From Candidatus Latescibacterota bacterium (lineage in GTDB: Bacteria > Latescibacterota > UBA2968), in assembly GCA_965222605.1 (NCBI GenBank), contig OZ244960.1, forward strand, positions 2,880,001 to 2,944,000: a stretch of DNA of 64,000 nucleotides, in the 5' to 3' direction. The notes beneath the pieces are model-generated. The model was not told where the DNA came from, did no database searches, and was given only the letters and a program-made list of their open reading frames with translations. This document shows, in pieces, positions 1 through 64,000 of the stretch; the stretch's first letter is position 1; each line of letters opens with the position of its first letter. The position numbers and the translations under genes are program-made.

Positions 1-1
1 G

Positions 2-415
2 CGCGTGGGCAGTTCGGCACAGACGGGCGCGATGAAAGCCGTTGCCAGAACCATCAAAGCCGATATCTCCCGCTACAACGAAGTCAAAGCCTTTGCGATG
101 TTCGGCACAGAAGGCCTGGATGCCTCAACTCAGAATTTGTTGAACCACGGCGAGAAGTTAATCGAAATTCTCAAGCAAGATCAATACTCGCCGATGTCTC
201 TACAAGAACAGACCGTGGCACTTTTTGCCGCCAATCTGGTCGGTGATTTACCCACTGAAGATGTGCGTCGCTTTGAGCGAGAATTGTTGGCGCACATAGG
301 CCACAGTGAGTTGATGGAAGAAATCCGCGAAAGCGAAGATCTGAGCGATGAAAATGCCGAAAAACTCACAGAAGCCATCGAGAACTTTAAGCGCGGCTTC
401 CGCGTTTCGGTATAA
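2..415 (+). CDS. atpA: F1 ATP synthase subunit alpha, 3' part (truncated by window start)
   Basis: VGSSAQTGAMKAVA...LKQDQYSP motifs typical of the AtpA C-terminus; directly upstream of atpG/atpD/atpC. Confidence 0.95.
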   Translation, partial: RVGSSAQTGAMKAVARTIKADISRYNEVKAFAMFGTEGLDASTQNLLNHGEKLIEILKQDQYSPMSLQEQTVALFAANLVGDLPTEDVRRFERELLAHIGHSELMEEIRESEDLSDENAEKLTEAIENFKRGFRVSV

Positions 416-433
416 GAGAACAAAGGACCGGAT

Positions 434-2670
<2,237 letters not shown>

Positions 2671-2677
2671 GAATCAG

Positions 2678-2746
2678 GTAAGAAGTAAGACGTAAAAGGT
2701 GAGAGGGCCACCCTACCTCTCTCACGTCTCACGTTTCACGTCTCAC
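2678..2746. repeat. Inverted pair of degenerate 7-mer tandem repeats (GTAAGAA-like x4, TCTCACG-like x4) able to form a hairpin between atpD and atpC
   Basis: gtaagaa gtaagac gtaaaag gtgagag ... tctcacg tctcacg tttcacg tctcac. Confidence 0.6.
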
Positions 2747-2757
2747 CGCCTTTAAAA

Positions 2758-3162
2758 ATGGCCTCTTTCCAATTAGACATCGTAACACCCGAAAAAACCG
2801 TGTACTCTGGCGAAATTGTGCATTTTCAAGCGCCGGGAGTTGACGGCAGTTTTGGCGTACTGGCGCGCCACCAGCCCCTGCTGGCCGCACTCGGCATTGG
2901 TCGGGTCGGTCTCCGAGAAGCAGATGGCACCGAGCGCACCCTCGCCATCAGCGGTGGATTCGCCAATGTATCGGGTGACGGTGCAACAATCCTCGCAGAA
3001 GCAGCCGAGTTTGGCGATGAGATCGACATAGAACGCGCGCGCGCCGCACGAGATCGGGCACAAGAGCGATTGGACAACCGCACACCCGACGTAGATGTAG
3101 AACGCGCACAAACAGCACTGGCACGGGCGTTTATACGGCTGCGCGTGACAGGTGCTGAATAG
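2758..3162 (+). CDS. atpC: F1 ATP synthase subunit epsilon
   Basis: LDIVTPE, GSFGVLARHQP, ISGGF, IDIERA motifs; last gene of the atp operon. Confidence 0.96.
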   Translation: MASFQLDIVTPEKTVYSGEIVHFQAPGVDGSFGVLARHQPLLAALGIGRVGLREADGTERTLAISGGFANVSGDGATILAEAAEFGDEIDIERARAARDRAQERLDNRTPDVDVERAQTALARAFIRLRVTGAE

Positions 3163-3184
3163 TATTTTTAGAAATAGAAATGAG

Positions 3185-3219
3185 AAAGCACGCTCCGATT
3201 GATTAGAGCGTGCTTTTTT
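3185..3219 (+). terminator. Rho-independent terminator of the atp operon (type A, copy 1)
   Basis: aaagcacgctc...gagcgtgcttt stem followed by a T-run. Confidence 0.85.
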
Positions 3220-3236
3220 ATTTTTTTATCTGACCC

Positions 3237-3274
3237 ACGGTTCGTTGACACCTTTTTGGCTCTGGACTATATTG
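3237..3274 (+). promoter_or_regulatory. Sigma70 promoter, repeat copy 1
   Basis: TTGACA (3245-3250), 17 bp spacer, TATATT (3268-3273); near-identical blocks at ~6863, ~8220 and ~10608. Confidence 0.8.
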
Positions 3275-3334
3275 TGGATGATCGTGGGAGGGCAAGGGAG
3301 ATTGTATTCAGTATTGAAAGGATAAGAATTAAAC

Positions 3335-4360
3335 ATGACTGATGTTGCGCTGCGCGTACTCGTGACAGGTGCTGCGGGATTTATTGGATTTCATCTTTCC
3401 AAACTACTGCTCGAAATGGGTTATTCAGTAGTCGGATTGGACAATGTGAACGATTATTACAATACCCAGCTCAAAGAAGATCGCCTATCTATTCTAAAGC
3501 GGGAAGACGGATTCAAATTTGTTCGCATGCATCTCGAGGACGAAAAGGGAATCGCAGACCTTTTTCGCGCAGAGCATTTTTCTCATGTCATCAATCTCGC
3601 AGGTCAGACAGGCGTGCGTTACAGTCTGGAAAACCCTTTGGTTTATGTCAAAAGCAATGTGATGGGTTTTCTCAACATCCTGGAGGGATGTCGCCATTGC
3701 GATATCGAACATCTGGTCTATGCGTCGTCGAGTTCTGTTTATGGCTTGAACGCCACCACGCCTCATGGCGTCCGTCAAAACGTCGATCATCCGATCAGCT
3801 TGTACGCGGCGACAAAAAAATCAGATGAACTAATGGCGCATGTGTATAGCCATTTGCACGGCATTCCGACCACAGGATTGCGCTTTTTCTCTGTGTATGG
3901 ACCCTGGGGACGTCCGGATTTTGTCGCCTACTTGTGGACCAAAGCCATTTTGGAAGATCGACCGGTCAAAGTCTATAATCACGGCAAGATGCGTCGCAGT
4001 TTTACGTATGTCGGCGACATTGTCAAAGGGATAGTTCGCGTACTGTCAAATCCCGCAAAGCCAGATCCCGAGTGGACAGGACAATGTCCCGAACCGGGAT
4101 CGAGTTCCAGCCCCTATCGCATTTACAATATTGGCAATCCCAATGTCATAGAACTGGAGTATTTCCTCTCGCTATTGGAGGATTTATTGGGCAAAAAGGC
4201 TATCCGAAAAGATTTGCCCATGCAGCCCGGAGACGTACAGGATAATGCAGCAGATGTTTCGGAGCTAATGCGAGATGTGGGCTACAATCCCTCAACGCCC
4301 ATAGAAACAGGGCTTGCAAATTTTGTCGCGTGGTACAAGGACTATCACAATGTGAAGTAA
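3335..4360 (+). CDS. NAD-dependent epimerase, UDP-glucuronate 4-epimerase-like
   Basis: GAAGFIG Rossmann motif, YASSSSVYG, YAATKK catalytic YxxxK, RFFSVYGPWGRPD, PMQPGDV. Confidence 0.9.
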   Translation: MTDVALRVLVTGAAGFIGFHLSKLLLEMGYSVVGLDNVNDYYNTQLKEDRLSILKREDGFKFVRMHLEDEKGIADLFRAEHFSHVINLAGQTGVRYSLENPLVYVKSNVMGFLNILEGCRHCDIEHLVYASSSSVYGLNATTPHGVRQNVDHPISLYAATKKSDELMAHVYSHLHGIPTTGLRFFSVYGPWGRPDFVAYLWTKAILEDRPVKVYNHGKMRRSFTYVGDIVKGIVRVLSNPAKPDPEWTGQCPEPGSSSSPYRIYNIGNPNVIELEYFLSLLEDLLGKKAIRKDLPMQPGDVQDNAADVSELMRDVGYNPSTPIETGLANFVAWYKDYHNVK

Positions 4361-4380
4361 ATCGGAGAAACAGAAAGGAG

Positions 4381-4411
4381 AAAGCACGCTCTGTTTAGAG
4401 CGTGCTTTTTT
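4381..4411 (+). terminator. Rho-independent terminator (type A, copy 2)
   Basis: aaagcacgctct...agagcgtgcttttt; same stem and similar upstream purine tract as 3185-3219. Confidence 0.85.
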
Positions 4412-4643
4412 GTTTTCCTTTCAGGTCAAAACCCCAAGGTGGTATGGTGAAAGCTCAAGACGCATATAAGGAACAAATCTTCAGCCTATAAGTCTATGTT
4501 GTGGAAACAGATTACTTTGGGGAAATGATACATTAAGCAGATGATACAATGTATCCTTTAATGGCATTGTTCCAAACCAGATTGCCCTCTCCGCCTCTGA
4601 TGTACTCCTGTGGAATGCTGGCAGCCTTCCTTGAGGAGAAGAT

Positions 4644-5309
4644 ATGAAATACTTTATGAGTATCCTGGTCTTGTTGATAATGTCTTATTCTGCTCCTATT
4701 TTCGGACAGCACATCGTCGCTGTCCGGTGGGGTGGAAATATGACAAAAATCGGTGGTTTTGATCATCAGGGCACGCCGCGCAGAAGTATGAGGATAGGCG
4801 CCTCTGTAACCATTCCAATACAGAACCGCTTTAGCCTTCAAGCTCATGGCGACTATGTCCCAAAAGGAGCAAGAGAGGACGATTTTTATTATTATACCGG
4901 ATTATACATTGACTACATCGAACTTTCAGGATTGGGAGTTTTTACAGTCTTCGCTCCTTCTCGGGGACCCTCTTTGTCTATACTCGCCGGGCCTACGATA
5001 GCATTCAAGATCAAAAACCGAGGAGAAGAAATACTGGCAAAAAGATACGGGCAGGGCCAAAATCGCTTTGAATTCAAATCTATGGACTTTGGTTTTGCTG
5101 GCGGGATCGGTACACAGATAGCAATTTTCAAACCATGGATAGTCACAACAGAGATTCTATACACCAGGAGCATCCGATCTATCAACAAAACCACTTTCTA
5201 TATCATAGATTTTGATTCTCACACAGCAGAAAAACGTGGCCTGATGAACCACGCCCTTTCCTTCTCTGTTGGGCTCGGTTTTTCTTATGGCAGAAGAACG
5301 GGAGGTTAA
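4644..5309 (+). CDS. Outer-membrane beta-barrel / porin-family protein
   Basis: N-terminal signal peptide, alternating beta-strand pattern, DFGFAGGIG, C-terminal FSVGLGFSY strand; GAGGAG RBS. Confidence 0.65.
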   Translation: MKYFMSILVLLIMSYSAPIFGQHIVAVRWGGNMTKIGGFDHQGTPRRSMRIGASVTIPIQNRFSLQAHGDYVPKGAREDDFYYYTGLYIDYIELSGLGVFTVFAPSRGPSLSILAGPTIAFKIKNRGEEILAKRYGQGQNRFEFKSMDFGFAGGIGTQIAIFKPWIVTTEILYTRSIRSINKTTFYIIDFDSHTAEKRGLMNHALSFSVGLGFSYGRRTGG

Positions 5310-5310
5310 A

Positions 5311-6717
5311 ATGAACTCTGTCATGTCAACATATATTCGCAGGATCCTTGTGGTAGCACTGACTACTGGTGTGATGGGGAGCCCTATATGGGGGCAGGAG
5401 ATTGAGACGGCTGTAACCTCATTTGTGATAGGCGGCGTGACACTCCAGGAAGATGTGAAGAATCCACCCGTGCCGAGTGGCATGCAGAGATTTGAAATCA
5501 CAATGAATAAACCAGTCGTAACTTTTTACGAATTGAGGGAACCTGAAACTTTGCCCTATTTCGATGGCGACAGCATCACCCAGGTAACTATCACTAAGTA
5601 CTTTGATATTGACCGAGATGTTATTTCCTATCCTATTGACCTGCTTTTAGATATCACAATCGCGCAGGATCTGGCCATTAGTCCAGATAGCTTGACATTA
5701 ACAGGCACCATCAGCCTGCCAAAAGGTGCCACCTATCAAGTCCTTTTTGGTGAGTCAGACATAGATCCTATTGATGAACAGCAGCAGTATTTTTTTGGGA
5801 CCGCAGAACTGCCGAATGCTGTTGTTTCTGGTGTAGGCATTGTGGACACCTTACCTGATGGTTTTACAGTAAGCGGTGATCGTTCTGCTGGGGCTGCGCT
5901 CATTGACCCTGAGCGATTTAGACATATTTTCCCATTACTCGAAGAATTCGATGATTTTATTCTATGGTCTTTTGTCCGCATTACCGATTCCAATGAACAA
6001 ATGACATTTGATTTGAAACATGTGCCGGATGGATCTTACGCGATATTGATGGCACATCGTGCAGTGAACGAACAAACCGGCCAGGAGATTCAGATATTTG
6101 GGTATAAAGGGGTCAATCTCTTGACGGGCGAGGTCGATCCTACAGAATTGGTTCAGGTCGTCGATGGAAAAAGCGTGACAGATTTACAAATAGTGTTGCA
6201 AATACCACCAGAAGAACCAGATCCAGTAATTTCTGAAATTCTGGAGGTCAAGGTTCAAAGCGTCAATGCTGAAACAAAATCATTTGTCATTCAACCTGGC
6301 AACCAACAGATACAGATAGATGCTTCAGAGGCCCTGACAGTTTCCCCAGGCCAAATAAGTGCTGAAGAGATCCTCAAGATCTTTTTGTTTTATAATCCTG
6401 ATGATTTCGCACGCATCATTTTTCCTATTACCGACCTGATGGTAGGAGATACCGTTTCTCTCCTGGGAACATACACTTCTGAAACGATGTTCCAGGCCTT
6501 TATAGTAATCCGCCATGAATCGCCTCTGGCACGGAATGGTGATATGGATAGGGATGGGGATGTCGATTTCTCTGATTTTCTACTTTTTACTTCTGCCTTT
6601 GGCACGATGGAAGGAGAACTGGAATACAATCCCTCGGCAGATTTGGACGGGGATGGTGCGGTCGTATTCTCAGACTTTCTGATATTTGCCAGTGCCTTTG
6701 GCAAACCCGTGGGTTAG
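5311..6717 (+). CDS. Secreted protein with C-terminal duplicated dockerin/EF-hand-like repeat
   Basis: GGAGG RBS before ATG 5311; signal peptide; DMDRDGDVDFSDFLLFTSAFG and DLDGDGAVVFSDFLIFASAFG. Confidence 0.75.
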   Translation: MNSVMSTYIRRILVVALTTGVMGSPIWGQEIETAVTSFVIGGVTLQEDVKNPPVPSGMQRFEITMNKPVVTFYELREPETLPYFDGDSITQVTITKYFDIDRDVISYPIDLLLDITIAQDLAISPDSLTLTGTISLPKGATYQVLFGESDIDPIDEQQQYFFGTAELPNAVVSGVGIVDTLPDGFTVSGDRSAGAALIDPERFRHIFPLLEEFDDFILWSFVRITDSNEQMTFDLKHVPDGSYAILMAHRAVNEQTGQEIQIFGYKGVNLLTGEVDPTELVQVVDGKSVTDLQIVLQIPPEEPDPVISEILEVKVQSVNAETKSFVIQPGNQQIQIDASEALTVSPGQISAEEILKIFLFYNPDDFARIIFPITDLMVGDTVSLLGTYTSETMFQAFIVIRHESPLARNGDMDRDGDVDFSDFLLFTSAFGTMEGELEYNPSADLDGDGAVVFSDFLIFASAFGKPVG

Positions 6718-6789
6718 GAGTATGGTATGACACACAATAAACATCCCAGAGGCTGACACCCTGGGCTGTTTTCTATTTCTCTAAAATGA

Positions 6790-6822
6790 AAGAGCGAGTC
6801 CTTTTTGGCTCGCTCTCTTTTT
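6790..6822 (+). terminator. Rho-independent terminator
   Basis: agagcgag...ctcgctct stem plus T-run. Confidence 0.7.
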
Positions 6823-6904
6823 ATTAAAATACTTCGTTGTACTGCGCGGGGCATAATTTTATACGGCTCGTTGACACCCCTTTGGGTTTGGGCTATATTG
6901 CAAA
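6821..6904 (+). promoter_or_regulatory. Sigma70 promoter, repeat copy 2 (with upstream ttattaaaatacttcgttgt...gcggggcata block)
   Basis: TTGACA 6871-6876, 17 bp spacer, TATATT 6894-6899; ~75 bp similar to 10566-10640. Confidence 0.8.
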
Positions 6905-6934
6905 ATAAGAAGTGTGAATTGGAGGATTTAAGTC

Positions 6935-7195
6935 ATGAATACTTATCGCAGGCGTCTTGTAGTCCAAGACCCCAAACAGATTGTGCTTTCTGATGTTCCT
7001 TTTCAAACAGGTCAAGAAGTGGAAATTACCCTGCGTTCAATAGAGCAGCCCACAGTAGAGCGGAAGAATGAGTTACGCGCCCTGTTGAAGAAGACGCAGT
7101 CACTCTCTCAGATTCAAACTCTCACAGAAGAGGATATTCTCGCTGAAATTGAAGCCTATCGGAATTTTTCGTGTCAGCTAACTGCTGCTCGCTGA
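6935..7195 (+). CDS. Small hypothetical protein, probable orphan type II antitoxin
   Basis: GGAGG RBS; LSDVPFQTGQEVEI N-terminus and EEDILAEIEAYR C-terminus resemble antitoxins that usually precede PIN toxins; no toxin follows. Confidence 0.55.
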   Translation: MNTYRRRLVVQDPKQIVLSDVPFQTGQEVEITLRSIEQPTVERKNELRALLKKTQSLSQIQTLTEEDILAEIEAYRNFSCQLTAAR

Positions 7196-7247
7196 CCACT
7201 ATCCTACAGTTACATATGATATGAACTATAAAACAAAAGGCAGTACG

Positions 7248-7562
7248 ATGCTGGACCAATCAACCCTGAACGACATCATCCGGCGCATTGTAGAGGTCGC
7301 TCATCCAGAGAAGATCATTCTCTTTGGGTCCGCCGCGAGGGGCGACTTGAACCGCCATAGCGACGTTGATCTGCTCGTCGTAAAGGACGACAGTGATTCG
7401 TGGACTGTTATGGGAGACATCTACGGAAACCTGCGCGGCATTGGCGTAGCAGTCGATGCAATCGTGGTCACGCCAGCGCAGATGGAACGTTACAAGGATA
7501 GTCACGCACTGGTGATCAAGCCCGCACTGCAAGAGGGAAGGGTCATATATGAAGCAGCCTGA
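7248..7562 (+). CDS. Minimal nucleotidyltransferase (MNT) antitoxin
   Basis: KIILFGSAARGD...SDVDLLVV motif. Confidence 0.85.
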   Translation: MLDQSTLNDIIRRIVEVAHPEKIILFGSAARGDLNRHSDVDLLVVKDDSDSWTVMGDIYGNLRGIGVAVDAIVVTPAQMERYKDSHALVIKPALQEGRVIYEAA

Positions 7563-7683
7563 ACGCTTCCCGCCCGACGACCCTCGGGAATGGCTGAACC
7601 GCGCCAGAAGCAATCTGGTTCGCGCAAAAAACCGAATTCCCGGTGCCTATCTCGAAGACTTGTGTTTCGATGCCCAACAGGCG
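7549..7683 (+). pseudogene. HEPN toxin, 3'-truncated
   Basis: REWLNRARSNL...LCFDAQQA is the N-terminal half of HEPN_MNT proteins; the sequence then switches to a promoter-repeat fragment. Confidence 0.75.
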
Positions 7684-7704
7684 TTGGATTTGGGCTATAT
7701 TGCA
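7684..7704 (+). repeat. Partial promoter repeat (copy 3; -10 half only)
   Basis: ttggatttgggctatattgca matches ttgggtttgggctatattgca of copy 2; TTGACA missing. Confidence 0.7.
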
Positions 7705-7768
7705 CAAAATATCATCCGCAGAAGAAGGATCCTATACATTGACAGAGACACTATACGGAGACGCTGTG

Positions 7769-8140
7769 ATGACACAGGAACAAAATGAGAAAGTCCAAAC
7801 CATTGTCCGTGAGACCACTGCGGAACGTTTCTCGTCGGATGAGTTCGTGTTCGACCCCATTGTGGTGGTACCGACTGTTGACGAATACGGTTCTGACGCC
7901 AGCGGCGAAACGTATCTTCGCATCATTATTGTCTTCGATGGCGATCAGAAGCAACTCGACTCCAGTTGGACATCCAGCTTCATCAGACGCATTCGCCCGA
8001 AGCTGATTAAGGCAGGCATAGAAGAGTTCCCCAGCCCGTCATGGGTTGAGAAATCTGAGTGGTGGAGTCTGTATCCCAAATGGCGACAACAACACCCAGA
8101 GGTAACTATTGAAACCGCCCGTTACGTGGTAGGTCGATAA
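7769..8140 (+). CDS. Hypothetical protein
   Basis: ORF with GGAG RBS before GTG/ATG (7766/7769), followed by a terminator. Confidence 0.6.
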   Translation: MTQEQNEKVQTIVRETTAERFSSDEFVFDPIVVVPTVDEYGSDASGETYLRIIIVFDGDQKQLDSSWTSSFIRRIRPKLIKAGIEEFPSPSWVEKSEWWSLYPKWRQQHPEVTIETARYVVGR

Positions 8141-8155
8141 ATCTCGGTACAATAT

Positions 8156-8184
8156 AAAAAGCCCTCACATTTTGGGGGCTTTTG
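8156..8184 (+). terminator. Rho-independent terminator (type B, copy 1)
   Basis: aaaagccctc acatttt gggggctttt; recurs at 10656-10685. Confidence 0.75.
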
Positions 8185-8187
8185 TAT

Positions 8188-8258
8188 ATTACTTCGTAAT
8201 GCGCAGGATGTAATATAAGACGGTTCGTTGACACCTTTTTGGCTTTGGGCTATATTGC
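8188..8258 (+). promoter_or_regulatory. Sigma70 promoter, repeat copy 4
   Basis: TTGACA 8228-8233, 17 bp spacer, TATATT 8251-8256; preceded by a ttacttcgt block. Confidence 0.8.
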
Positions 8259-8313
8259 TTGAAAGACCGCTCTAATTTTAAGAAATACGACCTTAGATAG
8301 GAATGACCCGAGA

Positions 8314-9273
8314 GTGAATGCAGGTAATTGGACATTTATTGATTTGTTTGCTGGTATTGGCGGGATGCGTATTCCATTTGAAGACTTAGGTGGCACCTGT
8401 GTGTTTAGTTCTGAGTGGGACGAACCGGCTCAACAGACCTATTATCATAACTTTGGTGAAATGCCAGCGGGCGACATTACGCAAATTGAGGAAGCTACGA
8501 TTCCGGAACACGATATTTTATTGGCGGGGTTCCCTTGCCAACCGTTTAGTATTATCGGCAACAAACAGGGGTTTGAAGATACGCGGGGCACGTTATTCTT
8601 TGATATAGAACGGATTTTGAGAGCAAAGCAACCACAGGCATTTCTTCTTGAAAACGTAAGACAGTTGGTGAGCCACGATAGTGGCAGAACTTTTCGGGTA
8701 ATCTGCGAACATCTTCAAGAACTGGGGTACACCATATACCATAAAATTTTGAACGCACTCGATTTCGGGGTGCCTCAAAAGAGAGAACGGATTTTTATTA
8801 TTGGATTTCGAGACCCCATCGCATTCACTTTTCCGACCGGTAACGGGGATTATAAGCCCCTATCAGAGATTATCGAGCCAGATAGCGAAGTAGATCCAAG
8901 TTTGTTTGCATCGGAGAGAATCCGAAAATCGCGTTTTGAAAAATGCAAAATTGAACCGTTTTATCCCTCTATCTGGCATGAAAATAAAGGCGGTAATATA
9001 TCAGTATTGCCGTTTTCATGTGCTTTGCGAGCCGGGGCATCTTATAACTATCTTTTGGTAAATGGCATTCGTCGCCTTTCAGGGCGAGAACTCTTGCGGC
9101 TACAGGGTTTCCCCGAAGATTTTAAGATTGTCGTAAATATCACACAACTTCGTAAGCAGACCGGAAATAGCGTGGCAATTCCCGTAATTCGCGCGATTGC
9201 CGAGAAAATGCAAGAAGCCTTAATACAACGAAAACGCCCAGAACTTCCCGCGAAACAACTCACACTTTTATAG
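8314..9273 (+). CDS. DNA (cytosine-5) methyltransferase
   Basis: FIDLFAGIGG (motif I), GFPCQPFS (IV), LLENV (VI), PQKRERIF (VIII), GNSV (X). Confidence 0.95.
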   Translation: MNAGNWTFIDLFAGIGGMRIPFEDLGGTCVFSSEWDEPAQQTYYHNFGEMPAGDITQIEEATIPEHDILLAGFPCQPFSIIGNKQGFEDTRGTLFFDIERILRAKQPQAFLLENVRQLVSHDSGRTFRVICEHLQELGYTIYHKILNALDFGVPQKRERIFIIGFRDPIAFTFPTGNGDYKPLSEIIEPDSEVDPSLFASERIRKSRFEKCKIEPFYPSIWHENKGGNISVLPFSCALRAGASYNYLLVNGIRRLSGRELLRLQGFPEDFKIVVNITQLRKQTGNSVAIPVIRAIAEKMQEALIQRKRPELPAKQLTLL

Positions 9274-9294
9274 AAACATCAGGGCTTATACTCA

Positions 9295-10353
9295 ATGGAC
9301 AATCGTGCTGCAAAACGAAGCCTGGATACCGTGATCAAAAAAGCCCGTATCCATCTCTACAAACCGATACAGATTGCAGAGATACTCCACAGGGATAGAG
9401 TGGTCGGCGACATTGAGCTTAAAGATTTGGAAACTTATCGAACGCAGTCAAGAAAATGGCGCGATGAGGTTTGTATGAGAATTTTGGGAAGATCTTCGAC
9501 CTCAAGCGCGCGATTCCAGGACAATCTTTTTGATTTAAATGCGACACCTCCACCCGTTCTGATGACATTGGGAGAGATAAATCGCAGATATAACGGCGCA
9601 GTAGAAGCCTACATTTACGAGGCTTTTAGACAGAAACACGCCCAAATGTCGAAATGGTTAGATTATGTGAGATATTCAGACCGAACGAGTTTCAAATTGC
9701 AGAACTTTATTGCGGGTTTCCGACGTGACCCCGGTTTGGCGAGAAGCGTCGATAAAATTTTTGAAATTGTGGTCTATGCCTTGTTCTCAACGCTTTTAGA
9801 AGCTCTTGAAGTAAAAGTCGGTGTGAAGATTGAGAATATTGAAAACGCGATTCTCCGGGAGTTTTCCGACTTCACGGAAAAAGTACTCGGATTGTCTCAA
9901 GCAATGCCCGAGACGTATCAAGATGCTAAGGTCTATAGAGTTGGCGTGACGAACGCCGCTGATAGAGGGCTTGATATGTGGGCGAATTTTGGCGTCGCTA
10001 TTCAAATAAAGCATTTATCCCTGACACCCGAAATGGCAGACGATATTTCTAATAACATTTCAGCCGATAGAATCATCATTGTTTGTAAAGCGTGCGAGAA
10101 AGACGTTCTAATTTCGGTATTGCGACAATTTGGTGGTGCAAACAGAATTCAAAGCGTAATAACAGAAGACGAGCTTGATGTATGGTACGAAAAAGCCTTA
10201 CAGGGAAGATCGGCAACACTAATAGGCGACAAAGTCCTGGAAAGATTGGAGAACGAAATCACAGTTGAATTTCCTTCCACGGTCGAGTTTGATAGGTTTT
10301 TTAAGTCGCGGAGCTACCATCAGTTGCCAATTCTCGATATTTGGCGCGATTGA
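9295..10353 (+). CDS. Type II restriction endonuclease, HaeII/NgoI-like
   Basis: LDTVIKKARIHLYKPIQIAEIL and GVTNAADRGLDMWANFG-AIQIKHL resemble the HaeII family; paired with a C5 MTase. Confidence 0.75.
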   Translation: MDNRAAKRSLDTVIKKARIHLYKPIQIAEILHRDRVVGDIELKDLETYRTQSRKWRDEVCMRILGRSSTSSARFQDNLFDLNATPPPVLMTLGEINRRYNGAVEAYIYEAFRQKHAQMSKWLDYVRYSDRTSFKLQNFIAGFRRDPGLARSVDKIFEIVVYALFSTLLEALEVKVGVKIENIENAILREFSDFTEKVLGLSQAMPETYQDAKVYRVGVTNAADRGLDMWANFGVAIQIKHLSLTPEMADDISNNISADRIIIVCKACEKDVLISVLRQFGGANRIQSVITEDELDVWYEKALQGRSATLIGDKVLERLENEITVEFPSTVEFDRFFKSRSYHQLPILDIWRD

Positions 10354-10407
10354 ACCTTTGTTGCCAGACCAACTCGGGATCATCCTATGTGGCCTGCCCA
10401 AGAATCA

Positions 10408-10565
10408 GTTACGCATGTCTCGCGTTTCTGTCATGCTGAGGAAGCCGTCAGGCTGACGAAGCATCTTTTACTTCTGAAGGTAATAGGTGATAGTAGATTC
10501 TTCGACTCCGCTGCGCTCCGCTCAGAATGACAGGCGCAGGATATTGTGCCTCTGCGTAACGTCAG
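10408..10565. mobile_element. MITE/REP-like palindromic element
   Basis: Terminal inverted gttacgca ... tgcgtaac; internal long hairpin ctgtcatgctgag...gaagcatct ... agattcttcg...ctcagaatgacag. Confidence 0.6.
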
Positions 10566-10642
10566 TTATTAAAATGCTTCGTTGTGCTGCGCGGGGCATA
10601 AGCTAATACGGCTCGTTGACACCCTTTTGGGTTTGGGCTATT
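10566..10642 (+). promoter_or_regulatory. Promoter repeat copy 5 (-10 degraded, no downstream gene)
   Basis: ttattaaaatgcttcgttgtgctgcgcggggcata...cggctcgTTGACAcccttttgggtttgggctattcgg. Confidence 0.7.
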
Positions 10643-10655
10643 CGGAATAAAATCA

Positions 10656-10685
10656 AAAAGCCCCCACATTATGCGGGGGCTTTTG
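10656..10685. terminator. Terminator (type B, copy 2), possibly bidirectional
   Basis: aaaaagccccc acattatgc gggggcttttg. Confidence 0.75.
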
Positions 10686-10724
10686 TAGATTACTGCATCA
10701 TTCACGATGGATATCTTTTTCCAA

Positions 10725-11243
10725 CTACTGAGTCTTTACTGGCAACGTAAGTCGCATCCTGAATGTGGTGCTTTTGTCCTCGACGCTAAGATCAGTGCGG
10801 ATTTTTGGATTGTCTTTATTTTTGATTGATATATTGCAAGGGGCTGTAAATACCACCTGTCGGTGGGCTTGTTGGTTGATCTCAACGAGACCGGGAAAAA
10901 TATTAATCACTGCGCGTTGATTAATCTCGCGAACACTGTCAAAGGAACCGTACTCGCTTATGACGCTCTCAGCCAGGCCGCCCACTCGTTTACAGGTCTC
11001 GACAGCGGCTTTCACAGAGGAATATTGCTGCTTAACAGTAAATTTGACAAACTTTTGATCATTTTCAAACCTTGCAAAAGCATCCAAACCCCACAACTTC
11101 CCCTTATAGCTCCCCTTATCTGGTCCCACTTCTACTTTTTTCCATGTTTCCTCTGTTTCTTCTGTTTCCTCTGCTCGGATGGATGACGTATGCGACATCA
11201 CCCAAAAGAAACATATTGTTGCTAAAATCACACAAGCCCTCAT
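10725..11243 (-). CDS. Secreted hypothetical protein
   Basis: Signal-peptide-like N-terminus, EETEETEET microrepeat, GAGG RBS; directly follows nadE. Confidence 0.6.
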   Translation of the reverse strand: MRACVILATICFFWVMSHTSSIRAEETEETEETWKKVEVGPDKGSYKGKLWGLDAFARFENDQKFVKFTVKQQYSSVKAAVETCKRVGGLAESVISEYGSFDSVREINQRAVINIFPGLVEINQQAHRQVVFTAPCNISIKNKDNPKIRTDLSVEDKSTTFRMRLTLPVKTQ

Positions 11244-11256
11244 AGCTTCCTCGCAC

Positions 11257-12984
11257 TTAATATTCTCGACACCGATTCGTAATAGGCAATCGCCTATCGC
11301 GACCGAATGCGCGGGGTGTAATCTTGATACCTGGCGGTGCCTGGCGGCGTTTGTATTCGTTGATATCTACCGTGCGGATAACCCGCGTGACGAGTTCCTC
11401 GTCATAGCCCAGCGCGATAATATCTTGCAAACTCGCATCGTCCTCCACATACGCTTTGAGAATCGGATCCAGCACCGGATAAGGAGGCAAGCTATCCGTA
11501 TCTTTCTGATCATCGCGCAACTCAGCCGTAGGAGGTCGCTCGATAATCGAAACGGGAATAACGGGATGATCAGACAGACCATTGCGATAATGCGCCAGAT
11601 CATAAACAAGCGTCTTGTAAATATCTTTAATAACCGCAAACCCACCAGCCATATCCCCGTAAAGCGTGGCATAGCCCATACTCAACTCGCTCTTATTCCC
11701 CGGCGCAAGCACGAGCGCGCGGAACTTATTGGCAAGCGCCATCAGCAAAGTCCCCCGAACACGCGGCTGGATATTCTCCTCCGCAGTATCAGAAGGCAAA
11801 TCGCCAAACTCGTCGGCAAGAAGACCCAGATATTGGTCGAACAACGCCTGAATCGGCAACGTCAGAATGCGAATATCGAGATTGCCCGCCATCTGCAGGG
11901 CGTCATTAAACGTGCCCTCTGACGAATACTGGGTAGGCATCGTCACACACACCACATTCTCTCTCCCCAGCGCATCGTGGGCAACAGCCGTGACAAGCGC
12001 CGAGTCAATCCCGCCGGACAACCCGATGAAAACCTTCTCAAATCCATTCTTCAAAACATAGTCGCGCGTACCCAGAACAAGCGCATCGTAAATATTTTTG
12101 AGGCGCTCATCTGGACGAGGAAAATCTGGTCTCTCAGGCGGAGAAAGACATACAGATTTGGGTTTCAGATCGGGCAGATCAATAGCGATAGGAGAAGAAA
12201 CATCGCGTTTTTCCTTGCGCCGACGCGAATCGTGCAGGCGGTTGCGAAAAACAGCCTCAACATCAACATCCGCCACCAGCAGGTCTTCCTCAAACCGGGG
12301 CGCCCGCGCAATAACGCGTCCTTCTTGATCGACAATCAGGCTACCCCCATCAAAAATCAATTCATCCTGCCCACCGACGAGATTGCAAAAAGCGAGAACA
12401 GCGCTGTTATCAGTCGCACGCGTAGCAATCATCTGCTCGCGCAACAACTCTTTGCCATCGTGGAAAGGTGAGGAGGAAATATTGATAAGCACCTCGGCAT
12501 CGCCGGCAAGTGCTTGCTCCCTGGCGGGACCGCCGGGATACCAGATATCCTCGCAGATCGTAACCCCAAAAGAAACCCCATTGAGGCGGTACACACCCGA
12601 GGTCTTGCCAGATTGGAAATAGCGGTCTTCGTCAAAGACGCCGTAATTGGGCAAATAGGTCTTGTGATAAACATCGATCAAGTGCCCGTCGCAAGCAATA
12701 GCTGCGGCATTGTAGATATCGTCGTGACGATCCACAAATCCGAAAATTGCAGCAACACCCTGCGTCGCCCGAACGAGTTCGTCCAGCACACTGAGGTTGG
12801 ATTGGATAAACCGGGGCTTAAAAAGCAAATCTTCGGGCGGATAGCCCGGAATCGCGAGCTCGGGAAAAACAACAATATGCGCCCCCAAATCGCGTGCTCT
12901 GTGAATATGGTCGAGAATTTTATCACGGTTGCCCGCAAGATCACCTACGGTGACATTGATTTGCGATAGGGCAAGGCGAATCAC
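11257..12984 (-). CDS. nadE: Glutamine-dependent NAD+ synthetase
   Basis: N-terminal CN-hydrolase domain (FPEL, YHK, ICED) plus GLSGGIDS, GNKSE, YATLYGD, PPTAEL, EYKRRQAPPG. Confidence 0.95.
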   Translation of the reverse strand: MIRLALSQINVTVGDLAGNRDKILDHIHRARDLGAHIVVFPELAIPGYPPEDLLFKPRFIQSNLSVLDELVRATQGVAAIFGFVDRHDDIYNAAAIACDGHLIDVYHKTYLPNYGVFDEDRYFQSGKTSGVYRLNGVSFGVTICEDIWYPGGPAREQALAGDAEVLINISSSPFHDGKELLREQMIATRATDNSAVLAFCNLVGGQDELIFDGGSLIVDQEGRVIARAPRFEEDLLVADVDVEAVFRNRLHDSRRRKEKRDVSSPIAIDLPDLKPKSVCLSPPERPDFPRPDERLKNIYDALVLGTRDYVLKNGFEKVFIGLSGGIDSALVTAVAHDALGRENVVCVTMPTQYSSEGTFNDALQMAGNLDIRILTLPIQALFDQYLGLLADEFGDLPSDTAEENIQPRVRGTLLMALANKFRALVLAPGNKSELSMGYATLYGDMAGGFAVIKDIYKTLVYDLAHYRNGLSDHPVIPVSIIERPPTAELRDDQKDTDSLPPYPVLDPILKAYVEDDASLQDIIALGYDEELVTRVIRTVDINEYKRRQAPPGIKITPRAFGRDRRLPITNRCREY

Positions 12985-12996
12985 GTGTCCGACCCT

Positions 12997-14820
12997 CTAA
13001 TAATTGGAGTAGAAGAAGTGACGGTAATCGACAATATCGGCATTCTCTCGCAAATCGGCAAACCAGGCAGTGAAAACCTCCTGGCGTTTTTGTGAAATCA
13101 CCTGCTGCAATAACGTCCCTTTTGCCGATCCTAAACCCGTTTTATCAACAGATTGTTTTTCGTCCAAACGGAAAATATAAGCCCCGCGGTCAGTTTTGAC
13201 GATCTCACTGGTCTGACCTGTTGACAAACGAAATGCCGCGCCCACAAAAGCATTGCGACTCCCCACACTGGGAACAAAGCCCGTACGCGCAAAAGGCTGC
13301 GGTGTCTGAACTGTGAGATTGAAAAATCCGGCTGCCTCTTCGAGTGATTTGCCCGTCTTGATCTGCCCCATCACCTCGGCCAACCGACCGGCTGCAACCT
13401 CGACTTTCTTTTTCGTTTTCAGACTCGCCTCAATCTGCGGTTTAACTTCGTCCAAAGGCCGAGGACCCGCCTCGCGGATTTCGCGCAAAGCAAAAACGTG
13501 GATGCCCTGGTCATTTTCATAAACACTGGAAATGTCGCCGGGAGAACCGCGCAAGAATTTGTTCACCAGACCCGACGTGCTATTGCCCAACAGTGGGAAA
13601 AAGCTACCAGCGGTAATAAACTCCGAGTCCTGACTTTGCAAATCCCTCTGATTGATAGCTGCGTCAAACCCGACATCAGCGGCTATTTCTGCAAACTCTT
13701 CGACAAGCACGCGCAAACTATCGAGCGTATCGCGCCCGGGGCGCACCTCGACGAGGATATGCCGCGCGTGAACCTCAAGGCTATCAGCCGCACCTCTCGT
13801 CTCCTCCACCTTAATAACATGCCAGCCAAACTGCGTTTTGATGGGATCGGAGATTTCCCCCGCTTTGAGCGCGAAAGCCGCATCTTCAAAAGGCTTGACC
13901 ATGCGACCCCGCCCAAAAAAGCCGAGACCACCACCGCGCGGGCCACTTGGGCCATCGGAATACGCCCTGGCGAGTTCGGCAAAATCATCACCGGCTTTGG
14001 CCTCGGCGAAAACCCGATCAATTTCGGTTTTGGCTTCGGCCTCATCGCGTGCAGTTGCCGTTTTTGGCAACGAAACAAAAGCGACGCGCACGGCGGCATC
14101 TTCCTTGTATTCGTCCCGATGGTCTTCGTAATAAGTCTGAACCTCAGCATCCGCGACCAGCGCGAGCGAGTCGGGAATGGCATTGGCATCAAACCCGATA
14201 TAAGACACGCGCACTTTTTCGTTGCGTTCGATATACGATTGCTCGATCTCCGCGTCGGTAACTTTCACCGAACCTACAATGAACGTTTCGAGTTTCTGCG
14301 AAAGCAACTGGCTTCGCGCATTCTCTTCGGCAAACAGAACAAATTGCTTCATTCGAGGATCGCTGTACGTGCTGGGATCGTCGAGAAATTGGCTATATTT
14401 AGCGGGATCAAATGTACCATCAGTCTGGAAAAATTCTTGTTGTTGTATCCACTCGGCGGGTTGTGTGCGATTGATATGGTTGACTTCAGCATCGGAAACA
14501 GCAATGCCGTATTTCTCAATTTGTTGCCCAAACAGGGTTTGCGTAACCACGCGTTCCCAGGTCTGAGAAATAATCTGGCTCACGTCGGGGTCTTGATTGC
14601 CACGCGCCTTGGCCTGCTGAAGATCATTTTGGACTTCGGCTTCAAATTGCTTCACAGAAATGTCCTGACCATTCACAGAACCGACATTGTCACCAACAGC
14701 GGCAAAACCCCGACTGCTAAAATCAGCACCCCATTCAAACACCATCAGGCCCACAAAAGAAACCGCAACAATAATCATCATAGCCTTAATAAAAGTAGCA
14801 CTACGCATTTGGGAGAGCAT
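12997..14820 (-). CDS. SurA-N / parvulin peptidyl-prolyl isomerase (PpiD-like)
   Basis: N-terminal TM anchor, [47 protein letters not shown]. Confidence 0.88.
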
Positions 14821-14992
14821 TGAGACTTTTCCTCCAGATAGGATCAGGATAAACTTCTGTCGAAGTTGTACCCATTATACAGGATTGACAGGATTGTGCA
14901 GGATGCCAGCCAGCCACACCAGTTTTGTAATTTACTTGTTGGACTTTGTACTGGCAAGATTTTTTTCTATAAAAGCAAGCCAATCCAGTTTC

Positions 14993-15021
14993 TTGACGAG
15001 CGCGAGCAAAAGCCCTATACT
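14993..15021 (+). promoter_or_regulatory. Probable sigma70 promoter of the M23 gene
   Basis: TTGACG, 17 bp spacer, TATACT. Confidence 0.55.
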
Positions 15022-15067
15022 GAGCTATTCTCTACTAACCCCTAACCACTTTTTCCTGAATTTTTTC

Positions 15068-17086
15068 ATGCTTCGCCTATCTACCATAAGTATTATCCTA
15101 TCCCTCATCATCACTGCACACGCAGAAAATTATCACTGGCCCATGGATGCCCCCCCGGCATTGACATCGACCTTTGGCGAATATCGGGGTGGGCGATTGC
15201 ACGCGGCCATCGACTTGAAAACCTGGGGCAAAGAAGGATATCCCATAACAGCAATTGCCGACGGGTACGTCTGGCGGGTTCGCACATCGCCCTGGGGATA
15301 TGGCCGGGTGGTATATGTTCAACTCGACAATGGCCAGTTCGCGCTCTGGGCGCATTTGTCGGGATTTTCCAAACGCATCGAAAAATACGTCCAGCAAGAA
15401 CAAGACCGCCGCGGAACATACAGCGTAAACCTGTATTTTCGCCTCGATCAAATCCCCGTCAAGCGCGGAGAGGTACTGGGATATTCGGGTAGCACAGGCA
15501 TTGGCGTACCGCATTTGCACTTTGAATTGCGCGACGCGAAACACCGCCCCATCAATCCCTTGCTCCATGGATTTGATATCAAAGACACGATACCCCCAAC
15601 CATACAGGCGGTCGGACTCGCGCCCTTAAACGCAGATGCACATGTCAATAGCGGACACAAACCAGTATCATATCGCCTCGCCTATCGAACACGAGAAAAG
15701 GTCTTTACACATCCCGATACCATAACAATCTGGGGTCGCATTGGTGTGGGCCTCAAAGCGTTTGACCGCGCAAATGACTCTCGGCTAACAAATCGATTGG
15801 CCCCTTATCGCATGCGACTCCTGGTAAATGGCGAAGAGATATTTCAAAAAACCTGTGGGCTGTTTGGATACGACGTAACGCGCCACGGAGAACTCGCTTA
15901 TGACTTTTTTATGAGCCGCCGCGGCCTGGGACGATTTCACAGCCTGTATCGCAAACCGGGCAATCGCCTGCCTTTTTACGGCGATTACGAAATGGGATCA
16001 GGCGTATTATTCGCGGGGACAAAGACCGACAATGCAGGGCATGAACTCTCGCCGGGCGTACATCGCCTGCAGATTATTGCCGAGGATGCGAAGGGGAATC
16101 GCGCAAAAGCAGTCGTGTTTCTGCGGGTGCGAGACACGAGCGGAACAGCTCGAACATTTGCCTCCCATAAAACCTCACCACAGCGCAACCCGAGAATAAC
16201 CAACAAAGTAACGTATTTCCCCACCTTCGCAGTTGTCCGTATCTCAACCAATCAGACACTGTCAGAAATGCCAACCGTGCGGGCACAATTTTCCAAACGG
16301 TCGATGCGATCCCTCGCGGTTCGGCAAACAGGTTTGCAAACATATCAGGTTGTCATTCCATTTGATAAAAAACACGCCGATGACATAGATGTGCAAATAG
16401 AGACAAATGGACAAAAACAAAATCTGCGGATCATCCAGAAAACCGCGACACAAGATGGCGGAGAAATGCGCTCGGATGACGGATTGGTGCGGGTGCGATT
16501 TGAGAAAGCGGGCGTTTACGAAACCCTATTTGGACGCATTGTGCCCGATAGCCTGATAAAGGATAAACGCATGGTGGGGACCGCGTTTCGGATCATGCCC
16601 GGGGATGTGGCATTCAAAGGGGCGGAGATAGCGTACATCTACCCTCCCGATCATCCCAGGATAGATAAACTCGGCATTTACAAATGGAATGGAAAAAATA
16701 GCTGGACTTTTGTCGATAAAGGACACAATTCAACACTGGGTGCTATAACGGGAAACGTGAGGAACTTTGGCGTATTTGCATTGCTTGCCGACACTGTACC
16801 CCCCAGAATTGCCAGCATAACCCCTGCCAACGGCACAGTACTCGCACAGCGCCAACCCAGAGTTGCTGCTTCCGTTTGGGATACATCTTCGGGTATTTGG
16901 CGAGAGGAGGATATGGTGATGCAAATTGATGGCAAAGCTCTAATTGTAGAATACGACCCGGAAGAAGATCGCATCTTTGCCAGACCGCGAAAACCCCTGA
17001 CGCCCGGAGCGCACAAGTTGGAAGTTATCGTGCGCGACTTATGTGGCAATGAATCGCGGCGCACCACCGCATTCAGGATACAATAG
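15068..17086 (+). CDS. M23 family metallopeptidase with C-terminal Ig-like domain
   Basis: HAAID, AHL, GSTG...PHLHFE motifs; likely start ATG 15068 gives a signal peptide. Confidence 0.85.
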   Translation: MLRLSTISIILSLIITAHAENYHWPMDAPPALTSTFGEYRGGRLHAAIDLKTWGKEGYPITAIADGYVWRVRTSPWGYGRVVYVQLDNGQFALWAHLSGFSKRIEKYVQQEQDRRGTYSVNLYFRLDQIPVKRGEVLGYSGSTGIGVPHLHFELRDAKHRPINPLLHGFDIKDTIPPTIQAVGLAPLNADAHVNSGHKPVSYRLAYRTREKVFTHPDTITIWGRIGVGLKAFDRANDSRLTNRLAPYRMRLLVNGEEIFQKTCGLFGYDVTRHGELAYDFFMSRRGLGRFHSLYRKPGNRLPFYGDYEMGSGVLFAGTKTDNAGHELSPGVHRLQIIAEDAKGNRAKAVVFLRVRDTSGTARTFASHKTSPQRNPRITNKVTYFPTFAVVRISTNQTLSEMPTVRAQFSKRSMRSLAVRQTGLQTYQVVIPFDKKHADDIDVQIETNGQKQNLRIIQKTATQDGGEMRSDDGLVRVRFEKAGVYETLFGRIVPDSLIKDKRMVGTAFRIMPGDVAFKGAEIAYIYPPDHPRIDKLGIYKWNGKNSWTFVDKGHNSTLGAITGNVRNFGVFALLADTVPPRIASITPANGTVLAQRQPRVAASVWDTSSGIWREEDMVMQIDGKALIVEYDPEEDRIFARPRKPLTPGAHKLEVIVRDLCGNESRRTTAFRIQ

Positions 17087-17088
17087 CG

Positions 17089-17775
17089 ATGATGATTCCC
17101 CTCAAAGACGAACACCCTTCGGGTCAGGTCCCCGTATTGATGATCGGCATTTTGCTGAGCAACGTGGGCATATTTGTGTACGCGTGGTTGTTAGGCGACA
17201 TCGGATCTCATGTATTTAGCGCGCGGTATGGGGCAATTCCCTTTGAGATCATACACGGCGTTGACGCAATTTCCCCCACCCCCATCCCGATATATCTCAC
17301 GCTGTTGTCGTCGATGTTTATGCACGGTGGCATATTACATCTGGGCGGCAATATGCTGTATTTGTGGATCTTTGGGAACAATATAGAAGCCGCGCTGGGA
17401 CCTGCGCGGTTCTTATTTTTTTATTTATTCTGCGGCGTAATTGCAACGCTGGCACATGTGATTTCCGAACCGGAATCCACCATACCAATGGTGGGTGCCA
17501 GTGGTGCGATAGCGGGGATTTTGGGAGGCTATTTGGCGGCATTTCCCGGCACGCGAATTTTAGTACTGGTATTTTATTTCATCCTTCGCGTACCAGCACT
17601 GATCGTACTCGGTGGATGGTTTGTCATTCAGTTGCTCAACGCCTCAAGTGCCAGCGGCACAAACGACGTCGCGTGGTTCGCCCACATTGCCGGATTTATC
17701 GTGGGCTATATACTGATGCACCAATGGAAGAACAAGATCCCGGCCAAAAGAGTATATGAGCAGTGGGAATATTAA
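17089..17775 (+). CDS. Rhomboid intramembrane serine protease
   Basis: HGG..HL.GNM, VGASGA, AWFAHIAGF. Confidence 0.93.
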   Translation: MMIPLKDEHPSGQVPVLMIGILLSNVGIFVYAWLLGDIGSHVFSARYGAIPFEIIHGVDAISPTPIPIYLTLLSSMFMHGGILHLGGNMLYLWIFGNNIEAALGPARFLFFYLFCGVIATLAHVISEPESTIPMVGASGAIAGILGGYLAAFPGTRILVLVFYFILRVPALIVLGGWFVIQLLNASSASGTNDVAWFAHIAGFIVGYILMHQWKNKIPAKRVYEQWEY

Positions 17776-17794
17776 AAGCGGTAAGAGGTTAGCG

Positions 17795-17830
17795 AAAAAA
17801 AGGGGCGTGCTCTGTTTTCGGGCACACCTC
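17795..17830 (-). terminator. Rho-independent terminator after the DUF2723 gene
   Basis: Minus strand gaggtgtgccc gaaaaca gagcacgcccc ttttttt. Confidence 0.6.
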
Positions 17831-17956
17831 TTGTCGTAATAGCGGGTCCAGCTCAATTATTGCGACAGTGTAGCAACAATTTCTCCTTCATTCGGCAGTC
17901 AATTGTCGTATCACTGATACGACAATCTCCTTTCCGTATTCAGCTCTCTTTATTTT

Positions 17957-20326
17957 TTAAGGCATAATAGATCCCACGCTATCTGCTTCTCTCGGCGTCG
18001 TCCCCCATTTCCATCTGTCTATAATCGCGTGTATATCTTCGGGATTTTCTATTGGCGGACCGAGGCGGAGCAGGTTTTCAAGAGCAGAAACAGCGCGAGT
18101 CACATCACCCGACTCGTAAAAATAGAGAGCCAGTTCGCGATAGTGTTGGCCAACGGGTTGCCATGTCTCCGGGAAATCGAGCGCGTAGGGAGGCACGCGT
18201 TTTTCAACCTCGGCGAGAACATCATACGCCTCCTCGTGCATACCCAATCGAATATAGGCGCGTACAAGCCCATCAAAAAGAATCAAATAATTGCTGAGCA
18301 GACGGCGAGCAACCGGGTCTTTGTGAACCGTACTATCCGCAACACCGGTGTACCGATAAACATCGAGCAAATTGCGTTTGATCTTTTCTTCCTCAAACTG
18401 CTCGTATCCACGGGTCTCAACCAGTTTATACGCCATACCCTCCATAGACAAATAGGGCTTCAAACCCGCCATATTGATATCGGGCACGGTCACGGCAAAA
18501 TAAATGGGCCGCTTTTCCCAGTTGTGTTTCACAACGCGCCATATCATTAAAGAGTGGGGCTCCAGAACGGGCACCGTCTCTCTACCTCTGCCCGTAGGAT
18601 ACTCGGCTATGGGGATATCCCCCGCCTCAAGTTTAAGACCTGCTACTTCTATGCCTCTGTCGTATTCCCATTGAAAGCCCCCCAGCGCCTCATCAATCTC
18701 ATCATCCTCAAGACCAACTTCAATACCGAGTCTTTTCAGTTGTTTAATGTACCACGAAGTCTTGATCAGACTGAGATTCACAATTTGAATATCGTTTCGC
18801 ACGCCCTCAACGCCCTGCAAAAACCACAAAGGATACGTGTCGTTATCCCCATTGGTAAACAAAATGGCGTTTTCGTCACAGGTTGCCATAATATTATAGG
18901 CATAATCATAAGGCACAAAGTCGCCCGTGCGATCGTGTACGTGATAATTTTCGACCAGAATACCTGCTGGCACCAGAAGCATGAGAGCCGCCGCGAGAAT
19001 TGCCAGCGATTTGTTTTGCATCCAGGCAATAAGACCCGCTGCACCAATGCCCATCCATATACCGAAAAATGTATAAGCCCCCACAAAGATATATTCGCGC
19101 TCGCGGGGTTCGGGATCGGGCATATTGAGATAGAGCACGAGCCCCACGCCCATCAGGGCAAACATGGCAAAAAGGGAAGCAAAGCGTTTCCAATCCTTAC
19201 GCAGGTGATACACGGCACCGCCGATGCCGAGCGCGAGTGTGATCAGAGAATAGTGAATGATCTCATATCGACCCATATAAACATCTACGGCGCGGCGAAA
19301 ATATGCGGAAATACCATCGAAAAACGGAAATTGCTGGAGAAAATATTTGATATGAATATTAAACTGAAACGCCCAGGGTTCGGCGCGGCGAGGAAAAACA
19401 AAGTGGATTCCGTATTGCTGACGCCCCATAAACGCTTTGAAATTTTCCCAGGTCTCGGGATCGTTCATATCAATCATGGGATTGAGACCCGACCGAATAA
19501 AAAGGGCGAAATACGTGGAAAAACCCAGCGCTCCGATGATAATTCCCAAAAGCCAGAATTGGGGATTGCGCCACTCAGGTCTCAAGATGAGCAACCCAAT
19601 GACGACAACACCCGTCAGGAGTGCAGCGACCTCAATGGGAAAAACAATAGACAAAAACGGATAGAGGGTGAGACCGACGACCACGAGCACCTGATGCTTG
19701 AGCGGTCGATCTTCCATCAAATCGGTAAAAAGCAGAATGAGAATGCCGGGAATGGTGAGCAAACACTGAAGATGTACACCCGCGCCAAGCCCAAAAAGAT
19801 AGGCAATAAAGAGCAAAAGACGATCGCTATTGTGGTCTTTGTGCGCGTCATCCCAGCGCAGAGCCACCCATACCGCCAGCATGGTAATACACATCGACAG
19901 GCCATAAACTTCGGCTTCTATGGCATTATTCCAAAAAGAAAAAGAGAAAGCCGTGCTGAGGGAAGCAACCACACCACCGACAAAGATGGCGAGTTGTTGG
20001 ACAGTATTATCGCGGTCGAGCCAGGTGGAGAGCAAACGGACAGTACACAAATAGATGAGAACCACTGTGGCAATACCAGCAGCAGCCGACAGGAGATTCA
20101 CGCGAAAAGCGATTTCCCCAAATGGCAACATGGAAAAGATACGCCCCAGCAAGGTATAAAACGGCGCGCCGGGGGGATGGGGAATGCCCAGAGTATAAGC
20201 AGTGGTAATAAACTCGCCACAGTCCCAAAATGCAACAGTAGGTGCCAGTGTTGAGAGATAGATAATAGTCGTGACAAAAAATACCAGACCAGCGACGATC
20301 TTGTTGCGCTGTCCAAATCCGTTCAT
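17957..20326 (-). CDS. DUF2723 / TMEM260-like membrane glycosyltransferase
   Basis: FWDCGEFI..LGIPHPPGAP, EAEVY, EPREREY, FTNGDNDTYPLW; many TM segments. Confidence 0.85.
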   Translation of the reverse strand: MNGFGQRNKIVAGLVFFVTTIIYLSTLAPTVAFWDCGEFITTAYTLGIPHPPGAPFYTLLGRIFSMLPFGEIAFRVNLLSAAAGIATVVLIYLCTVRLLSTWLDRDNTVQQLAIFVGGVVASLSTAFSFSFWNNAIEAEVYGLSMCITMLAVWVALRWDDAHKDHNSDRLLLFIAYLFGLGAGVHLQCLLTIPGILILLFTDLMEDRPLKHQVLVVVGLTLYPFLSIVFPIEVAALLTGVVVIGLLILRPEWRNPQFWLLGIIIGALGFSTYFALFIRSGLNPMIDMNDPETWENFKAFMGRQQYGIHFVFPRRAEPWAFQFNIHIKYFLQQFPFFDGISAYFRRAVDVYMGRYEIIHYSLITLALGIGGAVYHLRKDWKRFASLFAMFALMGVGLVLYLNMPDPEPREREYIFVGAYTFFGIWMGIGAAGLIAWMQNKSLAILAAALMLLVPAGILVENYHVHDRTGDFVPYDYAYNIMATCDENAILFTNGDNDTYPLWFLQGVEGVRNDIQIVNLSLIKTSWYIKQLKRLGIEVGLEDDEIDEALGGFQWEYDRGIEVAGLKLEAGDIPIAEYPTGRGRETVPVLEPHSLMIWRVVKHNWEKRPIYFAVTVPDINMAGLKPYLSMEGMAYKLVETRGYEQFEEEKIKRNLLDVYRYTGVADSTVHKDPVARRLLSNYLILFDGLVRAYIRLGMHEEAYDVLAEVEKRVPPYALDFPETWQPVGQHYRELALYFYESGDVTRAVSALENLLRLGPPIENPEDIHAIIDRWKWGTTPREADSVGSIMP

Positions 20327-20353
20327 AAGGTTTCTACTCGCAAGTATGGGTTC

Positions 20354-21004
20354 TCACTCCGGAAGATCTTCGGGACGCTCAATTTCAATATCGACAAATG
20401 TGCCATCAACTCGGGCCGTAACATAAAAAACTTCATCGCCCCGCAAGACCCATACTGCGCTACCTGTACCGTGCATAAGAACGGGTTCAGAGGGACCATA
20501 GTCATTGGGAGGCAGGTCTTCTGGTCCATAAATCTGCACATTCCCATACGAGGGATCCCATTTCAAAAAAAAGAGACTATCGCCCTTCAAAACCCAGACT
20601 CTGCTCCCGCCGCCAGCCATCATAACCGGTTCGGATCCTTCTGAATCCGGAAGTTCTTCAGGACGTTCTACTTCCATCCTGACAAATGTGCCTTCGCGTT
20701 TTGCAACGACAAAATAGACATCGTCGCCCCGCAGTATCCAGGCGAAATCGCCTGTACTTTGCATGAGCAGGGTCTCTCTGATCTCCTCGCTACCGATTTC
20801 CTGGGGACCATAAATCTGCGCTTGTTCAAATTCCCTATCCCACTTTAGATAGTAAATTTTATTCCCCTTCAAAATCCAGGTTGTCACTCCGCTACCGCCG
20901 ATCATCGCGGGTTCTGGCGCTTCTTCATCCTGCGCAAAAACAGACGCGGGTTTAGAAAGTAAAAACAGAGCAAGGAGTACGTAGATAAAACGCCGATTAG
21001 ACAT
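20354..21004 (-). CDS. Secreted protein with four internal beta-repeats
   Basis: Signal peptide; four W(I/V)L(K/R)G repeats in ABAB arrangement; GGAGG RBS. Confidence 0.75.
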   Translation of the reverse strand: MSNRRFIYVLLALFLLSKPASVFAQDEEAPEPAMIGGSGVTTWILKGNKIYYLKWDREFEQAQIYGPQEIGSEEIRETLLMQSTGDFAWILRGDDVYFVVAKREGTFVRMEVERPEELPDSEGSEPVMMAGGGSRVWVLKGDSLFFLKWDPSYGNVQIYGPEDLPPNDYGPSEPVLMHGTGSAVWVLRGDEVFYVTARVDGTFVDIEIERPEDLPE

Positions 21005-21080
21005 GTGTGGTCCTCCGGGTTGAGTTAAAGAATAAATTTTTTTAGACGGACAAATGTATGGGTTATGGAAGAAACAGTCA

Positions 21081-21130
21081 AGTAGGGGACGGTCCCTGTG
21101 CCGTCCTGTAGCGGACGTCCCTGTGCCGTC
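21081..21130. repeat. GTAG-type REP-like doublet
   Basis: gtaggggacggtccctgtgccgtcc followed by gtagcggacgtccctgtgccgtc; similar unit at 42047-42073. Confidence 0.6.
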
Positions 21131-21172
21131 TCATTATTAACTATACACGCGAGCAAAGTAAAAGTTTTAAAT

Positions 21173-21216
21173 AAAAAAGAATAGGCCACATCGGGCGAAC
21201 CCGTTTGTGGCCTATT
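21173..21216 (-). terminator. Rho-independent terminator after the sigma factor
   Basis: ataggccaca...tgtggcctat stem, with an A-run on + (U-tract on -). Confidence 0.75.
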
Positions 21217-21232
21217 GGGATAGCGGTCCGTG

Positions 21233-22090
21233 TTAATGCAAATAAGATTTCAGCGGACGGCTGCGCGAGGTATGTCGCAATCGCCGAAGTGCTTTCTCTT
21301 TAATCTGACGCACGCGCTCTCGAGTCAATCCAAAACGTTCACCAATTTCTTCGAGGGTAAGTGGCTGTTCGCGATTGATGCCAAAATAAAGTGTAATGAC
21401 TTCGGCTTCACGAGGGGTAAGGGTAGCGAGGGCTTTTTCTATTTCTCGTCTGAGTGCATCATCGAGAAGTGGATCGTCGGGTGGGGGTTGCATGCCATCG
21501 TCAAGCACATCGAGCAGGTTGTTGTCTTCGCCATCTTTAAATGGCGCATCCAGAGAAAGATGCCGGCTCGAAATTTTGAGCGTATCGCGCACTTCGAAAT
21601 CATTCATGCCGAGTTCATCGGCAATTTCACCCGGGCTGGGTTCGCGTCCATACTCCTGTTCGAGACCACTCGATGCCTTGCCGATTTTGTGGAGCGCGCC
21701 AACGCGATTTAGCGGCAAGCGAACAATGCGAGATTGCTCGGCCAGAGCCTGTAAAATCGCCTGTCGGATCCACCACACGGCATAAGAAATAAATTTGAAA
21801 CCCTTAGTTTCATCAAAACGCTTGGCGGCTTTGATGAGTCCAAGATTCCCTTCGTTGATCAGGTCACCCATCGAAAGGCCCTGATTCTGGTATTGTTTGG
21901 CGACGCTTACCACAAATCTCAGGTTGGCTGTGGTCAATTCTTCCAGGGCTCCTTGATCGCCCTTTTTTATTCGTTTGGCCAGCACGACTTCCTGATCTGC
22001 CGTAAGCAACGCGACTTCGCCTATTTCCTGCAAATACTGATCCAGTGATTCGTCTTCACGAGCATAAGGTCTTTTAGATAGTCTTGGCAC
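21233..22090 (-). CDS. RNA polymerase sigma70 factor, RpoD/SigA family (no region 1.1)
   Basis: [51 protein letters not shown]; GTG start at 22090 after AAGGAGAGG. Confidence 0.93.
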
Positions 22091-22292
22091 TTCGTCAACC
22101 TCTCCTTCTTTGCACAGGGGATTTGCGCAGGTAGATGACTCCTGCAAGGATAAAGGACAAAGGTCTAAGAAAACAACAAAGGGAGAATTTTACATGAATA
22201 CCTCCTGTCTTTACCCGATTATCAGTGCCAAATCCCTTCCCTTTCTCGACACTGTGACGGGCCTTAACTTCTGGGGTGGGGTGCAGAAGTTT

Positions 22293-22652
22293 CTAAGCTT
22301 CTGTCGTGCTGTCTGCTTCTGTCGTGCTGTCTGCTTCTGTCGTGCTGTCTGCTTCTTGTAATACTTTGAATTGCGCTTCCTGGTTTTGCAATTGATCTTC
22401 GAGCTTGCAAATGGTCGCGATGTGATCTTGAACCGCTTCAGTTTGTGCCTGAATGGCGGCTTCATGATCTTTGAGCTCCTCGTATATTTGTCCGCCAAGT
22501 TCAGTAAATGCATCGTGAATGGCGTGGCGGGTGCGCGCAATGTCAAGACGTGCGCGGCCGAGTTTGCCCAGATACTCGGCTTTTTCCGCTGCTGTGGTCG
22601 CGCCATCGCGAAGACCTTGCTTGATTTTTTCCCAAAGAGTTCCGGTGTTCAT
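22293..22652 (-). CDS. Coiled-coil hypothetical protein with C-terminal tandem repeat
   Basis: ATG 22652 with GGAG RBS; WEKIKQGL helix; ends in (EADSTT)x3. Confidence 0.65.
   Translation of the reverse strand: MNTGTLWEKIKQGLRDGATTAAEKAEYLGKLGRARLDIARTRHAIHDAFTELGGQIYEELKDHEAAIQAQTEAVQDHIATICKLEDQLQNQEAQFKVLQEADSTTEADSTTEADSTTEA
22297..22356. repeat. 18-bp tandem repeat, 3.3 copies
   Basis: gcttctgtcgtgctgtct x3 plus gcttct. Confidence 0.9.
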
Positions 22653-22668
22653 TGTGTTTGCTCCAGCA

Positions 22669-23124
22669 TTACGCGTCGGTTTGATCTCTTTTTGCAGCGC
22701 GAAGTTCGGATAGCAATTGCGCTCGATTTGCGCGTGAAATTTCCCGCCCCTGAATGCTAACGCCCGGCGTTTCACGAGCAATCTGCCGCAGGCGATATAC
22801 TGGCAGTCTTTCGAGATCCGCTTCGTTCGTTTCGCCCGTTTCACCCGTTTTTTTTATCAATCCAAAAACATGGACGAGGTCCTCGTGTGGATTGGGAATC
22901 ACGTGATGTGCCACCAGAGTGCCCACCTGTTGCGCTGCGTGCACCCCTGCTTCGACCGCGGCCTGCACCGCGCCAACATCGCCTAAAACACGAATCGAAA
23001 TAATACCACCTTCTATTTTTTCAACAGCAGATAACTCAACGGCCGCTGCTTTGGTTGCTGCATCGGCCGCTTCGGTAACGCCGACAAAGCCCAGCATTTC
23101 AATGAGTCCGAGGGCAGGTTTCAT
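22669..23124 (-). CDS. Bacterial microcompartment shell protein (BMC-H) with C-terminal extension
   Basis: ALGLIE..G...AADAATKAA, GDVGAVQAAV, HVIPNPH. Confidence 0.9.
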   Translation of the reverse strand: MKPALGLIEMLGFVGVTEAADAATKAAAVELSAVEKIEGGIISIRVLGDVGAVQAAVEAGVHAAQQVGTLVAHHVIPNPHEDLVHVFGLIKKTGETGETNEADLERLPVYRLRQIARETPGVSIQGREISRANRAQLLSELRAAKRDQTDA

Positions 23125-23426
23125 AGATACTTATTTCCAAACAAAGAAAAACGGCTACTCAAACGCCATATGCGTATAGAACAGCCGCTGAACGAATCAA
23201 CTCAACGGTATGTATTTTTGGCAGAGAAAATGAAAACAGTGCTGTAATCCAACGGAAGGTTCATTAGACTTGCCAATCCACTAATGTGTTGATTTATATG
23301 GATACCGCAGAAGTCAAAAGTAACAAATTTAAGGTCGGATGTCACGCATTTTTTTACATATGAAAGTTGTTCTAATGTTATTTATTGTAATATAGTTACA
23401 CAGCTTATAAAGTGTGTCTCCGTAAG

Positions 23427-24869
23427 TCACCAGAGAAAACGGCTGAGTCCTTCAGCCGTACCAAACCAGACATATCTGCCATCTCGAAGAACAACCTGTA
23501 CCCGCGTGTGTGCGAGACCATCGTACATCGTGTAATGTGTCCAGAGGTGGCGCGGCACATCGAGAAGAAAGGCTCCTGCGCCCGTGGCAACCCACACCCC
23601 ATTGCTATCGGCTTCAATTGAGACGCGGTCTCTCCCGCCTATTTCGGTGAGGGGATATTCGCGCCAGGTATTATCTCCCGGGCGGTATCGCACGGCTGCA
23701 GATGGGGCTTCTGTGGCAAGCCACAGATCGTCATTGTACATCGCCAACGCGCGTACCTGGCGTTTGGCAATATTATGGGCTACAGGCCGCCAGGTGCGAT
23801 CCCCTCGGGCACATTGAAAAAGACCGCTTTCGGTGCCTGCCCATATATAATTGGGACCTGCAACCATGGCATGAATAATCGCGTATTCGCTTCCCTGCAC
23901 ATAGTCGAGCGAGTCGGCTTTGATATCCAGCATTGCCAAACCGCGTTCCGATCCGATCCAGAGGATGTCGTTGTCGCGTGCCAGTGCCTGCACCTGTCCC
24001 CAGCGGCGCGTATCGCGATATGTAAACCATTGTCCAGTGCGTCTGTAATACCTCATCAGACCATTGTGAGTGCCAAACCAGACATTTTCTTCACCGGGTA
24101 ATATGGTAACAATCTGGGGATCATCCAGACCGATAATGCGATTGGCTTCAAAATATTCCCACGTATTTGTGGCAGGACGATATCGGGTAATGCCGCGCGC
24201 AGGTGCGCGATAGGTATCCGCGCCCCCAATCCACAAAACATCGCCATCGCGTGCAATAGCAGTGACATTTTCTTCCAGCGGACCATAAGTGAGGAATGAA
24301 AGCTGACCATCGAGGAGTTCGGCCTGCCCAACGCCCAGGCCCCATGTGGCGATCCAGAGGTGGCGCCACGAATCAATCAACACATCTGTAATAGCATAAT
24401 TGCGCCGAGGACCTATGACCTGGCGATCATCGAGATAATAACCAAAAGGCGGAAAAACTGGAGGAATTTGGGAAACTGACCGGGGATTGTGGAGATGTGC
24501 AGGAGGCCTGCCGCCCGGCATGACGCTTTGTACACCGGTGAGCCATCGGCCCACACCCGAGGGCGTTTCAAACCACAGGTCGCCTGTGTCGCTATCATAA
24601 GCAATCCGCTGTACCCGGTTGTCGGGCAGACCATCGCGGGTTGTCAGCGGAGTCAGCCAGGTTTTGGCAAACCGGTCATAGCGGCGAATGCCCCCGGTCG
24701 TCGCCACAAAAATAACTGTCGGACTTTCCACTATTGAAGTGACGTAGTTCATGCTGGTAAAATTTTCCCAGCGATCGCGGTCATAGGCGGATGAAGGAGC
24801 AAAAATTAAGACGGTCAGAAGTGCGATAGAAAATTGCACTGCACGTCGGTGAATAACAAGCTCAAACAT
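23427..24869 (-). CDS. Secreted beta-propeller protein (Reg_prop-like repeats)
   Basis: Repeated W(F/I)GT..GL units, DGLPDN; likely start ATG 24869 overlapping the upstream stop. Confidence 0.7.
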   Translation of the reverse strand: MFELVIHRRAVQFSIALLTVLIFAPSSAYDRDRWENFTSMNYVTSIVESPTVIFVATTGGIRRYDRFAKTWLTPLTTRDGLPDNRVQRIAYDSDTGDLWFETPSGVGRWLTGVQSVMPGGRPPAHLHNPRSVSQIPPVFPPFGYYLDDRQVIGPRRNYAITDVLIDSWRHLWIATWGLGVGQAELLDGQLSFLTYGPLEENVTAIARDGDVLWIGGADTYRAPARGITRYRPATNTWEYFEANRIIGLDDPQIVTILPGEENVWFGTHNGLMRYYRRTGQWFTYRDTRRWGQVQALARDNDILWIGSERGLAMLDIKADSLDYVQGSEYAIIHAMVAGPNYIWAGTESGLFQCARGDRTWRPVAHNIAKRQVRALAMYNDDLWLATEAPSAAVRYRPGDNTWREYPLTEIGGRDRVSIEADSNGVWVATGAGAFLLDVPRHLWTHYTMYDGLAHTRVQVVLRDGRYVWFGTAEGLSRFLW

Positions 24870-26016
24870 TACATGGGACCTCGAACATAACCCTCGCTGC
24901 CTCAAATTCGGGTATAGATGTCTTGCCATTGAGGCTGAGTTCAGACAAGATGCGCCCCGTGAGCGGCCCGAACTTGAAACCGTGCCCTGAAAAGCCCGCC
25001 CCGATGACCACATTGGGATTGTCGGGATGGATATCCAGAATAAAATCCTCAGTGGCCGTATTGGTATAAAGACAGGTTTCCCAACCGAGAAAACGCTCAA
25101 CAGGTGGAACAAATTGCTCTTTAATAAATATGCGAAGATCGTCAATCGCGTCTTCCGGCATCTGCGCGGGCACATCGTCGGGATCATCGTCAACACCGCT
25201 GACAATATGTTTGGCGAGCTTGATCCCATCGCGCCCGAATTGCGGAAGACCGTAATAACTCATATCGCCTTTTCTCAGAAGATAACCCCAGACGGGAAAT
25301 GCGCCGGGTTGAAATAGTTCCTGCGATCCCTCAAGTTGGAAATAACCAACGGTTTGGCGAGACACTGCAACGCGCGATTTGAGAACCGGAAGCAAGCGAG
25401 ACACCCAGGGACCAGCCGTGACGATCAGACGTTCCGTTTCAAAATCTCCCGCAGAGGTCTCGACGCGAATGGGATCGCGGGTGATGTCAACGCGCTCGAC
25501 AGTCGTATTTTCGCGGATTTCCCCATCCTGGTTGCGAATCAGGTCAATAAGAGATTGAACCGTCTGCGCGGCAGCGACAAGCCCGGCCGTGCGGTCATAG
25601 AGAACGCCAGCGGCATTTTTAAAGCGAAAGAGCGGAAAGCGTCTTCGGCCCTCTTCGGGAGTAAGGGGTTCAACATCGACACCGACCTCTGTCACAGCTT
25701 TGGCATAGCTCGTGTATTTCCCCCAAGGTGGACCAAAAAAACAGCCGGGCGTGGGATAGATGAGTTGCTCGTCTGCATCGCGCTCGAGCTGGGGCCACGA
25801 TTCGCCGTGTGCAATTTGCATGAGACGCACATAATGTGCATTCACATAAGCACTGCGGGTAATGCGCGATTCCCCGTGTGAACTGCCCCGGCCATGAGCG
25901 AGTCCAAATTGTTCAATCAGGCCAATATCGCATAAGCCCTGACGCAAGAGATGATAACCTGTACACAGGCCATTGATACCCGCGCCGATGATGAGTGTAT
26001 GATATGTAGAAGACAT
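24862..26016 (-). CDS. FAD-dependent oxidoreductase, sarcosine oxidase / N-methyltryptophan oxidase (SolA-like)
   Basis: IIGAGING, GSSHGESRITR, CLYT, GFSGHGFKFGP. Confidence 0.88.
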   Translation of the reverse strand: MSSTYHTLIIGAGINGLCTGYHLLRQGLCDIGLIEQFGLAHGRGSSHGESRITRSAYVNAHYVRLMQIAHGESWPQLERDADEQLIYPTPGCFFGPPWGKYTSYAKAVTEVGVDVEPLTPEEGRRRFPLFRFKNAAGVLYDRTAGLVAAAQTVQSLIDLIRNQDGEIRENTTVERVDITRDPIRVETSAGDFETERLIVTAGPWVSRLLPVLKSRVAVSRQTVGYFQLEGSQELFQPGAFPVWGYLLRKGDMSYYGLPQFGRDGIKLAKHIVSGVDDDPDDVPAQMPEDAIDDLRIFIKEQFVPPVERFLGWETCLYTNTATEDFILDIHPDNPNVVIGAGFSGHGFKFGPLTGRILSELSLNGKTSIPEFEAARVMFEVPCNV

Positions 26017-26048
26017 AGTAGTTAGCCATTAGTGGTTAGCAAAAACTT

Positions 26049-26126
26049 CCTGGATCGCGGCTCAACATCATGCCGCGATGACAAAGGCACTCGTCACGCC
26101 TGCATGCCTTAAGCAGGCGTCCAGGA
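26049..26126. repeat. CGTC-type REP-like inverted doublet
   Basis: cctggatcgcggc...gccgcgatgac and gtcacgcctgc...gcaggcgtccagg; related unit at 42202-42234. Confidence 0.6.
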
Positions 26127-26326
26127 GGGAGGTGCTTTTAACTCTTACCGCACAAATATAGCGAAACCCGCAATGCGTTTCCAGCGTGAAATAACATCAG
26201 GTGAGCGTGACACAACTGCCATTATGACGGGGATCGGGTAGCAAAATCGGCAACTATCGGATTAAATATTGGAACAAAAATTGGTATTTTGTTGTAAATA
26301 AAGTAATTAGCTGAATTCATGCTTTC

Positions 26327-26342
26327 AGGCACGGATATTGCT
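26327..26342 (+). promoter_or_regulatory. Putative sigma54 promoter of lon
   Basis: aGGCACggataTTGCt gives GG-N10-GC, ~50 bp upstream of the ATG. Confidence 0.6.
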
Positions 26343-26390
26343 TAAAATAATGCAAAGTTAAAATACCACCATTCCAAGGAGCATATAATC

Positions 26391-28793
26391 ATGGCAAATG
26401 ACAACCCCCTGACAAGCGTAAACGCAATCGAAGCGTATAGCATCCCATCCGAATTACCCATGCTGGTGACATCAGACGTGGTGATTTATCCCCTGATGGC
26501 TGCCCCCTTGTTATTAGAAGACGAACGCGCAGTAAAAGCCGCACAAGCGGCAATAGACGCCGGGCACAAGGTACTCGCCATTTTTGGAGAACTGGAAGAA
26601 AGCGATGCCGAGAAAGACATCCGCCGAGAGTCCCTGTATCCGGTAGGCACGGCAATCTACATGGCGCGATCGGCGGAAATGCCCGATGGCCGCATGCAAG
26701 TACTCGTACAGGGCATGGCGCGACTGGCACTCGTAGATGTGTTGCAATCGCAACCTTTTCCCGTGGCGCAAATTGAAAAAATAACATCAGATATAGAACA
26801 CAATACAGAACTGGAAGCCCTATCGCGCAATATATTCGGCCAGTTCAAAAAAGCAGTGGCACTCGCCCCCAATGTACCCAGAGAAGTCGGGGCAGCCTTA
26901 GACGCCCTCTCAGAAATATCCCACAAGGCAGACTTCATCGCCTCACAACTCAATGTGGGTTTTGAAGAGCAACAAAAAATACTAACCGAGCGCAATCTAT
27001 ATCGGCGATTGGAAGCCATCAACCAATTCTTAAATCGCGAAGTCGAAATTTTGGAACTGCGAGAAAAGATCAGTTCGGAAGCCGCGGGATCCATGGAAGA
27101 TGCACAAAAAGAATATTTTTTGCGCCAGCAACTGCGGGCAATTCAAGATGAACTGGGCGAAGGAGAGGATATCGGCGCCGAGATTGAAGAACTGCGCGAA
27201 AAGATCGAAGCCGCTGGCATGTCCAAAGAAGCAAAAACAGAAGCCGAGCGCGAGCTAAAACGCATGGCGCGCATGCCCGAAGCCTCTGCCGAATACACCG
27301 TATCGCGCACCTATCTGGACTGGCTCGTCGAACTTCCGTGGAATAAAAAAACAAGCGACCAATTGGATATTAAAAAAGCCGAGCGCATTTTAAATGCAGA
27401 CCACTATGGGCTGGAAAAACCCAAAGAGCGCATTCTGGAGTACCTGTCTGTGCGCCATTTGAAAGACGACATGCGCGGGCCTATCTTATTGCTGGTTGGA
27501 CCGCCGGGAACGGGCAAAACATCACTGGGCAAATCCGTGGCGCGGGCACTCAACCGCGAATTTGTCAGAATGTCATTGGGCGGCGTGCGCGACGAATCGG
27601 AAATTCGAGGGCATCGCCGCACCTATATCGGCGCATTGCCCGGACGCATCATTCAGGGACTGCGACGCGCCGGCACAAAAAATCCCGTATTTATGCTGGA
27701 TGAGATCGACAAACTCGGCTCAGATTTTCGCGGCGACCCTTCCGCAGCTCTGCTGGAAGTCCTGGATCCGGCGCAAAACAATACCTTTGTGGACCACTAC
27801 CTCGACGTCGCCTTTGACCTGTCTGAGGTCTTATTCCTCGCCACCGCCAATTCACTCCACACAATACCACCGGCACTGATGGACCGGATGGAAGTATTGG
27901 AAGTCTCGGGATATACCGAAGCCGAAAAAATGGAGATCGCGCGTCGGTATCTGGTCAAACGGCAGATTCCAGAACACGGTTTGACCCAAAAAAATGCGTC
28001 GTTCGACAAAGCGGCCCTGCAAGAAGTGATCCAGCACTACACCCGCGAGGCCGGGGTGCGAAATCTGGAGCGCGAAATTGCAACCGTGGCACGCAAAGTA
28101 GCGCGCAAATTTGCTCATGGTCGCAAGCGGCGCGTGCACATTCAACAAAAAAACGTGGCCGAATATCTGGGACCGCAAAAATTCCGCCACGAAGTAGCCG
28201 AAGAAGATCACGAAGTGGGGGTCGCCGCCGGGCTGGCCGTAACATCTACCGGTGGTGATGTATTGTTTGTCGAGGCAACAGTCGTCCCCGGTAAGAGCGA
28301 GTTAAATCTAACCGGGCAGGTTGGCGATATAATGAAGGAATCTGCACAGGCAGCGATGACTTATGTGCGGTCGCGCTGGCATGAACTGGGGCTAAACGCG
28401 CAGTTTAACGAAAACAAAGATGTACACGTTCACGTACCCGCAGGAGCCGTGCCCAAGGATGGCCCCTCGGCAGGCATTACCATGGCAACAGTGCTCGCAT
28501 CGGTATTTACCAATCGGCCAATCCGCAAAGACGTGGCAATGACAGGCGAAATTACACTGCGCGGCAAAGTGCTACCCATCGGCGGCGTGCGCGATAAAGT
28601 CCTGGCAGCACACCGCGCAGGCGCGAAAACAGTGATCTTACCCGAAGAGAACCGCAAAGACGCACACGAAATCCCCGACACAGCGCGCAAAGACATACGT
28701 CTGGTATTTGCTTCGCATATGGATCAAGTTCTGGAAACCGCCCTCATGAAACGCCCCCGCAAACCAATGGTCGATATGGTAAGTATGAATTGA
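26391..28793 (+). CDS. lon: ATP-dependent protease La
   Basis: [33 protein letters not shown] catalytic Ser motif. Confidence 0.97.
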
Positions 28794-28797
28794 TCTC

Positions 28798-29289
28798 TCA
28801 CGTCTCAAAATACTCAACAAATTTCTCAAAAACAGGTTCCGGAACATAGCGTCTCACAACATCTTGCCAGCCATCGGGACCCACCAGCCCTTTGATAAAG
28901 CTGGAACTGATTTCGGCAATCTCTCGCGGGGGCATCAAAAAGATGGTCGCAATAGTATCGTCGAGGTCGCTATTGATATAGCGCATCCTGCGTTCAAACT
29001 CATAGTCGCTTTGCGTGCGAATACCCCGCACAATATAACCCGCTCCAATACCGCGTGCGTAATTGACCAGGAATTGATTTTCGTAACTGGAGACCGTGAC
29101 ATTATCGAACTGCGATGTGGTTTCACAAAGCAGATCGAGCCGTTCCTCAAGTGAAAACGTATAGTCTTTGTCCGGATTAATCCCAATGGCGACAACGAGT
29201 TGATCGAAAAGCCGCGCAGCCTCCTGAATAACCCACAGGTGACCGTGAGTAACGGGATCAAAGCTGGCGGCATAAACGGCTTTTTTCAT
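28798..29289 (-). CDS. coaD: Phosphopantetheine adenylyltransferase
   Basis: SFDPVTHGH (HxGH), IVRGIR..DYEFE, ISSS. Confidence 0.93.
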
Positions 29290-29306
29290 AAAAATCCCCT
29301 CCATCC

Positions 29307-30761
29307 TCATTGAGATCGGACCGTGAAGCGATCTTCATTGAGTAAGTTGCCATCCACTCCAAAATGGCGGAAAATGAGAACGGGAATATTGTTTTCGCGC
29401 TCCACCACGCCTTCCAGAAAACCACCAATGACATTGAGATAGCGGTGCTCCGGCAGGCGCTTATCATTGGACCATCCGCCGGCGTGTCCATCGCTGGCAG
29501 GCCCACAGGAATATTCTCGCACACCTGTTTCTCCATCAACAGAGACGTATTGCCAGTGTCGGTCACCGCAAACAACGACCATATTTTTTTGCTCGGCGAT
29601 AAACTGGCGCAATTCATCCCCTTCATGAGTAAACCCCTCGTTGGCGTGGTTGTCATTTTTCTTTTCGCGGTCGGGACCAACCACTGGCGTAGGACTGATG
29701 AGAATGCGGAACGCGGCATCGGAAGCCCGCACAGTCTCTTTGAACCAGGCCTTTTGCTCTTTTCCCCAGATGGTCTTTTCAGGACCATCTGCCATCGGGT
29801 TGGAACTTCGAAAATCGCGGCCCTCAACCATCCAGATCTGCAAATCTTTTCCCCAACGGACCGTTCGATACGTGCGGTCGCCCATCCCAACCTGCTCCCG
29901 GAAAACAGCCAGACCCTGCTCAAACGTAAATTCGCCCATGAATAGTGTCTGTTGACCAGGCCAACAATCGTTCATCCATGTATCGTGATCGTCCTTAATA
30001 AAATAACTGGCGACCTCCCGGTGGAATGCGACATTGGTCGGCAGGCTGTACATCCGCGCCCAGTGCCAACGCGCCAGAGGCAGGGTTTTCGCTCGGCTGT
30101 CGTAATAGACGATATCGCCCGTGTGCACAAAGAAATCGGGATCGCGCTTTAATATACTCGCGTAAATGCGATAGCCCCCCTCAGGTGCGTCTTGATCGCC
30201 ATAAGCTTGACCCGTGGAAACGTGAAAAACAACACGGGCAGATCGATCTTTGGAAGGCGCCGTGCGGAAACGCCCCGAGACCGTTTGCCCATCTGTCTCT
30301 GCGCGAGACTGCATCTCAATTTGATAGCTCGTACCGGGCTTTAGATCAATCAGCTTAATTTGCCGCGTAAAATCGCGATCGGGATCCACAGGTTGCCAGG
30401 GCGTACTCTTCCAGTCGTCAGACTTTTCAATAGCATACCGCACGCGCACATCCCCCAGCGTACCGGAAACCGCGCCCTCAATCGTGTGGATATCGGCATT
30501 ATCGGAAAATAGAACAACGGGTTTCAGACTGCGTCGGCCCCTGCGCGGTTCCAACTCGCCCGTTTCGGGATTTCGATAGCGCACAGTGGGCTTGGGATGG
30601 CTTTTGTCCATCCGTTGGGAATTCTTGGTCAAACGCGCCCAGACAATAGCACTGGTCTGATCCACTTCACAAATTTTAATCCCCGTTGCCTGATAAGGAC
30701 CGCTACCATAGCTATTGGCAAACAGTGCCAATATACAAAAACCAATAAATAGCGTCTTCAT
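29307..30761 (-). CDS. Alkaline phosphatase D (PhoD) family metallophosphoesterase
   Basis: [20 protein letters not shown]; signal peptide. Confidence 0.8.
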
Positions 30762-31052
30762 GCTTTTTCTCCTGTGAATTACCTCGCTGCCTGAGACAAC
30801 GTATCCATTGCCCTTTGAACACCTGATGGTTCAATAAGCACCGTAGCATCGGATACGCGATGGCGTTTGCGGCCTACGGTAAGCGTCGGCAAAACACCTG
30901 ACCTGCGGCAATGCCCTAAACGAACGCGGATGCGCGGTTGGGCGTGGATGACTCTCATAAAATGGACTCATAATTTTTGGTGATCACTCAGGTAGCGCTT
31001 GACATAATAATCGGCACATAGAAGTAATACAAGAAGGAAATAAAGTCCCACA

Positions 31053-31081
31053 TTGACCAGCCATATCGATTGTGGTATATT
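31053..31081 (+). promoter_or_regulatory. Sigma70 promoter immediately before ATG 31088
   Basis: TTGACC, 17 bp spacer, TGgTATATT (extended -10). Confidence 0.6.
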
Positions 31082-31087
31082 TTTTTT

Positions 31088-31333
31088 ATGAAAGTCCAGA
31101 AATTCACTCTGATTATCGCGCCCGATCCGACAGAAGAAGAAGCAGATAAACTCTACAGCATTATTGACGATGGGACACTTGCCACTATCGCCGATATTCC
31201 TCAAATTCATTTTCATCGAGAAGCGACAACAATGGATAGTGCAATTCGGTCAGCAATAGCCGATGTGACGTCTCTAGGTCTGGATGTTCTGCGTGTTGAA
31301 ATTGAGCCAGAAGCTATCGCGTCACTGGCATAA
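31088..31333 (+). CDS. Small hypothetical protein, HicB-like/antitoxin-like
   Basis: FTLI..., FHREATTMDSAIRSAIADV pattern; no toxin partner. Confidence 0.55.
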   Translation: MKVQKFTLIIAPDPTEEEADKLYSIIDDGTLATIADIPQIHFHREATTMDSAIRSAIADVTSLGLDVLRVEIEPEAIASLA

Positions 31334-31349
31334 AAATAGAGAGAATAGC

Positions 31350-31382
31350 AAAAGCCGATGTCTGAGAGACATCGGCTTTTTT
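31350..31382. terminator. Bidirectional terminator
   Basis: aaaagccgatgtct gag agacatcggctttt between convergent genes. Confidence 0.85.
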
Positions 31383-31404
31383 ATTTTTGGGCATCGCGCA
31401 AATC

Positions 31405-31818
31405 TTACTGCGTCTGGTACATCACAAAATCACTATCGGGAGAGACAGCCTTCAGAAGTTGGTCGAATTTTTCGAGCGTAGGCACTGACGTGCCCTGTTC
31501 GTAACGCGCATAAGCATTGCGGGATTGGACACCGAGGCGTTGGGCAACTTCAGATAATGACAGACCGCTTTTTTCGCGCTGTCGGCGGAGCATAAGGCTA
31601 ATCATTGCGCGTGTATCCGAAGAACTGACTTCGAAAGTGCCGTGTTTTACAGGATGAACTTCGACTGAAAATTCTGGGCGATTGATCAGCGTCTCTATCA
31701 GATCTTTGACCATAACACATGCTTCTTTTTTCGTATATCCCTGAGTCATAGCGTCGAGCATTGGGATTTCCGCAAGCCAAAATTTTCCATCCTTATAAAC
31801 TTTACCTTGAAATCGCAT
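31405..31818 (-). CDS. HicB-like antitoxin fused to XRE HTH
   Basis: WLAEIPMLDAMTQG.TKKEA (HicB-like) plus GLSLSEVAQRLG..YARYEQG..P; no hicA adjacent. Confidence 0.75.
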   Translation of the reverse strand: MRFQGKVYKDGKFWLAEIPMLDAMTQGYTKKEACVMVKDLIETLINRPEFSVEVHPVKHGTFEVSSSDTRAMISLMLRRQREKSGLSLSEVAQRLGVQSRNAYARYEQGTSVPTLEKFDQLLKAVSPDSDFVMYQTQ

Positions 31819-31832
31819 GTTAATTTCTCTTT

Positions 31833-33176
31833 TTAAAACCTCAGAGTAAAAACAGTTTCTTCTTCCGGCCTAGATTGAACGCTGATCGTCCCGCGATGGA
31901 CGCGCATAATCTGGCGTGAAAGCGCGAGGCCAATGCCCGAGCCATCGCGTTTGGTAGTAAAAAAGGGAATGAAAATCCGTTCCTGCACATCTTCTAAAAT
32001 ACCTGGCCCATTGTCTTGCACGCGGATGATAACGCGGCCTCGCCCATCGGGTTGCGCCGACAGATCCACGCGGGCATTGGGACGACCTGCAAGAGCTTGC
32101 ACGGCATTCCGCATCAAATTGATCAACACCTGTTCGATGAGATCGGGATCGGCAGTAAGCTCGAGCGTCCTGGGATCAATTGCCGTATGCAGGGCGATAT
32201 TATTCTTGTCGCATTCCGCCTGCATGAGAAAGACGACGCGGGCAAAGAGTTCGGCGACCTGAAAAATTTGAAAATCGGGACGCGATATGTGCGTGAGTTG
32301 GCGATAAGCTTCGACAAAATGGAGAAGACCTTCGCTGCGCGACTGAATCGTCTGCAGGGCGGTGTGTACATCGGGCAGTGTTTCGGGTTCGAGCGATGAA
32401 GCGCGCTCAGAATCGGGCAAAAGGCCGCGCACTGTGGAAGCGAGAGAAGAGATGGGAGTAATAGAATTCATAATCTCATGAGTCAGTACCCGAATAAGCT
32501 TTTGCCATGCCTCCATTTCTTGTTCTTCAAGTTCCGTCTGGATATTCTGAATAGACGCCAAAATAAAAGACTCACCCCGCATCCGCAGTTCGGTCGCATA
32601 GACGATAATCTGGAGCAGTTCGTCCTCGTCCTGAATCTTAACCAGAGCCTTGTCGCCCGAGCGGAGTTTGAGCAGTGTCTCTGAAAACGCCTTACTAACC
32701 GTCTCCAATTCGCGCACATCGCGCATGTGGGGTTTGCGAAGCAACCGCTGCGCCGCCGTATTCATCAGTTCGATACGGCCTTCGGGCGTATAGCAAATCA
32801 GACCAATGCCCACATGCTGGACAATGGTCTGTAAATACTGAAAATTCTCTTCTTTTTCTGCGCGCGTCTTGCGAAAAGCCTCGAGGACCTCGTTAAACGC
32901 ATCCTTGAGATCATTATAAGCCGATCCCAACCCGGCACCGGTGAAAGATTGGGAAAAATCCTCATAGCGAATCGCCTGCAAAAATCGCGTGAGATCGCGC
33001 TGGGTGCGCTCCACATAGTGTATAAGTGCCCAAGTCTGGTAGAGCACACACGCACCAATAATAGCAAGCGTGGCGTAGTATTCGCTAAAAAAAAGACAAA
33101 AAAAGAAAACACAAGTAGTGACGCACAAAAAGGCCACGCGCAAAACACATATCAGACGAAAGTGTTTATAAGCCAT
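31833..33176 (-). CDS. Sensor histidine kinase (PAS + HATPase)
   Basis: LTHEIMNSITPI H-box, LINLMRNA, DNGPG, PFFTTK, GSGIGL. Confidence 0.92.
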   Translation of the reverse strand: MAYKHFRLICVLRVAFLCVTTCVFFFCLFFSEYYATLAIIGACVLYQTWALIHYVERTQRDLTRFLQAIRYEDFSQSFTGAGLGSAYNDLKDAFNEVLEAFRKTRAEKEENFQYLQTIVQHVGIGLICYTPEGRIELMNTAAQRLLRKPHMRDVRELETVSKAFSETLLKLRSGDKALVKIQDEDELLQIIVYATELRMRGESFILASIQNIQTELEEQEMEAWQKLIRVLTHEIMNSITPISSLASTVRGLLPDSERASSLEPETLPDVHTALQTIQSRSEGLLHFVEAYRQLTHISRPDFQIFQVAELFARVVFLMQAECDKNNIALHTAIDPRTLELTADPDLIEQVLINLMRNAVQALAGRPNARVDLSAQPDGRGRVIIRVQDNGPGILEDVQERIFIPFFTTKRDGSGIGLALSRQIMRVHRGTISVQSRPEEETVFTLRF

Positions 33177-34548
33177 GCTTTTCGAGCCTGCGATAAAGCG
33201 CGCTACGCGTGAGACCGAGTTCACGCGCAGCGTGACTGATATTGCCGCGGTGTTTCTCAATCGCTTTGCGAATAACGATTTTTTCCACGTATTCGAGATT
33301 GTAGTCGTCAAAATGAATCTCGTCACCTGCGGCGGGTTCCGAAACGCTAAGTGGAAAGTCTAACGGTTGAAGGATACCATTTTCATTCATAATCACAGCC
33401 CGTTCAATCGCGTGCTGCAATTCGCGGATATTGCCAGGCCATGTGTAATTCTTGAGGTGTTCAAGTGCTACTGACTGAATGGCAATACCCGGTTTATTGT
33501 ATTTCTGACCGTACGTATCGAGAAACACCTCAACCAGCAGAGGAATATCGTCAAGGCGATCGCGCAGAGCCGGCAGATGGAGTTCAACGGTATTGATGCG
33601 ATACAGAAGATCTTGCCGAAAATCATTGCTAACCACCATATCGTGAATGGGCATGTTGGTCGCGCAGATCAATCGTACATCAATGTCGATAGGTCGGTTG
33701 GTACCCAGGCGAATAACCGTGCGATTTTCAATCGCCGTGAGCAGTTTGGCCTGAAGCGGAAGTGAGAGATTGCCAATTTCATCTAAAAAGAGCGTACCAC
33801 CCGACGCGATTTCAAAACGCCCCGCGCGGTCTTCTCGGGCATCTGTAAAAGCGCCTTTTTTGTGTCCAAAAAGCTCGCTTTCAAAAAGGCTTTCTGAAAC
33901 AGCGCCGAGATCAACGCGGATAAATGCCTCTGACGCACACCGAGATCGACGGTGCAGGGCGCGAGCAACAGCATCTTTGCCGGTTCCATTCTCGCCGAGG
34001 ATGAGCACATTGGCATCTGTAGCACCCACTTTTTGAATGGTATCAAAGACCTCGCACATAGCGCGCGATGTACCCACCATATCGGGAAATTGACCGTCGA
34101 GATCTGCCCGAAGCTGTTCTTGTTCGGCACGCAACTGATCGACTTCGAGCCGCGACCGACGCAACCGCGCAGCAGAAGAAAGGGTCGCGAGCAACTTTTC
34201 ATTTTGCCACGGCTTGAGCACAAAATCCGTCGCGCCTTCTTTGATCGCTTGCACAGCAGTTTCAACACCGCCATAAGCCGTAATGAGAATGACCACAGCC
34301 GAAGAATCAATTTCGAGAATGCGGCTCAACCAGTGAAATCCCTCTTTGCCCGACGTGGCGTCGTGCGCAAAATTCATATCGAGCAAAATCACATCATAAG
34401 TATCATTTTGCAACAGGCTGGGAATGCGATTGGGATCGGCTTCGGTATCAACGCGTTCGGTATATTGCTTGAGAAAGAGTTGCGCGGCCAACAAAACATC
34501 GCGGTCATCGTCAACAATGAGAATTTTGTTGAAAGATTTCGATTCCAT
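33166..34548 (-). CDS. Sigma54-dependent response regulator (NtrC/Fis family)
   Basis: REC domain, GENGTGKD, ESELFGH..GAFTDA, WPGNIREL, Fis HTH. Confidence 0.95.
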   Translation of the reverse strand: MESKSFNKILIVDDDRDVLLAAQLFLKQYTERVDTEADPNRIPSLLQNDTYDVILLDMNFAHDATSGKEGFHWLSRILEIDSSAVVILITAYGGVETAVQAIKEGATDFVLKPWQNEKLLATLSSAARLRRSRLEVDQLRAEQEQLRADLDGQFPDMVGTSRAMCEVFDTIQKVGATDANVLILGENGTGKDAVARALHRRSRCASEAFIRVDLGAVSESLFESELFGHKKGAFTDAREDRAGRFEIASGGTLFLDEIGNLSLPLQAKLLTAIENRTVIRLGTNRPIDIDVRLICATNMPIHDMVVSNDFRQDLLYRINTVELHLPALRDRLDDIPLLVEVFLDTYGQKYNKPGIAIQSVALEHLKNYTWPGNIRELQHAIERAVIMNENGILQPLDFPLSVSEPAAGDEIHFDDYNLEYVEKIVIRKAIEKHRGNISHAARELGLTRSALYRRLEKHGL

Positions 34549-34587
34549 AACAACCTCGGACTTTGCAGCCCTGTACCTACCGCCCTT

Positions 34588-35688
34588 TTATTTTCCGAAT
34601 TTGAGAATCATAATCCACAGAGGTTGTTCGCCCACATCATAGACTTTGAGAGGGATGAGATCACCCGTCTCCGTATCGATGCGATACCCGGCCATTTTGT
34701 CTGATTTTTGACCCGCTGCAAAGAGAAAATTGCCATCGGGATCGAGATTAAATGGCCGTGGGATGGGTTCCGTGAGCGTTTGACCCAGCGATCTGAGAGA
34801 ACCATCGTCCTGCACGGCGTAGCGCGCAATGCTATTGTGCCCGCGATTGGATATATAGAGGAATTTGCCCGAAGGATGAATGTGGATTTGAGCGCAGGTA
34901 TTGCGTTCTGTAAAGCCCTCTGGCAGCGTTGAAAGATTTTGGCGGCGCGCAAGAGTTCCACTGTCGGGATCCAAATCATACACCGTGACACTGGACCCAT
35001 TTTCATTTGCAACATAAACCACATCTAAAGTCGGATGAAACTCATAGTGTCGCGGGCCTTCGCCATGGCGCGCATCGACTTTCACCACCTCATTAGCTGC
35101 CAACTCACCTGTGGTCTCATCAAAGGTAAATTGATAAATGGCATTGGGCGGCATGGTGTGCGGTACAAACAAATATCGATTAGAAGGATCGGAAAAAAAG
35201 CAATGCGCGTGTTCATCCGTGGGAATCCACTGGCGATGCGGAGCGAGCACGGCCCCATCTTTGTCAATAGCATTGATGGCGACTGCGCCCTCGCCGTAAT
35301 ACGCAGAAAAAAGATACCGCCCGGTTTTGTCCGTGCTAATATAACAAGAGCCACCATCAAAAGGCGCAGTGGCAATATGCTCAAGAGCGCCCGTTTCCGG
35401 ATCAATTTTGTAAGTGACGAGTTCTTTAGACTGGCGCAAGGCCGCGTACAGATATTTTTGTCGCGGATCGGTACAAAGCGGACCGATACCGCCTTTGGCG
35501 GGAAGTTCTTCAACAAGCGTGAGGTCGCCGGTATCGGGGTCCATATCATAACGCAAAAGCTTCTTGTCTCCAGAGACAGCGACGTACATGTGATACTTCA
35601 TACTGGGTTCCTTTCTATTGAATTGTTGGGCAAACAAACTGCCCGTTAACATGACATAGAGAAGAAAAAAAATCGTTTTCATGGACAT
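34588..35688 (-). CDS. Lactonase, 6-phosphogluconolactonase (Pgl/YbhE) family beta-propeller
   Basis: HAH, GPRH, SNRGHNSIA, PRPFNLDP. Confidence 0.85.
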   Translation of the reverse strand: MSMKTIFFLLYVMLTGSLFAQQFNRKEPSMKYHMYVAVSGDKKLLRYDMDPDTGDLTLVEELPAKGGIGPLCTDPRQKYLYAALRQSKELVTYKIDPETGALEHIATAPFDGGSCYISTDKTGRYLFSAYYGEGAVAINAIDKDGAVLAPHRQWIPTDEHAHCFFSDPSNRYLFVPHTMPPNAIYQFTFDETTGELAANEVVKVDARHGEGPRHYEFHPTLDVVYVANENGSSVTVYDLDPDSGTLARRQNLSTLPEGFTERNTCAQIHIHPSGKFLYISNRGHNSIARYAVQDDGSLRSLGQTLTEPIPRPFNLDPDGNFLFAAGQKSDKMAGYRIDTETGDLIPLKVYDVGEQPLWIMILKFGK

Positions 35689-35843
35689 ACTCCAAAAAAG
35701 TGGCAGTTATTTTTCACAATATAGCATTGGATCAGGCGAATAGAAAGCAGAAAGGGAGACACCATTTTGCAGGCTTGACTTTGTGACAAGAGAAGCGTTT
35801 ATTGCTCGCTTGGGACCCTCTAACACCTTTTCAGGAGAAAAAT

Positions 35844-37235
35844 ATGAGCAAAAAACCCAATATCTTCTTCTTTTTTACAGATGACCAGCGATTTGACACC
35901 ATTCGCGCGCTGGGCAATAGTGATGTGCAAACGCCGACAATGGATCAGTTGGTAGCAGAAGGCACGACATTTACACACGCACATATTCCCGGCGGGACAT
36001 CGGGCGCGATTTGCATGCCCAGCCGCGCCATGTTGCACACGGGACGCACGCTATTTCACCTCAACGGCGCTGGCCAGGGCATTCCCAATGACCATGTGAT
36101 GCTGGGCGAACATCTGCAAGCCAACGGCTATCGCACATGGGGCACGGGAAAATGGCACAATGGCTCCGCTTCTTTTGCGCGCAGTTTTTCAGACGGCGCA
36201 GAGATCTTTTACGGCGGCATGGACGACCACTGGAATGTCCCCGCATTTAATTACGACCCCACCGGCAAATACGACTCCGTGTTGCCGCAGTGCCCGAATG
36301 CCAACAAATCGAATGTCTTAAAAATTCGAAGAGGCGACCACGTAACCGCGGGCAAACACTCCAGCGAATTATTTGCCGAAGGTGCGATTGATTGGCTGAA
36401 AAAATACGATTTCGATAATCCATTTTTTATGTACATCTCATTTATGGCTCCCCACGACCCGCGCACAATGCCGCAAAAATATCTGGACATGTACGATCCC
36501 GAAGACACTCCGCTTCCCGAAAATTTTATGGGCGGACATCCCTTTGACAATGGCGACCTGAAAGTCCGCGATGAAGTACTCGAAGATTTTCCCCGCGATC
36601 CCTACAAAGTGCGGCAACATATTGCCGAATACTATGCGATGATCACCCATTTAGACGCGCAAATGGGGCGCGTGCTCGACACAATAAGCGCGCGCGGAAT
36701 GGCGGATAACACCATCGTGATTTTTGCCGGGGATAATGGTCTTGCCGTAGGACAGCACGGGCTTTTTGGCAAACAGAACATGTACGAACACAGCGTGCGC
36801 GTACCCTTGATATTTTCCGGACCAGGCGTACCCGCGGGTGAAAAACGATCTGCCTATGTGTATTTGCACGATATTTTCCCAACCCTGTGCGACCTGATCG
36901 GCACCAACACGCCAGACTCCGTGGAGGGAACAAGTCTGGTATCGGCACTCAACAACGGCGATGAACTAGTGCGCGACACCCTGTTCTCTGCGTATCGCGA
37001 GTGGCAGCGCATGGTAAAAGACAACCGGTACAAGCTCATTGAATACGCAGTAAATGGACGTCGCACAACGCAGCTATTCGATCTGGAAAACGACCCATTG
37101 GAACTGCACAATCTCGCAGACGACAAAGCACACGCGGACAAGGTAGCTGACCTGCGAGAAGTACTTTTTAAATGGCGCGACGACTGGGACGATGCGAAAA
37201 GCGAATGGGGAAAAACATTTTGGGAAGCGTTTTAA
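35844..37235 (+). CDS. Sulfatase (formylglycine-dependent)
   Basis: PNIFFFFTDDQ, CMPSRA (CxPSR), GKWH, GDNG..GKQN. Confidence 0.93.
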   Translation: MSKKPNIFFFFTDDQRFDTIRALGNSDVQTPTMDQLVAEGTTFTHAHIPGGTSGAICMPSRAMLHTGRTLFHLNGAGQGIPNDHVMLGEHLQANGYRTWGTGKWHNGSASFARSFSDGAEIFYGGMDDHWNVPAFNYDPTGKYDSVLPQCPNANKSNVLKIRRGDHVTAGKHSSELFAEGAIDWLKKYDFDNPFFMYISFMAPHDPRTMPQKYLDMYDPEDTPLPENFMGGHPFDNGDLKVRDEVLEDFPRDPYKVRQHIAEYYAMITHLDAQMGRVLDTISARGMADNTIVIFAGDNGLAVGQHGLFGKQNMYEHSVRVPLIFSGPGVPAGEKRSAYVYLHDIFPTLCDLIGTNTPDSVEGTSLVSALNNGDELVRDTLFSAYREWQRMVKDNRYKLIEYAVNGRRTTQLFDLENDPLELHNLADDKAHADKVADLREVLFKWRDDWDDAKSEWGKTFWEAF

Positions 37236-37257
37236 AACAAGCGGAAAGGAGACGGCC

Positions 37258-38103
37258 ATGGATGTTTCAAGTCTGGCGCATAGCCTAACAGAAGAAGAGC
37301 GGTTGCGGTTTGATCGCGAGGGGTATCTTATTATCGAAAATGCACTTGAACCCGATCACGTCGCGCGCCTCTGCGCTGTGGTTGATCGCGTAGATGCCGA
37401 AATGCGTCCCAAACAAGGCGTAGATCAGCTCGGGCGTTTGAGCGTCAGAGACTTTATCGGCCTCGACTGGAAATTTGTCGAACTGGTAGATTGGCCCAGG
37501 ACCATTGCAAAAGTGTGGGATATTTTGAGCTGGAATTTGCAAATCTATCACTCGCATCTCAACGTCACCCCCCCGGTGCCAAACGGAAGTGGCGAAAAAA
37601 ATCTGCGCTGGCATCAAGATAGTGCCCTGCTCAATCGGGAATTGGAAACAGATCCCAGACCCCGCATTTCAATCAAAGTGGCATACTTTTTAACGGATTG
37701 CAGTGAAGATGGTCGGGGCAACTTTTACATTATTCCGGGCAGTCATTTGACCAACGACTACGGCTTTCCCAATGGCGACCGCACATCTGAACCCAAAGAT
37801 GCAATACCCGTGCTGGTCAAGCCGGGAACAGCCGTGTTTTTTGATCGCAGACTCTGGCACTCGGTAAGTGTAAATTACTGGACAGAAGCGCGTCGGGCAT
37901 TGTTTTACGGATATAGCTATCGCTGGTTCCGCCCCCGCGATGATGTAACCATGGATCACTGGTGGGACCGGTTAGATCCCATTCGCAAACAATTATTTGG
38001 CAATGCACCAACCGGCGGGTATGGTTTTACGTCTCCAACAGACGAAGATGTGCCCTTGCGCGGATGGCTATCTGAACACCTGGGCGAAGAAGCCGTGGCA
38101 TAG
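37258..38103 (+). CDS. Phytanoyl-CoA dioxygenase (PhyH) family protein
   Basis: FDREGYL, WHQD, IPGSH, FDRRLWH. Confidence 0.88.
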   Translation: MDVSSLAHSLTEEERLRFDREGYLIIENALEPDHVARLCAVVDRVDAEMRPKQGVDQLGRLSVRDFIGLDWKFVELVDWPRTIAKVWDILSWNLQIYHSHLNVTPPVPNGSGEKNLRWHQDSALLNRELETDPRPRISIKVAYFLTDCSEDGRGNFYIIPGSHLTNDYGFPNGDRTSEPKDAIPVLVKPGTAVFFDRRLWHSVSVNYWTEARRALFYGYSYRWFRPRDDVTMDHWWDRLDPIRKQLFGNAPTGGYGFTSPTDEDVPLRGWLSEHLGEEAVA

Positions 38104-38135
38104 CCCAGATGTGAGACAACAAAGAGGATCGGGTT

Positions 38136-38894
38136 ATGGAATGGGAACCCATTTTTCACGATTTTACATTTGGCGAATCCGAACGCGAAGAAATGGATCG
38201 CGAAGGGCATATCGCTTTCCCGAGTCTGCTGAAAGACGATGCACAGGAAAAGTTGACAGAATCCCTGTCCTATATTGAATCACTCAGACCACAGGCAAAA
38301 GAAGGACATGAACCCAATCGCTTCGCGGCTGAGTTTGACTGGTATCTCGAAAGCTTAATCGGCCATCCCCAAATGCTCAGATTGGCGCGAGATATTCTGG
38401 GCGAGAATATCCGGTATGATCACTGCGTCAGCCTGAACCGCCCCGGGGGCAATCGCGGAACACACTGGCACACACATGGGTATGGAGAAGAAGACCCCAG
38501 CCTGGGATTTGTTCGCATCTTCTTTTATGTCAACGGATTTGAACCCGACGATGGTGGGTTAAAAGTAGTGCCCGGCAGCCATCTGTTCCGCGACCGCATC
38601 GGGCGTGTTGACTCAGACAAGGCATTGCAAGCGCAGTGGATCAGCGGAAAAACCCACCCGATAACGGGTGAACCCCTCCAAATACACGCGCTCTCCGTCC
38701 CGCCTGGAACCGTAATCGCCATGTGGACATTTGCCGCTCACGGGGTAAACCCGCGACAGCCGCACAGCGATACGCGGTGGTGCGTGGTATATGCCTATCG
38801 CAATCCCGGCTTGCCGTCAAATGCGCGATGGATATCTGAAGAATACGAAAAACGGCGCGTCCCCGGCGCCGAGGGACTATTGAGTCTTTATTGA
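38136..38894 (+). CDS. PhyH family dioxygenase (divergent, WHTH in place of WHxD)
   Basis: DREGH, WHTH, GGLKVVPGSH, AHGV..R. Confidence 0.8.
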   Translation: MEWEPIFHDFTFGESEREEMDREGHIAFPSLLKDDAQEKLTESLSYIESLRPQAKEGHEPNRFAAEFDWYLESLIGHPQMLRLARDILGENIRYDHCVSLNRPGGNRGTHWHTHGYGEEDPSLGFVRIFFYVNGFEPDDGGLKVVPGSHLFRDRIGRVDSDKALQAQWISGKTHPITGEPLQIHALSVPPGTVIAMWTFAAHGVNPRQPHSDTRWCVVYAYRNPGLPSNARWISEEYEKRRVPGAEGLLSLY

Positions 38895-38911
38895 GCAGAA
38901 AGGAGAAAAGC

Positions 38912-39577
38912 ATGAATATCTTATTCTTGCGGCACTCAGCGGGTTTTGAACACAGCTATTTGCCCGATGCAGAAGTGGCATTAAAAGCAATTGGGAAAGA
39001 AAATGGATGGCGGGTTTTAACCACGCATCGGTTGGACCGCATCTCGGCTGAGAACCTGGAAAAATTTGACATCCTCGCATTTGCGACAACCGGAAACCTG
39101 TCCTTTACCGATGAACAAAAAACCGCGATTCTGGATTTTGTCCGCAACGGCAAATCATTTCTTGGCATACACAACGCAACCGATACGTGCTATGACTGGC
39201 CCGAATACGGCGAAATGCTCGGCGGATGGTTTAACGGCCATCCCTGGCATCAAGAAGTGGGGATTATTGTCGAAGACACCAATCACCCCGCGACAAAAAT
39301 GCTGGGCGACTATTTTCGGGTAACAGATGAAATTTACACATTTAAAAATTACGACCGCAACAAGACGCATGTCTTGATGCGGATCGATAACGAAACCGTG
39401 GATCTAAAAAAAGGCAACCGCGAAGATAACGACTACGCCATGGGCTGGTGCCACGAATACGGCAAAGGCCGCGTCATGTACACCGCTCTGGGACATCCCG
39501 ATGCCCTGTGGCACGAAGACTGGTTCCACGCGCACATCACGGGATGTATCAAATGGGCTGCGAGATTGGAGGATTAG
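38912..39577 (+). CDS. ThuA-like domain protein
   Basis: GFEHS, GIHNATD, FNGHPW, DEIY, GRVMYTALGH. Confidence 0.88.
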   Translation: MNILFLRHSAGFEHSYLPDAEVALKAIGKENGWRVLTTHRLDRISAENLEKFDILAFATTGNLSFTDEQKTAILDFVRNGKSFLGIHNATDTCYDWPEYGEMLGGWFNGHPWHQEVGIIVEDTNHPATKMLGDYFRVTDEIYTFKNYDRNKTHVLMRIDNETVDLKKGNREDNDYAMGWCHEYGKGRVMYTALGHPDALWHEDWFHAHITGCIKWAARLED

Positions 39578-39578
39578 A

Positions 39579-40544
39579 ATGCCAAAATTTGTATTCATGC
39601 CCCCGCAGGACGACCTCAGGCGCTCATTCGCCACCCGCCTATCGGACGAACTCCCCGAATACGACGTCCTATCGCCCGAATACGACGAAGACGCCATAGA
39701 GGCAATACGTGACGCCGACGCCGCATTCGGCTGGATACCACCTGAAGCGCTCGCTGTCGCCGAAAAACTCACCTGGCTACACAATCCAGACGCCGGTCCC
39801 TTCTTCGGATACTACTACAAAGAACTGACCGAACACCCGCTGACCATCACAAACCCGCGCGGTATATACTTCGACCACATATCGCACCACATCCTGATGT
39901 TCCTGCTCGCATTGGCACGCGGGCTACCGTGGTACATGGACGCGCAACGCCGCAGGGAGTGGGACAAGACCGCACGCAAATCCCCGTACATAGACCTCGC
40001 TGGCGCAACAGCGCTCATCAACGGCGTCGGCGGTATCGGACACGAGACAGCGCGCTTGTGCAATGCCCTGAGAATGGACATCATCGGCATCGAACCTCGA
40101 CCCGAGTACGAACTGTCCTATGTCGAATTCCACACCCCGGACGAGATTGACGCACTCCTCCCGCAAGCGGACTTTGTGATCACCACCGTCCCACACACAC
40201 CCGAAACCGAAGGCATGTTCGACGCGCGGCGCTTCGCCCTGATGAAACCCTCGGCGTACTTCATCAACATCGGACGCGGCAAAGTATGCAAAATAGATGA
40301 CCTCGCCAACGCCATCGAATCGGGCACAATAGCTGGCGCCGGTCTCGACGTATTCGAGCAAGAACCACTGCCCTCCGACCACAAGCTATGGGGCCTGCCC
40401 AACGTACTGATGACGCCCCATGTGGCAGTCAGGGACGCCAGCAACATAAACGAGCGACGCTTTGAAATACTCATCGACAACGCGAGACGCTTCCTCGCAG
40501 GCGAAGAACTGACCAATGTCGTGGATAAATCAAAGTGGTATTAA
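39579..40544 (+). CDS. D-2-hydroxyacid dehydrogenase
   Basis: GVGGIG, INIGRG, AGLDVFEQEPLP, TPH. Confidence 0.9.
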   Translation: MPKFVFMPPQDDLRRSFATRLSDELPEYDVLSPEYDEDAIEAIRDADAAFGWIPPEALAVAEKLTWLHNPDAGPFFGYYYKELTEHPLTITNPRGIYFDHISHHILMFLLALARGLPWYMDAQRRREWDKTARKSPYIDLAGATALINGVGGIGHETARLCNALRMDIIGIEPRPEYELSYVEFHTPDEIDALLPQADFVITTVPHTPETEGMFDARRFALMKPSAYFINIGRGKVCKIDDLANAIESGTIAGAGLDVFEQEPLPSDHKLWGLPNVLMTPHVAVRDASNINERRFEILIDNARRFLAGEELTNVVDKSKWY

Positions 40545-40616
40545 TGGGAATTACGGTCAGATGAGAGAGATGAGAGAATAATAAAGAGTAACAAAACACT
40601 TACAATCTCGGGAGTA

Positions 40617-40889
40617 ATGACAATGCAACTAGCCCTGAATGAAGCTGAAACACGCCTTTCCGAACTCGTTATCGCAGCTCAAAACGGCGAGCGGGTCGTT
40701 ATCACCAAGGACGGTGAACCGGCCGTCGAGCTCGTGCGCTGTCGCAAGAAGCGCGGCGGTATCGACTTTGACAAGCTGGAGGCCGCCCGCAGGCAACTCG
40801 GAATCAAGGGGGATAGAGAGCGGTGGCCGGAGGAATTTAACGATCCAGCCTTCAGCCGCCGCGTGCTCGGCCTCGAAGAAAACGAATAG
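40617..40889 (+). CDS. Phd/YefM family antitoxin
   Basis: EAETRLSELV..A..GERVVITKDGEPAVELV. Confidence 0.85.
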   Translation: MTMQLALNEAETRLSELVIAAQNGERVVITKDGEPAVELVRCRKKRGGIDFDKLEAARRQLGIKGDRERWPEEFNDPAFSRRVLGLEENE

Positions 40890-40901
40890 AGGACAAAACC
40901 C

Positions 40902-41004
40902 GTGCGCATTCTTCTCGACACGTCTTACCTCTACGATCTAATGGAGACACACGGCAAGTTCTCGGATAGAGAACATTGAGCACCCACTGGCCATCACAGT
41001 CTGA
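40902..41004 (+). pseudogene. VapC/PIN toxin remnant (internal deletion)
   Basis: GTG start, VRILLDTSYL (PIN N-terminal DT motif), stop after 25 aa; a short out-of-frame EHPLAITV* tail follows. Confidence 0.7.
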
Positions 41005-41011
41005 ACTCAGA

Positions 41012-41908
41012 CTATCCCAATCCCTTTAGATGGGTACGGGCACGGTACAAATACCCATCTATAGCCGTGACATAGAGCGACTGCAAATCTTCATCGCCAA
41101 AAGCGCAATTCGTCGGATTAATGGGAAAAGGATGCGTTTCGAGCACCCGTCCGCTGGGCGCAAAAACATAGATCATCGAGCCGGGACCGCTGTCCGGCCA
41201 ACCTGCGGACGCGACAATATTGAGATCGGCATCCAGCCTCATACCATCTATACCTCGATGAGGACCAAAATTGTGGAGCACCTCATAAGCACCCAGCGAC
41301 CCATCTTCCTCAATCGGATAAGCGCGCAGTTCCCGAGCAGTTTCGGGGAGATAATCGCTTTGCGCCACATACAGGATCTTCATATCGGGCGTAACAATCA
41401 GACCATTGGGCTTTGTCGTATCAAAAGTTACCCGCACCGTCGTGTACGTGCCATCAGCCTGGGGATCCGCGCGATACACCGACTCATGACCGATATCCAT
41501 ACATGATCTGTCATTGCCATATCTCGGATCCGTGAACCAGACGCGGCCTTTTGCATCCACGACGAGATCGTTGGGACTGTTAAAACGATTCCCCTCAAAA
41601 TTGTCGGAAATCACAGTCGTCGAGCCATCGCTTTCATAGCGTGCGATGCGACGCCCTGGACCATCCACGAATCTGTCACCACTCGGATCAAACGTGCCCT
41701 CTGCGCCATAAACCCGGCCCTGCGCATCAGTAGTCAGGCCATTGGCTCTGTTAGTACCCGTGCGCCACTCGTCGCAAACACCCGTCTCGGGATCATAACG
41801 CATCGCGCGATCCCCCGGCATATCTGTAAATAACAGCACATCTCCTATCCACACCGGACCCTCGGTAAACCCAAACGGACCAGCCACCTGTTCAAAATTC
41901 CATTCCAT
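41012..41908 (-). CDS. SMP-30/gluconolactonase/LRE family protein
   Basis: FTEGPVW, NGL, NSPND, FTDP, PNG, IDG, PTNCAFG. Confidence 0.9.
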   Translation of the reverse strand: MEWNFEQVAGPFGFTEGPVWIGDVLLFTDMPGDRAMRYDPETGVCDEWRTGTNRANGLTTDAQGRVYGAEGTFDPSGDRFVDGPGRRIARYESDGSTTVISDNFEGNRFNSPNDLVVDAKGRVWFTDPRYGNDRSCMDIGHESVYRADPQADGTYTTVRVTFDTTKPNGLIVTPDMKILYVAQSDYLPETARELRAYPIEEDGSLGAYEVLHNFGPHRGIDGMRLDADLNIVASAGWPDSGPGSMIYVFAPSGRVLETHPFPINPTNCAFGDEDLQSLYVTAIDGYLYRARTHLKGLG

Positions 41909-42010
41909 AAAACTCTCCTTTGCTTCTCATCATAAAATTGCGCGATTTCGCCCCAAACATACGCGATTGCCAATACGAGACGCAATATTTTTATTTTCTA
42001 TAAAAAATGT

Positions 42011-42073
42011 CGGACCATTCCCCGTGCCCGCCCGTATCTATTTCCCGTAGGGGACGGTCCCCGTGCCGTCCCG
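42011..42073. repeat. GTAG-type REP-like copies at the left edge of the defence island
   Basis: ccccgtgcccgcccgt and gtaggggacggtccccgtgccgtccc. Confidence 0.55.
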
Positions 42074-42201
42074 TGCGATCCAGAAGGTTTTGACCGCTAA
42101 TCACAATCTGAAGGGTGGCGCAATTTCGCCTGATTCCGTACATTAAACCCTTTAAGATGCATGCCTACTGTGCAATATTGATTACCCTGAGTGAGGACCA
42201 C

Positions 42202-42234
42202 CGTCATCGCGGCATGCTTAAAGCCGCGATCCAG
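42202..42234. repeat. CGTC-type REP-like palindrome
   Basis: cgtcatcgcggcatgcttaaagccgcgatccag. Confidence 0.55.
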
Positions 42235-42250
42235 TAATTATAGATAAACA

Positions 42251-43027
42251 ATGAAAATCGAAAAACCACCATACACAATCACGTCGGACATTCTCTTCCG
42301 CATTGAAGAAATTGGTGAAGCGATTGGCCGCGCAACGGGCATCTCACAGGACTTGCGCCTGCGACGAATCAATCGCATCCTCACGATTCGCGGATCCCTC
42401 GCCATTGAAGGCAATATCCTCAGCGAAGAACAAGTCTCCACAATTCTCGACGGCAAGCCCGTTATTGCGCCATTCAGAGACATACAGGAAGCCCGCAACG
42501 CCATCAAAGCCTACGATCAATACCAGCAGTGGAACCCCGCCAGCGAGACCGATCTGTTGCGTGCCCACGAAGTCCTGATGGCCGGTTTATTAGATGCGCC
42601 CGGACAATATCGCCGCAGAGACATTGGCGTTATGGGCGGAGGCGAAGTCCATCACATCGGCCCACCCCCCATGCGCGTGCCACAACTCATGGCAAACTTG
42701 CTGGCCTGGCTGGGCAGCACCGATGAACACCCGCTAATTGCCAGTTCGATCTTCCACTACGAATTTGAGTTCATTCATCCCTTTGAGGACGGCAACGGAC
42801 GAATGGGACGGCTCTGGCAAACCCTGATACTGACCCGCTGGAAACCCCTGTTCGCCCACATCCCCGTAGAAAGTCTGGTCTATGCCCGACAAAGCGACTA
42901 CTACAAAGCCATCAGACAGAGTTCGTCAGAGGGCGAGAGCATGCCATTCATTGCGTTCATGCTGGAAATTATACTGGATGCAACAACTACATTCGCCCGG
43001 CAATCTCCGCAGGACTCGTGGAAATGA
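42251..43027 (+). CDS. Fic family protein (C-terminal tail frameshifted, tail ends 43098)
   Basis: Intact HPFEDGNGRMGR motif; SLAIEGN inhibitory motif; the YIRPAISAGLVEMTRPESPTARNQKYRLT tail lies in another frame. Confidence 0.88.
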   Translation: MKIEKPPYTITSDILFRIEEIGEAIGRATGISQDLRLRRINRILTIRGSLAIEGNILSEEQVSTILDGKPVIAPFRDIQEARNAIKAYDQYQQWNPASETDLLRAHEVLMAGLLDAPGQYRRRDIGVMGGGEVHHIGPPPMRVPQLMANLLAWLGSTDEHPLIASSIFHYEFEFIHPFEDGNGRMGRLWQTLILTRWKPLFAHIPVESLVYARQSDYYKAIRQSSSEGESMPFIAFMLEIILDATTTFARQSPQDSWK

Positions 43028-43130
43028 CACGCCCCGAATCGCCCACCGCGAGAAACCAAAAATATCGCCTCACCGCACGCGGAAGGGAGATGCAATAATT
43101 TGAATAAATCACTCACAAATCGAAAGCACT

Positions 43131-46100
43131 ATGACCTTAAGCGAACAGCAACATCATAAAAAACTGAAGGAAGAACTTCAGCAAGGCGGAAAACCATCGA
43201 ATCTCGAACATCTCGCGGCTGCACTGCTCGACCGCCTACTTGATGTGCCATTTCCTGTCGCCGAATCTGGCTATCAACATGGCGGGGATGCCGGAACAGC
43301 AGGACATCAAGGACGAAAGCTTCGCCTCGAATGCAAGAAGTATAGTGACACCAGTTCTCTGGGCGAACGGGGATTGCTTGGGGAGATTGATCAAGCACTT
43401 AAACGAGACCAAGCACTTGAAGCGTGGATATTGGTTGCAACACGCCCCGTTGGAGGGACCCTACAGGATTCGCTTGTGCAGAAAGGCGAGAGCATTGGGG
43501 TTCCCATTGTAATTATCGATTGGGCAAAAAATCACGATATAGCAGAACTCGCAGCATTATGCGCGTTCGCTCCTGATGTGGTTGAGGAGCAGTTTTCAAA
43601 AGAGGCTGGCGAAGCAGCTCACGCCCTTCAACCCATATCAGGGAAAGCAATCGAAAGGTTGCGACGCAATCTGCAATCCTGGTATCTGGGGTATGATGCT
43701 TTACGCACACTATCTCACAAGTGTCTCGACGAGATTTGGAACTCTCCCGAAGAGTCGAACGCTAAACTTGGACAAAACGCCGCTGGAGGTGCTCAGGAGA
43801 AGAAGGTCAAACGTAGCACCGTACATGAAGCACTGAATACATGGTGGGAGGGTCCAGCTCATAATGACGCACCAGTTGCCGTCGTAGGCTTGGAAGGCAT
43901 CGGTAAAACGTGGGCAACGCTCGATTGGTTGATAGACAAAAGGGATGAACAACCAATTGTTCTGGTAATACCATCCTCTGCGGTAGTCGCTGGGCACGTC
44001 TCTGAAACCAGTGTGAAGCAAATTCTGGCAGATCGCCTTCACGAAATGAGCAAAGGGATACGGGACAGGGACCATTGGCTTCGCCGTCTCGAAAATCTAC
44101 TGAAGCGTCCGACCAATGAGGGGCCTGTCCTGACAGTCTTCTTCGATGGCCTGATTCAAGAGTCATCCACTCCTTGGCTACACATTCTGAAAATTCTTCA
44201 GGGTAAAACATTTAAGGAACGAGTACGGATAATCGTCAGTACTCGAACTCATCATTTTGAAGAAACGTTGTCGGAGCTCCGCGGCCTTGTCAATTTAGCT
44301 GAGCGGGTTGATGTAGATCTCTATGATACAGCACCGGGAAGTGAACTTGACCAGATGCTTGCGTTCGAGAATCTCACGCAAGCCGACCTACATCAAGATG
44401 TAATTGAATTGGCTCGTAAACCCCGTCTCTTTAAGCTCGTAGTACATTTCCGAGAAGAGTTGGTTGAGGCGGATCAAATAACAGTCCATCGTCTGCTGTG
44501 GGAGTACGGACGCGACTATTTCGGAGTTCGTGCTGACAGATCGTTCAGCCAAAACGAGTGGAGTGACTGGCTTACAGAAATTGCTCAAAAACATCGAACC
44601 GATATCGAATATAAATATTCACTGAGGTCGCTCGGTGAAACCGTAGCCCGTCCCGACCTTAGCAAAAATGAGGTCTATGCAAGGCTCAGCGACATTATTG
44701 ATGGGCGGTTCGCTACCCGTAACTCATCAGGCAATTTCAAAATTATTCCCGCAGTCGTTGCACATGCCCTCGGTGCTGCACTTCTGAATGACCTATATCA
44801 AGAAGCCTCGCCAAATTTAGAAAATCTAAATGCCAAGTTAGCGGAATGGTTTGATCCCATTTCTGGTCTTGATGAAAGAACTGAAATCCTGCGTGCGGCA
44901 GTATCAATCTTAGTGGAGCAGGGACGTGCAGCAGAGTCACTCATTCCTGGAGTGCTCGTCACGGCGTGGTTACAAAGTCAGAATGTTCCCGATGAGCACC
45001 GTCAAGAACTCGCCGATCTCGCTCCGAATTTTCCCGATGCACTGCTTGATACGATTGAGCATTCAGACAGTTACGTTTATGATTCTGCCAGATTTTGGGC
45101 TGTGAACGCGCTACGAAATATTCCCAGGGAAGATACTGCTGCTTTTACCAAAATTATCCAGCGATCTCTGCGCTGGATGAGTATTGTATCCCGTGATGTC
45201 GATATGCAACCAAATGCCAACAAAGAGCGCGACAAGCAACGCTCAGATCGACTGAAAAACTTGATTGGGATTGACTCTTCGCAACGCATTAAAGTCTGCG
45301 ATGTTGAACTTGAGTGGGTTGATCACGACACTGGCTTTGGCGCATGGCAAACTACTGTGCCTTCAATCATTGAAGTTTTTCCGCTGTCTAAAGCCCTGCC
45401 AATTTTCGAGGTAGCTGCAGTTTCCGTAGCAGTCAGAGGCCAAAACGCGAGTTGGGATGGATTGAAGTGGATTTGCCTGCTTAAAGAAGATGATCCCGAC
45501 GACATGGTGAAGGCTTTGAGAGACTTATCCGAAGAAATCCGTCTCCGAACTCCAGAACCGGGCATACATCCGGATCTCCCGAAGCGCGTCGCTGCACTTC
45601 TACTCAAGCTCACCGGACACAAGGCTGACGAAGACAAAGCAGTGGATATTGATCCTGATCTGGACCGCCTGTTCTCTTACGAGAAAGACTATCTACAAAA
45701 GCCTAGCCAAAGCTGGTTTCCGCTGGAACGGCGCCATGCGGAAATTACTCTTGATGATCGAGAATTGCCTTTGACCTATCGCGTGCAACGGACCAAAGAA
45801 TTATGGCTCGACCCGAGCTTCGAGCCTCCAGCCACCTTTGTAGCCGAACTGCTTAAGGCAGCAGAGAGCATAGATGTCGAAAAGCTGGACAGGTATATGG
45901 AGACCACCAGCGAGGATTACGACTTCGAAGTCCTCGAACCAGTGCTTGCGCGTTGTGCGCCTGATCTTCTGGCGGATTTGATTCGTCGGAAAATGCAGAA
46001 TCTATCTACCTCTCCCCCAGAATTTCGACAGTCGAGGGTCATTCAGGCGACCAATCATCTTATTCTGGCAGACGAAGCCGAAATAGAAGCGATGCGGAAG

Positions 46101-47579
46101 TTGCGTTTGATCAGCGAAAATGATAATGAGAATACTGATGCCCATGTCACAGAGAGACTTTTGTTGATGGAGTTTCAAAACCTGGAGGCACAGGCTCAAT
46201 TCGATCTATTACTTCAATCAGACTTGGAAAATTTTTCGTGGGACTTCTGTAAAGTTTTGCGTCGTCCGACCCGGGACGATATTGGCGCATTAATCACCCG
46301 TTACGCGACCTCTTCGTCCTCTAAACAACGTGTTTTGCTTATCTTATTATCGCATTTACCAGTTGAACTCACGGACAACGCTTGGTCATGGGTTGAGCGT
46401 TTCCGGAAACACCAAGACGATGAACTTCGGGGATTTGCATTCCAGATTCTGACTTGTGCCAATCCAATGCGATTTGGTCGGACGCTTGAAGCTGAGGGTT
46501 GGTCTTGGAGTCCGAGTGAAAACATTTATGTAAATCATTGTGGCACGAGTGCTCTTATCAAAGCCACGTTAGATATTCCTTTCGAAGATCTTGTACCACG
46601 ACTGGCACCTTGGCAACTGCTAAAAGCTACTCGCCTGCGCGGAGCTATTCCCACGGAAGTTCAGTTGGCAGCTAAAAAACTCAATCCGCGATCCTTAAAT
46701 AAAAACATCAGAATTGACTCAGAAGATTTCGAGCTAGTTCTGACGCATGCAATGGATACAGTGGAACAATGGCTTGCGGACTATTGCGAGATGACGGAGG
46801 TTTCTCGTTACAATTCCTCAGCCGATAAATTCTTCTTGGCTCTTTGTCAGGCTCTGCTTACTCATGCACCTGAGAAAGGGGCGCAGTTGTGGCATAAGTT
46901 ACGCTCGAACAGTATAACGCGATACATTGGTAAGGCAGGTGTGGAAGACCTCATCCACATGGTATTCAGAGTGCCACACTCACCAGAGGTAATGAAACTC
47001 CGAGAGGAGTCGGTTGGATTAGAATACTTTCACAACGATCAGAAGCTTTTCGAACTCGCAATCGCTGCGTCATTCAATGGGCAATCCCATTGGCTTGACA
47101 GCTTTATTCAAAATGACCGAGCATCAGCACTCGTTTGGCGGCAGAGCCGCGCGGAAGTGCTTGCGGGTTTCACCGTGAACAATTCACTACCTGTTGCTGG
47201 AGCCTGGCCGGATGGCGAGACCCGCACAACCCATGCGAAATTTACTCTGATATCAGCACACCATAGATGGATTGAAGCGTGCGCTCACCACTGGTGGCGA
47301 GCTTTTCTCAACGCTTGCGACCCGGCCGAGGCTTGCGCAGCCTGGGTACTGTTTTTGCACTCTGCTGATCGTCGCGCCTGGGTGTGGATCGGTCAAGACA
47401 TTGAAACCGCTGATCATTCGACAGATCTTTTTCAACGGAAGATAAACCATTTTCGACTTAACCGATCGAACCTGGAGAGAGCCATGAAGAAACGAGAAGG
47501 AAATTTTGGTGACAAACTGGACCAGCACTTTTTGTACCGCAAGACTGTGCGGAGTGCAGGTCCCTGGTTCGGGCGATGA
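43131..47579 (+). CDS. Large multidomain protein: PD-(D/E)xK (Mrr-like) nuclease + P-loop NTPase (STAND/NACHT-like) + long helical C-terminus
   Basis: GGDAG...LECKKY nuclease signature, VVGLEGIGKTW Walker A, VFFDGL Walker B, IIVSTR sensor; 1482 aa. Confidence 0.7.
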   Translation: MTLSEQQHHKKLKEELQQGGKPSNLEHLAAALLDRLLDVPFPVAESGYQHGGDAGTAGHQGRKLRLECKKYSDTSSLGERGLLGEIDQALKRDQALEAWILVATRPVGGTLQDSLVQKGESIGVPIVIIDWAKNHDIAELAALCAFAPDVVEEQFSKEAGEAAHALQPISGKAIERLRRNLQSWYLGYDALRTLSHKCLDEIWNSPEESNAKLGQNAAGGAQEKKVKRSTVHEALNTWWEGPAHNDAPVAVVGLEGIGKTWATLDWLIDKRDEQPIVLVIPSSAVVAGHVSETSVKQILADRLHEMSKGIRDRDHWLRRLENLLKRPTNEGPVLTVFFDGLIQESSTPWLHILKILQGKTFKERVRIIVSTRTHHFEETLSELRGLVNLAERVDVDLYDTAPGSELDQMLAFENLTQADLHQDVIELARKPRLFKLVVHFREELVEADQITVHRLLWEYGRDYFGVRADRSFSQNEWSDWLTEIAQKHRTDIEYKYSLRSLGETVARPDLSKNEVYARLSDIIDGRFATRNSSGNFKIIPAVVAHALGAALLNDLYQEASPNLENLNAKLAEWFDPISGLDERTEILRAAVSILVEQGRAAESLIPGVLVTAWLQSQNVPDEHRQELADLAPNFPDALLDTIEHSDSYVYDSARFWAVNALRNIPREDTAAFTKIIQRSLRWMSIVSRDVDMQPNANKERDKQRSDRLKNLIGIDSSQRIKVCDVELEWVDHDTGFGAWQTTVPSIIEVFPLSKALPIFEVAAVSVAVRGQNASWDGLKWICLLKEDDPDDMVKALRDLSEEIRLRTPEPGIHPDLPKRVAALLLKLTGHKADEDKAVDIDPDLDRLFSYEKDYLQKPSQSWFPLERRHAEITLDDRELPLTYRVQRTKELWLDPSFEPPATFVAELLKAAESIDVEKLDRYMETTSEDYDFEVLEPVLARCAPDLLADLIRRKMQNLSTSPPEFRQSRVIQATNHLILADEAEIEAMRKLRLISENDNENTDAHVTERLLLMEFQNLEAQAQFDLLLQSDLENFSWDFCKVLRRPTRDDIGALITRYATSSSSKQRVLLILLSHLPVELTDNAWSWVERFRKHQDDELRGFAFQILTCANPMRFGRTLEAEGWSWSPSENIYVNHCGTSALIKATLDIPFEDLVPRLAPWQLLKATRLRGAIPTEVQLAAKKLNPRSLNKNIRIDSEDFELVLTHAMDTVEQWLADYCEMTEVSRYNSSADKFFLALCQALLTHAPEKGAQLWHKLRSNSITRYIGKAGVEDLIHMVFRVPHSPEVMKLREESVGLEYFHNDQKLFELAIAASFNGQSHWLDSFIQNDRASALVWRQSRAEVLAGFTVNNSLPVAGAWPDGETRTTHAKFTLISAHHRWIEACAHHWWRAFLNACDPAEACAAWVLFLHSADRRAWVWIGQDIETADHSTDLFQRKINHFRLNRSNLERAMKKREGNFGDKLDQHFLYRKTVRSAGPWFGR

Positions 47580-47673
47580 GATGATCCTCCAGCCTGCCTG
47601 ATGCGAGAAGGGCTACGGGCATTAGATCAGACGTAAAAATGCCTGATGATGAGCGAGGATTTCCAACCCATGG

Positions 47674-49185
47674 TTGATTGACCATTCATGTAACGAGACT
47701 TCCACGAAAGAGCAAACAGCAGTGACTTCAAACTTCTCACTCCACGACCTGACCGCCCTCGGCGAAGGCTTTACCACAGAGTTCAAACGCTCTATGTCTA
47801 ATCTGGGCCGTGAAATCTGTGCCTTTGCGAACGCGACTGGCGGCGTCATTCTGATCGGCGTAACAGACGGCGGCGAAATCGTTGGTGTTGCGAACCACAA
47901 CAAGCTGAAGTCGCAGGTCCAGTCCATCGCGCGATCAGCGGATCCGCCGATAGCAGTGGAAATGGACTCCGTCAATGGCGTACTCTGTATCACAGTGCCA
48001 GAGCAACATGGCAAGCCCTACTCCTTTGGCGGCAAGTATTACATCCGCGAGGGCGCGAGTTCCCAACAAATGTCACGCGACGAAATCCGCGAGTTCTTCT
48101 TCAAGGAAGGCCTGATTCGATTCGACAAGACGCCGTGTCAGAACTTCAAAATAGATAGAGACTTGACACCAGAGGCGTGGGCGCGGTTTGCCGCGAGGGC
48201 GCATATCCCCGATGGAATGGACCCAATCGTGGCATTGGAGAACCTGCACTTGCTCGAAGGTGGGACCATGACCCATGCTGGCGCGTGGCTATTAGCGGAA
48301 GACATCACACGCTACACATTGACAGCGGGCGTGACCTGCGCGGTTCTTCGCGGCGTGACCAATACGCATATCATCGACCTCAAGAACTTCACAGGCGATA
48401 TCTGCGCCATCTACGATGACTGTATAGCCTACATGCAGGCGAAGCTGAACACAGCCCTGATCCCCCATGCTCACGGACGGGACGAACGGCTCGAACTGCC
48501 CGAGGATGCACTCCGCGAGGCAATGGTCAACGCCATCGCGCATCGAGACTACCGCTCCAACGCTAACGTGCAGGTACACATATTCCATGATCGACTGGAA
48601 ATCGTCACACCGGGCGGGTTGCCAGCAGGAATGCGTGAAGAAGATTTGGGAATCAGAAGCGTACCGAGGAATCCACTTCTATTCGGGATGTTCCACCGCA
48701 TGGGAATGGTAGAACAGATCGGCAGCGGTATCCGGCGCATTCGACAGGAATGCCGTGACTACGGGGTAGATGAACCCGTGATTGAGGTCTCAGATAATTG
48801 GGTAGTCACAACATTCAAGCGACAAGTTGAACATGGTGGGCAGATAACCCCGCATGTCACCGAACAAGTGCCCTACAGATATCCTATAAGTCTGGAGCAA
48901 GTCAAGACCAAGCCAGAGTCACAGCCAGAGTCACAGCCAGAGTCACATCAAGCAAGCCTGGAACAGAGAGTTTTGTCACTTCTTATCCAGGCTCCCCTGT
49001 CGAAATCGTCCATCTCAACTGGTCTGGGTCAAAAAACCGTGTCAGGACAGCTCAACAAAGTGATTCGCTCGTTGAGAAAAACCGGGTTGATCAAATACAC
49101 AATTCCAGAAAAACCGGGAAGCCGGTTGCAGAAGTACCAAATTACGGAAAACGGCAGAAACAGATTGGCAGAATTAGCAAATTGA
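47674..49185 (+). CDS. AlbA_2 (Schlafen-like) + HATPase_c_4 + wHTH protein
   Basis: GEGFTTEFK, ICAFANATGG..LIGV.D; ALREAMVNAIAHRDY, PGGL, EQIGSGIRRI; the real start may be GTG 47722. Confidence 0.85.
   Translation: MIDHSCNETSTKEQTAVTSNFSLHDLTALGEGFTTEFKRSMSNLGREICAFANATGGVILIGVTDGGEIVGVANHNKLKSQVQSIARSADPPIAVEMDSVNGVLCITVPEQHGKPYSFGGKYYIREGASSQQMSRDEIREFFFKEGLIRFDKTPCQNFKIDRDLTPEAWARFAARAHIPDGMDPIVALENLHLLEGGTMTHAGAWLLAEDITRYTLTAGVTCAVLRGVTNTHIIDLKNFTGDICAIYDDCIAYMQAKLNTALIPHAHGRDERLELPEDALREAMVNAIAHRDYRSNANVQVHIFHDRLEIVTPGGLPAGMREEDLGIRSVPRNPLLFGMFHRMGMVEQIGSGIRRIRQECRDYGVDEPVIEVSDNWVVTTFKRQVEHGGQITPHVTEQVPYRYPISLEQVKTKPESQPESQPESHQASLEQRVLSLLIQAPLSKSSISTGLGQKTVSGQLNKVIRSLRKTGLIKYTIPEKPGSRLQKYQITENGRNRLAELAN
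48911..48946. repeat. 12-bp tandem repeat x3 (encodes PESQ)
   Basis: agccagagtcac x3. Confidence 0.85.
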
Positions 49186-49212
49186 TGTGTGCATCAACGG
49201 AGAATTGGAAAA

Positions 49213-51252
49213 ATGGATACCCGGCAAGACACGATATTCGGCGACTCCAGCGAGAGCCAGATGTCATTCGGAATGGATGACGGAAGCGGCCTTCGTGTGG
49301 TAAACGCGAAATTCAACTCAGAAAAGAAATTCGACTGGGACGTATTCAATGGATTCGACACCCTGCGGGTGTTGACCTATTCAGTGAGCGTGGATGCCAT
49401 CGTTAGAATGCTGGATAAATACTCTTTCACGACCTTCGAGTGCGTATTCGGCTATGAAGGCATTATCCGCGACATGAAAGACATTCTCGCATTTCAGAAG
49501 ACAGTAGTCGGCAATACCCGTGCCGCAATCATGGGCCTCAAAGACGAACGGCACATACAAATTCTCGAAAAAGTACATGCGGGACAAGCCCACTTCAGAG
49601 TCTTGAGAAAGTCCATAGCCCACGCAAAGCTCTACCTGCTATCCAATTCAGATGGCCGAAAACGAGTAATAATCGGATCCGCCAACCTGTCGGAACGGGC
49701 ATTCTCCGGTGACCAACCAGAGACACTGGTCATGTTCGACAATGATGCGAATGCCTGGGAACACTACAATAATATGTTCAACACCATCCGAGACTCCGCC
49801 TCAGACGAAATCGAGCTACCCGATGAGAAAATAACGCGAGCAGAAATAGAAATTCGGGAAACTCCGTCTATGAACGATGGACCGGCCACACTCATAATTG
49901 AGCCACCTGCACCCGATGAAGTCGAAACCTCCTTTCCGGTTCAGGTAGAGCGCGTAGAAAAGGTCCGTGCCGCTCTCGGCCCTGCGCTATCATCGGTCAT
50001 GCCGCCCATACGCAATGGCAAACAACGCATCACCCAAAACATCAAGCGCCAGATAAATCGCGTGGTCCTCGTCAAGTCTGCCGAGGAAGTCGATACCCGC
50101 AACTTCCATATCGACAGAACCACGCGCCAGGCCACCCTATCGGGCGAGATATTCCCACTAAAATGGGATGCCGATTCGGTAAAAACAGATGCGCGTCTGC
50201 TCCTGGAATACTTCGAGAACTACGCTGCCTTTGAGGGAGATGTAAAACGGCTGCAACGGGATTACTTCACCTTGATGGCGTGGCTGTACTTCTCGCCCTT
50301 CATGTGCGACATGCGGACACTTGCCATGGTGCGAGACAGCGATGTGGTCCGTTTTCCTTCTTTTGGTATCGTCTTTGGAAAATCCAACTGCGGCAAAACC
50401 AGCCTGATTGACACGCTCATGACATCCATGTTCGGTTATGCCAACACAGTGGATAAACGAAGTTTCACCACATCCCGGCTTCGCGGATTGCAGGCGTCGT
50501 ACAAGCGGTTTCCGGTTGTGTTTGATGATATAGGGCAACGTGCCTTCAACCAGTATGGCAAAGATATGATTAAAGAGGAATTACAGCCCCTTGTTTCTGA
50601 ATATCCGTGCTTCATACTCGCAATGAATGCCGAACCCCAATCATTTCCCGACGAAATAGTCAAGCGCAGCCTGATGATATACACGACGACTGCGCTGCCC
50701 TCTCACGATGAGGAAATCCGGCAGCGTTTGCAAGGTGATGTACAGAAGATGCGCCGCGGTCTAACGGGACATCTCTATAAGCGATATCTCGCTGAAATTA
50801 TGGAACGCATTGACCCCGGACATCTTCCGGATGATTGGCTGGCGATTTCATCTCAGGTTATAAGCGACATTATATCAGAGGGAATAGGCAAAACACCGCC
50901 CGAATGGTGCCGCAAAATAACCTGGCAAAACTATGCGGGAAAGCGATACGACAGAGTTAAAGCAGCCCTCGAAAGTCTATTGCGTCAGGCGTCCTATGTA
51001 AAAAAAGAAGGCGATGCATCCAAAGGATGGACAATTGACGGAGAGAAAATCATCGTCTGGGAACCACGCGATGCCTTTGGGAGACGTGCATTCAACTGGG
51101 AAGATGTTCCCTCTACACTAATTGACCAGGACGCCAGCCACGGCGACACGACGATTTTGCACAAGACCAGCTTGCAGAAATTTATAGGCCACACGCTCTA
51201 CCCGCCTGGTAAACTGAATAAAATAAAGAGTTTGTTCAGTTATCGTTCCTGA
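49213..51252 (+). CDS. PLD-family (NgoFVII-like) nuclease fused to a P-loop NTPase domain
   Basis: HAKLYLL...IIGSANLS..A....E HxK motif; GKSNCGKT Walker A; VVFDD Walker B. Confidence 0.75.
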   Translation: MDTRQDTIFGDSSESQMSFGMDDGSGLRVVNAKFNSEKKFDWDVFNGFDTLRVLTYSVSVDAIVRMLDKYSFTTFECVFGYEGIIRDMKDILAFQKTVVGNTRAAIMGLKDERHIQILEKVHAGQAHFRVLRKSIAHAKLYLLSNSDGRKRVIIGSANLSERAFSGDQPETLVMFDNDANAWEHYNNMFNTIRDSASDEIELPDEKITRAEIEIRETPSMNDGPATLIIEPPAPDEVETSFPVQVERVEKVRAALGPALSSVMPPIRNGKQRITQNIKRQINRVVLVKSAEEVDTRNFHIDRTTRQATLSGEIFPLKWDADSVKTDARLLLEYFENYAAFEGDVKRLQRDYFTLMAWLYFSPFMCDMRTLAMVRDSDVVRFPSFGIVFGKSNCGKTSLIDTLMTSMFGYANTVDKRSFTTSRLRGLQASYKRFPVVFDDIGQRAFNQYGKDMIKEELQPLVSEYPCFILAMNAEPQSFPDEIVKRSLMIYTTTALPSHDEEIRQRLQGDVQKMRRGLTGHLYKRYLAEIMERIDPGHLPDDWLAISSQVISDIISEGIGKTPPEWCRKITWQNYAGKRYDRVKAALESLLRQASYVKKEGDASKGWTIDGEKIIVWEPRDAFGRRAFNWEDVPSTLIDQDASHGDTTILHKTSLQKFIGHTLYPPGKLNKIKSLFSYRS

Positions 51253-51283
51253 CATCACTTAAAAACAAAAAAGGAAATGACTC

Positions 51284-53350
51284 TTGCCTCAACTCGAACA
51301 CATTGAAGCCATTGAAAAGCGCCTGTGGGGAGCAGCCGATAACCTGCGGGCCAACTCCACTTATGCCAGCAACGAATACTTTCTCCCGGTCATGGGCCTG
51401 GTATTCCTGCGCTATGCGTACAGCCGCTACCTATCTGTAAAGGACGACATTGAAGCCAACCTGCCCACCCGCGGCGGTAAAAAACGAGCACTCACCAAAG
51501 AGGACTTCTCCCAGAAAAACGCCATCTATCTCCGGCCCAACGCACAGTTCGATTACCTCGTCGCCCTGCCCGACAGCGAGGACCGCGCCAAAGTCGTCAT
51601 CGAAGCAATGGAATCCATTGAAGCCGACTATGAAAGCCTGCGAGGTGCATTGCCCAAGAGCGAATACCAGGAACTGGACAACGACGTTCTCGGCCAACTC
51701 CTCCGCACACTCAACCCCGGCGCACTAAAACAAGTCTCTGGCGATGTCTTCGGACGCATCTACGAATACTTTCTCACCCAATTCGCCGACGACAAGGCTC
51801 ACGACGACGGCGAATTCTTCACTCCCGTCTCACTCGTGTCCCTAATCGCCCATGTACTCGAACCCGACTGCGGCACAGTACTCGACCCGGCCTGCGGATC
51901 TGGCGGCATGTTCGTGCAAAGTGCACGCACGGTTGAAGAACACGGCCAGCATCCCACCGAACAACTCACCTTCCGCGGCATAGAAAAAAACGCCACCACC
52001 ATCCGCCTTGCCAGAATGAACCTCGCAGTACATGGCCTTGAAGGCGACATCCGTCAGGCCATCACCTACTATGAGGACCCGCACGAATTGCTCGGCAAAG
52101 CCGACTACGTAATGGCCAATCCTCCCTTCAATGTCGATGAGATCGACGCGGACAAAGTCAAAACAGATCCACGCCTGCCCTTCGGCCTGCCCGGCGTGAA
52201 TAAAGAGAACAAAGTCAGCAGCGGCAACTACGTCTGGATCAGCTACTTCTATAGCTACCTGAATGAAACGGGCCGCGCAGGCTTTGTCATGTCCTCCCAG
52301 GCATCGAGTGCTGGCAGTGGCGAAGCCAAAGTGCGCCAAAAACTGGTAGAAACCGGCGATGTAGAAGCCATGATCGCCATTCGCTCCAACTTTTTCTACA
52401 CCCGCACCGTCCCTTGCGAATTGTGGTTTCTCAACCGCGCCAGACCCGAAGCCCATCGCGACAAAGTACTGATGATCGACGCCCGCAACATCTATCGCCA
52501 GGTCACGCGCAAAATATACGACTTCAGCCCCGAGCATGAGAAAAACATCCTCGCCATTATCCACCTCTATCGCGGCGAAACCGAGCGATTCCTCAACCTG
52601 GTATCCAACTACTTGCGTCGCGTCGTGGAAGAATCCCATGCGTGCTTCGAAATCAACGATGGCGAAACCATCCATCCCCTACCCGACTTCGTCAACGCGC
52701 TCACCCGGTTGCACGACCTGTTCGCGCCATCCCTGAAAACCCTGCCGAAAAACGGACAGCATGCCGAAACCCTCGCCGAATACGACAAAGCGCGGACAGC
52801 ATTCGCCGAGGCTATTGAGCAATTCCGCACCACCATCACAAAAACCGCACAAAATACCAGCACCGACCTGAACAAACAGGTGGCAGAATTCGCCCCCCTG
52901 ATCGAAATTAGTCGCGAACTATCCGAACACACCGACAGCCTCTACAAACTCGCCATCCGCATAACAGATATCTGCGAGACCTCGATCAATAACAGGACCG
53001 ACATCACCCGCGCCCGTAGAACCGCAGACGAAGCGCGAAAGATCGCTGTCGAACAACTCAAACAAGTACACTACTTCTACCAGCAGGCACAATGGCTCAT
53101 CAGGCGTTTCCCTGAAGCGAAACTATGCGACGTAGAAGGACTGGTCAAACTCGTAGATCGCGCCGAAATCGAAGCCAACGACTGGAGCCTGACCCCTGGC
53201 CGCTACGTCGGCGTTGCACCCGAAGAAGAGGACGAAAATTTTGACTTTGCCGAGGCCCTGCACGAGATCCACAAGGAAATAGAAGAACTCAACATCGAAG
53301 CCGTATCATTGGCAGCGACGATTAAGCGGAATTTTGAAACACTGCTTTGA
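51284..53350 (+). CDS. hsdM: Type I R-M N6-adenine methyltransferase subunit
   Basis: LWGAADNLR, GEFFTP, DPACGSGGMF, NPPF, SLTPGRYVG; TTG start. Confidence 0.93.
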   Translation: MPQLEHIEAIEKRLWGAADNLRANSTYASNEYFLPVMGLVFLRYAYSRYLSVKDDIEANLPTRGGKKRALTKEDFSQKNAIYLRPNAQFDYLVALPDSEDRAKVVIEAMESIEADYESLRGALPKSEYQELDNDVLGQLLRTLNPGALKQVSGDVFGRIYEYFLTQFADDKAHDDGEFFTPVSLVSLIAHVLEPDCGTVLDPACGSGGMFVQSARTVEEHGQHPTEQLTFRGIEKNATTIRLARMNLAVHGLEGDIRQAITYYEDPHELLGKADYVMANPPFNVDEIDADKVKTDPRLPFGLPGVNKENKVSSGNYVWISYFYSYLNETGRAGFVMSSQASSAGSGEAKVRQKLVETGDVEAMIAIRSNFFYTRTVPCELWFLNRARPEAHRDKVLMIDARNIYRQVTRKIYDFSPEHEKNILAIIHLYRGETERFLNLVSNYLRRVVEESHACFEINDGETIHPLPDFVNALTRLHDLFAPSLKTLPKNGQHAETLAEYDKARTAFAEAIEQFRTTITKTAQNTSTDLNKQVAEFAPLIEISRELSEHTDSLYKLAIRITDICETSINNRTDITRARRTADEARKIAVEQLKQVHYFYQQAQWLIRRFPEAKLCDVEGLVKLVDRAEIEANDWSLTPGRYVGVAPEEEDENFDFAEALHEIHKEIEELNIEAVSLAATIKRNFETLL

Positions 53351-53404
53351 AGTGGGAAGTAGGAAGTGTGAAGTAGGAAGTGTGAAGTAGGAAGTGTGAA
53401 ATGT
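53349..53404. repeat. 7-bp tandem microsatellite (GAAGTGT/GAAGTAG), ~8 copies
   Basis: gaagtgg gaagtag gaagtgt gaagtag gaagtgt gaagtag gaagtgt gaaatgt. Confidence 0.85.
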
Positions 53405-53541
53405 GCTGCCGCATGGGATGACCGCCAAATTGTGCAACGCACCGTTGCACAAATTCTATAGTTCCACGATGCGTCCTTCTTGACATAGCCCTATTTTTGT
53501 GATTATCGACCTGATATTTGGAAGATAAAGGGGTACAACAG

Positions 53542-53730
53542 ATGAAAAAATATCAAATCCCTGTGTCCAAACTGGACGATCCCGACATGCAAGCGGCACC
53601 CACCGCGCTTATGCGAGCCGCAAAACGCGCACACCTGATCGCACACCAGACCGGGACCAAAGTCGTGGTCATGCGCGATGGTAAAGTCGTGGAAATTGAA
53701 CCGGATCCGGAGATGTACAACGACATTTGA
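53542..53730 (+). CDS. Small protein resembling partners of zeta-toxin-like ATPases (orphan)
   Basis: ALMRAAKRAH..A.QTGTKVVVMRDGKVV; a second degraded copy is split by the IS. Confidence 0.55.
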   Translation: MKKYQIPVSKLDDPDMQAAPTALMRAAKRAHLIAHQTGTKVVVMRDGKVVEIEPDPEMYNDI

Positions 53731-53748
53731 ATTTGTTGGGCAATCGCG

Positions 53749-54036
53749 TCACGCCGTTGAATCTAACATGCCCTCAAAGTCATCAAGACTGGACACCTGT
53801 ATCGCCGCACGGTGCAACTGCTTGAGCTGCTGCACATCGTCAACAGCCGAAATACGAGCAGATAAGGGATGCGTCTCGCTCAGACCAAATCGAATCTCCA
53901 ACACTTCAAGGATAGCTTCGAGCGTGCTTTTTCTTTCCCCTCGCGCAATACCCTGCTCAATGCCTTCCTCAATACCTTCCTCTCTGCCTTCTTGCTTAAA
54001 GTATTGAATAAGAGATGATTCGCGGATGAGATCCAT
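53749..54036 (-). CDS. Putative in-frame internal short product (Rpn-S-like, 95 aa)
   Basis: AAGGAGG (54048-54042) just upstream of in-frame ATG 54036. Confidence 0.6.
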   Translation of the reverse strand: MDLIRESSLIQYFKQEGREEGIEEGIEQGIARGERKSTLEAILEVLEIRFGLSETHPLSARISAVDDVQQLKQLHRAAIQVSSLDDFEGMLDSTA

Positions 54037-54675
54037 GAGACCCTCCTTCAAAATAATATCAGAAACCGTTTCAGACGCGTAAACCAACTCGCTCAAAACC
54101 GCCATGCCTGCCAGATAATTGGACTTGCGCGTCCGTTCTATGCGGCGCGTCCGAGCCGTGTGAATACACTGATGCAACCACGCTTCTGAGGCCATCCCCT
54201 CAGGTGGTTTCATCAATGGCGTGAAAGGAATCAAACCCGATTGCCCCGATTCGAGGACACGCTGACCTTCTATCTCGATCAGCCGGATCACCTTGTATTG
54301 AATCACCACGCGGTAGCCGGAACGCTCCTGAACATAGTGCCCCGGGTCGGTCTTTCCCGCATTGGGACGCAGGTAAATGACGTTAGAATAGATCGGCAAA
54401 CCGTGATGCTCAATGGCGCGTCCGATATACCCTGCCATACGGCGTGGCATAGGCGGATTGGTACTATCGGTGGTTTGAAATTCATGGTGTACCAATACTT
54501 CTTCATCGCCGATTCGCACGCGGATGAAGCTGTCGCTGCGACGGGCTTCCACCGTGGTTTGCTCTGTTTCGATGACTTCAATGACCTCGACATCGTCTCG
54601 TGCGAGGGCAAAATGGGCGAAGTGGTCGGGATAGTGTTGAATGAGGTATTTGGAGATGGTGTCAATGTCTGCCAT
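53749..54675 (-). CDS. Rpn/YhgA-like PD-(D/E)xK nuclease (putative transposase family)
   Basis: RRSD...HHEFQ...MPRRMAGY core; C-terminal EGREEGIEEGIEQG repeats. Confidence 0.8.
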   Translation of the reverse strand: MADIDTISKYLIQHYPDHFAHFALARDDVEVIEVIETEQTTVEARRSDSFIRVRIGDEEVLVHHEFQTTDSTNPPMPRRMAGYIGRAIEHHGLPIYSNVIYLRPNAGKTDPGHYVQERSGYRVVIQYKVIRLIEIEGQRVLESGQSGLIPFTPLMKPPEGMASEAWLHQCIHTARTRRIERTRKSNYLAGMAVLSELVYASETVSDIILKEGLMDLIRESSLIQYFKQEGREEGIEEGIEQGIARGERKSTLEAILEVLEIRFGLSETHPLSARISAVDDVQQLKQLHRAAIQVSSLDDFEGMLDSTA

Positions 54676-55135
54676 AAGCGATGCCCTGGGTCTGAGGATT
54701 GGCGTCTTTTTAGAACACGAACAGTCAGAATTCCAGCAAACATCAGGCCAATGTCACAACATCGTGCAACAAATGGTATGGACAGCAATCAAATACCCTT
54801 ATTATGTCTTCAATATGCTGTATCGCGCCCTTTTTTTCAACTTGAATTTGTGGATTGCGTGTTTGGCGCAGAACAGCCTCTGTATATTTTGAGCGATGAA
54901 TGGGCGGTCATGTGAAAGATATGCACTATTCGCCTATATGTTCGCCGCGATGTTGCTTGTGTAACATCATTGAGTTATCTTTTGCTTTCGCACTTGTACG
55001 AGCCGCCAAACGCACACACAAAAACGCGCACCAGACCGGCACCAAAGTTGTGATCATGCGCGAGGAGACTATGTAGAATAGTGCCGAAGCGGGTAAAAAA
55101 GTGCGGGATCACGCCATAAGGATAGAGAGGGCAAT

Positions 55136-55172
55136 AAAAATAGGACTTGCGCCATAAGCAAGTCCTATTTTT
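55136..55172. terminator. Bidirectional terminator near the left IS end
   Basis: aaaaataggacttgc gccataa gcaagtcctattttt. Confidence 0.75.
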
Positions 55173-55263
55173 AATTACAGCTTTTTCAGGAGAAAGTTAT
55201 GGACAAAAAAAAGGCGCCAGAAATGGAACCTGACGTCCGGGATTTTGAAAAAGTTCTTGATGG

Positions 55264-55491
55264 TTATGAAGATTGGCGCCGGCGAAAGGTGCGTCTTTGT
55301 TCAAGCCGAATTTCGAGATCAGCGATCATAGAAGTGGCCACCCCTGCCGCGAACATTACAATCGCCCTTGCTTGATGTTCGTTGAATTGAGATTGGATTA
55401 CGAAGCCTTTGAGTATATCCAAATTCACGTCAAAGGACGGATACCGATATTTAATAAATTCCATCAAATCATCAAATTCTTTGTCGGTCAT
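55264..55491 (-). CDS. Hypothetical passenger protein
   Basis: 75-aa ORF with GGGAGG RBS. Confidence 0.5.
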   Translation of the reverse strand: MTDKEFDDLMEFIKYRYPSFDVNLDILKGFVIQSQFNEHQARAIVMFAAGVATSMIADLEIRLEQRRTFRRRQSS

Positions 55492-55821
55492 TTCAACGTC
55501 CTCCCATAAAAAAAGCGCAGATTACCCATGATTGCGAGTAACCTGCGTTTTGTGTTGTGTGGTACTTTGTGAGATACCCCTGTGCCCTGACAAAGTAAGG
55601 CAGGAGTCGGGCGTTGTCAACCCAAAAAAAGGTTCGATTACAAGTTTTTACAAAAAGTCTATTGATTTAACAATAGTATCAACCTATCTTATATACTGTC
55701 ACCAGCTACTGTTGCGATAGAATATGAGATTAAAAGCCTTGACGGACATCCTTACTGGATTCAAAGCCCAGTAGTTTGGTGACAGCCGTCAAGGCTTTTT
55801 TGTTTTGGGAGGGTATTTGTA

Positions 55822-56001
55822 ATGCAGAGGAATCCACACAAGTGCTACGAACATCGGGACAAAGAGCACCCAGATGTAGTCAACTTAGTCTCGATGTTGG
55901 CGAAATTGCGGAGTTATGGCGGCGGAGATGCTTATTACAGGTGTCCCTATTGTGCGTACTTGAAAGGATTTGAGGATGGCCGCAAAGAGAATGCGACGTA
56001 A
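55822..56001 (+). CDS. Small Cys/His-containing passenger protein (59 aa, not in the ORF track)
   Basis: GGGAGG RBS; MQRNPHKCYEH...RCPYCAYLKGFEDG. Confidence 0.55.
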   Translation: MQRNPHKCYEHRDKEHPDVVNLVSMLAKLRSYGGGDAYYRCPYCAYLKGFEDGRKENAT

Positions 56002-56265
56002 AACGCCGTGCTAATGGTTGGAGGACCACCGCGCGGCATCGGTTGGTAGGAGAGCCGGGGGTTGTTGTCTGAATAAGTGATTGCGAGCACTGTCAGAGCA
56101 ACGTCCCCCCGGCGATCCCGCCGGAACATGCACACACAGAAAAGGACTTTCTATGATTGATATTCACAGCGGGTAAATGAATTATCGAATAGAGATGTGG
56201 CGTAAAGAGGAACGTATAAACAACAAGGTGATGCAAACTTTGTCAACCCATATTTGGAGAAAGCT

Positions 56266-57153
56266 ATGCAGAAATTCGTTCTGATATTGTGCATTTTAAT
56301 AGTGGGCTGTGCGAAAGTGCCACTGCCTACACAGCCGGAGCAGAGAGAAAACACGACGCCTAATCCGTTGGCCGTTCAGGAATACGAACCGCCCATTCCA
56401 GAAAAAGAACCTTTTAACATTACGATTAAAGGGCTTGAACCCTACCACATGGCCACTTATGGCCTATTCGCGAGGGCGGCGGCAGACAAGTGGGAAAAGA
56501 TTATTGTCGAAGGGTTGCCCGATGTGGGAGAGATTGACGATGTGGTCATAGAATTTCAATGGGGCGGTACAGTTAAAAACTATCTCGCATCAGCACGCCC
56601 TTCCTTACAGCATTTGAGACACGGGAGCGGGCTGCCGTGTTACGGTGTCATAACGCTATACGACCCCATAGATGGATATATCAACAATTATGCTGATTTA
56701 AAAAACAGTGATATAACAAAAATCATCTTCCACGAAATGGGACATATTCTGGGGTTTGATTTGTGGACGCTGACTTACGGCGGACAAGGTGACAAGATAG
56801 AAAGTATTAATGGGGCGCAGTATTTCACGGGAGGAACGGCGATAGACGCCTACCGGGAAGCCCTTTATCAACAGGGCGAAAAATTGGCATACGCGATTCC
56901 CGACCTGCGCCTTCCTATTGAACCCGACGCTTTCCACTGGCGATACCCCGCACTTAAATGGGATGTTATGGCTCCGTTCTTTCACACAGACAACGTGGTG
57001 ACCAAAGTGACAATATGTGCATTAGACGATATGGGCTACACAGTAGATTTGTCGCAGGCTGAGGATCCAAAACCATCTCGGCTTACCAAACCCGCGATTG
57101 GCCGCCCAATTTTCAGGTGTGACGACAACGCCATATACGGGGTGGAGCCATGA
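56266..57153 (+). CDS. Lipoprotein zinc metalloprotease, leishmanolysin (M8)-like
   Basis: Lipobox IVGC; HEMGHILG; downstream HW...DVM Met-turn-like motif; ALDDMGY. Confidence 0.75.
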   Translation: MQKFVLILCILIVGCAKVPLPTQPEQRENTTPNPLAVQEYEPPIPEKEPFNITIKGLEPYHMATYGLFARAAADKWEKIIVEGLPDVGEIDDVVIEFQWGGTVKNYLASARPSLQHLRHGSGLPCYGVITLYDPIDGYINNYADLKNSDITKIIFHEMGHILGFDLWTLTYGGQGDKIESINGAQYFTGGTAIDAYREALYQQGEKLAYAIPDLRLPIEPDAFHWRYPALKWDVMAPFFHTDNVVTKVTICALDDMGYTVDLSQAEDPKPSRLTKPAIGRPIFRCDDNAIYGVEP

Positions 57154-57407
57154 TAGACGAAAAAAAATTGATAGACATTTCTTATGATTATAATGACTGG
57201 ATAGAAGGGGAAGCGTGGAAAAAGATAGAGAAAGAGTTTGGCGTAGAAATTTGGACACTCATAGAACGAGAAGTAAATTTGAAGATAGACTCTTTTATTA
57301 AGACTGAGCTATTAAAGAGAGACCGCACGATCTACGCCCACAGCACTGTTTTCCTTCTAATTGCTGTTGCTCTGACAATTGCTATTTGTTTTTTCTTTTG
57401 GGGATAA
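57150..57407 (+). CDS. Small membrane-anchored hypothetical protein
   Basis: ATGA overlap with the protease; C-terminal hydrophobic helix. Confidence 0.55.
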   Translation: MIDEKKLIDISYDYNDWIEGEAWKKIEKEFGVEIWTLIEREVNLKIDSFIKTELLKRDRTIYAHSTVFLLIAVALTIAICFFFWG

Positions 57408-57522
57408 GTGATTTTGGGTTGCATTCCCCCATGCGATTGGTTAAATTAAAAAGGCCGTGTCTATTGCCAGACACGGCCTTCGCTACGAATCACCACTTCC
57501 TCCATAGAAAGAAGGTGTTAAT

Positions 57523-57690
57523 ATGAAAATACGCAAAGATACCAGACAGGTCAAGCCCGGAGACTATGACATTGTATTGAACGCTCCGAAGAAGAAGAAA
57601 GACTGGCGATTGCGAGGGATTAAACAACCGAAGGGCGATTGGCGCATCGCAGGACTTCGTAAAAATAGAAAGGAGAGAGCAAATGTATAA
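57523..57690 (+). CDS. Small basic hypothetical protein (55 aa, not in the ORF track)
   Basis: GAAGGTG RBS; MKIRKDTRQVKPGDYDIVLNAPKKKKDWRLRG... Confidence 0.4.
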   Translation: MKIRKDTRQVKPGDYDIVLNAPKKKKDWRLRGIKQPKGDWRIAGLRKNRKERANV

Positions 57691-57880
57691 ATGTTTTTCA
57701 TGTAGTAATTTGGAAAGTCTTGAAAAACGCCTTAATGAATACTCGGAAGAAGGGTACCACGTTCTTGAGATATTCCAAATGCCAACAGAGTCACGCTCGC
57801 AGATAACATTTGCCGTCGTGATGTTCCAAGACAAATCCAGCGATAAGACTGGCGGAGCCAGTTACACTACTGATAAGTGA
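57683..57880 (+). CDS. Small hypothetical protein (DUF4177-like)
   Basis: AAGGAG RBS; LEKRLNEYSEEGYHV pattern. Confidence 0.5.
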   Translation: MYKCFSCSNLESLEKRLNEYSEEGYHVLEIFQMPTESRSQITFAVVMFQDKSSDKTGGASYTTDK

Positions 57881-58820
57881 TCGGCACGGGCGCAACCAAA
57901 TCCCGATAACGCAGCCTTTTCCCTTCAAATCCTTGCACGATCAGTTTCATCTGGTCGATGGTATCACGCGGTCGGATGTTCTGGCGTGTGACAAATTCGA
58001 GAACATATCTCTCCAAATGTTTTCGGCTGACGTAGTGGTACACGCCCATAATGGCGCGTTTTATCATCGACCAGAAAGATTCGATGCCGTTGGTGGAGCA
58101 CTCCCCGCGCACATATTCGCCCCGTGAATGACTGACCCATTCGTGGGGGTAGTCCATCCCCCTGTATTCATAAGCACCGTCGGTATAGACGGTGGCCCCA
58201 TCCTCTACGTGCTCGGAAATAAAGCCTTTGAGCGTTTCTTCGTCTGCCTGGTCAATAACGGTTGCGGAGACTTGTTTTGTCTCCCGCTCTTTCATACCGA
58301 CAACGCCCATTTTCCCGTCTCGCCAGTTCTCATGCAGCTTCTTCTTTGCGTGTTTGTTGGCTTCCTTTCCCCCGATATACGTTTCATCGACTTCTACCGG
58401 CCCGCCAAACAGGGTTTTTTTCCCGGAGAATGATTCGCGTATCCTGTGCATCAAGAACCACGCCGTTCTTTGTGTGACATTCAGATCGCGGTGCATCTTG
58501 AGAGAGGAAACCCCCTTCAAAGATGTATCGAACAGATACAGGGCGATTATCCATATCTGATAACCGAGATTTGAGGATTCCATCATCGTACCCAGCTTCA
58601 CCGAAAAGCGTTTGTCGCAATCTCGGCAGCGGTGGGGCATACTCGCGTGTGCGGCATGCTCGTTCACGTTGACACTTCCACAGCGCGGACACGCCATACC
58701 ATCAGGCCAGCGTGTGTGAATGAACCACTTTTCGGCACTCTCATCATCGGGGAACATCTTGAACAACTGAATCAGAGAGATACCTTCACGTTCAAACCTA
58801 CCTGGTGCGTTGTTAGCCAT
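57867..58820 (-). CDS. IS1595/ISXO2-family DDE transposase
   Basis: RWPDG.ACPRCGS...CRDC zinc ribbon, VEVDETYIGG, YTDG, NGIESFW. Confidence 0.93.
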   Translation of the reverse strand: MANNAPGRFEREGISLIQLFKMFPDDESAEKWFIHTRWPDGMACPRCGSVNVNEHAAHASMPHRCRDCDKRFSVKLGTMMESSNLGYQIWIIALYLFDTSLKGVSSLKMHRDLNVTQRTAWFLMHRIRESFSGKKTLFGGPVEVDETYIGGKEANKHAKKKLHENWRDGKMGVVGMKERETKQVSATVIDQADEETLKGFISEHVEDGATVYTDGAYEYRGMDYPHEWVSHSRGEYVRGECSTNGIESFWSMIKRAIMGVYHYVSRKHLERYVLEFVTRQNIRPRDTIDQMKLIVQGFEGKRLRYRDLVAPVPITYQ

Positions 58821-59250
58821 GGGCACACCTCATAGCTTTGCCTTGACTTTTGGCTCAACACACCTTATTTTTGTTTTATCGGGGAAGGAACTTATGTCTG
58901 CAATGACCAATTCCCTTTAGGGGCTTACGTTTTTGGCGAAACGTAAGCCTTCTTTTTATCCCCATAAAAAAATAAGGGGTTACGAATTACTATTAAGATA
59001 ACTCTGCAACCCCTTGAAATCAAGTGATTTTATGCTCATTTGAGCACTGTTTTTTTCGGCACTATTCTACATAGTCTCCATGCGCGATGGCAAAGTCGTG
59101 GAAATTGATCCAGAGATGTACAACGACATTTGAGGTAGAGTATATCTGCCCATATAGATGTGCAGAGGTGGCACGATTTCACATGATTCGCTACATTTAT
59201 TGTATAGTGGTATTTCAAAGAAATCTTCGGGCTGAATGGGATTGGGAGAA

Positions 59251-59352
59251 ATGAACTCTGAACATTTTGTGATAGATACCAACTGTTTCAGTCTGCGCTT
59301 CAACGATCTTCTGGCAGAATTGTTGCCTCGTGGAAAAAAGGAGGATATATGA
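59251..59352 (+). pseudogene. Possible PIN-toxin N-terminal remnant
   Basis: GGAG RBS; MNSEHFVIDTN contains the hydrophobic-DTN PIN motif; only 33 aa. Confidence 0.35.
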
Positions 59353-59837
59353 AAACTCAACAATTGAAAGTCTGGAGGTGGACATCAACAGGATTTCGAA
59401 CAGCAGATGGTGCTTCGGTTATCGCAGAAGGGCAAACTTATGCGACATCGGCGGGGTGGCGTTTTGAAAACCGATCTGAAATGATTGTAGCAATAAAAGA
59501 AGGATTGCCAGTAGCGACATTTGACGCATTAAAAAATGCTATGGGTATTTCTGAACAAGCTCTGGCTACTGTAACTAAAATTGCTGTACAGACACTGACA
59601 CGCCGAAAAAAAGAGGGACGATTGCATATCGATGAATCGGAACGACTGTTGCGTATTGGTATGCTGTATGATCGGGCTGTAGAGGTTTTGGGAGGACAGG
59701 AAGTTGCTCGTCAATGGTTTGCAACGCCATTAACTGCTCTTGGCAGCATTTCTCCACTGGATTATGCAGATACAGAACCAGGTGCTCGAGAAGTTGAAGA
59801 CCTTTTGGGACGCATTGAGTACGGGGTATTTTCATGA
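59349..59837 (+). CDS. Xre/MbcA/ParS family antitoxin
   Basis: IKEGLP, TLTRRK...ESERLLR, A..W...P..ALG...PL, LGRIEYG. Confidence 0.85.
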   Translation: MKTQQLKVWRWTSTGFRTADGASVIAEGQTYATSAGWRFENRSEMIVAIKEGLPVATFDALKNAMGISEQALATVTKIAVQTLTRRKKEGRLHIDESERLLRIGMLYDRAVEVLGGQEVARQWFATPLTALGSISPLDYADTEPGAREVEDLLGRIEYGVFS

Positions 59838-59977
59838 TGCTGACAGCCTGGCGAATTGTGCAGGCACATCAAACCACCGCTGAACCCCTGGTAAGGGGAT
59901 TATCACATCGTCCCACATTCCGCAAAACTACATTACTGATCACTCTGAAAAACTCGCGCCACTGGTGCGAGAAATAG
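59834..59977 (+). pseudogene. RES toxin remnant
   Basis: ATGA overlap with the antitoxin; MLTAWRIV start typical of RES toxins, then no recognisable similarity and a stop after 47 aa. Confidence 0.6.
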
Positions 59978-60038
59978 GTTAGTTGCATAAGAGAATCAAT
60001 GTGATGAACTTGCAGAAGAATTTTAGAGGGCAGGGAAT

Positions 60039-61241
60039 ATGAGTTGGCAAGAACTTACATTTGGTAACTTCGCAGAAATCCAACCGCAGGTGAAACTCGA
60101 GAAGGGCACTGCCTATTCATTTATTGGAATGGCCGATGTTCTGCCTCACACAAAGAATGTTATTCCAGGTAGCACACGAACTTGGAAGGGTAGTGGCGGC
60201 TCTAAATTCGAGAACGGAGACATAATTTTTGCTCGCATTACCCCATGTTTAGAACACGGAAAGACTGCAAAAGTTAGCAATCTTACCGATTCTAAAGGTT
60301 TTGGTTCTACAGAGTTCTTTGTCTTTCGTGATCGGGAAGGCATATCCGACCCAGACTACATTTACTATTTAGCTCGTTCGCCTGTGATTCGAGAGCCAGC
60401 AATTAAAAGCATGACTGGAGCCTCTGGAAGACAGCGAGCACAAAAAATAGTCGTCGAGAACACGAGCATCCGAGTACCGGAAATCCAAGAGCAACGCCGC
60501 ATCGCCTCCATCCTCTCCGCATACGACAACCTGATCGAAAACAACCAGCGGCGGATTCAATTGCTGGAACAGTCGGCGCAGCTACTCTACAAGGAGTGGT
60601 TCGTCCACCTTCGCTTCCCCGGCCATGAACACGTCACCATAACCGATGGCGTCCCGGAAGGGTGGGAGAGAAAGACGATTGCCGAGGTGTGCGAAACTGT
60701 CGGTGGGGGCACTCCGTCAACTAAAGTATCGGAATATTGGGGCGGTGATGTGACATGGATCGTTCCCACCGATGTGACGAAAAACGACTGCCTGATCCTA
60801 CTTGACTCGGAACGCAAAATTACCGAGAAGGGGCTTCGTGAATCGTCCGCCAAAATGGTACCAGCTAACACCATTCTGATGACAAGCCGCGCATCTGTGG
60901 GATTTTTCGCGCTTATGGATATTGCAGTCTGCACGAATCAGGGATTTATCAATATCATTCCTCATGATGAGGAAATGAGAATGTACCTGCTTTTTAACCT
61001 TATGAGCCGGGTCGCCGAGATTCGTAGTAACGCGAAGGGCACAACCTATCCTGAGATAAGCAAAGGACGATTTCGGCAGATGGATATTGTGATTCCGACA
61101 AGAAATCTCGTCGTTGACTTTGCCAAAACCGTCTGCGATATTATGCAACAAGTGCGCTACCTGAAGCATTCAACGCTCAAACTCACCCAAGCCCGCGACC
61201 TGTTTCTGCCGCGGTTGATGAATGGGGAGATTTCAGTATGA
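60039..61241 (+). CDS. hsdS: Type I R-M specificity subunit
   Basis: Two TRDs (ARITPCLEHGK..GSTEF; GGTPST..TNQGF) separated by PEIQEQRRIASILSAYDNLIE; ends RDLFLPRLMNGEI. Confidence 0.93.
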   Translation: MSWQELTFGNFAEIQPQVKLEKGTAYSFIGMADVLPHTKNVIPGSTRTWKGSGGSKFENGDIIFARITPCLEHGKTAKVSNLTDSKGFGSTEFFVFRDREGISDPDYIYYLARSPVIREPAIKSMTGASGRQRAQKIVVENTSIRVPEIQEQRRIASILSAYDNLIENNQRRIQLLEQSAQLLYKEWFVHLRFPGHEHVTITDGVPEGWERKTIAEVCETVGGGTPSTKVSEYWGGDVTWIVPTDVTKNDCLILLDSERKITEKGLRESSAKMVPANTILMTSRASVGFFALMDIAVCTNQGFINIIPHDEEMRMYLLFNLMSRVAEIRSNAKGTTYPEISKGRFRQMDIVIPTRNLVVDFAKTVCDIMQQVRYLKHSTLKLTQARDLFLPRLMNGEISV

Positions 61242-64000
61242 ATCAATCTGAACTTCGTCAGGAACTCGACCGTCTGTGTGAACTTCCGCATGAGACTGAA
61301 TGGCTCGAGTTCAAGGAAGCTAAAAATCAGTATGACTTCGATAAGTTGGGCAAGTATTTCTCTGCCCTGTCCAACGAAGCCAACTTGAAAAAACAAGCGT
61401 GTGGCTGGTTGGTATTTGGTGTAAAAGATGATCGTTCGGTTTGCGGCAGTCAGTTCCGCGAAGCTCCAGCGCATCTTGACAGCTTGAAACAGGAAATTGC
61501 CAATCATACAACTGGCAACCTCACATTTGATGAGATTTATGTGCTCAATCACCCAAGTGGCCGCGTTGTAATGTTCAAGATTCCGCCCGCCTTGCAAGGC
61601 GTACCAACCGCCTGGAAAGAACATTGGTATGGACGCAACGGCGAGTCCCTCGGTGGGCTCAGTTTGCGAGAAATTGAGACGATTCGGTTGCAGTCTTCTG
61701 ACGAGCATCAAACCAATTCAGACTGGAATCAGCACAAATACGCTTCTGACCTGGCGATTGCCAACCTTCTTGGCGCGTGGAATGAACTAAACGAAGCTGA
61801 TTTAGAAATTGTGCGTCAGCTTGCCAATGAAGAGGATTACGCAAGGTGGATTCCCAAACTGAGGGAAATGTTACAACAAGCCATAAGCCCTGTGACGTTT
61901 ATGAATGGAAGATGGCAGGTCATTGATCGAAAAGGGATGTGGAAGGCATTAGGCGGACGTGTTTTTGATGATACGCTGGAAGTGCTGAAACAGTGCGTGG
62001 TTACAGTCCTGTCCGAGCGCGACCCTCAGTTTGACTTACCTCCTGATGAACGCTATGCTGCCAATATCTATGGAAAGGTATTGAATTACTCAACCGGACT
62101 TCGGGAAGGTTTGGTCGAAACGCTGGCACTTCTCGGCACTAATCCCGGTGCTTTGAAGAACTTTTCACCACAACATCAGGGTTGGAAGCCAAAAGATACA
62201 GCTAATCTTGCCGTTCGAGAAATTTTCGAGAATGCGGATTGGGTATTGTGGGGTAGCCTCAATGATCTTCTCCCTGTACTGGCAGAAGCAGCCCCGAATA
62301 ATTTTTTGGCCGTGGTAGAAAATGCGTTGGGCCAATCTCCTTGCCCATTTGACGCACTGTTTTCACAGGAACGCGGTGGTGTAGAAGGTAGAAATTACCT
62401 CGTTGGCCTACTCTGGGCATTGGAAACACTCGCCTGGGATGCCGATTACCTCGTCCGAGTGTGCGTAATTCTCGGTGATCTTGCGGAGCGTGATCCCGGT
62501 GGGAATTGGGCGAACCGCCCTGCCAATTCACTGACAGAAATTATACTTCCGTGGCATCCGCAGACTATTGCACCCATAGAGAAGCGCGAAGTTGCTGTAA
62601 AAACGCTGAGGAATGCAGTCCCGGATGTGGCATGGAACCTATTGATCAGCCTATTGCCAAGGCAACATCAGATGTCCTCTGGCACTCGCAAACCTGCATG
62701 GCGAAATACTATTCCCGATGATTGGGAAGATCGCGTTACTCAAGAGGAGTACTGGAAGCAAATTACCTCTTACGCTGAAATAGCGGTTTCGATGGCAAGC
62801 AATGACATTGATAAATTAACTGAGTTGGCAAGTGATCTTGATAACTTACCAAAACCTTCTGATGACAAATTGCTCGAGCATCTGTCATCAGAAGATATAT
62901 GTGGGAAACCTGAAGATCAGCGTCTAAAACTTTGGACAAAATTAACCGAGCTTGCCTCAAAACACAGACGTTTTTCCGACGCAGAATGGGCTTTAAGCGA
63001 TAAAATTGTTTCTAAAATCGAGAATGTTACTGCAGAACTCGCCCCTAAAAATCCATTTCATCTTCATCGCAGATTATTTAGCTACAAGGTCTGGCACGAT
63101 TACTACGAAGAAAGTGGCACTCGGGAAGAACAGCAGCAAGAACTCGATCAACGCCGCCACCAGGCTATAAACGAGATTATGGTTGACGATGGGATAGATA
63201 TGGTACTTCAATTCGCCGAAAGTGTTGAGGCACCCTGGTTTGTTGGCCGTTCTCTAGGTAATATTGCCCAGGCGGAAACCGACAACCGCATCCTTCCTGC
63301 ATTGCTGGAGACAGAGAATACCAAACTCGCGCTGCTTACAAGTGCCTATGTCCGTTGTCGCCAAGACCTCAATGGATGGGAATGGGTTGATGGCTTTGAT
63401 ACCTCGAACTGGTCAGGCGCACAAATAGGTCAGTTCTTAGCCTATTTGCCCTTGGTAAAGGAAACTTGGACTCGTGCAAAGGATTGGATTGGCTCGGATG
63501 AAAAAGAGTATTGGAGTAAAATTAGTGCAAACCAATATCCCACCGATGATGACCTCGGTTTTGCCATTGATAAATTGATCGCGTATGACAGACCTCATAC
63601 TGCCATCGAATGGCTATATAGCAAAAAACCATTGGACAAAACCCGAAGTGTAAAAGCTCTCAGGGCTGCTATTTCTTCTCAAGAACCTCCACAGGAAATG
63701 GGCACACATACCATCATTGAAATCATAGAGACTTTACAGGACGACCCGGACACCGATCCAGATGATCTTTTTCAAATTGAGTGGGCATATCTGCCCTTAT
63801 TGGATCAATACGCATCGCCGAAGTCATTGGAAAACCGCCTATCTTCTGACCCAGATTTTTTCTGCGAAGTGATACGCCTTATCTATCGTTCAAAAAAGGA
63901 AACGGAACCTCCAAGAGAATTTAGCGAACAGGAGAAATCCATTGCTGATAACGCATACGAACTCCTTGATAAATGGAAAACTCCTCCGGGTAAGCAATCA
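61238..64000 (+). CDS. AlbA_2/Schlafen-domain protein with long helical C-terminal region (>920 aa, runs off the window; not in the ORF track)
   Basis: ATGA overlap with the hsdS stop; ETEWLEFKEA, FSALSN, LVFGVKD; later LAEAAP, GLLWALETLAW, DPGGNWANRP, EWAYLPLL; no stop in the segments translated, including the last line. Confidence 0.8.
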   Translation, partial: MNQSELRQELDRLCELPHETEWLEFKEAKNQYDFDKLGKYFSALSNEANLKKQACGWLVFGVKDDRSVCGSQFREAPAHLDSLKQEIANHTTGNLTFDEIYVLNHPSGRVVMFKIPPALQGVPTAWKEHWYGRNGESLGGLSLREIETIRLQSSDEHQTNSDWNQHKYASDLAIANLLGAWNELNEADLEIVRQLANEEDYARWIPKLREMLQQAISPVTFMNGRWQVIDRKGMWKALGGRVFDDTLEVLKQCVVTVLSERDPQFDLPPDERYAANIYGKVLNYSTGLREGLVETLALLGTNPGALKNFSPQHQGWKPKDTANLAVREIFENADWVLWGSLNDLLPVLAEAAPNNFLAVVENALGQSPCPFDALFSQERGGVEGRNYLVGLLWALETLAWDADYLVRVCVILGDLAERDPGGNWANRPANSLTEIILPWHPQTIAPIEKREVAVKTLRNAVPDVAWNLLISLLPRQHQMSSGTRKPAWRNTIPDDWEDRVTQEEYWKQITSYAEIAVSMASNDIDKLTELASDLDNLPKPSDDKLLEHLSSEDICGKPEDQRLKLWTKLTELASKHRRFSDAEWALSDKIVSKIENVTAELAPKNPFHLHRRLFSYKVWHDYYEESGTREEQQQELDQRRHQAINEIMVDDGIDMVLQFAESVEAPWFVGRSLGNIAQAETDNRILPALLETENTKLALLTSAYVRCRQDLNGWEWVDGFDTSNWSGAQIGQFLAYLPLVKETWTRAKDWIGSDEKEYWSKISANQYPTDDDLGFAIDKLIAYDRPHTAIEWLYSKKPLDKTRSVKALRAAISSQEPPQEMGTHTIIEIIETLQDDPDTDPDDLFQIEWAYLPLLDQYASPKSLENRLSSDPDFFCEVIRLIYRSKKETEPPREFSEQEKSIADNAYELLDKWKTPPGKQS

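Follow-up and report, generated by a model that had tools for sequence, protein, structure and literature searches.

A repeat of about 120 bp, predicted from its letters to join a stem-loop terminator to a sigma-70-like promoter, recurs between unrelated genes in the atpC-nadE interval of a Candidatus Latescibacterota bacterium. The interval lies in the 64,000-nt stretch of DNA that was analysed (the window; its genome is referred to as G000), and the promoter part of the repeat, the block, is a low-copy dispersed repeat present at several hotspots. The repeat is restricted to this lineage, occurs in empty and filled alleles and in tandem units, is found in reciprocal combinations of flank and cargo, and has staggered junctions. 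We favour, with a probability of roughly 60%, a chromosomal scaffold similar to the promoter-early stem-loop (PeSL) cassettes of T4-type phages, which RecA-type recombination with the DNA of relatives reshuffles and deletions erode. The array in the window is proposed to be a partly eroded example of this repeat-bounded arrangement.

Structure and copies of the repeat

The original prediction listed five block copies in the window. The repeat is real, but only three of these copies contain a complete TTGACA-17-TATATT promoter, with -35 elements starting at 3245, 6871 and 8228 (Table 1). In the copy at 10608 the -35 and spacer are kept and the -10 is broken. Of the copy at 7684-7703 only the -10 half is left, joined to a HEPN gene that is itself truncated. 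Both pairs of duplicated terminators (3185/4381 and 8156/10656) were found as described. A terminator at 6791-6816, which belongs to the repeat in relatives, had been overlooked; the working unit comprises terminator (6781-6820), linker and promoter, and is longer than had been flagged. The segment 6821-6896 is 92% identical to 10566-10641 over 76 nt, and 8178-8253 is 71% identical to the same 76-nt linker and promoter stretch. The longest exact run between block copies within G000 is 25 bp.

Ninety sites of the TTGACN-17-TANANT type were found in G000, six of which are full block copies. The block is dispersed but low in copy number, with three further copies outside the window at 511365(-), 1130618(+) and 2375009(-). 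The likeness of the block copies is not due to chance, because 13-17 positions of the 17-nt spacer are matched in the six full copies and at most 9 in the other 84 sites. Among the genomes compared, the number of block copies ranges from 0 to 9, repeat units within a genome share 86-93% identity, their longest exact matches being 15-43 bp, and the T3 terminator lies upstream of the block at 17 of 77 sites. All 28 exact-pattern matches fall in Latescibacterota.

A phage origin of the block was rejected on 0 exact matches in viral contigs. A structured RNA or attC site was also rejected: linker and block do not fold as a single-stranded hairpin, either strand being no better than shuffles (z -0.5 to 1.2), and the six Rfam matches, mostly at terminator hairpins, were all far below the gathering score.

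Table 1 Features of the atpC-nadE interval (window positions)
Feature	Position	Strand	Basis or remark
atpC, left conserved anchor	2758..3162	+	ORF
Terminator-like hairpin T1	3185..3216	+	3' of atpC; kept there in close relatives
Promoter block, full copy	3237..3274	+	upstream of epimerase; gained/lost allele
NAD-dependent epimerase, backbone gene	3335..4360	+	PF01370
Terminator-like hairpin T2, paralogue of T1	4381..4408	+	sequence pattern
Outer-membrane beta-barrel-like protein, semi-conserved, without block	4644..5309	+	PF13568 below cut-off; cluster of 5
Dockerin-domain protein, backbone, left wall of distal array	5311..6717	+	PF00404 below cut-off
Terminator-like hairpin T3 with A-rich lead	6781..6820	+	first part of the ~120-bp repeat
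Linker, T3 to promoter	6821..6862	+	middle part of the repeat
Promoter block, full copy	6863..6900	+	sequence pattern
86-aa antitoxin-like protein	6935..7195	+	no Pfam match above cut-off
MNT-type nucleotidyltransferase (antitoxin-like)	7221..7562	+	PF18765, PF01909; MntA model below cut-off
5' fragment of HEPN gene, ends at half block	7549..7683	+	PF05168 positions 2-37 only
-10 half of promoter block, deletion remnant	7684..7703	+	sequence comparison
123-aa hypothetical	7769..8140	+	first gene of two-gene unit in relatives
Bidirectional terminator-like hairpin T4a	8156..8183	.	sequence pattern
Promoter block, full copy, heads R-M pair	8220..8257	+	sequence pattern
C5 DNA methyltransferase, type II	8314..9273	+	PF00145; PADLOC MTase_II
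HaeII-family restriction endonuclease	9295..10353	+	PF09554; PADLOC REase_II
Palindromic REP-like repeat, unrelated	10408..10533	.	lies where relatives have T3
Linker and promoter block (-10 broken); last copy, without cargo	10566..10641	+	sequence comparison
Bidirectional terminator-like hairpin T4b	10656..10684	.	same place in G031, G032
172-aa hypothetical, right wall of array	10725..11243	-	no Pfam or NCBIfam match
nadE, right conserved anchor	11257..12984	-	NF010588 above cut-off; 18/18 same-genus genomes drawn

Gene content of the interval in relatives

The left anchor, atpC, was matched in all 18 same-genus genomes drawn, one of them by block only. As had been predicted, gene content between the anchors is variable: the complete intervals of 12 close relatives differ widely, range from 2.8 to 46.9 kb and hold 29 blocks. 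The unit occurs in them alone, as an empty site, or as direct repeats around TA-type and R-M modules. The gene labels first given (epimerase, outer-membrane beta-barrel, dockerin, nucleotidyltransferase, HEPN fragment, C5 methylase and HaeII-family endonuclease) were confirmed, those of the beta-barrel and dockerin genes by matches below cut-off. The epimerase and the dockerin-domain gene had been counted as cassettes; they turned out to be backbone genes, present in 11/12 and 10/12 intervals, and only 3 of 13 atp-linked epimerases lie directly 3' of a block. In G004, G005 and G008, T2 is followed by a block and then by other cargo.

Four tandem repeats of about 125 bp (84-90% identity), each beginning with T3 and each with different cargo behind it, are present in G032. 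In G017 the R-M pair lies between two repeats, whereas at that place G006 and G014 carry a single repeat without cargo; filled alleles with two copies (G017, G032) can be set against empty alleles with one (G006, G014). The R-M module is followed by T3 in G017, G032 and sequencing run X5. The REP-like repeat that follows it in the window occurs at 16 loci in G000 and has very high depth in the runs. In relatives a whole or partial copy of the repeat lies against the same flank as the terminal copy of the window. The leader and gene 3' of the half block at 7684 sit behind a full block in G002, G015, G031 and G032.

A TA-type or R-M unit is headed by the block at 39 of 77 sites, 16 of them assigned by Pfam on the family of the first gene and 23 by a partner gene or likeness, and the cargo is functionally coherent across two genera. 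The 86-aa antitoxin-like gene has a PIN-gene partner in G009, G014 and G031, and the atlas cluster nearest to its protein is named DUF104, which is taken as a lead only. The R-M methylase is preceded by a block in all 5 of its atpC-nadE occurrences but has one in only 5 of 14 gene-length occurrences, and at other loci it stands without a block. Cargo therefore also moves by other means. The 123-aa gene was found in 11 of 21 genomes; its protein had no Pfam, PADLOC or NCBIfam match and its atlas clusters are nameless. By eye only, its partner gene in relatives looks HEPN-like.

Recombination at the repeat

Recombination between repeats is suggested by the way in which flanks and cargos are combined. 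The T3-type flank is joined to at least five different downstream sequences, and a second flank type shares two of its cargos, which gives a four-way reciprocal cycle. At thresholds of 0.70, 0.75 and 0.80 the number of such cycles was 3, 1 and 1, and one was robust across all three; the finest flank classes gave no cycle, unlike the coarser ones. Repeat identity is about the same within genomes (0.885, n = 8 pairs) as between genomes (0.869, n = 112), and in multi-copy genomes the nearest neighbour of 9 of 10 repeats is in another genome, as would be expected if each repeat had arrived from outside. Neither of the two G017 repeats is among the other's three nearest, and the one on the downstream side shares 97% with a copy from G015.

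The prediction that breakpoints fall at the repeats stood only in part. A homology breakpoint is present at 25 of the 29 blocks, but 93% of breakpoints lie elsewhere. Of 556 homology breakpoints, which are not independent and include divergence breaks, 40 are at a block, against 7.7 expected overall and 16.6 among intergenic ends (2.4-fold). Shared sequence stops at many distances both upstream and downstream of the block. Runs X3, X5 and X10 have other junctions at these places, X5 joining the R-M end to T3; RNA runs contained only 7-13% of the sequence words. The block accounts for a minority of the turnover of the interval, which limits its weight.

With recA and comEC present in the genome, the scaffold could work in four steps. 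A rare illegitimate join would first attach a module to the promoter. Repeat-module-repeat DNA from a relative could then pair with a resident repeat in a shifted alignment, so that the module enters together with its own repeat. Recombination between neighbouring repeats, or deletions at microhomology, would remove or truncate modules. Finally, the need of antitoxin and methylase genes for ongoing expression would preserve the promoter core while the flanks erode. Several results weigh against this RecA-type reading: 516 breakpoints lie away from the block, the only robust cycle is lost with the finest classes, the methylase is mostly not linked to a block, and neither a transcript start nor, among the run-contig joints listed, a circle junction was seen, although contigs drop rare variants. 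The repeats also have the short length, divergence and exact runs given above, and short diverged repeats are a poor substrate for RecA.

The same breakpoint distribution would fit a passive promoter, which we consider rather unlikely overall. The block would then be an old TA operon promoter that hitch-hikes with its cargo, a by-product and not a crossover site; turnover of the interval would come from double recombination in the core genes on either side, and arrays would form through one-sided homology with illegitimate joins and deletions, both routes having been published (PMC5635113, PMC5361080). It is consistent with blocks that at several sites (7684 among them) are joined to the interior of genes, with the same MNT-HEPN unit headed by a block in a sister genus although the upstream DNA is unrelated, and with a 126-aa gene that has a block nearby in 13 of 14 near-full copies, which suggests a home operon. 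The four tandem terminator-linker-promoter units of G032, the exact filled/empty pair of G017 against G006 and G014, and the reciprocal cycle are not readily explained by it.

Going beyond the preferred PeSL-like scaffold, it is conceivable, though we doubt it, that an integrase-free cassette platform specific to Latescibacterota exists. Addiction and defence modules would circulate among species as small circles or linear pieces, each with one terminator-linker-promoter repeat. Any resident copy, at several hotspots, would serve as a docking site, and expression would follow at once. If so, an integron-like function would arise from host recombination and a portable promoter alone.

A dedicated trans-acting site-specific recombinase (tyrosine, serine or IS110-type), with the block as an integron-like attachment site, is very unlikely. 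Ten matches to the tyrosine-recombinase domain and four IS110 copies are present in G000, one block in G031 has an IS110 about 60 bp upstream, and many downstream junctions fall at about +31. However, the best match to the integron integrase model TIGR02249 scored 88 bits against a cut-off of 265, no resolvase-family recombinase was matched, the nearest tyrosine recombinase is about 145 kb from the locus and each G000 IS110 copy is at least 177 kb from any block, two being within the REP-like repeat. The linker and block form no hairpin and the left ends are staggered. The original prediction had seen no integrase or attC-like site, and our search likewise yielded no integron integrase, no attC-like hairpin and no recombinase next to the block.

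As a separate matter, IS110 as the driver was rejected since the element ends and insertion sites do not coincide with the repeat. So was Xer/dif: the locus is about 160 kb from the GC-skew minimum and remote from the maximum, and the locus had no match to a loose dif pattern.

The coherent cargo, together with a spacer whose likeness far exceeds that of other promoter-like sites, could also point to a regulon, in which stress and defence genes are controlled together by a common regulator bound to the spacer, so that likeness reflects regulation and not mobility. This is highly improbable: no dyad symmetry was seen on inspection, the spacer of a cross-genus orthologous pair is identical at 12 of 17 positions, no better than the 74% of the coding region, the likeness runs on into terminator, linker and leader, and phosphoglycerate mutase is headed by a block in G016 but not in G000. 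Misassembly of strain variants, suggested by 5.4% contamination on the G000 genome record and by no single run contig spanning the whole stretch, is next to negligible, because seven long contigs of run X1 (which may be the source sample) match without difference within 2973-11413, one of them across the dockerin-T3-block junction, and the same kind of array occurs in the independent single-contig genomes G015, G017, G031 and G032.

Comparison with known systems

An undescribed gene-capture system had been proposed; there is no sign of a dedicated capture enzyme, and the principle has already been published for PeSLs and for R-M insertion with long target duplication. The analogy with PeSLs, drawn in the original prediction, fits. 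Both combine a sigma-70-like promoter with a terminator hairpin, predicted here from the sequence pattern, and conservation of this composite extends over about 100 bp. Both sit next to non-core genes of a hypervariable region, with two copies in the filled allele and one in the empty allele, and no dedicated recombinase has been identified. In contrast to PeSLs, the repeat is chromosomal, belongs to Latescibacterota, is absent from the viral contigs and has 0-9 copies per genome, and its cargo is largely TA-type and R-M where PeSL cargo consists of ORFans. Extrachromosomal mini-circles carrying a chimaeric repeat have been shown for PeSLs (PMC2839356, PMC4122927).

In R-M insertion with long target duplication, the tabulated repeats are 44-49 bp and nearly identical, and in the two cases from H. 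influenzae they occur nowhere else in the genome (PMC2853133). We looked for R and M in an insert of <20 kb with a flanking duplication of >30 bp and no integrase or tRNA. G017, compared with G006 and G014, has the R-M pair alone between direct repeats of >30 bp and no mobility gene; in G000 the right repeat lacks the terminator. The repeats here are instead about 120 bp, roughly 87-90% alike, promoter-bearing and reused by several unrelated modules, and the G017 pair, not being mutual near neighbours, does not look like near-identical copies from one target.

The CUP (conserved upstream repeat) regulon of IncN plasmids (PMC5371602) is similar in that co-oriented promoter repeats head several operons and rearrange the region by recombining with each other, but it is plasmid-borne and defined by ArdK control, and in the block no regulator site was identified and no dyad was visible on inspection. 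Recombinase-free chromosomal hotspots (PMC5635113) and V. cholerae T6SS immunity arrays formed by sequential displacement (PMC5361080) share a variable block between core genes without an integrase, orphan antitoxin-like remnants and the presence of a competence gene. These models need no internal repeat, whereas here a terminator-promoter repeat bounds part of the cargo.

The array is co-oriented, with TA-type and R-M cargo between repeats, as in chromosomal integrons and CALINs. Features of those systems are the IntI integrase and attC sites, imperfect palindromes that fold as single-strand hairpins. Here IntI and attC-like hairpins are absent, every unit carries a promoter of its own, and junctions are staggered.

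No published Latescibacterota case, description of the repeat or chromosomal PeSL-like array was found in the main texts searched, mostly of papers outside subscription. An integrase is missing from many chromosomal defence hotspots, which raises the question of how genes reach them. At this locus the alleles of complete genomes are empty, filled once or built of four units, with a defined 120-bp repeat as their boundary, which makes the PeSL idea directly testable on a chromosome. With every exact-pattern match inside Latescibacterota (28/28), the block is also a precise marker for unannotated TA and defence genes in this phylum.

Anatomy and lineage of the repeat

The terminator-promoter repeat is real and lineage-restricted. 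The original prediction counted five copies of the block, a predicted sigma-70 promoter (TTGACA-17-TATATT); the repeat was indeed present, but only three copies hold a promoter complete by pattern. Both pairs of the two duplicated terminator types were confirmed in the sequence, and a further terminator-like hairpin, T3, had gone unflagged; it heads a unit of hairpin, linker and block. Outside the window, three further full copies lie in the 6.34-Mb genome (G000). As judged by spacer similarity, the G000 copies are of common descent, because among 90 promoter-like sites of block shape the spacer was matched at 13-17 of 17 positions in six block copies, versus at most 9 of 17 in the remaining 84.

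The 31-nt degenerate pattern matched 28 stretches of the genome collection exactly, every one titled Latescibacterota, and the exact pattern was found in no viral contig. With two mismatches it occurred in 18 of the 21 genomes of the genus (G000 counted), in two of three of one sister genus, and in none of seven other genomes of the family or 22 of the other family; a reversed control pattern matched nothing in the same genomes. The three copies in the sister genus again had TA-like genes downstream and lay next to unrelated upstream DNA.

Other promoter-like sites in G000 carry a spacer palindrome (GAAC-N4-GTTC-like) that resembles a Firmicutes-type LexA box. A second promoter-like family of about 15 sites, with a common spacer that ends in CATAAGT or similar, may represent a regulon or a further portable promoter.

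Features of the atpC-nadE interval and related elements (window positions unless G000 is named)
Feature	Position	Remark
atpC	2758-3162	left edge of interval
Block	-35 at 3245	promoter complete by pattern
T3 hairpin	6791-6816	terminator-like
Block	-35 at 6871	promoter complete by pattern
Half block	7684-7703	-10 half
Block	-35 at 8228	promoter complete by pattern
REP-like palindromic repeat	10408-10533	16 G000 loci
Block copy	10608	-10 lost
Convergent 172-aa gene, then nadE		right edge of interval
Full block	G000 511365	heads MNT-HEPN pair
Full block	G000 1130618	heads 126-aa gene
Full block	G000 2375009	heads pair AbiE-like by eye
atpC 3' part, degenerate copy	G000:C1:2998752-2998992 (-)	79%
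Spacer-palindrome sites	G000:C1:1060121, 3954834, 4472978 (+)
Partial palindrome	G000:C1:3226133 (+)
Second family, examples	G000 233447(+), 2013149(+), 2853831(-), 5910692(-)
G032 unit 1		126-aa gene, HNH nuclease
G032 unit 2		86-aa, 123-aa, DUF433 genes
G032 unit 3		methylase with truncated endonuclease
G032 unit 4		123-aa, DUF433, DUF5615 genes

Alleles of the atpC-nadE interval

The intervals between atpC and nadE were fetched from same-genus genomes and compared; 12 close genomes (G000 counted) were complete, with lengths of 2.8-46.9 kb. Gene content differed between them as predicted, and the genus has both empty and filled alleles. The epimerase and the dockerin-domain gene, proposed as cassettes, were present in 11 and 10 of the 12 intervals and are therefore backbone; a block directly preceded the atp-linked epimerase in only 3 of 13 cases. 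The cassette-like part is the distal stretch, which begins at T3 and reaches the 172-aa gene. G006 and G014 are cargo-free, a single T3-linker-block unit abutting the 172-aa gene; the unit is partial or a remnant in G003, G007 and G011, and G013 has none. In G017 the R-M pair of the window sits between two units, and G032 has four units in tandem (about 125 bp, 84-90% alike). The G000 array is an eroded version of the array seen in relatives. The half block in its HEPN gene is the remainder of one deletion, and the REP-like repeat occupies the place that T3 has behind the R-M module in G017, G032 and metagenome run X5.

No block lies between atpC and nadE in four deeper genomes (G001, G010, G016, G018). 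In the deeper-branching G010 (L010/L022), G016 (L015/L023) and G018 (L017/L025), the array is replaced by giant ORFs on the reverse strand, about 4,000-10,900 aa long. The degenerate atpC copy of G000, about 115 kb off the atp operon, lies near a fragment that in G031 also sits beside atpC. A small block-headed gene of G002 and G014, preceding the epimerase in one case and following it in the other, has at its end a degenerate atpC tail and T1, the hairpin after atpC.

Run X1 supplied seven long contigs inside 2973-11413, none of which differed from the window. As X1 is possibly the source sample itself, the independent support is that of G015, G017, G031 and G032. Runs X3, X5 and X10 had alternative joints at module ends, with no circle junction among the joints listed (10 more exist, and contigs drop rare forms).

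Cargo and junctions

Block sites were collected for flank and cargo classes (n=77). A TA-type or R-M unit lay downstream at 39. For 16 of these the assignment came from a Pfam match to the family of the first gene (methylase 5, MNT 5, DUF433 5, Phd 1), and for the other 23 from partner or likeness (126-aa 13, 86-aa 5, 123-aa 5); eight sites were empty. Other block-headed genes were the epimerase, a heparinase-like gene, an AAA ATPase and, in G016, a phosphoglycerate mutase. The latter's block (L052, 3017) is the only one in G016, and the regions joined there are 210 kb apart in G000; it is possibly the promoter's origin, or a rearrangement at the promoter.

A reverse search from cargo gene to block removed the bias of block-first sampling. 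The block accompanied 13 of 14 near-full copies of the 126-aa gene, 5 of 8 of the 86-aa gene, and 5 of 14 gene-length occurrences of the methylase, all five in atpC-nadE. No block was found near block-less cargo copies at the 11 loci examined, all away from the array; therefore the cargo moves by other routes too, its coupling to the block being secondary. Methylase plus endonuclease occur elsewhere without a block in G002, G005 and G008 (L106-L108), as does the same methylase in G001 (L115) and G016 (L116); one of the block-free methylase loci, about 14 kb upstream of atpC, is an empty site in G000. In G004, G014 and G031 (L041, L049, L053), block-headed TA-type modules lie amid tandem-duplicated leucine-rich-repeat genes with a T3-like terminator.

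The T3-type flank (17 sites) was joined to six downstream classes, two of them an empty flank. A second flank type was likewise joined to the methylase and the 86-aa gene, giving a reciprocal cycle. Thresholds of 0.70, 0.75 and 0.80 yielded 3, 1 and 1 cycles, the methylase/86-aa cycle being kept at all three, and the finest flank classes gave none. Mean repeat identity was 0.885 within genomes (8 pairs) versus 0.869 between genomes (112 pairs), and for 9 of the 10 repeats from multi-copy genomes the closest match lay in another genome, which points to arrival from relatives, local duplication being less favoured.

Breakpoints were predicted to fall inside the repeats, and this held in part. 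In the 12 intervals (split or rearranged ones from G003, G004, G006 and G008 were excluded), 40 of 556 alignment ends lay in the block zone, where the expectation was 7.7 overall and 16.6 for intergenic ends, and 25 of 29 blocks carried an end; the block is therefore enriched, yet accounts for only about 7% of ends, which are mutually dependent and include divergence breaks. Common sequence stopped upstream at 0-3, 9-12, 20-27, 46-54 and about 90 nt, and downstream at many distances with a cluster near +31. Such staggered limits fit homology-based exchange and deletion better than a single cut site.

Mechanism and known systems

The array thus has a describable anatomy, alternative alleles and mosaic junctions. 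We infer, with a probability of roughly 60%, that an incoming repeat would pair out of register with a resident one and RecA-type exchange would add a module, that exchange between neighbouring repeats or microhomology deletions would remove modules, and that dependence on the antitoxin or methylase would preserve the promoter; recA and comEC are both present. The main rival, in which the promoter is passive and the hotspot is driven by illegitimate joins and by the core genes on its flanks, is less likely as the leading cause, and both routes can act together. Integron identity was rejected: as predicted, the search found no integron integrase, and linker plus block did not fold.

The element would work like the PeSL cassettes of T4-type phages to which it had been likened (PMC2839356; PMC4122927), described in PMC2839356 as promoter-terminator units of about 100 bp with filled/empty pairs and mini-circles. 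It is not a PeSL, being chromosomal, as anticipated, and only putative as to circles. Further comparison systems are known (PMC2853133, PMC5371602, PMC5635113, PMC5361080), and the partly covered literature turned up no published description of this repeat. The repeat bounds part of a defence hotspot; the proposed undescribed gene-capture system rests on a known principle, the chromosomal form being new.

The search found no resolvase-family protein; G000 has ten tyrosine-recombinase matches, the nearest about 145 kb off. In G031 one block has an IS110 about 60 bp away, and the four G000 copies are each at least 177 kb from any block. Two of these four are inserted in the REP-like repeat family, which has very high depth in metagenome runs.
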